Notes under the pieces: generated by a model
Database searches by the model: none
Told to the model about the DNA's origin: nothing
What the model saw: only the letters and a program-made list of their open reading frames with translations
Translations under genes and position numbers: made by a program
Origin: Bacillota bacterium
GTDB lineage: Bacteria > Bacillota > Sulfobacillia > JAJYWN01 > JAJZPE01
NCBI GenBank assembly: GCA_021787335.1
Contig: JAJYMC010000062.1
Coordinates: forward strand, 44,053 to 68,052
Direction of reading: 5' to 3'
DNA length: 24,000 nucleotides
Shown here: one piece after another, positions 1-24,000 of the stretch
Position numbering within the stretch: position 1 is the first letter of the stretch
Layout of the letters: each line of letters starts with the position of its first letter

Positions 1-1029
1 GCCCTGGTCGCCGACCTGCAGAAGGCACCCGGCCTGACGGTGGCGGCCGCCGCGGAGAAGGATCCCGACCCGGAGGGCGCCGTTCGTGAGAACTCCGCCT
101 CCGTGGCCGTGGTCATCCCCGAGGGGTACGGCGCCGACCTGGCGGCCATGCGGGCCCCATCCGTCACCGTCCTCGGGCGCTCCGACTCGACTGACGGGTT
201 GGTCGTCCAACAGGTCCTCGGCCGCTCGCTCCTCTGGACGGCCACCAGCCTGAAAGCCGCCGACCTCATCGCCGCCCAGCCGGCCCTGGCCGGGGGGCAC
301 CCGGTCAGCCCCGATCAGCTGGCCCAGGCCCGGGCCGCCGACCTCGAGGCCCTCAACGACGCCTGGGCCACGGGACCCAAGGTGACCACGATCCTCAATG
401 AGGTCGGGACGAAGACCACGCGTAAGGCCAACTTCGCCGCCGCGACCACGGCCACCGTGGCCGGCTTCGTAGTCATGTTCCTGATGTACCCGGCCGTCTT
501 CGGGGCCGGTTCCATCCTCGACGAGCGACAGCGCGGGACCTGGAGCCGCCTGCTGACCACCCCGACCGGGGGCTTGACCATGGTCTTCGGTCAGCTCCTG
601 GGGGTCTTCGTGTCCTCCTGGCTGCAGGCCGGCGTGATCATCGTCGCCAGCCACTTCCTCTTCGGGGTCAATTGGGGCAGTTCCGTCCTTGGGCTGGTCA
701 TCGTGATGACCTCGTTCATCCTCAGCACCATCGGGCTGGGCCTGGCCATCGCCGGCTTCGTCCAGACCAAGGCTCAACTGGCCGCGGTCAGCCCCATCCT
801 CATCACCGGCACCTGCATGCTTGGCGGCGCCTACTGGCCGTCTGAGCTGATGCCCCGCTTCATGCAGATCCTGGGCAAGTTTTTTCCGCCGGAGTGGGCC
901 GTGCGGGGGTTCAACGCCCTCGTCCGGAACAACGGCGGTCTGTCGGATGTCCTCAGGCCGAGCCTCGTGCTGCTGGCCTTCGCCGCCGTCTTCCTGACCA
1001 TCGGGGTGCTGCGGGTGAGGTACGAGTGA
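1..1029 (+). CDS. ABC-2 type transporter permease, 5' end outside window
   Basis: Frame 1 is open from base 1, so the track start at 40 is not the true start. An extracytoplasmic-looking N-terminal part is followed by about 5 hydrophobic helices (MVFGQLLGVFVSSW, VLGLVIVMTSFILSTIGLGLAIAGF, LVLLAFAAVFLTIGVL), typical of the ABC-2/NatB-YhaP-like family. Stop TGA at 1027-1029. Confidence 0.8.
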   Translation, partial: ALVADLQKAPGLTVAAAAEKDPDPEGAVRENSASVAVVIPEGYGADLAAMRAPSVTVLGRSDSTDGLVVQQVLGRSLLWTATSLKAADLIAAQPALAGGHPVSPDQLAQARAADLEALNDAWATGPKVTTILNEVGTKTTRKANFAAATTATVAGFVVMFLMYPAVFGAGSILDERQRGTWSRLLTTPTGGLTMVFGQLLGVFVSSWLQAGVIIVASHFLFGVNWGSSVLGLVIVMTSFILSTIGLGLAIAGFVQTKAQLAAVSPILITGTCMLGGAYWPSELMPRFMQILGKFFPPEWAVRGFNALVRNNGGLSDVLRPSLVLLAFAAVFLTIGVLRVRYE

Positions 1030-1099
1030 TGGCAGCAGCCGCGGCCCAGCCGCGGATGCGGGGACCGGCGCGTCGGCGCCAATAATAGAGACACGGAGG

Positions 1100-1127
1100 C
1101 CCGGGCGCTTGGCCGCCCGGGACTTTT
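1100..1127 (+). terminator. Candidate intrinsic terminator after the ABC-2 permease
   Basis: CCCGGGCG (1100-1107) pairs with CGCCCGGG (1114-1121) around a 6-nt loop, followed by ACTTTTCCCATTT. The U-tract is short. Confidence 0.5.
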
Positions 1128-1225
1128 CCCATTTATGGAGGCAATTAGCTGGTTCTGTCGAAAGCTTCTATGCCTCAGGACGGGCCTCACTCGTCCCGAC
1201 TTCCAAGGAGGCCATCGACGCAGCA

Positions 1226-1759
1226 ATGGAAGATAGCTATCACCACTATCACGCCGGCGTCACCCGGCTCGACTGGAACGACGTCATGAGCATGTGCCGG
1301 GAACTGGCCGAACGGGTCCAGCGCGAGTACGACCCCGATATCATCATCGGCATCGCCAAGGCTGGGGTCATCCCCGGGGCCATCCTGGCCTCGATGCTGC
1401 GCAAGGACTTCTTTCCGATGCGGTTGTCGCGGCGGCAGAAGGACCGCGTCGTCCGGGAGAAGCCGGCCATCCTCGTCCCGATGCCCGAAGAGGTTGATGG
1501 GAAGCTGGTCCTCATCGTCGACGAGATCGCCGCCACCGGCGAGACCATGCGACTGGCCGTCGGCGAGGCCCGCAAGAAGGGGGCCAAGAAGGTCAAGACC
1601 GCCACGCTCTATGTTCACGCCGAGTCGTGGCGGCCCAACTGGTACGCCCTCGAGACCGACGACCTCATCATCCAGCCGTGGGACTTCGAGGTCCTGGACC
1701 GGGGTCGGTGGGTGGTCCACCCGGAGTACCAGGAGGAGATCGACCGGATCGGGCGGTGA
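1226..1759 (+). CDS. Phosphoribosyltransferase (purine / xanthine-guanine PRTase-like)
   Basis: PRPP-binding loop VLIVDEIAATGETM, and the IIIGIAKAGVIPGAILA motif typical of type I PRTases. The track start (TTG 1109) lies inside the upstream terminator hairpin, so I use ATG 1226. AAGGAGG at 1205-1211 gives a rather long 14-nt spacing, so the start stays uncertain. Confidence 0.8.
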   Translation: MEDSYHHYHAGVTRLDWNDVMSMCRELAERVQREYDPDIIIGIAKAGVIPGAILASMLRKDFFPMRLSRRQKDRVVREKPAILVPMPEEVDGKLVLIVDEIAATGETMRLAVGEARKKGAKKVKTATLYVHAESWRPNWYALETDDLIIQPWDFEVLDRGRWVVHPEYQEEIDRIGR

Positions 1760-1773
1760 CCGACCGCCCAGCT

Positions 1774-1808
1774 CCTTTCGACCGAGGGATTCGGTCGACA
1801 ACGAAAGG
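1774..1808 (+). other. Stable nested hairpin directly after the PRTase stop codon
   Basis: TCGACCGA (1778-1785) pairs with TCGGTCGA (1791-1798) around loop GGGAT. Alternatively an outer stem CCTTTCG (1774-1780) pairs with CGAAAGG (1802-1808). No U-tract follows. Confidence 0.4.
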
Positions 1809-1840
1809 GTTTCTGGAGCCAACTGAAGTATTAATCCTAT

Positions 1841-1870
1841 GCCCCGCTGAACGAGCGGGGCTCTTCTTTT
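1841..1870 (+). terminator. Rho-independent terminator
   Basis: GCCCCGCT (1841-1848) pairs with AGCGGGGC (1854-1861), loop GAACG, followed by TCTTCTTTT. Confidence 0.8.
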
Positions 1871-1896
1871 GGCGGGCGGGAGGCGGACAGGCCAGA

Positions 1897-2646
1897 GTGA
1901 ACCGTTTCAACGCCTACATTGACGAATCGGGTGACGAGGGGTTCAATTGGCTGCCTGACGGAAGAGGCTCGACCGGGTGGTTCTTTGCCGGCGCCGTCGT
2001 TGTGCCGGCACCCCTTGACTTGTCGGTCAGTGCTGTCATAGACCGAATCAAGTCCAGGCTGAACCTGCCTGTCGCAAGACCGCTCCATTGGGTTGATCGA
2101 CGCAGACACCAGCAGCGAAAATACATCGTCCAGGAGGTTGCCAGGGAGCCCATCACCGTTGTGCTGACCGGAGTCAACAAGAGAGGGCTAAACCAAACGC
2201 GTGTCCTCCAGCAACCTCCGGCGTTGTACCTTTACGTCACCCGCTTGTTGCTGGAGCGGATTTCGTGGCTGGTAGACGAGTCGCGGGGTCGCGTGGACTG
2301 TATCTTCGAGAATAAGGCCAGCCTTTCGTATGACGCCTTGAGGGCCTATGTCAGGGCTCTAATGGCTGACCCCGCCTATCAGGTCCGTCCTGTCATTGAT
2401 GGGATCGAGCCCCGCAACAAGAGCCAGTGTAAGATGCTTCAGGTCGCCGACGCATGTACCAGCGCTTGCCTCGAAGCCTTTGAGCCGGACCAGTTCGGTA
2501 ACCCGGAAACCGCCTACCTTGAGGAAATCTCCAAGCTGCTGTATAGGCGCAACGGCAATCTATTCAGTTACGGTCTCAAACTGTTTCCTGATGACGGGAC
2601 GGTTCTCTCGAGGTCGTGCGGGTACCAATGGCTAGGCCGGATGTGA
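1897..2646 (+). CDS. DUF3800 domain protein (function unknown)
   Basis: N-terminal FNAYIDESGDEGF and C-terminal KMLQVADACTSA match the conserved DESG and QxAD boxes I recognise from DUF3800. GTG start at 1897 is preceded by GGGAGG (1878-1883). The track ORF from 1627 is a Pro/Gly/Arg-rich extension overlapping the PRTase 3' end and the terminator, so I rejected it. GC is lower than in the flanks. Confidence 0.85.
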   Translation: MNRFNAYIDESGDEGFNWLPDGRGSTGWFFAGAVVVPAPLDLSVSAVIDRIKSRLNLPVARPLHWVDRRRHQQRKYIVQEVAREPITVVLTGVNKRGLNQTRVLQQPPALYLYVTRLLLERISWLVDESRGRVDCIFENKASLSYDALRAYVRALMADPAYQVRPVIDGIEPRNKSQCKMLQVADACTSACLEAFEPDQFGNPETAYLEEISKLLYRRNGNLFSYGLKLFPDDGTVLSRSCGYQWLGRM

Positions 2647-2794
2647 AAACAAAAACAGGCCCCGGGAGGAACGATCCCACGCGCCACGGCGCGCTGCCAC
2701 CTTTACGGCGACGTTCCATGATCCCGCGCATGCCTGTCATCACGATTATAACCCGGGATTAGCCCGACGGCAAGTAGCCTTGTACCAGCCCTGT

Positions 2795-3499
2795 CTAAAG
2801 CCTCCCGTCCCAGTACGCGTAGGCCACCTGCCAGCCCGCCAGCAGCGCCCCGGCCTCGATAAAGGATCTGACGGGGTAGCCGTGATAGGTCAGGATGTCC
2901 ACGGCTGCACCGATGGTCACGAAGGCGATGAGGGCGGCGCTCAGCACGCTGTGGGCGGACCGCATGGCCACCAGACGGTTGCGCTCATCGTTCATACGGC
3001 TGTAGTCACCGGACGAGATGGCTCGGGCCTTCTCCTCGGACGGTGAAAGCCAGGCATAGATGAGCATGACGACGGTCGCCACGCCGGCGATGACCGCCAG
3101 GATAATCTCGGACAAAGCCTCGGGCACGGTCTGGCCGCTCTCGACGCGAACCCAGATGCCACGGGCGACGATGAGCACATAGAAGAGGCCGCAGGCCGAA
3201 GAGAAGTAGAGGTTCCGCTTCCATGCGCCGGCCGGGCGCCCCGGACTGACCACGAGGTGGCGCCAGATGAGGGGAAAAGCCTGTACATAGAGGACATAGA
3301 AGGCCGCCACCGGGAGGGCTGTCGCGACCCAGAATCTGGGGACCAGGAACACCCCGCTCAGCGCGTCCAGGGCGGGAGCCCCGCCGGCGAGGGCTGGGAT
3401 GGCCGCCATCAGGCCAATCAGCATCACCGCCCCAAAGGCGCCCAGAACCGTGATGCCAGGCGACGGCCGCCGCGTTGGATCACTCGCGAACAAGGACAT
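2795..3499 (-). CDS. Polytopic membrane protein cotranscribed with the XRE regulator (possibly DUF2178-like)
   Basis: About 6 hydrophobic helices, with a DERNRLVAMRSA segment before the last helices. ATG at 3499 is preceded by AAAGGAG with 8-nt spacing. It overlaps the regulator stop by 20 nt. The family assignment is from memory only. Confidence 0.7.
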   Translation of the reverse strand: MSLFASDPTRRPSPGITVLGAFGAVMLIGLMAAIPALAGGAPALDALSGVFLVPRFWVATALPVAAFYVLYVQAFPLIWRHLVVSPGRPAGAWKRNLYFSSACGLFYVLIVARGIWVRVESGQTVPEALSEIILAVIAGVATVVMLIYAWLSPSEEKARAISSGDYSRMNDERNRLVAMRSAHSVLSAALIAFVTIGAAVDILTYHGYPVRSFIEAGALLAGWQVAYAYWDGRL

Positions 3500-3719
3500 C
3501 GGACGACGCTCCTTTCTCTTCGGCCTCGCACAGGAAGACTTGCTCGATGCTCTTGGCGAAGCACCGGGCAATCTTATAGGCCAGCATGATGGACGGATTG
3601 TAGCGACCGGACTCGATGGAGATGATGGTCTGCCTCGATACGCCGACCCGGGAGGCCAGGTCCTCCTGGGTCAATCCGTGTTCGGCGCGGAGCTTGCGGA
3701 CCAGGTTCAGCACGGACAT
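3480..3719 (-). CDS. Small XRE-family helix-turn-helix transcriptional regulator
   Basis: LRAEHGLTQEDLASRVGVSRQTIISIESGRYNPSIMLAYKIARCF is a canonical Cro/C1-type HTH. It is the short (about 79 aa) type that commonly precedes membrane-protein or ABC-exporter genes. Confidence 0.9.
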   Translation of the reverse strand: MSVLNLVRKLRAEHGLTQEDLASRVGVSRQTIISIESGRYNPSIMLAYKIARCFAKSIEQVFLCEAEEKGASSDVLVRE

Positions 3720-3747
3720 CAACCGGCTTTCGTGGGTGCCTGAGGTA

Positions 3748-3808
3748 AAGGATGCTTTACATCTAGAGGATAACCCATCCTCGCCGGAATGTCAAGGATG
3801 CTTAACAT
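3748..3808 (-). promoter_or_regulatory. XRE gene promoter with two 15-bp direct-repeat operator candidates
   Basis: On the minus strand, TTGACA (3790-3795) is followed by 17 nt and TATCCT (3767-3772). AAGGATGCTTTACAT (3748-3762) and AAGGATGCTTAACAT (3794-3808), given as plus-strand text, differ at one base. One abuts the -35 and the other lies just downstream of the -10. Confidence 0.55.
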
Positions 3809-3914
3809 GCAAGGCGCCAAATCAAACCCCGGACGTTTTGCCGATTCCGCGCGTCCGGTGAAGAGGACCGTCAGAAAGGTTAACCCCATCCCTTAATTTC
3901 AAGCCTCCTAACCA

Positions 3915-3944
3915 TTGAACAATGGAAGGGTGCCGGGGTACAAT
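3915..3944 (+). promoter_or_regulatory. Candidate sigma-A type promoter of the ABC operon
   Basis: TTGAAC (3915-3920), 18 nt, TACAAT (3939-3944). This implies a transcript start near 3951, which argues against the track start at 3922. Confidence 0.5.
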
Positions 3945-3978
3945 GAAGCCAATGCCTGGAATATCTGGGGGAATGCTG

Positions 3979-5028
3979 ATGACAGGCCGCGGAGCAGCCA
4001 TAACGACCACCGGCCTGAGGAAGGTCTTTCCGAAGCGCAGGCCGGCGGAGAACTGGATGGACGCAATGCCCCAATTGGTCAAGGGTTTGGCCGGCCGCCA
4101 GGACCGGAAGGTGGCCCTGGACGGCGTCGACCTGAAGATCGAGGACGGAGAACTCTTCGGCCTCATCGGGGCCAACGGGGCCGGCAAGACCACGCTCATC
4201 AAGATCCTCGCCTGCCTGATGCGCCCCGACGGGGGGACCGCGACGGTGGCGGGCTATGACATCCATACCCAGAGGATGATGGCCAAGGCCTCGTCAAGCG
4301 TCCTCAAGGGCGGCGGTTGGACCGGAGTCCTCTGGATGAGGACGGTATCCCAGAACCTCCGGTTCCAAGGGGAGATGAGCGGTCTCGCCCCGGCGCTCAT
4401 CGAGCGGCGGTCGGCTGAGGTCCTCGAGCTCTTGGACCTGACCGACAAGGCCGACGAAGTTCCCTGGTACCTCTCCGCCGGCCAGCGGCACAAGCTCACG
4501 GTGGCCCTCCTGTTCATGGTTCGTACCCCGGTGGTCCTCATGGACGAGCCCACCGTGCACCTGGACCCGAACGTCGCCCAGACGGTGCGACGTTTCATTA
4601 AGGAGACGGTCAACACGAAGAGAGGCCAGACCGTCCTGATGAGCACCCACTACCTGCAGGAAGCTGAGCTGATGTGCGACCGGGTGGCCATCATCGACCA
4701 GGGCCGCCTGTTGGCCTGCGATTCCCCGTCGCGCCTGAAGCGCTCCGTTTACGACGGGAGCATCGTCGAGATAAGGGCGGACCGGTGCACCGAGCCCGGC
4801 CTGGAAGCCTTGAAGGCGATCCACGGAGTGACCCAGGTCCGGGCGAGGTTACAGGACGCGGCCCTGGGCCGGCAGTCCATCCGCATCTACGGAGGCAACG
4901 GGCTGAATCCGATGGCCGGCGCGCTGGAGGTTCTTGGCGCCGCGGGGGCCGAGGTCAAGTGGGCGAAATCGGCCGAACCGAGCCTGGAGGAAGTCTATCT
5001 GAAACTGGTGGGTCGGGAGATCAATTAG
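3979..5028 (+). CDS. ABC transporter ATP-binding protein (pair 1)
   Basis: Walker A GANGAGKTT, signature LSAGQRHKL, Walker B VVLMDEPTVHLD, H-loop STHYL. The start is chosen from the promoter position and TGGGGGA at 3965-3971. ATG 3973 or 3979 are both possible. Confidence 0.9.
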   Translation: MTGRGAAITTTGLRKVFPKRRPAENWMDAMPQLVKGLAGRQDRKVALDGVDLKIEDGELFGLIGANGAGKTTLIKILACLMRPDGGTATVAGYDIHTQRMMAKASSSVLKGGGWTGVLWMRTVSQNLRFQGEMSGLAPALIERRSAEVLELLDLTDKADEVPWYLSAGQRHKLTVALLFMVRTPVVLMDEPTVHLDPNVAQTVRRFIKETVNTKRGQTVLMSTHYLQEAELMCDRVAIIDQGRLLACDSPSRLKRSVYDGSIVEIRADRCTEPGLEALKAIHGVTQVRARLQDAALGRQSIRIYGGNGLNPMAGALEVLGAAGAEVKWAKSAEPSLEEVYLKLVGREIN

Positions 5029-5040
5029 GGGGGCGGTCCG

Positions 5041-5934
5041 ATGAGTTCGATCGACGCGGGTTCGACCGGTCTCGCCTATCAGCTCCGCGCTCTGTCCACC
5101 TTCGTCCGCCGGGACATGAAGCTCTGGACCTACTTCAAGGTCAACCTTCTCGTGGACCTTCTGGGGGTCTTTTCGAACCTGGTCATCTACGCTGTCATCG
5201 CCCGGTTCAACCCGGGCGGGGAGGGGATGGCAGCTTATAACCACGATTACGTCGCCTTTGTCGTCATCGGGCTCGTCTTCAACACCCTCCTGAGCACGGC
5301 CCTTTCGGGTCCCTACATGGGGGTAATGGACTCTTTCTGGAACAGCCGGCTCGAGGTGCTCATCATGAGCCCCGTGTCGCTGCCTGTCTTCACCGTGGGG
5401 CTCTCGGCCGGGCAATACGTGCGGGCCCTCTTCCGGGTGGCCATCTACCTCGGGGGCGGCGCGCTCCTCTTCGGCCTCAGGTTCCCGGCCGGCGCCGACC
5501 TGCCGGCCGCGGCTCTCGTCCTGTTCCTGGCCGTCGTGGCCTGTACCGGGTTGGGCTTGATGGCCGCCTCGATGATTTACATCGTCGACGCCCGGGGCGG
5601 GTCGGACCCGGTCCGCCTGGTGGTCGAGAACCTGGCCGGCGTGGCCGCCGGGGTGTATTTTCCAGTCCAGGTCCTGCCGGTCTGGGTCCAGTGGCTGGCC
5701 GGACTGGTCCCTCACACCTATGCCCTTGACGGCATCCGCCAGGCCCTGCTGGGCGGCGGCACACCACTGCCCACCCTGCCCCTGCATCGCCTTCTCCCGG
5801 CGCTCTCGCCCGTCCTGACCGACGCTCTGGCCCTGGCGGTTTACAGCGCCCTGGCCCTGCCCTTGGGGTGGGCCATGTTCAAGCGCGGACTTCGCCTGGC
5901 CAAGGTCGATGGGAGGCTTTCACGATGGGTCTGA
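5041..5934 (+). CDS. ABC-2 type transporter permease (pair 1)
   Basis: Six predicted helices. The ABC-2-like layout is paralogous to 7000-7881 (shared VAGVYFP.QV.PVW.Q segment). ATG follows GGGGGG. Confidence 0.85.
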   Translation: MSSIDAGSTGLAYQLRALSTFVRRDMKLWTYFKVNLLVDLLGVFSNLVIYAVIARFNPGGEGMAAYNHDYVAFVVIGLVFNTLLSTALSGPYMGVMDSFWNSRLEVLIMSPVSLPVFTVGLSAGQYVRALFRVAIYLGGGALLFGLRFPAGADLPAAALVLFLAVVACTGLGLMAASMIYIVDARGGSDPVRLVVENLAGVAAGVYFPVQVLPVWVQWLAGLVPHTYALDGIRQALLGGGTPLPTLPLHRLLPALSPVLTDALALAVYSALALPLGWAMFKRGLRLAKVDGRLSRWV

Positions 5935-7025
5935 CGGGCGCGGTCACGGAAGGCGGCATACGGGTCCACGGACTGACCAAGCGCTTCAGGACGCGAAAGG
6001 GAATCCCCGTGCACTCGACCATGGGCGACGGCCACTGGCTTCAGTCTATCTTCATCAAGGCGACCTCACCCGAAGAGCGCTTCACCGCCGTGGACCACGT
6101 CGACCTCGAGGTCCCCCAGGGCGGCTTCGTGGGCTTGCTCGGTCCCAACGGCGCCGGGAAGACCACCCTGATGAAGTGCCTGTCGACCCTGCTCATCCCG
6201 GATGAAGGCACGGCGGTAATCGACGGCCACGACCTGGTCACTCAGGCAGACGTGGTCAAGCGCTCGATCACCCTCATCGGCAGCGGGGCCTGGGTGGCTT
6301 TCGACTGGGCGTTGACGGTCCGGGAGAACCTCGAGTTCTTCGGCAATCTGTATGGCCTGGAGCGCAGCCTCCTCAAGCGGCGGCTCGCCGAAGCCTTGGA
6401 GCTGGTGGAGCTGACGGGGCAAGCCGGTGAGACTCCGCGAACGCTATCCTCCGGGCAACGTCAACGACTGGTCCTGGCCAAGGGATTCGTCGTCAGGACC
6501 CCCGTGTTCTTTCTTGACGAGCCCACGGCCAACCTCGACCCCCAAGGGGCCAGGGAGGTCCTCAAGTACATCAGGACCGAGCTTTCAGGGCGGGAAGGCA
6601 CGACCATCATCCTGACCACGCACCACATCCAGGAGGCTGAGGAGCTGTGCGACCGCGTGGCCATCATGGACCGCGGCCGGGTCATCGCCATTGACTCGCC
6701 GGGGAACCTGAAGAAGATTATCGGCGCGACCCAATCCATCGAAGTGGACGCGATAGGCGACCTGGAGCTGGCGGCCAGGCGACTCCGCGGGGCCCCCGGC
6801 GTCAAGGGCGTGGCCGTGACCCAGGGCGGCGTGGACAGCGCGGCCTCGTCGATGCGGGTCGGTTGCGAGGACCTCGAGGCGGCGACAGCGTGGGTTATGG
6901 AGGCCCTGCAGGCGTCCGCGGTGACGGTTCAATCTGTTCGTCCCAGCGGGCCGACTCTGGAGGATGTGTTCATCGCCCTGACGGGAAGGGGGTTGTCCAA
7001 TGGGACCGAACGGCGCCCCGCTTGA
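5925..7025 (+). CDS. ABC transporter ATP-binding protein (pair 2)
   Basis: Walker A GPNGAGKTT, signature LSSGQRQRL, Walker B VFFLDEPTANLD, H-loop TTHHI. ATG 5925 is preceded by GGGAGG (5911-5916) and overlaps the upstream stop (ATGGGTCTGA). Confidence 0.9.
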   Translation: MGLTGAVTEGGIRVHGLTKRFRTRKGIPVHSTMGDGHWLQSIFIKATSPEERFTAVDHVDLEVPQGGFVGLLGPNGAGKTTLMKCLSTLLIPDEGTAVIDGHDLVTQADVVKRSITLIGSGAWVAFDWALTVRENLEFFGNLYGLERSLLKRRLAEALELVELTGQAGETPRTLSSGQRQRLVLAKGFVVRTPVFFLDEPTANLDPQGAREVLKYIRTELSGREGTTIILTTHHIQEAEELCDRVAIMDRGRVIAIDSPGNLKKIIGATQSIEVDAIGDLELAARRLRGAPGVKGVAVTQGGVDSAASSMRVGCEDLEAATAWVMEALQASAVTVQSVRPSGPTLEDVFIALTGRGLSNGTERRPA

Positions 7026-7881
7026 GTGGGAACGTAAGCGGTTGGATTTCCGCACTTACCTGCGGGGGGCGGCTGCCAACACCTTCAGCCAATACCTTGA
7101 GTGGACACACTTTCTGCCCAGCGCGGTCCTCAACCTCGTCGACATCTTCCTGAAGATAACGATCTTCTTCCTCATGGCCCGTTACGTCGAGGCCGGGGCG
7201 GCCCCGCTCCTCGCCGAATACGGGGGCAGCTATACCGCCTACATGGTCCTCGGGGTGGTCCTCAACCTCTTCCTCAATGACACCATGAACGTCTATTATC
7301 AGGCCTACGCGGCGGGCTACTGGAGTTCGAGCTTCGAGGTCTACAACGCATTCCCGGTGGGCATCCCGGCCTACATGACCGGGAGCATCATCTTCCGGTA
7401 CGCGTTCTCGGTCCTGTATTTCGCAGTCTTCATGCTCCTCGGGGTGACCGTCTTCCACGTGGATGTCCACTTGGCGAACCCCGGGGCCGCCTTGACCCTG
7501 ACCATCCTCGGTGTGGCCGCGGTCACCGGCCTCGGCCTGATCGCTGCCAGCACCTTCACCCTGATGAACGCGAAGAACTGGAGCAACCCGGTCAGTTGGC
7601 TGGTGGACTTCCTGGTCGGACTGGTGGCGGGGGTCTATTTCCCGCCGCAGGTCATGCCAGTTTGGCTGCAGAGGGTGGGCGCGGCGTTGCCCCAGACGCA
7701 CGTCTACCGGGCGATGCGCCTGGCCCTCCTGAAAGGGGACGGGCTCTTGAGCCCGACCGTCTGGCCCGAGGTGAAGGTCCTGGTGGCGATGACCGCCGTG
7801 CTCTTGCCCGTCGGCATCTGGCTGTTCCGGCTATCCCTTATCAAAGGGGAGAAGGACGGGGCCCTGACGAGGTGGAATTAG
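7000..7881 (+). CDS. ABC-2 type transporter permease (pair 2)
   Basis: Hydrophobic six-helix protein paralogous to 5041-5934. ATG 7000 overlaps the 3' end of the ATPase by 26 nt. GAAGGGGG lies upstream. Confidence 0.85.
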   Translation: MGPNGAPLEWERKRLDFRTYLRGAAANTFSQYLEWTHFLPSAVLNLVDIFLKITIFFLMARYVEAGAAPLLAEYGGSYTAYMVLGVVLNLFLNDTMNVYYQAYAAGYWSSSFEVYNAFPVGIPAYMTGSIIFRYAFSVLYFAVFMLLGVTVFHVDVHLANPGAALTLTILGVAAVTGLGLIAASTFTLMNAKNWSNPVSWLVDFLVGLVAGVYFPPQVMPVWLQRVGAALPQTHVYRAMRLALLKGDGLLSPTVWPEVKVLVAMTAVLLPVGIWLFRLSLIKGEKDGALTRWN

Positions 7882-7911
7882 GGCCCATTACCTAGGCTCC
7901 AGAATGGTCAG

Positions 7912-8097
7912 ATGATCGACCTGACTTTCGGAGACCGGGCGGCCATGCGAGCCATCGCGAGCCTGGGCGAGTTCCTGCCCATATACAACGCCGCGGCGCG
8001 GGAGCTTGGTCCCGGCCGCGGGCTTGGGTTCGCTTTCGAGCGGAAGCTGGTCGGCAGTCTCGATGCCCTTTGGAAGGAGCTGAAGCTTCAGCGGTAG
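7912..8097 (+). CDS. Hypothetical 61-aa protein (weak call)
   Basis: The ORF is in an otherwise empty 200-bp gap and its codons look GC3-rich like neighbouring genes. It has no convincing SD and overlaps the convergent kinase 3' end by 10 nt. Confidence 0.25.
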   Translation: MIDLTFGDRAAMRAIASLGEFLPIYNAAARELGPGRGLGFAFERKLVGSLDALWKELKLQR

Positions 8098-8981
8098 AAC
8101 CGGCCGACCTCAACCAGAAGCTCGATGGCTTCCGCCCAGACGGCCGCTCGTTTCCGGGCGAGGGTCCCACCGGGACCCGCGGTCAGCCAGTTCTTCACCT
8201 GGCGCGCGGTCAGGATCAGAGCATCCTCATACAGCTCACGGACATTCCACGGCCCGCCGACATGGGGCAGCATGGCCACCCCGTCGCGCGGGTCATTGGC
8301 GTATAGGACGAAGGTCGCCGGGTCGTACGAAGACGGCCGCGTGCCGGCGTACTCCCAATCGACGAACCGGAACTGCTCCCCGGACCGCAGAACGTTCGCC
8401 GGGTGCAGGTCACCGTGGCTGAGGACGGGGGGCGTTCCCGGGTCCAGCCGGCCGACCACCTTTTTCAGGACTCCAACGACGCGGCCCGCGGGCTCTTCGC
8501 CAAGCGATGACAGGGCGACCAGGTGCTGCCGCGCCTTTTCGTTACGGTCATAAGGGGGCGACGAACCCTCCGGCAGCGTCGCCTGGTTGAACGCGGTCCG
8601 CTGCATCGCGGCCACCAAGGCCAGGACATCCCGCTGGACCGACCAGGCCAGTCCGCCGCCCTCCCGCTGTTCGGCCAGAGGCTGGCCCTCGATCTTCTCC
8701 AGGACGAGGATTCCGCGGGCCTCGGTGAAATCAGCGAGGACCACCTTCGGCAGACCGACGGGGAGGTCAAGTCCGAGGGCGAGAAACCGCCTCTCGTTGC
8801 CAAGGGCCATAAGGTAATAGGGCTGAGCCGAGGTGCGGACTTTGATGACGTGGTGGCCAGTCATAGTGGTGACCGCCTCGCCGCGCCGCACGCGGCCCGA
8901 TAGGTCCTCGATGGCGTCGGCGGTCAGGAAGTCCTGGAGGACTTCCGTAAGCCCGAGGGCCGGGTCTGCCGGAGAGCCCAT
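8088..8981 (-). CDS. Aminoglycoside/choline-kinase-like phosphotransferase (APH family)
   Basis: Catalytic loop LSHGDLHPANVL and metal-binding FVDWEYAG are the Brenner and DxE motifs of the APH/ChoK kinase fold. ATG 8981 is preceded by AAGGGGG at 8-nt spacing, so the track extension to 9089 is rejected. Confidence 0.8.
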   Translation of the reverse strand: MGSPADPALGLTEVLQDFLTADAIEDLSGRVRRGEAVTTMTGHHVIKVRTSAQPYYLMALGNERRFLALGLDLPVGLPKVVLADFTEARGILVLEKIEGQPLAEQREGGGLAWSVQRDVLALVAAMQRTAFNQATLPEGSSPPYDRNEKARQHLVALSSLGEEPAGRVVGVLKKVVGRLDPGTPPVLSHGDLHPANVLRSGEQFRFVDWEYAGTRPSSYDPATFVLYANDPRDGVAMLPHVGGPWNVRELYEDALILTARQVKNWLTAGPGGTLARKRAAVWAEAIELLVEVGRFYR

Positions 8982-9022
8982 TTTGATGCCCCCTTGGAGT
9001 CGGCGTCGCGCCCGGTCGGCGT

Positions 9023-10369
9023 TCAGACCGCCTGCTGTGCCTGCGGGCGCTCGCTCGCCGTCTGCCGCTCGCTGTTCCTGAAGAACCACCAGAACAGGGC
9101 CATCCCGACGACATAGCAGACCGTGGTGAAGGTGAAGGCCAGGCCGAAGCCGGAGACGACCTGCAGGTAGCCGCTGACCATCGGGCCGATGCCGCCGCGG
9201 CCCATGCTCCCAAGGACGGCGCCGAGGCTGGTCAAGGTGGCTCGCTGGCGCTCGGAGACCTGTTCGAGGATGAAGGTCTGCTGGATGGGGCCGCCCATGT
9301 TCATCAGGGCGCCGCGCAGGTAGTAGGCGCTCACGGCGGCCGCGAGGTTGCCCGAATAGGCCAGGGTCAGAAGGAAGGGGATCGAGGCCAGTTCGGTCAG
9401 GACCACCGTGCGAACCCGCCCCAACCGCTTGGCCATCAAGGGCGCGACCAGGGTGGCCACGGCCGTGGCGATGGCCGAGAAGGCGAAGATGGGGGAGATG
9501 CGCTCCGGCGGTAGCCTGAACCTCATGTTGAAGAAGAGCTGGAAGAAGGTGACCATGGCCCCGGCGCCCAGCGAGACCAACGCCTGTGGGGCCAGCAGCT
9601 TGAGGTAGAGGCCGAGTTCGGCGGCGGTGCGGGGGAGCGGGCTGGCCGGCTTGCCCGGGCGGGCCGCGGCGGTCGACGTAACCTTGGCCGCGTCAGGGCC
9701 GATCTTGCCGGGCCCCGACGCATCGGTCTCCTGGGCGCCGTCCCCGACCGGCTTGGGGATCCTGAGCCCGATCATCGGCAGGAGGGCGAGGATGTTGAAA
9801 AAAGCCATCGCCAGGAGGGCCGCGCGGAGGGGGACCACGCCCATCGATGTGCCGCCGATTCGCACGGCGACCCAATCCGGGATGGCTCCGCCGAGGAGGC
9901 TGCCCAGGAACCCGGTTCCGCCCATCACCGCCGATTGCAGCGAGAAGAGATAGACGCGTTCCCGCGGGTGGGTGATGGACATCAGGAAGGGCGGCCCGAT
10001 GACCCACGCCGTCGAGCCGGCCACGCCGCCGAGGATGGCGAAGAAGAGGAGCGGGACTCTAGCGGCGGAAAGCGCCGTGCCCAGCGCGGCCACGCTGCTG
10101 ATGGCCGTGCCGAAGATGAGGAAGGGCATGTAGCCCTTGCGGTCGGCGAGGTAGCCGAGGGGCAGGCCGAGGGCCATCACGACCAACGACGGCAGGCCGT
10201 TCAGAAGGCCGATGAAGTCCGGGCGGTAGCCCAGGGAGTGGAGGTACAGGTTCAGGTTGAGGTTGCTGATGCTGAAGGCGATGCTCGTCAGGACCGTGAA
10301 CAGCATATAGCGGCGGGCGCTGCCGCCCATCGCCCGAAGGGCGCGGCCATAGTCGCCGAAGGCGCTCAC
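9023..10369 (-). CDS. MFS transporter (paralog 1)
   Basis: About 12 hydrophobic helices and the MFS loop motif GYLADRKG. GTG start overlaps the upstream paralog stop (GTGA). Confidence 0.85.
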   Translation of the reverse strand: MSAFGDYGRALRAMGGSARRYMLFTVLTSIAFSISNLNLNLYLHSLGYRPDFIGLLNGLPSLVVMALGLPLGYLADRKGYMPFLIFGTAISSVAALGTALSAARVPLLFFAILGGVAGSTAWVIGPPFLMSITHPRERVYLFSLQSAVMGGTGFLGSLLGGAIPDWVAVRIGGTSMGVVPLRAALLAMAFFNILALLPMIGLRIPKPVGDGAQETDASGPGKIGPDAAKVTSTAAARPGKPASPLPRTAAELGLYLKLLAPQALVSLGAGAMVTFFQLFFNMRFRLPPERISPIFAFSAIATAVATLVAPLMAKRLGRVRTVVLTELASIPFLLTLAYSGNLAAAVSAYYLRGALMNMGGPIQQTFILEQVSERQRATLTSLGAVLGSMGRGGIGPMVSGYLQVVSGFGLAFTFTTVCYVVGMALFWWFFRNSERQTASERPQAQQAV

Positions 10370-11637
10370 GAGGTCATCGCCACCTTGGGCCGCTCAGCGT
10401 GGCGGAAGAAGTACCAGAATAGGCCGGCGCCCAGGACATAGCAGACGGTGGTGAAGGTGAAGGCCAGGCTGAACCCGGAGACGACCTGCAGGTACCCGCT
10501 GATGACCGGGCCGAGCCCGCCGCGGCCCATGCTCCCGAGGATGGCGCTGAGGCTGGTCAGCGTGGCCCGTTGGTTCTCGGCCACCTGTTCGAGGACGAAG
10601 GTCTGCTGGACCGGCCAGACCATATTCATCAGGGCGTCACGGAGATAGTAGGCGGCGATGACCGCCGGCAGGCTGGTCGAGTAGGCCAGGGTTAGCAGGA
10701 AGGGGACCGAGGCCAGCTGCGACAGGACCACCGTGCGGACCCTCCCGAAGCGCCGGGCCAGGAGCGGTGTGGCCAACGTGGCCAAGGTCGTCCCGATGGC
10801 GGCGAAGGCGAAGATCGGACCGATGCGCTCCGGGGGCAGTTTGAACTTCATGTTGAAGAAGAGCTGGAAGAAGGTGACCATGGCCCCCGCCCCCAGGGCG
10901 ACCAGGGTCTCCAGGGAAAGCAGCTTGAGGTACAGGCCAAGCTCGGCGCGGCTGCGGGGGAGGGGGCTGGCCGGCTTCACTGACGCCCCGGTGCCGCCAT
11001 CGCCCGCCGCGGCTGCTTTCTTCGGCTCCTTCATACCCATCAAGGGCAACATGCTGAGGGCATTGAAGAGGACGATGACCAATAGGGCGAAGCGCAGCGG
11101 CAGGACGTCCCCGGAGCTGACCCCGAACCGAGTGGCCATCAGCCGCGGGACCGCCCCGCCCATGAGGCTGCCGAGGAAGCCGGTCCCGGTCATCACCGCC
11201 GACTGCAGTGAGAAGAGGAAGACGCGTTCCTTCGGGCTGGTGATGGACATCAGGAACGGGGCCCCGAGGATCCAGCCCGCCGAGCCGGCTACACCGGAGA
11301 TGACGGCGAAGGCCATCAGGGGAGCCTTGCCGACGGACAGGGCCAGCCCCAAGGTGGTCAAGGTGTTGATGGCCGTGCCGATGACGATGAACTTCAGATA
11401 GCCCTTGCGGTCGGCCAGCATCCCGATGGGCAGGCCGACGAAGATGACGACCATCGACGGCAGACCGTTCAGGAGGCCGATGAAGTCCTGACGGTAGCCG
11501 ATGGCGTGCAGGTAGAGGTTGAGGCACAGTGAGCCGATGGCCCAGCCGATGCTGCTGAGGCCGGTGAAAAGCAGGTAACGACGGGCGTTCGAGCCCATCC
11601 CCCGGGCCGCTTTGATGTATTCGCCGAAAGCGCTCAT
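10366..11637 (-). CDS. MFS transporter (paralog 2)
   Basis: Collinear with 9023-10369 (MSAFGEYIKAARGMGSNARRYLLF versus MSAFGDYGRALRAMGGSARRYMLF), with GMLADRKG. ATG 11637 is chosen because the paralog alignment begins there. The track extension to 11817 is rejected. Confidence 0.85.
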   Translation of the reverse strand: MSAFGEYIKAARGMGSNARRYLLFTGLSSIGWAIGSLCLNLYLHAIGYRQDFIGLLNGLPSMVVIFVGLPIGMLADRKGYLKFIVIGTAINTLTTLGLALSVGKAPLMAFAVISGVAGSAGWILGAPFLMSITSPKERVFLFSLQSAVMTGTGFLGSLMGGAVPRLMATRFGVSSGDVLPLRFALLVIVLFNALSMLPLMGMKEPKKAAAAGDGGTGASVKPASPLPRSRAELGLYLKLLSLETLVALGAGAMVTFFQLFFNMKFKLPPERIGPIFAFAAIGTTLATLATPLLARRFGRVRTVVLSQLASVPFLLTLAYSTSLPAVIAAYYLRDALMNMVWPVQQTFVLEQVAENQRATLTSLSAILGSMGRGGLGPVISGYLQVVSGFSLAFTFTTVCYVLGAGLFWYFFRHAERPKVAMTS

Positions 11638-11834
11638 GGGTTTGCTCCGTTCGTTGGTGTGACTGCGGTTCGGGCACCAAACCAATATCTTTCGACGCCC
11701 CGGCTCGGAATGCCTTCTGCCAATGCTTGCCTCCATTCGGCAGGAGTGGGCCGCCCGGCGTGGAAATCGGACAGCGATGGCCCGCGCATCCGCTGGGCGC
11801 ATTCCGGCCGCGGGCAAGCAAGGGAGGGCTCCAC

Positions 11835-12752
11835 ATGGCGCGAGTGGTCGAGTACGTCCGCCAGACCCTGCCGCAGTTGCAGGCCCTGGACAAGGCGAAG
11901 ACCGTGGCCCTGATGTCGGTCAGCCCGATCGAGGTCCACGGCCCGCATCTGCCCGTCGGGACCGACGTCTATATCTCGGAGAATCTGCGGCAGCGCTACA
12001 TCGCCGAGATCGAACGCCGTCACCCGGACTTCACCATGCTGATCATGCCACCGTTGCCCGCCGGGGCCGACCCGCTGCCGGTCGGCGGCTCAATCAACGT
12101 GCCGGCGCCGGTCCTCGAGGGGCTCATCGTCGCCTTCGCGTCCGGCCTCGCCGCCCAAGGGTTCAAATACCTTCTCATCTCGGATAACCACGGCGGCCCC
12201 CGCCACCAGATGGCCATCGAGGCGGCCGCCCGGACCGCCTGGCGCAAGCACCGCTTTTACGTCATCAACCCATTCGGCCTGGAGTTCCGGATGATGGTCC
12301 AGCACGACCCGGCCCTCATGCAGGCCACCGGGCTCGGCCCCGGCAACATCGGCGACGACCCGGACGTTCACGCCGGGACCAACGAGACCTCCCTGATGAT
12401 GGCCACCGACCTGGCCCTCATCGACCCGGGCTACCCGGGCGTACCGGCCTCGGCCCCAACTAAGGGCCCCGGCGCCCTGGCGGCCATCGGGCGCGTCCTC
12501 GCCGCTCTCGGCGGGCGGGTCCTCGGCCGCGACCTGGAGCACCTCGACGCCACCCTGGCCTGGACGGGGAAGAAGGGCTTCACGCCGTACATGGGAGCGC
12601 CGGCCAAGGCCTCGAAGGAGGCCGGCGAGGCGATGTACCGGGCCCGCGTGAACGTGGCCATGGACCTCCTCGAGCGGGCCCTCCGCGGCGAGGAACTGAA
12701 GATAACCCCGATGCTGTGGGGCCTCAGGATCCTGAGGAAGTTGCCGGGGTAG
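11835..12752 (+). CDS. Creatininase-family amidohydrolase
   Basis: N-terminal SPIEVHGPHLPVGTD is the family metal-binding signature, and DNHGGP follows later. ATG 11835 is preceded by GGGAGGG (11822-11828). Confidence 0.8.
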   Translation: MARVVEYVRQTLPQLQALDKAKTVALMSVSPIEVHGPHLPVGTDVYISENLRQRYIAEIERRHPDFTMLIMPPLPAGADPLPVGGSINVPAPVLEGLIVAFASGLAAQGFKYLLISDNHGGPRHQMAIEAAARTAWRKHRFYVINPFGLEFRMMVQHDPALMQATGLGPGNIGDDPDVHAGTNETSLMMATDLALIDPGYPGVPASAPTKGPGALAAIGRVLAALGGRVLGRDLEHLDATLAWTGKKGFTPYMGAPAKASKEAGEAMYRARVNVAMDLLERALRGEELKITPMLWGLRILRKLPG

Positions 12753-12943
12753 CGGGGGGCTGGCTGGGAACGTGAAAGCGCTATCGTTTGTCAAGAAATG
12801 ACAAACAGCAGGAGGATTGGGGGGACGGTAGAAACCTGCGGGCCATGGTTTCTCTGCCACTCTCTTGTTAATGCGCCAGCCTGGGTCAACCTGCAACGGG
12901 CAAGGGAGGCAAGAAGCCACACTTAGCAATCCAGGTGAGTGCA

Positions 12944-13345
12944 ATGAAGGCTTTCCCCCCTCCCAGTCCAGAGGAAACTGAAAGGCAGCAAGTTGGATAT
13001 CTTACCGGACAATCCGTTAACCTTCTCGCGCTGCATGACATCAAACCTCGTCCCATTTGGATAGGCCCTAGCAACATCGAGCATATGATGAATGAGCATC
13101 CGGTGGACTTCCGGCGGTTCTTCACCTATATCCCGCTCATACTTCAGGAACCACACTTCATGAGCGTGCGCCCAAGCACTGGAAGCATCGAATACGTTCG
13201 CGTTTTCGATGAATCCCGGCAGGCCGTCTTGGTAGCCGTCCGGGCCAGCAGGAGTGGAGTGCTGTACATTCGGAGCCTCTATGCGATATCTTGGGGGAAG
13301 TTGTCTTCCTATCTAGGGTCTGGTGTCATGAAAACGTACAGGTAA
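12944..13345 (+). CDS. Small protein resembling PBECR (phage-Barnase-EndoU-ColicinE5/D-RelE-like) putative nucleases
   Basis: The pattern NIEHMMNEHPVDFRRFFTYIPLILQEPHFM...SIEYVRVF...AVLVAVRASRSGVLYIRSLYAI matches my memory of this family (I..HI..rHp.d...f..yIp.ii..PDyi ... v.v.v...g..f.rT.y.i). GC is lower than in the flanks. AGGTGA precedes ATG 12944, and GTG 12935 is an alternative start. Confidence 0.5.
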   Translation: MKAFPPPSPEETERQQVGYLTGQSVNLLALHDIKPRPIWIGPSNIEHMMNEHPVDFRRFFTYIPLILQEPHFMSVRPSTGSIEYVRVFDESRQAVLVAVRASRSGVLYIRSLYAISWGKLSSYLGSGVMKTYR

Positions 13346-13367
13346 CGCGACTTTCCGCACTGTCCAC

Positions 13368-13396
13368 TTGGAAGATCGCTTGTTGTGTGCTAGACT
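13368..13396 (+). promoter_or_regulatory. Candidate extended -10 promoter in the non-coding region
   Basis: TTGGAA (13368-13373), 17 nt, TGcTAGACT (13388-13396). The same GTGCTA..A.T context occurs at the SLH gene promoter (13698-13707). Confidence 0.4.
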
Positions 13397-13402
13397 TATC
13401 CA

Positions 13403-13537
13403 TAGACGGGTAAGGATTCGACGAGGGAATCACTAAGGACGGAACAGGCAGCCGTCGCCCCCACTCTGTGGGTTAGGAGATGTAGGCGCCACCTACTAGT
13501 GACTCCCATGAAAAGGGCGCGGCAACGCGCCTTTTTC
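13403..13537 (+). ncRNA. Candidate about 135-nt structured RNA of unknown class
   Basis: No credible ORF or SD on either strand. It is bounded by the promoter-like element above and a GNRA-capped terminator hairpin. Internal hairpins are GATTC/GAATC (13415-13419/13427-13431), GACGG/CCGTC (13439-13443/13452-13456) and CCCAC/GTGGG (13459-13463/13467-13471). Confidence 0.35.
13511..13537. terminator. Bidirectional-looking intrinsic terminator
   Basis: AAAAG-GGCGCG pairs with CGCGCC-TTTTT around the tetraloop GCAA. An A-tract lies upstream and a T-tract downstream. Confidence 0.7.
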
Positions 13538-13653
13538 AATCAACTGCGGCCGCTCCCAGAAAGCAGCTCCCCTCCGGGGTAGTCACTAGTGGAGGGGCGG
13601 TTTTCCGGCCATCAGGGACAAGCCTAACACGAACGCCTGTTCGAGTCAAGAGG

Positions 13654-13697
13654 GGCCGGGAGGTGTGACCCAAATCACACCTATCCCTGCCTTTTTT
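13654..13697 (+). terminator. Strong rho-independent terminator just upstream of the SLH gene promoter
   Basis: Inner stem AGGTGTGA (13661-13668) pairs with TCACACCT (13675-13682). Outer stem GGCCGGG (13654-13660) pairs with CCCTGCC (13685-13691) with one mismatch. TTTTTT follows at 13692-13697. Confidence 0.8.
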
Positions 13698-13698
13698 G

Positions 13699-13707
13699 TG
13701 CTACAAT
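13699..13707 (+). promoter_or_regulatory. Extended -10 promoter element for the SLH/cytochrome genes
   Basis: TGcTACAAT at 13699-13707. It overlaps the track ATG at 13706, which has no SD, so I reject that start. Confidence 0.5.
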
Positions 13708-13744
13708 GGCAGGGGTCAGGGCTGTGACCAGGGGGGTAGGCATC

Positions 13745-14419
13745 GTGCGGTTTGTGAAAGTGGGCGCCATCATCGGCATCGGGCTCATCGCCGCTTTGGC
13801 GGTCGTGGCCACTTTGCCGGCCGCGGCGGCGGCGGCGAAGACCCTGCCCGACGTCAAGGGGCACTGGGCCGAGGAGGCCATCACGGTCCTCGCCGGCAAG
13901 GGCGTCATCGCCGGGTATCCCGATGGGAAGTTCCACCCGGCGGACCCCATCACCCGGGCCCAATACCTCAAACTACTGGTGCTCACCGAGGAGACCGACA
14001 TCTCCATCGGCCTCAAGCCGTCCTTCGCGGACACCGCCGACCACTGGGTCCATCGCCAGGGTTACCTGGAGACGGCCGTCAAGTGGGGGATCATCGTCCC
14101 GAGCGAGTACCCGAACCGCCGCTTCGAGCCGGACAAGGCCATCAGCCGTGAGGAGATGGCCGTCTGGACCGTTCGGGCGTCTTACATGAGCTTGCCCGGC
14201 ACGATCCCCGAGAACAGCCCGCTCAGCTTCAAGGACGCCTCCAAGGTCAGCCCCCCGGCGGTCAAGTACGTCGCCGAAGCGGTCCGCTTGGAACTGATCA
14301 AGGGCCGCCCCGACAACACCTTCGGGCCGGCTGACGGGGCGACCCGCGCCGAGGCGGCGACCATCGTCTTCAGACGCATCGGCCGCGCCCCGACCATCGG
14401 TTGCTTCCAGCACCATTGA
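13745..14419 (+). CDS. Secreted protein with three S-layer homology (SLH) domains
   Basis: Signal peptide MRFVKVGAIIGIGLIAALAVVATLPAAAAAA from GTG 13745, with GGGGGGTAGG upstream. Three SLH repeats: DVKGHWAEEAI..GYPDGKFHPADPITRAQ, FADTADHWV..FEPDKAISREEMA, FKDASKVSPPAVKYV..GRPDNTFGPADGATRAEAA. Confidence 0.9.
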   Translation: MRFVKVGAIIGIGLIAALAVVATLPAAAAAAKTLPDVKGHWAEEAITVLAGKGVIAGYPDGKFHPADPITRAQYLKLLVLTEETDISIGLKPSFADTADHWVHRQGYLETAVKWGIIVPSEYPNRRFEPDKAISREEMAVWTVRASYMSLPGTIPENSPLSFKDASKVSPPAVKYVAEAVRLELIKGRPDNTFGPADGATRAEAATIVFRRIGRAPTIGCFQHH

Positions 14420-14472
14420 GCCGGCGCGCTCCAGGCCCGCGAACTCAGGCACTCGACGCATGGGGGAGAAGC

Positions 14473-16938
14473 ATGATCAGGATCAAATCGCCCAGGACCA
14501 CGTCGCCCAGGACCACGCCGCACAGGACCACGCCGCACAGGACCACGCCGCCCAGACTCATCGGCGCCGTCCTTATCGGGCTGACCCTGACCGCGGCCGG
14601 CCTGCTGCTGGCCGCTTGCCGCGCGGGAGGCCAGGCCGCCACGTCCACCGTCCAGGGCTCAGTGACAGCCATGCAGGAGATGGCCCCCGGGCGCTTCCCC
14701 AAGCTGGCCGGGGCGAAAGTGACCCTGGAGCCAGGGAAGCAAAGCACGGTCACGGTCGAAGGCGGCAAGTTCACCTTCGCAAAGCTCCCCGCGGGAGCCT
14801 ACCGGTTGACGGTCGAGGCCGACGGGTTCGTCACCTACCATTCGGCCGAGCCGGTCCTCGCCCCGGCTGGGGCCACGGTGGACGCGCCGGTCTTCATCTT
14901 CCCCGAACCGGCTGGGGCTCCGCAGGCCCAACTGTCGGTGCAGAGCGAGGACGCCACAGTCCCCTATGGTGTGACCCTTCCGGTGTCCATCTCCGGGAGC
15001 AAGGACGCAGCCTCCGACGGCATTAGGTGGCAGGTCGTCGGCCCGGACGGCCGCGTTCTGGCCGACCCCTACCTGGGCGCGGGCCACGAGTTGCAGCTCA
15101 AGCTGTCCTCCATGCCCGGCTCGACCCCCTTCGACTTCGAGTTCATCCCACCGAAGCCGGGGCGCTACGTGCTCCGTCTCCTTCTGACCAATGGGCTCAC
15201 CCCGCAGGCCGCCGGGGACGCCGTGGCCGAGGCCACCGTCGTGGCGGCCAACACGGCGCCGGAGGCCGTCCCGTCGGTCATCGCCGGACCCAACCCGCCG
15301 AGCAAGCAGACGGCGGGCGGGCTCCGCGCGTCCAGCGGCCTGAACGTCGTCGACGCCGGCCGGACGGTCTACCTTCGCGGTTGGGCCGTCGACGTGAACA
15401 TGCCCTCGCCCGAGGTCTACAACCCCGGCGGGGTCGCCCCGGACCTCTACGGCAAGAACCACGACCAGTATCAACGGCAGTTCAAGTTCCTCTGGCGACT
15501 GGAGTACTCGGCCGACGGCAAGACCGGCTGGACGGACGTCAGCGCCCGCCTGACCTACGGTTCCGCGGCCGACGTCCCGGTGCCGTCGGAGTACCCGCAC
15601 TTCACCGCCGACCGGGCCGGCTACTACCGGGCCACTTTGCGGGTCAGCGACCAAGATCCGGCGGGCGCGCTGACCGGATCCCCGGTCAGCCTCACCGTCT
15701 TGGCGGAGGCCGATGGCCGCGTTGACACCGGCGCCTGCGCTTCGTGCCACGGCGACCGGGTGGCCTCATGGAAGGCCGGCCCGCACGGGCAGACGACCGG
15801 CGCGGCCGGATGCCAGGATTGCCATGGGCCGGCGCGCGTCCACCTGTCCGTGAACGCCGGGGATACGGCCGCCAAGCGGGCGACGCAGTCCGTCTCGCTG
15901 GCCTCCGGCACCTGCGGCCAGTGCCATAAGCAGTACGCCGAATGGGAGAAGGCCCGCCATAGCGACGGCTACTCCTACGGCTACTCGGAAGTGGCTGAGC
16001 CACTCCTTCTGAACTGCGTCAAGTGCCATAACCCCAAGGGCTTTGCGCAGGCCGTGACGATGGCCAAGGAGCAGGGAAAGGGATTCGAGGAGATCGAATT
16101 CAAGGTGGCCCCGCCGGGGGCTCCGGCCAACGCCCCAGCTGTCATGCCCGACTTCTCCAAGCTGCCGCCGAAGGACGATGCCGGCGTCACCTGCGCCACC
16201 TGTCACGATCCGCATCCCACGGCCGGCAAGGACGGGAAGGTGGCCCCGTTCGCCCTGCGGGCGGGCGCGACCGGCGCCACGTGCGACACCTGCCATCGCG
16301 AGAAGTGGCAGAACGCCGTCCTCGAAGCCAAGGCCGGGCAGTACGGCAACGGTTACGACTGGCGCCCCGCGGACAAGATCAAGAACCCGCATGACACCGC
16401 GGACAAGTGCGTCCTGTGCCACATGGCCACCGGGGTCACCGGCACCGACGCCGCCGGTGTCCGCCTGGTTGGCGGGCACACGTTGAGGATGCGCGACGCC
16501 GGCCCCGACGGCCTGCTGGGCGGGTACGGCCCGCGGGCCGATGACCCGTCGAAGGACCGCGATCCGTCCGATAAGGACGACATCCTGAACCTGGCGGCTT
16601 GCCAGAGTTGCCACAAGGGCCTCGACACCTTCGACCGTGAAGACGTCCAGAAGAAGGTCTACGACAAATGGGTGACCCTGGGCAACCTGCTCAAAGAGCG
16701 CAATGGCGGCGTTCTGCCGGAGGCCAAGCCCGGCGACAAGTGCGCCACCTGTCATCGCGGCGGGACGTTGCCCTTCAAGGACGACCCGGACCTGATCCTC
16801 GAACGGGCCTACACCAACTACAAGCTCATCAAGAACGACCGAAGCTGGGGCATTCACAACCCGGCCTACGTGCTGCAGCTCCTGGACGATTCCATCAAGC
16901 ACGTCAAGGAAGACTACCGCCCATCGGGCGGGAAGTGA
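14473..16938 (+). CDS. Multiheme c-type cytochrome lipoprotein (nine CxxCH motifs) with N-terminal beta-sandwich domains
   Basis: ATG 14473 follows GGGGGAG. Lipobox LLLAAC. A CarboxypepD_reg-like segment (KVTLEPGKQSTVTVEGGKFTFAKLPAGAYRLTVEADGF) and Ig/PKD-like regions precede the heme motifs CASCH, CQDCH, CGQCH, CVKCH, CATCH, CDTCH, CVLCH, CQSCH and CATCH. Confidence 0.9.
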   Translation: MIRIKSPRTTSPRTTPHRTTPHRTTPPRLIGAVLIGLTLTAAGLLLAACRAGGQAATSTVQGSVTAMQEMAPGRFPKLAGAKVTLEPGKQSTVTVEGGKFTFAKLPAGAYRLTVEADGFVTYHSAEPVLAPAGATVDAPVFIFPEPAGAPQAQLSVQSEDATVPYGVTLPVSISGSKDAASDGIRWQVVGPDGRVLADPYLGAGHELQLKLSSMPGSTPFDFEFIPPKPGRYVLRLLLTNGLTPQAAGDAVAEATVVAANTAPEAVPSVIAGPNPPSKQTAGGLRASSGLNVVDAGRTVYLRGWAVDVNMPSPEVYNPGGVAPDLYGKNHDQYQRQFKFLWRLEYSADGKTGWTDVSARLTYGSAADVPVPSEYPHFTADRAGYYRATLRVSDQDPAGALTGSPVSLTVLAEADGRVDTGACASCHGDRVASWKAGPHGQTTGAAGCQDCHGPARVHLSVNAGDTAAKRATQSVSLASGTCGQCHKQYAEWEKARHSDGYSYGYSEVAEPLLLNCVKCHNPKGFAQAVTMAKEQGKGFEEIEFKVAPPGAPANAPAVMPDFSKLPPKDDAGVTCATCHDPHPTAGKDGKVAPFALRAGATGATCDTCHREKWQNAVLEAKAGQYGNGYDWRPADKIKNPHDTADKCVLCHMATGVTGTDAAGVRLVGGHTLRMRDAGPDGLLGGYGPRADDPSKDRDPSDKDDILNLAACQSCHKGLDTFDREDVQKKVYDKWVTLGNLLKERNGGVLPEAKPGDKCATCHRGGTLPFKDDPDLILERAYTNYKLIKNDRSWGIHNPAYVLQLLDDSIKHVKEDYRPSGGK
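14491..14556 (+). repeat. 15-bp tandem repeat (about 4.4 copies) within the cytochrome signal-peptide n-region
   Basis: CCCAGGACCACGTCG, CCCAGGACCACGCCG, CACAGGACCACGCCG, CACAGGACCACGCCG, then CCCAGA. It encodes SPRTT-SPRTT-PHRTT-PHRTT-PPR. Confidence 0.9.
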
Positions 16939-17002
16939 GGCCATCGGGGCGTGAAGCGACTCGGCCGGTGAAGCTGGACTGAGGCTGCGGTAGGACAAAC
17001 GG

Positions 17003-17042
17003 TCCCCTCCGGTGAAATAAACCTCCGGAGGGGATTAGTTTT
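17003..17042 (+). terminator. Rho-independent terminator after the cytochrome gene
   Basis: TCCCCTCCGG (17003-17012) pairs with CCGGAGGGGA (17025-17034), followed by TTAGTTTT. Confidence 0.8.
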
Positions 17043-17088
17043 GGTCAAGAGAAGCGCGAGCGGGTCGGCGCGGCGGTCGGGGTTGGAC

Positions 17089-18375
17089 GTGTCGCCGGCG
17101 GCCACGGCCGCCCGCCTTGAAAGGGACATCGCGGCTTTTGCCAGGATTGGCGGGGAGCGGACGCCTGAAGGGTTTTGGGCGGTGACCCGACCGGCCTTGT
17201 CCGAGGCGGACCGGGCGGCCAGGGCCCACTTGATCAAACTGATGGAGGGCCTGGGCTTGGCGGTGCGGGCCGACCCGGCCGGCAATGTCATCGGGACATG
17301 GGCGGCCGCGGGAAGCGCGGCGGGGACGGCGGTCGGCGGTGCGGCCTCCGAGGCCGGCGCCGCGCCCGTGGCCGTGGGCTCACACCTCGATAGCGTGCCG
17401 ATGGGCGGGCGGTTTGACGGCGTGGCCGGCATCGTCGTCGGCCTCGAGGCCGTCCGGCGCCTGCGAGCGTCCGGGTTCGAGCCGGCCCGACCCGTCGAGC
17501 TCATCGACTTCACCAACGAGGAAGGGGCGCGCTTTTCGCCCGGCCTCTTCGGCAGCCAGGCGATGCTCGGGAAGTTCAGCCCCCGGGCGCTCCGCGAGAT
17601 GCGCGACGTGGACGGGCGGTCGATGTACGCCGAACTCGTGGCCGCGGGCTACAAGCCGGACCACTTCGAGCACCGCCGGCCCGGCGACCTCGCGGCCTAC
17701 TTCGAGGTTCACATCGAGCAGGCCGGGGTCCTGGAGTCCAAGGGGTTACCCCTCGGAGTGGTCACCGGCATCGCCGGCCCCGTCTATCTGGAGGTGACCG
17801 CGGAAGGCCGCGCGGCCCACGCCGGGGCGACGCCCATGGGCCTCCGCCGCGACGCCATGACGGCCGCCGCTGAGGTCATCCTTCAGGCCGAGAAGATCGC
17901 CCGGGCCGACTCCGAGCGGGTCGTGGCCACGGTCGGGAAGCTCTCGGTCGAGCCGGGCGCGGCCAACGTCATCCCCGGGCGGGTCCGGTTCACCGTGGAT
18001 GTCCGCTCCATCGACGCCAAGGCCCGTGACAAAGCCACCTCCAAGATCATGGCCGCGGCGATGAAGGTCGGCGAGGCCCGTCAGGTCAGCATCGACGCCA
18101 AGCAGACCAGCGAGTTCGCGCCGGTGATCTTGCCGGAAGGGATGGTCGGGCTGCTCGAAGGGGCGGCCAAGGCGGCCGGCGCGCCATTCTGCCGCTTGCC
18201 CAGCGGCGCCGCCCACGACGCGATGATGATGGCCCAGATCGCCCCGGTGGGGATGCTCTTCGTGCGGAGCCTCGGGGGCGTGAGCCACAGCCCCCAAGAG
18301 CTGACGTCCTACGACGACCTGGCCCTGGCGGCGATGGTCTTGGAACGAGTGCTAAGAGAAACGGCGGGCCGGTGA
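17089..18375 (+). CDS. M20-family Zn-dependent amidohydrolase (allantoate amidohydrolase / N-carbamoyl-L-amino-acid hydrolase type)
   Basis: GSHLDSVPMGGRFDGVAGIVVGLEAV and the later NVIPG and GAAHDA motifs are typical of this family. The track start TTG 17041 lies inside the terminator U-tract. TTG 17083 or GTG 17089 are more plausible, but the start is uncertain. Confidence 0.8.
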   Translation: MSPAATAARLERDIAAFARIGGERTPEGFWAVTRPALSEADRAARAHLIKLMEGLGLAVRADPAGNVIGTWAAAGSAAGTAVGGAASEAGAAPVAVGSHLDSVPMGGRFDGVAGIVVGLEAVRRLRASGFEPARPVELIDFTNEEGARFSPGLFGSQAMLGKFSPRALREMRDVDGRSMYAELVAAGYKPDHFEHRRPGDLAAYFEVHIEQAGVLESKGLPLGVVTGIAGPVYLEVTAEGRAAHAGATPMGLRRDAMTAAAEVILQAEKIARADSERVVATVGKLSVEPGAANVIPGRVRFTVDVRSIDAKARDKATSKIMAAAMKVGEARQVSIDAKQTSEFAPVILPEGMVGLLEGAAKAAGAPFCRLPSGAAHDAMMMAQIAPVGMLFVRSLGGVSHSPQELTSYDDLALAAMVLERVLRETAGR

Positions 18376-18410
18376 GGCCCGCCGCTCTTGCTCCGCTAGC
18401 TTTCGACCGT

Positions 18411-18977
18411 TCAGTCCGACCCCTTCTGATCCCGTTCGAAGTCCTCAACCGTACGGGCGCCTTGACGTGTAACCGCCTCATAGATACGGCTGCTGAGGCC
18501 ATCCCGGAGCTGGCCGAGGCGATGGTAATGGCGCTTGATAGCCAGGATTGCCTCGCGCGTCTCGGGCGTCAGGGCGGCCCGCAACTCTCTTACCGCGGCA
18601 AAGGCCGTTGTTTCCTCCCGGTCGGTTAGCCAGAGGTCGATGGACCAGTCGCCCGTCGGCCCCGGGTAATGGTCGATGCCGATCTTGATGGCCCCTACGT
18701 CGCGATAATCGGTCAGGCGGAGTTCGCCCACGCCCTGGAGACCTAATAGCCTTGGCCAGAGGTCGCTGACGACGGCCGCCAGGCCAACGTTCCGCCATCG
18801 GGTGGTGCCGATGAGGACGTGGACATCGATGTCCCTCTTGACCATGAGATTCAGGGCCACGCTGCCGACCACTTCGGACCGGCCATAGCGCGCTAGAATC
18901 TCCAGCAACCCAAGCCTGGCGACGATGAGCTCAGCCTCTCTCCGCAGGGTCTCATGCCCAGGCACGTTGTCAGGCAT
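18411..18977 (-). CDS. Nucleotidyltransferase-domain protein
   Basis: GSVALNLMVKRDIDVHV resembles the GS-x(n)-DxD minimal nucleotidyltransferase motif. ATG 18977 is preceded by GGGAGGG at 8-nt spacing, so the track extension to 19190 is rejected. Confidence 0.6.
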   Translation of the reverse strand: MPDNVPGHETLRREAELIVARLGLLEILARYGRSEVVGSVALNLMVKRDIDVHVLIGTTRWRNVGLAAVVSDLWPRLLGLQGVGELRLTDYRDVGAIKIGIDHYPGPTGDWSIDLWLTDREETTAFAAVRELRAALTPETREAILAIKRHYHRLGQLRDGLSSRIYEAVTRQGARTVEDFERDQKGSD

Positions 18978-19030
18978 GGTTTTCACCCTCCCGCCCGATG
19001 TCGTGGTCCGTAGCCCTAACACGCTCACGG

Positions 19031-19162
19031 TCATGACTGGGGGCGACGCTCCCACTCGATGATCCGGCGCAGTGACTCCGCCAGCGCCACCGGTTCCCGG
19101 TAGCCCAACTCTGTCCGGATGCGCCGGGTGTCGGCGAAGAGGTGTGGCTGAAGTCCAACAGC
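19031..19162 (-). pseudogene. Remnant of the 3' end of an NAD-dependent epimerase/dehydratase-type gene
   Basis: The minus strand reads HLFADTRRIRTELGYREPVALAESLRRIIEWERRPQS-stop. This is collinear with the C-terminus of the 23039-23434 ORF (HLFADARRIRAELGYREPVVLAESLRRTIAWERRPKGRK). An in-frame TAA lies just upstream and there is no start codon. Confidence 0.6.
19041..19145. repeat. Diverged direct repeat, copy A (partner at 23055-23159)
   Basis: My hand alignment gives about 89 identical positions out of 105, in the same orientation. Confidence 0.7.
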
Positions 19163-19247
19163 TTATGCCTCTCTTCGTACTCGTGCTCACTGGTCTCGCG
19201 GCTGGCAGAGCGACGAGGCAAGATCACCGTGGGTGTCCATGGTCGCC

Positions 19248-19403
19248 CTACCAAGAGCGGCCTCGTATAGACCGACGAAACATGGCGAAGACGAGCAGCA
19301 GAAGGAGAATGCCTATCAAGGGGCCGAGAAAAGGAAACAGGAAGAGGGGTCCCAAGGGGCCACCCCACGCGGCAGCTCCCCACCAACCTCCACACCACGG
19401 CAC
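19248..19403 (-). CDS. Small (about 51-54 aa) single-pass membrane protein, absent from the ORF track
   Basis: My minus-strand translation is (VIL)VPWCGGWWGAAAWGGPLGPLFLFPFLGPLIGILLLLLVFAMFRRSIRGRSW-stop. GTG 19403 follows GGGAG at 8-nt spacing, and GTG 19412 is an alternative. It lies 66-75 nt downstream of the ATPase stop on the same strand. Confidence 0.4.
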   Translation of the reverse strand: MPWCGGWWGAAAWGGPLGPLFLFPFLGPLIGILLLLLVFAMFRRSIRGRSW

Positions 19404-19478
19404 AAGAATCACTCCCGGTAGAACGATTTGGGAATCTCCCGGAGACTTGTCCCCGAACGGCTGAATCCTGCCCCCAGC

Positions 19479-21449
19479 TCAAACCTGCCGTGCCCGGAGG
19501 CCATTGGCCACGGCCAGTAGTTCGCTGGTTTCGTGGGCTGTCACTGCGGCACTGACTCCAAGAATGCCCAAGAAGGCGGACGGCACCAGCACCGCGAGCA
19601 CCAGCAAGGAGAAGACGATGTTCTGACGGCTGATGGCCTTGGCGCGGCGCCCGAGCCGAATGGCGAAAGCCACTTTGGACAGGTCATCCGACATGAGGGC
19701 CACGTCGGCCGCTTCAATCGCGGCGTCGGTTCCCGCAACCCCCATCGCCATGCCGACAGAAGCTGCGGCCAGGGCCGGGGCATCATTGATTCCGTCTCCG
19801 ACCATGAGGACGCCGCGGTATTTCTGGACGAGTTCTTCGACCACTCGGGATTTGTCCTCGGGTTTCATCTCGGCACGGACTTCCCCGATGCCGAGTTCGC
19901 CGGCGATTGCCCTAGCCGTTCGTTCGTTATCGCCCGTGAGCATGATCAGGTGGCGCACGCCGGCCCGGCGTAGATCCTGCAGGGCTGCTTTCGCTTCGGG
20001 GCGAACCTGATCGCGGATGGCAATCAGGCCGGCCACCTCTCTTTCCGTGCCGACCAAGACCACAGTGTGACCTTCATCGCGGAGGCCGTCAATTCGGCCC
20101 TGAATAGCTGTGGACGGTGTGACTTCGAAGCCGGTGAATAGCTCCGGACTACCCACGTAATAGGTTCCGTCCGCAACACGGGCCTGAGCGCCCGAGCCAG
20201 CCAGCGCGGTAAAGTCCCAGGAGGCGGGCACTTCGAGGCCCTCTTCGTCTGCCCTGCTCATGATGGCCTGAGCCAGCGGGTGCTCAGAGAAACGTTCCAC
20301 CGCAGCCGCTGCGGCCAGCACTTCGCCGGCTGAACGGCTTGCCTCAGCAATGACGGTGGTCACGACGGGCCTGCCACGGGTCAGGGTGCCGGTCTTGTCT
20401 AAGGCCACCGCCTGGATTGCGCCGAGGTTTTCGAGGTGGACTCCGCCCTTGATCAGCACACCGTGACGGCCCGCCGTGCCGATGGCAGCAGCCATAGCCA
20501 CAGGGGTGGACATGATGAGTGCGCATGGCGCCGCAGCGACCAGCAAGACCACAGCACGGATGGCCCAGAACCGCCAGTCAAGGCCGAAGAGCGGCGGCAA
20601 CGCCAACAACAGGAGAGCGGCCAGCAGCACCGCAGGACTGTAGCGGCGGCCGAATCGTTCGATAAAGCGCTGGGCTATGCCCTTCTGAGCCTGGGCTCTT
20701 TCCACCAGGCGAATGATCTTGGAGAGGGTGTTGTCTTCGAACGATACCGTTACCTCAACGGTGAGGGCGCCGGCGCCATTTACCGTACCAGCGAAGACAC
20801 AGTCGCTCTTGCCCTTCTCAACGGGGAGGGACTCACCCGTGATGGCGGCCTCGTTGATACTAGAGCGACCGGCTCGGATGACTCCGTCGGTGGCCAAGGA
20901 TTCGCCGGGCCGCACCAGAATACGGTCGCCTGCTTTCAGAGATGTAGCTGGGACGGTTCGCTCGCCCTCGCCCTCCAGCAGGTGAGCCTCTTTGGGCGCC
21001 AAGTCCAATAGTGCCTTGATTGCGGAGCGAGTGCGGGCGAAGGTGTACTCCTCAACGCCTTCTGCTGCGCCGTAGAGGAATACCAGGAAAGCGGCCTCCA
21101 CCCACTGCCCAAGAGCGATAGCGCCAACTGTTGCGCCTGCCATAAGGGCCTCGATGCCGACCTCCCTCTCCTTGACCAACTCCTCCCAGCCCTCACGCAA
21201 CCAGTGGTACCCGGCGATTCCGATGGCGGCAAGATAAAGCGCGGCCTGCACGGCAAGAGGCACGCCCCCGCGTCCAAGCAGGTAGCCGACCAACGCAAGG
21301 ACGCCGCCGACAGCCGCATTGCGGATGGGAGGGAAGAGATACCACGGACCCTCAAAGCCCTCTTCATCCTGGTCTTCGTTTTCCTCGGCTTCTTCGTTCG
21401 CGTCAAGCTCTTCCGCGGGTGCGGCAAGCTGCTGGCTTTTCTCGTCCAG
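19479..21449 (-). CDS. Heavy-metal translocating P1B-type ATPase without an N-terminal HMA domain
   Basis: TGES (ITGESLPVEK), phosphorylation site DKTGTLT, hinge GDGINDAPAL, transmembrane APC motif (codons at 20523-20531), and HETSELLAVANGLR in the last helix. The track start TTG 21293 would truncate the first helix. The frame is open up to 21466, with AAGGAGG (21459-21465) 9 nt before CTG 21449. Confidence 0.85.
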   Translation of the reverse strand: MDEKSQQLAAPAEELDANEEAEENEDQDEEGFEGPWYLFPPIRNAAVGGVLALVGYLLGRGGVPLAVQAALYLAAIGIAGYHWLREGWEELVKEREVGIEALMAGATVGAIALGQWVEAAFLVFLYGAAEGVEEYTFARTRSAIKALLDLAPKEAHLLEGEGERTVPATSLKAGDRILVRPGESLATDGVIRAGRSSINEAAITGESLPVEKGKSDCVFAGTVNGAGALTVEVTVSFEDNTLSKIIRLVERAQAQKGIAQRFIERFGRRYSPAVLLAALLLLALPPLFGLDWRFWAIRAVVLLVAAAPCALIMSTPVAMAAAIGTAGRHGVLIKGGVHLENLGAIQAVALDKTGTLTRGRPVVTTVIAEASRSAGEVLAAAAAVERFSEHPLAQAIMSRADEEGLEVPASWDFTALAGSGAQARVADGTYYVGSPELFTGFEVTPSTAIQGRIDGLRDEGHTVVLVGTEREVAGLIAIRDQVRPEAKAALQDLRRAGVRHLIMLTGDNERTARAIAGELGIGEVRAEMKPEDKSRVVEELVQKYRGVLMVGDGINDAPALAAASVGMAMGVAGTDAAIEAADVALMSDDLSKVAFAIRLGRRAKAISRQNIVFSLLVLAVLVPSAFLGILGVSAAVTAHETSELLAVANGLRARQV

Positions 21450-21579
21450 GGATGCGCACCTCCTTCAGGGACTTCCCCTGCTCAATCGGCGAGTAGATAT
21501 TCCATTGACACCGATCACTCATACCCAGATTGGTCCATGAGGGAGACGGCCCGAAACGGGAAAGCGCCTTTGATCATAC

Positions 21580-21613
21580 GCCCCGGACGGATTGCCACAA
21601 GACCGTCCGGGGC
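21580..21613. other. 11-bp GC-rich hairpin in the spacer between the 188-aa gene and the ATPase
   Basis: GCCCCGGACGG (21580-21590) pairs with CCGTCCGGGGC (21603-21613) around a 12-nt loop. There is no U-tract on either strand. Confidence 0.4.
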
Positions 21614-21675
21614 GAGATGTTTCTGAATCGGGGCTCACGGTACCTGATGCTCAAGCTTACTGAACAGCGAGGTTC

Positions 21676-22242
21676 CTACCAGCCACAGCCACCCCAGCCG
21701 CTAGGACTGTACCAACCGTTGTACCGCTGGTTATATTGCGCTGGGGGGCTCTGCGGGTTTGTCGGCGCTTGAGGAGTCTGGTTTGCAGGCGGCGGGTTGT
21801 TCAAGAAGCCCTGTACCCAGTATCGGTGCAACTCAAAGCCACGCTGCAAGCTGAGGTTTGGATTCCGCTGCAGGGCACTCTGCATCCAGGCCTGTTCCAT
21901 CTTCAGAAGATCTTCCCGGCTGAGGCCGGTGGCCTTGACCCACTGGTCGATTAGCGCCTGGTCCATCTGCCAGCATGTCTGGATTATCTGTCGTGCTGCG
22001 TCCGGCGTTGCCGGCGATGCTGGGGGCCAGACCGGTGTCGGTACGGACGTAGGTGCCGGGGTTACCTGTCCAAGAGCTTGTGTATCTCGCATGATGCCGA
22101 CCGGCCGGCCCGAACCAGTACTTGCCTGTGAAACCATCACCGAATTGGGCTTGGCCGCCGCGCCGGCGATTCCGATAGCCGAGACAACCACCACGGTCAG
22201 AGCCCCGGCCAGAATAGCATTTCTCCAAATACGGACTCTCAA
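21676..22242 (-). CDS. Secreted or membrane-anchored protein of unknown function
   Basis: TTG 22242 is preceded by GGAGG (22251-22255) at 8-nt spacing. This gives MRVRIWRNAILAGALTVVVVSAIGIAGAAA, a signal or anchor sequence. A Pro-rich linker, a helical core and a C-terminus NGWYSPSGWGGCGW follow. I recognise no domain. Confidence 0.6.
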   Translation of the reverse strand: MRVRIWRNAILAGALTVVVVSAIGIAGAAAKPNSVMVSQASTGSGRPVGIMRDTQALGQVTPAPTSVPTPVWPPASPATPDAARQIIQTCWQMDQALIDQWVKATGLSREDLLKMEQAWMQSALQRNPNLSLQRGFELHRYWVQGFLNNPPPANQTPQAPTNPQSPPAQYNQRYNGWYSPSGWGGCGW

Positions 22243-22400
22243 CGAATCTTCCTCCGTTTCATGGAACCACGATGGTCTTCCCAGACGATGGACCGTTCCA
22301 CGCATCCCCTCCCCTATGTGGGCGTGCCAGGCGTGTCCAGCACCGGAAGTTCATGCTCAACATGGTGGACCATGGATCGCGGGTCCGCCGCCTAGCGCCT

Positions 22401-22778
22401 CTATGTCTGGCCTGTATCCTTTAGGACCTCCCGCAACAGGTCACCGATGCGGGGATCTGCCAGCCGGTAGTAAACAAGCTTGCCTTCCTTGCGGTACTTG
22501 GCTAGCCCCAAGTGGTGGAGAAGCCTGAGGTGGTAGGAAGCAGTCGCCTTGCTCGCTTCGATCAGATTGGCAACATCGCACACACAAAGCTCGGTTTCAG
22601 CAAGTGCATAGACAATCTTAAGCCGTGTGTCGTCAGCCAGGGCTTTGAAGACTCTTGATGCTCCGTCAATCCGCTTAACCTGGGGCTTGAGCCGGGTGAC
22701 CGTTTCCTCGTTAACCAGGTTGACCTGGCATACCGGTGCATCTAGATAGGCCTGAAGCTTGATCGGCTCCTTAGCCAT
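22401..22778 (-). CDS. ArsR/SmtB-family metal-sensing repressor (CadC-like)
   Basis: ALADDTRLKIVYALAETELCVCDVANLIEASKATASYHLRLLHHLGL contains the winged-HTH and the ELCVCD alpha-3 metal site. ATG 22778 lies 9 nt after AAGGG. ATG 22784 and GTG 22787 are alternative starts. Confidence 0.9.
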   Translation of the reverse strand: MAKEPIKLQAYLDAPVCQVNLVNEETVTRLKPQVKRIDGASRVFKALADDTRLKIVYALAETELCVCDVANLIEASKATASYHLRLLHHLGLAKYRKEGKLVYYRLADPRIGDLLREVLKDTGQT

Positions 22779-22792
22779 GTCCATCACCCTTC

Positions 22793-22852
22793 AGTCAAAA
22801 AGTCAAATGGTCTTTTGACTATATAATAAACAGAAGTCCTAGGAAATGTCAA
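22793..22852 (-). promoter_or_regulatory. Promoter and operator of the metal-resistance operon
   Basis: On the minus strand, TTGACA (22847-22852) is followed by 18 nt and TATTAT (22823-22828). Just downstream is the inverted repeat AGTCAAA-N6-TTTGACT (22801-22820), plus an extra AGTCAAA half-site at 22793-22799. Confidence 0.6.
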
Positions 22853-23038
22853 TGAGGGAATCCACGGGTCCTGGAAACGTTCTGTGATTACGCTACCCCG
22901 AGTCGGTTGACGATAGGCTCATCCTCGCTTTGCAGGGCCTGGTACTCGGGTACACTGTCAGGTGGGGCCCTGACCTCCCCCGGGGGGGGATCGCTCTCGC
23001 TGTTCAGATTGGCCTTGCATTGGCCTCGGCTTCGATCA

Positions 23039-23434
23039 TCACTTCCTCCCTTTGGGGCGGCGCTCCCAAGCGATGGTCCGGCGCAGCGATTCAGCCAGCA
23101 CCACCGGCTCTCGGTAGCCCAACTCGGCTCGGATGCGCCGTGCGTCGGCGAAGAGATGTTGACCGAAATCATACTCCTTGCCCGCCTCCGCGGGAAGCTG
23201 CTCCCTGGGCTTGACGACGACCTCGCCCGTCCAACCGGCGGCCCGGCCGATGTTGAGGGCCCATTCCCACTCGGTAAACACTTCCGCATCGGCCACGTTG
23301 TACACCCGGCCGGCCGCCCGGGGGTCCGTGGCCGCCAGGGCGATGGCCTCGGCGACATTGTCGACGCAGCCGCGACCCGCCCGCCAGCCCGCCCTTTGTT
23401 CCTCCATGAGGATGGATGGTAGCCCTTCGTCCAT
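23039..23434 (-). pseudogene. C-terminal 131 codons of an NAD-dependent epimerase/dehydratase (SDR) gene; Rossmann-fold N-terminus missing
   Basis: GRVYNVAD..FTEWEWALNIGRAAGW..FADARRIRAELGY is typical of the C-terminal substrate domain of extended SDRs. No GxxGxxG region is present, and an in-frame TGA lies 30 nt upstream of the first Met, at the edge of the tnpB element. Confidence 0.7.
23055..23159. repeat. Diverged direct repeat, copy B (partner at 19041-19145)
   Basis: See copy A. Confidence 0.7.
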
Positions 23435-23497
23435 AGATCCGGGCGCAGGGGACTGCCGCCTTCAGTCGGCAGAGGAATGCGCCCCCTTTGACAGTTC

Positions 23498-23526
23498 TTG
23501 ACAACGAACACGTGTTCGGGTACAAT
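23498..23526 (+). promoter_or_regulatory. Near-consensus promoter upstream of tnpB
   Basis: TTGACA (23498-23503), 17 nt, TACAAT (23521-23526). A second TTGACA lies at 23488-23493. Confidence 0.6.
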
Positions 23527-23613
23527 GGGAATCGATGGCTCCGGATTACGCCGAAAATACGGCTGGTTCCGTCACGGGCGAAGCGGGCACAGTTCCAAGA
23601 AAGGGGTGGTGAC

Positions 23614-24000
23614 GTGGTGTTTAAGGCGTTCCAGTACCGTCTCTACCCAACCAAGGCACAGTCCGAAGCCCTGGCGGAGATGCTGGAGACCTGTCGCCGC
23701 TTATACAATCGTTCTCTGGCGGAGCGTCGGGACGCTTACGAACACGAAGGCAAGTCCTTGAACTACTATGACCAGGCCAACACCTTGAAGGACCAGCGGA
23801 AGCAGAACCCGTACCTCGCCAGAGTCAACTACTCCGCTACCCAAGACGTGCTCCGTCGGCTGGACAAAGCGTTCCAAGCGTTCTTCCGCCGAGTGAGAGC
23901 CAGTGAGAAGCCGGGTTACCCACGATTCAAGGCCAAGGGCCGCTACGACTCCATCACGTTCCCCGCCTACGGCGACGGCTGCCGGCTCAAGGACGGAAGG
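23614..24000 (+). CDS. tnpB: TnpB (RNA-guided endonuclease family, IS200/IS605 OrfB), N-terminal 129 codons only
   Basis: My translation is VVFKAFQYRLYPTKAQSEALAEMLETCRRLYNRSLAERRDAYEHEGKSLNYYDQANTLKDQRKQNPYLARVNYSATQDVLRRLDKAFQAFFRRV..KPGYPRFKAKGRYDSITF, the classic TnpB N-terminus. AAAGGGGTGG precedes GTG 23614. The frame is open to base 24000. It is not in the supplied ORF track. Confidence 0.9.
   Translation, partial: MVFKAFQYRLYPTKAQSEALAEMLETCRRLYNRSLAERRDAYEHEGKSLNYYDQANTLKDQRKQNPYLARVNYSATQDVLRRLDKAFQAFFRRVRASEKPGYPRFKAKGRYDSITFPAYGDGCRLKDGR

What the first reader, a model, noticed from the sequence alone, without database searches (positions are those of the whole stretch)
12753..13345. 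Lower-GC islet carrying an orphan Barnase/EndoU/RelE-like (PBECR-type) putative nuclease with no protein partner
GC drops visibly between the creatininase gene and the SLH gene. The only credible ORF (12944-13345) has the H-x-x-x-H-P...PD/H-hydrophobic...beta-strand pattern I associate with PBECR-type predicted RNases, which usually occur in phage or conjugative-element conflict contexts. No adjacent immunity or antitoxin ORF exists on either strand. Instead the gene sits between two hairpins upstream (GTTTGTCA/TGACAAAC at 12786-12806; AGAAACC/GGTTTCT at 12830-12853) and a long structured non-coding region downstream. A toxin-like nuclease paired with an RNA rather than a protein would be unusual, but that link is speculation.
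Basis: partly seen in the sequence, partly recalled or inferred. Interest (0 to 1): 0.65.

Follow-up and report, generated by a model that had tools for sequence, protein, structure and literature searches.

The report
Small RNase gene with partner RNA
A small predicted RNA-cutting enzyme gene sits next to a conserved structured RNA (the "skipping-rope" RNA) that accompanies every relative examined, so the two most likely form a toxin/RNA-antidote-type pair whose function has never been tested.

Summary
GC falls from 0.65-0.75 to 0.52-0.56. The 133-aa ORF 12944-13345 passes Pfam PBECR3 (49.7 bits, cut-off 30). Its AlphaFold model (pLDDT 95) matches phage MuF-C/polyvalent "nuclease" domains. 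The "structured non-coding region" downstream is mainly a known Rfam family, skipping-rope RNA (RF02924, 13428-13504, 54 bits, gathering score 36.7), followed by an intrinsic terminator.

Starting from the protein, 21 of 21 independent homologous loci carry a skipping-rope RNA about 30-140 nt past the stop codon, on either strand. Starting from the RNA, 45 of 72 informative genomic copies have a full or decayed PBECR gene beside them, and 27 are orphans. No protein partner is universal, and the window has none. The RNA usually has its own near-consensus promoter.

Best explanation, inferred and untested: a two-part conflict module in which the abundant sRNA binds and neutralises a BECR-fold RNase. 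This resembles type III toxin-antitoxin logic but has a different architecture.

Weinberg et al. (2017) already reported an association between this RNA and one protein domain. The locus is therefore a new member of a known but functionally uncharacterised kind. The two upstream hairpins are real but not significant.

The parts
12753..13540 (+). Lower-GC islet that holds the whole module (gene, sRNA promoter, sRNA, terminator), lying between the creatininase gene and the SLH gene
   Evidence: GC is 0.52-0.56 against 0.65-0.75 in the flanks. The islet is syntenic and 84-99% identical in related Bacillota MAGs L001/L002.
12753..12943 (+).
   Evidence: The sequence is. It is 84% identical to L001. 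Its fold z-score is -1.08, which is not significant. No conserved ORF is present and no Rfam family matches.
12944..13345 (+). Gene for a 133-aa stand-alone PBECR3/PBECR2-family protein, a predicted metal-independent BECR-fold RNase. An alternative GTG start lies at 12935.
   Evidence: Pfam PF18812 scores 49.7 bits against a cut-off of 30, and PF18810 scores 27.4 against 27.1. The family alignment has H52 invariant and N44, H47, P70, S81, R100 and R110 at 90% or more. The AF2 model has pLDDT 95.4. Foldseek against BFVD gives hits at E = 1e-5 to phage MuF-C/nuclease polyvalent proteins. dN/dS is 0.25 against L001.
13369..13397 (+). Candidate promoter of the sRNA: TTGGAA, 17 nt, then TGcTAGACT (extended -10). 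This is inferred.
   Evidence: The site is conserved in L001 as TTGGAG...TAGAAT. Other loci have TTGACA-17-TATAAT at the equivalent position, 25-35 nt before the RNA. The tool's consensus scan did not call it because it matches 8 of 12 positions, below its threshold.
13428..13504 (+). Skipping-rope RNA (Rfam RF02924), with four helices around a multi-stem junction
   Evidence: It scores 54 bits against a gathering score of 36.7, E = 1.7e-11, over the full model length. My own model R1 gives 58 bits. It is 76/77 identical in L001, and the single change turns an A.C mismatch into a G-C pair in P1. Covariation supports P1, P2 and P4 across 34 sequences.
13510..13537 (+). Intrinsic, probably bidirectional terminator that ends the sRNA and any read-through gene transcript: GAAAAGGGCGCG-GCAA-CGCGCCTTTTT
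   Evidence: The stem 13516-13531 was found by the scan. The hairpin appears in the minimum-free-energy fold. It is conserved in L001. Equivalent hairpin-plus-T-run sites follow the RNA in the other loci.

Best explanation
The islet is a two-part RNA-protein module.

Shown:
- A stand-alone PBECR3-family (BECR-fold, RNase-type) protein gene is followed 82 nt later by a skipping-rope sRNA gene with a terminator.
- Across bacteria, plasmids and prophages the protein gene is never found without this RNA next to it.

Inferred:
- The protein is a sequence- or structure-specific endoribonuclease that would harm the cell or an invader.
- The sRNA is made in excess. It is transcribed from its own strong promoter and is also carried on the 3' end of the gene's read-through transcript.
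- The sRNA folds into a conserved multi-stem junction, binds the protein and keeps it inactive. This is an RNA antitoxin, or pseudo-substrate, working at the protein level as in type III toxin-antitoxin systems.
- Loss of the element, or a block of host transcription during phage infection, would deplete the RNA and free the RNase. That would give plasmid addiction or abortive-infection-type defence.

In this genome the module is a chromosomal islet acquired from a lower-GC donor. It is kept under purifying selection.
For: Protein identity:
- Pfam PBECR3 and PBECR2 both score above their cut-offs.
- His/His/Ser/Arg/Arg positions are conserved.
- The confident model has helices 42-68 followed by four strands.
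- It matches phage MuF-C/nuclease polyvalent proteins at E = 1e-5 to 7e-4 with TM 0.58-0.69. The best interpretable PDB match is the RelE-like toxin BrnT (probability 0.87).
- BECR RNases are typical toxins of toxin-antitoxin (TA), colicin and polymorphic-toxin systems (Iyer et al. 2017, PMC5512222).

RNA identity: Rfam RF02924.

Obligate linkage, starting from the protein:
- 9 of 9 plasmid loci carry the RNA.
- 10 of 10 further protein clusters from metagenomes and genomes carry it.
- So do the window and its relative.
- The RNA always lies about 30-140 nt past the stop codon, on the same strand or the opposite one.
- A locus with two convergent PBECR genes has two RNAs.

Asymmetry, starting from the RNA. 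Of 90 confirmed RNAs:
- 34 have a full-length gene adjacent.
- 10 have a truncated gene adjacent.
- 1 has a gene 758 nt away.
- 27 are orphans.
- 18 are uninformative because they lie at a locus edge.
The pattern is decayed toxin genes with the RNA retained, and never the reverse.

No universal protein partner was found.

Expression signals: perfect or near-perfect TTGACA-17-TATAAT promoters lie directly before the RNA in many loci, and terminators follow it.

Habitat: small plasmids, prophage immunity regions and prophage ends beside cI-like repressors, integrases and lysis genes.

Selection in this lineage: dN/dS is 0.25, and the RNA is 76/77 identical while dS in the gene is 0.33.
Against: - There is no experimental evidence for RNase activity, toxicity, RNA binding or neutralisation.
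- No solved BECR structure matches significantly (best PDB E = 0.09-0.12).
- PADLOC, NCBIfam and PHROGs have no model for the protein.
- Known type III antitoxins are tandem repeats placed upstream of the toxin and processed by it. Here the RNA is single-copy and downstream, and no repeats are present.
- In a sizeable minority to roughly half of homologous loci (about 6 of 44 RNA-first loci; most protein-first loci), an HTH, RHH or HicB-like gene lies just upstream. It could be a protein antitoxin or regulator.
- The very high nucleotide conservation in the junctions made Weinberg et al. suspect a more elaborate biochemical role.
- "Protein always with RNA" fits an obligatory cofactor RNA equally well.
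- The window's own sRNA promoter is only an 8-of-12 consensus match.
Confidence: 0.45

Rival explanations
1. Ribonucleoprotein or cofactor model. The skipping-rope RNA is not an inhibitor. It is a required subunit (scaffold, activator, sensor or specificity element) of the PBECR protein, and the complex is the active agent, for example in defence or in competition between mobile elements.
For: The protein always occurs with the RNA. The RNA has riboswitch- or ribozyme-like conservation and complexity, and no self-cleavage was seen (Weinberg 2017). It is strongly expressed from its own promoter. RNA subtypes differ with protein subfamilies: the Bacillus thuringiensis and Brevibacillus loci have a different P2 loop.
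Against: Under this model the 27 orphan RNAs and 10 RNAs beside truncated genes would be useless remnants, yet they still score 48-95 bits. BECR RNases characterised so far act without RNA cofactors (established knowledge of the fold; Iyer 2017).
Confidence: 0.25
2. Cis-regulatory or processing model. The RNA is a 3'-UTR element of the gene's own transcript. The protein binds or cleaves it to autoregulate its own mRNA, and there is no trans function.
For: The RNA is on the same strand in 32 of 34 full genomic loci, 36-176 nt after the stop, with no terminator in between. Read-through transcripts would therefore carry it.
Against: The RNA is on the opposite strand in pTA1060, Planococcus, Anoxybacillus, L110, L123 and the second gene of L150. 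It has its own consensus promoter. Orphan RNAs persist.
Confidence: 0.1
3. Ordinary type II toxin that lost its protein antitoxin here. The protein's real partner is the small DNA-binding protein seen upstream in other loci, and the RNA has an unrelated role.
For: Genes directly precede the PBECR gene in several loci: Cro/C1 HTH_26 overlapping it by 4 nt, cI-like HTH_3, a HicB-like protein (43.9 bits), RHH-like proteins and ~300-aa HTH_36-like proteins.
Against: These upstream genes belong to at least five unrelated families. At least 20 of 44 loci, including the window and its relative, have none. Several are plainly the prophage's own repressor. The gene here is under purifying selection without any such partner. 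The RNA, not a protein, is the universal neighbour.
Confidence: 0.08
4. Type I-like antisense control. The sRNA base-pairs with the toxin mRNA to block its translation.
For: Three of 15 loci (window, L009, L006) show RNA-to-translation-start duplexes about 3 sd better than shuffles.
Against: The mean z-score over 15 loci is -0.39, so there is no conserved complementarity. The window duplex is a long imperfect GC-rich pairing. The conserved nucleotides lie in the junctions and loops of a folded RNA, not in an antisense stretch.
Confidence: 0.03
5. Chance neighbours that hitch-hike on the same mobile DNA, with no functional link.
For: Both occur on plasmids and prophages.
Against: There is 21 of 21 co-occurrence at about 30-140 nt in unrelated replicons and phyla. 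Orientation varies, there is one RNA per gene where two genes occur, and otherwise the contexts are entirely different.
Confidence: 0.02

Closest known systems
Skipping-rope RNA motif (Rfam RF02924; Weinberg et al. 2017, NAR 45:10811, PMC5737381)
   Same: The window RNA is a full-length member scoring above the gathering score. It has the 3' Rho-independent terminator and the nearby associated protein gene that the authors describe ('either orientation and either side').
   Different: Nothing structural differs. It comes from a high-GC Bacillota MAG. The paper gives no function, and its main text does not name the protein domain (the supplement is not held). Here the partner is identified as the Pfam PBECR3/PBECR2 RNase-fold family, and the dependence is quantified in both directions.
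PBECR domains of phage and conjugative-element polyvalent proteins (Iyer, Burroughs, Anand, de Souza, Aravind 2017, PMC5512222; Pfam PF18812/PF18810)
   Same: [quoted passage not shown]
   Different: The window protein is a ~120-135-aa solo protein, not a domain of a virion-packaged polyvalent protein. It lies on plasmids, prophage immunity regions and chromosomal islets. It is always linked to a structured sRNA, which that paper does not describe.
Type III toxin-antitoxin systems (ToxIN, CptIN, TenpIN)
   Same: The proposed logic is the same: an endoRNase toxin held inactive by direct binding of an abundant RNA, found on plasmids and prophages, with possible abortive-infection or addiction roles.
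   Different: The toxin fold differs (BECR, not ToxN/Kid-like). The RNA is a single ~75-nt multi-helix junction, not a tandem repeat array. The RNA lies downstream with its own promoter, and sometimes on the opposite strand, rather than upstream and separated from the toxin by a terminator. There is no evidence that the toxin processes the RNA.
RelE/BrnT/HigB type II toxins
   Same: There is a distant fold resemblance (BrnT 3u97, probability 0.87, TM 0.57 on the target) and a similar small size. Some loci have upstream HTH, RHH or HicB-like genes.
   Different: There is no significant sequence or structure match (E > 0.08). There is no conserved protein antitoxin, and none exists in the window.
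DUF3800-associated RNA motifs and drum RNA (Weinberg et al. 2017)
   Same: The genomic logic is the same: a structured sRNA with a terminator tightly linked to one protein family, in either orientation, with function unknown. The authors themselves noted a possible relationship.
   Different: The protein family differs (DUF3800 is RNase H-like, per PMC7736814) and the RNA folds are unrelated. No DUF3800 gene was seen next to the RNAs surveyed here.

Membership tests
Pfam PBECR3 (PF18812) / PBECR clade of BECR-fold RNases | Profile-HMM score at or above the curated gathering cut-off | tested here: met
   PBECR3 scores 49.7 bits against 30 (E = 4e-13, profile positions 3-112 of 115). PBECR2 scores 27.4 against 27.1.
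Pfam PBECR3 (PF18812) / PBECR clade of BECR-fold RNases | [quoted passage not shown] | tested here: met
   The AF2 model (pLDDT 95.4) has helices 42-51 and 53-68, then strands 72-75, 82-88, 93-101 and 107-115. This is a predicted structure, not a solved one.
Pfam PBECR3 (PF18812) / PBECR clade of BECR-fold RNases | Active-site configuration: a His in the N-terminal helix plus a C-terminal Ser/Thr | tested here: inconclusive
   H52 is invariant, and H47 and S81 are conserved at 90% or more in 61 family members. R100 and R110 are also conserved. I did not verify by superposition that S81 is the equivalent of the colicin-D-type Ser/Thr.
Pfam PBECR3 (PF18812) / PBECR clade of BECR-fold RNases | Structural similarity to other PBECR/BECR proteins | tested here: met
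   BFVD gives 7 hits at E < 1e-3 with probability 1.0 and TMq 0.58-0.69 to phage MuF-C, 'Nuclease' and polyvalent proteins. Against solved structures the only signal is weak: BrnT at E = 0.12 and probability 0.87.
Pfam PBECR3 (PF18812) / PBECR clade of BECR-fold RNases | Endoribonuclease activity | not testable with these tools
   This needs an in vitro cleavage assay.
Rfam skipping-rope RNA (RF02924) | Covariance-model score at or above the gathering score over the full model | tested here: met
   54 bits against 36.7, model positions 1-80 of 80, E = 1.7e-11.
Rfam skipping-rope RNA (RF02924) | Conserved helices supported by covariation | tested here: met
   In 34 sequences including the window, 12 of 17 predicted pairs show double compensatory changes. 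P2 and P4 have no broken pairs in the positions that vary.
Rfam skipping-rope RNA (RF02924) | Rho-independent terminator at the 3' end (Weinberg 2017) | tested here: met
   The GC hairpin 13516-13531 is followed by TTTTT.
Rfam skipping-rope RNA (RF02924) | The associated protein gene is encoded nearby, in either orientation | tested here: met
   The gene ends 82 nt upstream in the window. The same pairing is seen in 21 of 21 protein-first loci.
Type III toxin-antitoxin system | The antitoxin is an array of tandem direct RNA repeats | tested here: not met
   There are no tandem repeats in 12700-13750 and no relevant direct repeats. The RNA is single-copy.
Type III toxin-antitoxin system | The antitoxin gene precedes the toxin gene and is separated from it by a terminator | tested here: not met
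   The RNA lies downstream of the gene with its own promoter, and in some loci on the opposite strand.
Type III toxin-antitoxin system | The toxin belongs to the ToxN/CptN/TenpN endoRNase families | tested here: not met
   The only Pfam hits are PBECR3 and PBECR2. PADLOC has no hit.
Type III toxin-antitoxin system | The RNA binds the toxin protein and neutralises it | not testable with these tools
   This needs toxicity-rescue and binding assays.
Type II toxin-antitoxin system (RelE-like) | An adjacent, co-transcribed protein antitoxin gene | tested here: not met
   There is no conserved ORF in 12753-12943 or 13346-13705 on either strand. Across the family, upstream genes are absent in 20 of 44 loci and otherwise heterogeneous.
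Type I toxin-antitoxin system | Antisense complementarity between the sRNA and the toxin mRNA | tested here: not met
   The mean duplex z-score is -0.39 over 15 loci.

The most novel reading that the evidence does not exclude
The PBECR-plus-skipping-rope pair is a widespread, unrecognised class of RNA-antitoxin system. A single-copy, junction-folded sRNA transcribed from its own strong promoter directly inhibits a BECR-fold RNase, perhaps by presenting its invariant single-stranded GAGAU/GAGG junction nucleotides as a pseudo-substrate. The system serves plasmid addiction and prophage-encoded abortive infection or exclusion. This would assign a function to an orphan 'sophisticated' RNA class. 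It would also extend protein-level RNA antitoxins beyond the repeat-array type III architecture.
Probability: 0.4. Interest if true: 0.8.

Novelty: new member of a known kind. Interest (0 to 1): 0.6.

Why it matters
The skipping-rope RNA was singled out in 2017 as having riboswitch- or ribozyme-like complexity but no known function. I found no functional study in the held literature.

This work identifies its obligate neighbour as a predicted toxin-type RNase. It also shows the asymmetric dependence: the protein never occurs without the RNA, while the RNA often outlives the protein. Together these turn an open question into a simple, directly testable hypothesis, using toxicity with and without the RNA, binding assays and cleavage assays.

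If the RNA neutralises the RNase, this adds a new architecture of RNA antitoxin that is common on Firmicute plasmids and prophages. If instead the RNA is a cofactor, it would be a new small RNP nuclease.

For annotation, the gene is under-called (85 aa instead of 133) and the sRNA is not annotated in the public assemblies of this organism.

Tried and rejected
- ARAGORN found no tRNA or tmRNA in the window, so the structured region is not a tmRNA or a tRNA integration site.
- tblastn of the protein against 50,697 phage genomes found nothing. PHROGs, PADLOC, NCBIfam and the PDB sequence search also gave no hits.
- The search for related loci with the 61-sequence alignment failed twice because no conserved 7-10-column stretch exists. 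I switched to a DNA pattern for the RNA and to exact-protein contig look-ups.
- MAFFT alignments of mixed RNA subtypes were unusable for a model (A3-A5). I rebuilt from 34 trimmed sequences of one subtype (A6).
- My first ad hoc P1-pairing filter misclassified several true RNAs. The covariance model R1 replaced it and gives a clean gap: 48 bits or more for true RNAs, 24 or less for chance matches.
- I looked for a second protein family next to the 27 orphan RNAs and found none shared.
- I looked for a universal upstream partner gene and found none.
- Antisense (type I) pairing was rejected.
- The upstream hairpins as a functional structure are not supported.
- The inverted repeat 13495-13507/13578-13590 could sequester the 3' strand of P1, but it is not conserved in L001.
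- Two literature sources could not be read: the supplement of Weinberg 2017, which names the associated protein, and a 2026 bioRxiv BECR classification.
Full report
**1. The observation**

The window shows a clear compositional islet. In 300-nt windows GC is 0.52-0.56 between about 12700 and 13600, against 0.65-0.75 on both sides.

The islet lies between a creatininase-family gene and an SLH-domain gene. These are Pfam assignments attached to the identical public contig.

The only credible ORF is 12935/12944-13345 on the + strand. The ATG at 12944 gives 133 aa, the same length as an 83%-identical protein in related Bacillota MAGs that NCBI names "PBECR3 domain-containing polyvalent protein". 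Public gene calling of this very sequence records only an 85-aa C-terminal fragment.

However, the 191-nt upstream region folds no better than shuffled sequence (z = -1.08). In the relative L001 the two substitutions in hairpin 1 break pairs rather than compensate. I treat the hairpins as unremarkable.

No small ORF in the flanking non-coding DNA is conserved in the relative.

**2. What the protein is**

Sequence evidence:
- Pfam places the protein in PBECR3 (49.7 bits, cut-off 30, E = 4e-13) and marginally in PBECR2 (27.4 bits, cut-off 27.1).
- An exhaustive phmmer search of 1.84 billion representative proteins found 194 relatives. Almost all are stand-alone proteins of 115-140 aa.
- A profile search found at least 512 clusters, all carrying both Pfam domains.
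- In a 61-member alignment His52 is invariant. Asn44, His47, Pro70, Ser81, Val99, Arg100 and Arg110 are conserved at 90% or more.

Structural evidence:
- An AlphaFold2 model built on that alignment is very confident (pLDDT 95.4). It shows two helices (42-68) followed by four strands. This is the BECR core as defined by Iyer et al. 2017.
- Against predicted viral structures it matches domains of phage "MuF C-terminal", "Nuclease" and large polyvalent proteins (E = 1.4e-5 to 7e-4, TM 0.58-0.69).
- Against solved structures nothing is significant. The best interpretable match is the RelE-like toxin BrnT (probability 0.87).

Selection and other libraries:
- Against the relative L001 the gene has dN/dS = 0.25, so it is a maintained gene.
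- PADLOC, NCBIfam, PHROGs and the PDB sequence search have nothing.

**3. What the "structured non-coding region" is**

An Rfam scan of 12000-14500 gives one hit above threshold. It is skipping-rope RNA (RF02924) at 13428-13504 on the + strand, at 54 bits against a gathering score of 36.7 and over the full model length.

It is followed by a GC-rich hairpin with a T-run at 13516-13531. The stretch 13404-13540 folds far better than shuffles (z = -4.31).

Conservation against L001:

| Segment | Identity to L001 |
|---|---|
| Skipping-rope RNA | 76/77 (the single change converts an A.C mismatch in P1 to G-C) |
| Adjacent coding sequence | 87.8% (dS = 0.33) |
| Spacer between gene and RNA | 84% |
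| 13541-13660 | 52% |

The remaining DNA up to the SLH gene contains three features:
- a conserved CCCCTCC/GGAGGGG hairpin;
- a 45-nt hairpin element;
- a conserved palindrome next to a TGTGCTACAAT extended -10, which I read as the SLH gene's promoter region and not as part of the module.

**4. Is the gene-RNA link real?**

Protein-first survey:
- tblastn of the protein against 72,556 plasmids found 19 small plasmids from Bacillus, Clostridium, Planococcus, Brevibacillus and Fusobacterium.
- All 9 distinct loci I fetched carry a skipping-rope RNA within about 30-140 nt after the stop codon. Six have it on the same strand and three on the opposite strand.
- Ten further family proteins were chosen only for having long contigs. 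All have the RNA in the same place.
- One locus has two convergent PBECR genes, and it has two RNAs.
- With the window and its relative, that makes 21 of 21 independent loci.

RNA-first survey:
- A degenerate pattern for the RNA core returned 119 loci from species-representative genomes.
- A covariance model built from 34 gene-linked RNAs has strong covariation in P1, P2 and P4.
- It separates 90 true RNAs (48 bits or more) from 29 chance matches (24 bits or less).

| Category of the 90 true RNAs | Count |
|---|---|
| Full-length family ORF 36-176 nt away (32 same strand and 5' of the RNA, 2 opposite strand) | 34 |
| Truncated family ORF adjacent | 10 |
| Family ORF 758 nt away | 1 |
| Too near a locus edge to judge | 18 |
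| No family ORF (orphan RNA) | 27 |

- The orphans share no other neighbouring family.
- The dependence is therefore asymmetric. The protein was never found without the RNA, while the RNA is often found without an intact protein gene.

**5. Protein partners**

There is no universal partner. At least 20 of 44 loci have no operonic upstream ORF. Where one exists it belongs to unrelated families:
- Cro/C1 HTH_26, overlapping the gene by 4 nt;
- cI-like HTH_3 in prophage immunity regions;
- a HicB-like protein;
- weak RHH-like proteins;
- a ~300-aa HTH_36-like protein in the pTA1060, Planococcus and Anoxybacillus loci, which are exactly the loci where the RNA is inverted.

The window and its relative have none.

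**6. Expression signals**

In many loci the spacer between gene and RNA is occupied by a perfect or near-perfect TTGACA-17-TATAAT promoter that ends 25-35 nt before P1. A hairpin plus T-run follows the RNA.

The window has TTGGAA-17-TGcTAGACT at the same position (13369-13397). This is conserved in L001 but falls below the scan tool's consensus threshold.

No terminator separates gene and RNA. In same-strand loci the mRNA should therefore also carry the RNA at its 3' end. This is an inference.

**7. Mechanism**

The facts are these:
- The protein is an RNase-type toxin-fold protein with conserved catalytic-type residues.
- It has no conserved immunity protein.
- The RNA is an obligate, highly conserved, independently and strongly transcribed structured neighbour.
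- The RNA outlives decaying protein genes.
- The habitat is small plasmids and prophage immunity or end regions.

I consider a protein-level RNA antitoxin the most likely mechanism. It has type III-like logic with addiction or abortive-infection consequences (confidence 0.45). This is inferred and nothing here tests activity.

Rivals:
- The main rival is an RNP in which the RNA is a required cofactor (0.25). "Protein never without RNA" fits it equally well, but orphan RNAs fit it less well.
- A purely cis 3'-UTR role is contradicted by the opposite-strand loci and the RNA's own promoter (0.1).
- A lost protein antitoxin is unlikely, given the heterogeneity and frequent absence of upstream genes (0.08).
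- Antisense control is not supported, with a mean duplex z-score of -0.39 over 15 loci.
- Chance adjacency is excluded.

**8. Comparison with what is known**

- The RNA is a bona fide member of Rfam RF02924.
- The protein is a member of Pfam PBECR3/PBECR2, in a solo form rather than the polyvalent-protein form for which the domain was named.
- Weinberg et al. [quoted passage not shown] The supplement that names the domain is not held.
- I found no paper linking skipping-rope to PBECR, and no functional study.
- The module works like a type III TA system in the proposed logic. It fails three defining features of that family: repeat-array antitoxin, upstream position with an intervening terminator, and a ToxN-type toxin. 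It should not be filed as a member.

**9. Verdict**

The locus itself is a new member of a known but functionally uncharacterised RNA-protein pairing. Its value is that it exposes a clean, testable hypothesis for an orphan RNA class. Interest is 0.6. The most novel reading not excluded is a new architecture of RNA antitoxin for BECR RNases, with probability about 0.4 and interest 0.8 if true.

Noticed in passing
window 13610-13653; L001 5760-5805: A ~45-nt hairpin-containing element (CATCAGGGACAAGCCTAACACGAACGCCTGTTCGAGTCAAGAG) lies downstream of the gene-RNA module in the window. In the related MAGs L001/L002 it lies upstream of the module, just after the creatininase stop, and each lineage has only one copy. 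This suggests that the cassette or the element moved relative to the other.
   Followed up: partly
window 13661-13711: The palindrome GGTGTGACCCAAATCACACC is followed by TTTTTTGTGCTACAATGG (extended -10). Both are conserved in L001, so this is probably an operator plus promoter for the SLH-domain gene starting at 13706.
   Followed up: no
window 12944-13345: Public assemblies of this organism annotate only an 85-aa C-terminal fragment of the gene (P0002, starting at MMNEHP). That fragment lacks conserved Asn44 and His47. Homologs support the 133-aa ORF.
   Followed up: yes
L006 (pTA1060, NC_001766.1) 3583-3638; L013 3583-3638: In Bacillus rolling-circle plasmids the inverted skipping-rope RNA lies next to a second Rfam sRNA of unknown function, Bacillus-plasmid RNA (RF01691, 61 bits).
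   Followed up: no
L006, L008, L123, L144-L146: A ~300-aa protein with a sub-threshold HTH_36/MarR/DnaD_N-like region directly precedes the PBECR gene in all of these loci, where the skipping-rope RNA is on the opposite strand (in one other opposite-strand locus, L110, no upstream ORF was found). This may be a distinct three-part sub-architecture.
   Followed up: partly
L150 1501-2979; L151: Downstream of a prophage holin/amidase cassette there are two convergent PBECR3 genes (122 and 141 aa). Each has its own skipping-rope RNA of a different subtype between them.
   Followed up: partly
27 loci, e.g. L054, L060, L077, L116, L128: These are orphan skipping-rope RNAs that still score 55-95 bits but have no PBECR-family ORF within the fetched 8-kb locus and no shared alternative neighbour. 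Ten further loci have N-terminally truncated PBECR ORFs beside an intact RNA.
   Followed up: partly
window 13495-13507 and 13578-13590: The 13-nt inverted repeat ACTAGTGACTCCC/GGTAGTCACTAGT could pair the 3' strand of the RNA's P1 with downstream sequence. It is not conserved in L001.
   Followed up: yes
window 13706-16938: Directly downstream are an SLH-domain protein gene and an 845-aa protein with CarboxypepD_reg and several multihaem-cytochrome Pfam hits. This pairing suggests a cell-surface electron-transfer apparatus in this Gram-positive MAG.
   Followed up: no

Follow-up and report, generated by a model that had tools for sequence, protein, structure and literature searches.

A skipping-rope RNA gene beside a solo PBECR3 gene in a Bacillota genome: structure, genomic linkage and a possible antitoxin role

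The RNA gene and its immediate surroundings

The window, that is, the whole 24-kb stretch of DNA that was analysed, derives from a MAG of a high-GC Bacillota lineage and carries on its plus strand a small PBECR3 gene followed by a structured feature at 13425–13537, which is almost certainly the gene for a skipping-rope RNA (RF02924). The cassette lies among chromosomal genes with no obvious prophage. A first-pass annotation made from the sequence alone had proposed at this site a non-coding RNA of about 135 nt, located behind a PBECR-type gene, furnished with its own promoter and a clean intrinsic terminator and resembling no RNA family that could be named. The promoter, the sequence box and the terminator that it described are all present, and the locus comprises the following features:

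12944–13345, plus strand: solo PBECR3 gene (133 aa from the probable start ATG 12944; the longest ORF, 136 aa, begins at GTG 12935)
13368–13396, plus strand: promoter-like element, read directly from the sequence
13368–13373, plus strand: −35 box TTGGAA, with a 17-nt spacer to the −10 box
13388–13389 and 13391–13396, plus strand: TG of an extended −10 and −10 box TAGACT
13403–13424, plus strand: predicted 5′ leader of about 22 nt, its start placed near 13403 from the position of the −10 box
13414–13427, plus strand: tmRNA-like box GGATTCGACGAGGG, mostly inside the predicted leader
13425–13507, plus strand: skipping-rope RNA core, P1 extension included
13425–13427 with 13505–13507, plus strand: P1 extension, GGG with CCC, 3 bp
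13428–13435 with 13497–13504, plus strand: P1, 7/8 paired, one A x C mismatch
13438–13442 with 13452–13456, plus strand: P2, 5/5 paired, loop AACAGGCAG at 13443–13451
13458–13464 with 13468–13477, plus strand: P3, with bulge UUA at 13473–13475
13482–13486 with 13492–13496, plus strand: P4, 5/5 paired, loop CGCCA at 13487–13491
13436–13437 (AG), 13457 (G) and 13478–13481 (AGAU), plus strand: junction nucleotides, matching the conserved AG, G and AGAU of the family
G13447–C13490, G13448–C13489 and C13449–G13488, plus strand: pseudoknot between GGC of the P2 loop and GCC of the P4 loop
13511–13537, plus strand: intrinsic terminator, read directly from the sequence and formed in the MFE fold (A4 13511–13514, GGGCGCG 13515–13521, loop GCAA 13522–13525, CGCGCC 13526–13531, T5 13532–13536)

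The promoter-like element agrees with the consensus at 8 of 12 positions and has the TG of an extended −10 in addition; the promoter scan reported nothing here because 8/12 falls under its threshold of 9/12. At the other end, P1 is followed by CCCAUG, which pairs with the leader, and the terminator hairpin, whose stem is capped by a GNRA loop (GCAA), begins 6 nt after the extended P1. The terminator scan listed this hairpin on the minus strand only, probably because the scanner extends the stem into the A/T tracts; on direct reading the plus-strand hairpin with its T5 is plain. The same scan of the window found no terminator between the PBECR3 gene and the RNA, and no tandem repeats were found in 13300–13760. 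The structured and non-coding character of the region was borne out, since the folding energy of the 135-nt stretch is −54.3 kcal/mol (z = −3.3), a value that none of 200 shuffles equalled, and the only ORFs overlapping it are of 22–47 aa with TTG or GTG starts, so that small-protein coding was rejected. The terminator and the last part of the PBECR3 ORF share a similarity of 28 nt, which was taken as chance.

The identity of the RNA follows from a scan of the whole window with Rfam 15 (cmscan), in which RF02924 matched 13428–13504 on the plus strand with 54.0 bits (E 1.7e-10) against a gathering score of 36.7 and over the full model, positions 1–80 of 80. The statement that no family could be assigned thus falls, because RF02924 exceeds its gathering score, a clear Rfam match being one of the outcomes that the annotation itself had named as refuting it, and this above-threshold match to a known family also makes a wholly new RNA family practically impossible. 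The skipping-rope motif was described in the survey of Weinberg et al. (2017), the main text of which presents it without self-cleavage, as seldom found in 5′ UTRs and as having a 3′ Rho-independent terminator among its features (PMC5737381). The same main text reports a "compelling association" with a class of proteins encoded nearby that it does not name (PMC5737381). In the literature searched with the term, no later functional study of skipping-rope RNA was found. In common with the family, the RNA in the window has four stems, the junction nucleotides that the motif conserves, an intrinsic terminator at the 3′ end and a neighbouring gene for a specific class of protein.

Structure, covariation and conservation of the RNA

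The architecture of the family was derived from two collections of sequences. A degenerate DNA pattern search returned 63 viral and 119 genomic stretches containing 99 pattern sites with at least 7/8 pairs in P1, about 93 of which look genuine, and when 71 distinct RNAs were aligned with MAFFT, 90% of the cells paired, with shuffle and slide controls far below. A covariance model, R1, was then built and applied to loci chosen through the protein only, which are redundant in that their 79 matches comprise 36 distinct RNA sequences. Among these 36 RNAs, 96.9% of cells are paired and both partners vary in 20 of the 26 pairs; none of 500 shuffles reached the observed pairing or the observed covariation score. 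The pseudoknot, which joins GGY of the P2 loop to RYC of the P4 loop and was derived here from covariation, is formed in all 36 (three pairs, each 100% paired), its variable pair being CG in 24, UA in 10 and UG in 2 of them. P1 to P4 and the loop–loop pseudoknot are therefore supported by covariation, which extends to all four stems. The several local hairpins of the first-pass annotation do exist, but they are parts of one four-stem junction that includes a pseudoknot rather than separate elements.

Two RNA subtypes can be distinguished, and the RNA in the window, which R1 scores at 63.9 bits, is of the GGCAG/UUAG subtype. The variable parts of skipping-rope RNAs are the P1 stem and the tip of P3, both of them base-paired. 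The window RNA is an additional member of an already catalogued family, slightly unusual in its short P4 loop, which has 5 nt (CGCCA) compared with typically 8–10 nt in the family and still keeps the three bases that form the pseudoknot; at this place the Rfam alignment has a deletion of 4 nt, with low posterior probability. Its leader is also unusually long for a skipping-rope RNA, with 31 nt between the end of the −10 box and P1. At 45 of 79 related sites a separate terminator was found behind the RNA, and in most of the others an extended P1 leads into a U run; the two arrangements go with the subtypes, the separate hairpin with that of the window and the extended P1 plus U run with the other.

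The encoded protein recovered five loci in close relatives (L001–L005), in all of which the order creatininase gene, PBECR3 gene, RNA, SLH gene is kept and RF02924 matches with 54.0–57.5 bits. The PBECR3 proteins of L003–L005 are identical to that of the window over the shared part, and those of L001 and L002 are 83% identical to it. Compared with L001, identity is 98.7% in the RNA core (13428–13504) and 98.8% in the extended core (13425–13507), and it amounts to 87.8% in the PBECR3 coding sequence (82% at third codon positions) and 38–49% in the spacer beyond the terminator. The core thus stands far above both coding and spacer identity, which is evidence for selection acting on the RNA sequence. 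The core differs at a single base, A13429, in place of which L001 has a G that mends the only mismatch in P1. An alternative or antisense pairing of the 3′ strand of P1 (13495–13507) with 13578–13590 was rejected because the downstream arm is unconserved in L001.

Conservation in the flanks bears on the predicted promoter and on the terminator, which are 86% (13368–13396) and 87% (13508–13537) identical between the window and L001; the bases between promoter and box (13397–13413) are identical at 17/17 positions. The −10 box of L001 reads TAGAAT and is nearer to the consensus than TAGACT in the window. Across the family, 47 of 76 sites have a hexamer resembling a −10 box 5–34 nt upstream of P1, compared with 5–17 of 76 in control windows farther upstream, and some of these boxes lie inside the end of the upstream ORF. 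The conservation in L001 and the family-wide excess of −10 hexamers together lend support to a promoter that belongs to the RNA.

The 14-nt box GGAUUCGACGAGGG, which resembles the 5′ part of tmRNA and had been pointed out for that likeness, proved incidental. Five of its 14 bases are different in L001, where the sequence is GCATTTACTGAGGG (9/14 identical, 64%). ARAGORN found no tRNA or tmRNA genes in the window, and a permissive Rfam scan of 13200–13800 gave no match to tmRNA or tRNA models at E <= 10. These scans, together with the low conservation of the box and its position outside the core, refute the idea of a fragment or relative of tmRNA or tRNA, which can be given hardly any credence.

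The PBECR3 protein and its linkage to the RNA

The gene upstream of the RNA was confirmed as a PBECR-type gene, its product matching Pfam PBECR3 (PF18812) at E 4e-13 with 49.7 bits against a gathering score of 30, and PBECR2 (PF18810) at E 4.4e-6. Its start is probably ATG 12944, which is favoured because an SD-like AGGTGA lies at 12932–12937 and because a 133-aa gene is called in L001. Gene and RNA share one strand, the former ending 82 nt upstream of P1 and 79 nt upstream of the extended stem. PBECR3 proteins are marked by a conserved His within the N-terminal helix together with a C-terminal Ser/Thr, and the BECR (RelE/barnase-like) fold to which they are assigned is typical of toxin RNases (PMC5512222). 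In the window protein, the catalytic-type His that is invariant in 33 homologues is kept (H50 in the numbering of the 136-aa ORF; H47 from ATG 12944), as are E86, R89 and the RS motif (RS/ST), and the product is predicted to be a metal-independent endoRNase. An AF2 model (pLDDT 84.8, pTM 0.80) has the RNase toxins BrnT and HigB as its top Foldseek matches in the PDB, none of which reaches E <= 0.001; the best of them, BrnT, is weak (probability 0.96, E 0.03, TM 0.33/0.51). By profile search, no relative of solved structure turned up among PDB sequences, while the same kind of search in public proteins returned 1051 relatives at E <= 1e-5, the best 120 of which are 122–163 aa long. No PADLOC model matches the protein; PHROGs gave one weak match, to a family of unknown function and for a homologue rather than the window protein, and in the search of cultured phages, too, the window protein had no match and a Streptococcus homologue had one weak match.

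The linkage between the two genes was examined from both sides. Starting from the RNA, a PBECR3 homologue was found at 49 of the roughly 93 sites, and in 48 of these 49 it ends 19–263 nt upstream on the same strand. Starting from the protein, with queries taken from the two clades into which the PBECR3 alignment was split and consisting of proteins already found beside the RNA, the RNA was seen close downstream of the gene, on the same strand, in 70 of 74 viral loci, at a spacing of roughly 45–120 nt. The other four are uninformative because their contigs end too soon, 3–110 nt past the gene. All 33 sampled partner proteins match Pfam PBECR3. RNA and solo PBECR3 gene thus form a conserved two-gene cassette, with the nuclease gene immediately upstream and in the same orientation. 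The clade of the protein also agrees with the subtype of the RNA, which could be the simple co-inheritance of neighbours. A direct functional pairing of skipping-rope RNA with PBECR3 is, on balance, quite probable.

So tight an arrangement could also arise if the structure were a cis-acting element in the 3′ UTR of the PBECR3 mRNA, serving as a stabiliser, a processing site or an elaborate terminator. The RNA does lie on the same strand right behind the stop codon, with gaps down to 19 nt, the two are not separated by a terminator in the window, and in one subtype the extended P1 with its U run is itself a terminator. However, −10 boxes are enriched immediately upstream of the RNA, with the promoter conserved between the window and L001, many RNAs occur without an upstream PBECR3 gene, and the conservation of loops and junction far exceeds what a terminator needs, all of which renders the cis-acting reading improbable.

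The RNAs that lack a partner deserve attention of their own. About half of the sites found through the RNA have no PBECR3 gene within 3 kb, which implies that the RNA can work without an adjacent nuclease. At some of these sites the upstream gene on the same strand encodes a ParE/RelE, YoeB, MazF-like or GNAT protein or a reverse transcriptase, and in one group of large phage contigs it encodes an IscB-like RRXRR+HNH protein. In two phage contigs (L017 and L023) an array of tRNA genes on the same strand encloses the RNA, and at eight loci found through the protein (for instance L238 and L213) a second RNA copy of a different subtype follows the first. On phage contigs the cassette adjoins serine recombinase or integrase genes.

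Such orphan RNAs, the copies within tRNA arrays, the second copies of different subtype and the tRNA-like geometry of the junction would all be expected if the RNA acted largely apart from PBECR3, as a tRNA-like decoy or processed RNA that, for example, soaks up the tRNA-targeting nucleases of rivals, its adjacency to PBECR3 reflecting shared carriage in the accessory regions of mobile elements. Yet each of the 70 informative loci reached through the protein has the RNA (70 of 70), in fixed order and orientation and at a spacing of about 45–120 nt, which is far tighter than shared carriage would produce, and in the window the pair stands alone among housekeeping or chromosomal-type genes and is syntenic in the relatives. 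An action apart from PBECR3 is rather improbable on this evidence, though slightly less so than a 3′-UTR element.

Possible function and comparison with known systems

The best explanation overall is that the cassette gene encodes a skipping-rope RNA that is the cognate partner and likely inhibitor of PBECR3, a reading whose chances of being right or wrong we consider about evenly balanced. Under this explanation the RNA would bind the PBECR3 nuclease and hold it inactive in the manner of a type III-like RNA antitoxin, and its own promoter together with read-through from the nuclease gene would provide it in excess. A shut-off of transcription, for example upon phage infection, or loss of the cassette would then free the RNase. 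Characterised members of the fold family of PBECR3 often cut tRNA, and the cloverleaf-like junction with its elbow suggests that the tRNA-shaped RNA may be a pseudo-substrate for the PBECR3 RNase.

The role of the RNA as an inhibitor or antitoxin, taken by itself, we propose tentatively and with slightly less than even confidence. It appears most likely from the toxin-type fold predicted for the partner and the positions in mobile elements, and it is further backed by the orphan RNAs beside other toxins and in phages and by the precedent of abiF. The abiF RNA motif comes from the same 2017 survey and is a type III-like antitoxin that neutralises AbiF by direct binding (PMC12373285). Against the antitoxin model stand the layout, in which the RNA is single and downstream, unlike all characterised type III systems, the absence of PBECR3 within 3 kb of about half of the RNAs, the lack of a PADLOC match for the protein and the RNase-toxin fold match, which is not significant (E 0.03, TM 0.33/0.51).

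The near-obligate linkage and the agreement of clade and subtype would fit equally well if the RNA were a positive cofactor of PBECR3, such as a scaffold, a specificity subunit or a guide that the nuclease needs for finding or cutting its target. The extreme conservation of the junction and pseudoknot nucleotides would suit a cofactor too, and Weinberg et al. (2017) judged the motif complex enough for a "sophisticated biochemical function" (PMC5737381). What speaks against a cofactor is that no variable segment resembling a guide is evident, the variable P1 stem and P3 tip being paired, and that an antidote would better account for RNAs that lack the protein and for the second copies, of another subtype, in L238 and L213. 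The small BECR RNases characterised to date are, moreover, not known to need RNA cofactors, which also counts against this alternative, and we regard it as unlikely, if less so than either an RNA acting apart from the nuclease or a 3′-UTR element.

Returning to the antitoxin reading, the closest known systems are the type III toxin–antitoxin systems (ToxIN, AbiQ, CptIN, TenpIN) and AbiF/RCd22 (PMC12373285), in which, as here, a small protein of endoRNase type is encoded beside a structured, pseudoknotted non-coding RNA. Further likenesses are carriage by mobile elements, an RNA with its own terminator and a plausible excess of the RNA. The layouts differ, however, in that type III antitoxins are tandem repeats upstream of the toxin gene with a terminator in between, whereas here a single RNA of about 80 nt lies downstream, and the toxins differ as well, being ToxN/AbiQ and CptN/TenpN (Abi_2 in AbiF) there and PBECR3/PBECR2 with a predicted BECR fold here. 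With neither the defining layout nor the toxin family of type III in place, the cassette is not a member of that type, though it may work like one. Whether skipping-rope RNA and solo PBECR3 make up an unrecognised class of type III-like RNA-antitoxin or abortive-infection systems is more doubtful. In such a class the tRNA-shaped RNA would neutralise the RNase as a pseudo-substrate, and free-standing RNAs, whether carried by jumbo phages, set in phage tRNA arrays or placed behind genes of other toxins, would be portable antidotes to nucleases of this kind; the class is possible but would have to be called unlikely.

The resemblance to tRNA on which the pseudo-substrate idea draws consists of a four-way junction with linkers of 2, 1, 4 and 0 nt, arms of 5 bp with loops of 8–9 nt, a P1 that runs straight into P4, and a GG of the P2 loop that pairs with pyrimidines of the P4 loop as in the elbow between D-loop and T-loop. 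Unlike tRNA, the RNA has no CCA or discriminator, its P1 is often extended by many base pairs, and its third arm is of variable length with a conserved bulge instead of a 7-nt anticodon loop. The likeness is topological only, and tRNA models fail to match.

The locus itself is ordinary, one more case of a catalogued orphan RNA, and it is the comparative result that matters: in every informative case of this solo PBECR3 clade a skipping-rope RNA lies downstream in fixed order and orientation. An RNA of "unknown function" would thereby gain a concrete two-component hypothesis, a nuclease with an RNA antidote or pseudo-substrate, and if true this would open, for the first time, a functional approach to an orphan Rfam family as well as to an uncharacterised family of phage nucleases.

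The DUF3800-associated RNA motifs and the drum motif of the same survey are likewise complex RNAs that carry a terminator at the 3′ end, and each of them is associated with a single family of poorly understood proteins, as the skipping-rope RNA is here, although their structures and partner proteins differ from those of skipping-rope. A possible relationship among motif-associated genes is noted by Weinberg et al. (2017; PMC5737381), and DUF3800 has been described as RNase H-like (PMC10910872). As a separate observation, the window also contains a DUF3800-VII RNA at 2649–2738 on the minus strand, which scores above its gathering score, is unrelated to the skipping-rope RNA and is convergent with its DUF3800 gene rather than co-directional.

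Skipping-rope RNAs outside the PBECR3 context

At several skipping-rope RNA (Rfam RF02924) loci that lack a gene for the predicted endoRNase PBECR3, the gene directly upstream on the same strand encodes a ParE/RelE, YoeB or PemK/MazF-like protein, a GNAT acetyltransferase or a reverse transcriptase (related loci L129, 3464-3815; L178, 363-723; L027, 6313-6915; L175, 4863-5431; L034, 3913-5125), and these genes 5' of the RNA are toxin or defence-type neighbours. PBECR3 was likewise not detected at the loci of a group of large phage contigs of 113-209 kb (L024, L052, L062, L063 and L066; example, L024 3062-4901), where a flanking stem some 20 bp long carries the RNA at its top and a 515-aa IscB-like protein (RRXRR + HNH) is encoded approximately 210 nt upstream. 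In two further phage contigs the RNA is embedded in a same-strand tRNA gene array, with no PBECR3 gene near it:

L017, 6395-7013: RNA immediately before tRNA-Asn, Met, Gly and Ser
L023, 3825-4272: RNA flanked by tRNA-Gln and tRNA-Met

Duplicated RNAs behind a single PBECR3 gene

Eight loci with one PBECR3 gene carry two skipping-rope RNAs after it, and the copy farther downstream differs from the first in sequence subtype:

L238-L241, L247, L248, L260, 3069-3147: second copy, ~90 nt downstream of the first
L213, 3046-3125: second copy, 29 nt downstream of the first

Surroundings of the RNA in the window

Between the terminator of the skipping-rope RNA and the gene for an SLH-domain protein, the following elements were found:

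13570-13598: hairpin CCCCTCC-N15-GGAGGGG, between terminator and SLH promoter
13663-13681: perfect CRP/FNR-type palindrome, GGTGTGA-CCCAAA-TCACACC, upstream of the SLH-domain gene
13696-13706: extended -10 TGTGCTACAAT, before the SLH-domain gene

The palindrome ends 14 nt upstream of the extended -10, both are kept in the close relative L001, and together they look like a class II activator-dependent promoter. The hairpin retains its stem in L001 with a different loop. In the window the loop is complementary (at 13578-13590) to the 3' strand of P1, the first stem of the RNA (13495-13507), a complementarity that is probably due to chance, since it is not conserved in L001. Chance probably also accounts for a direct similarity (28 nt, 75%; CATGAAAA...GCAACGCG.CTTT) shared by the 3' end of the PBECR3 ORF (13327-13354) and the terminator region (13507-13534).

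Besides the skipping-rope locus, and at a distance of about 10.7 kb from it, the window holds at 1627-2738 a second protein-RNA pair of the kind in the motif survey Weinberg 2017 (PMC5737381), its two members adjoining in convergent orientation:

1627-2646, +: DUF3800 gene (Pfam, E 2.5e-8)
2649-2738, -: DUF3800-VII RNA (Rfam, 75.5 bits vs 36.2)
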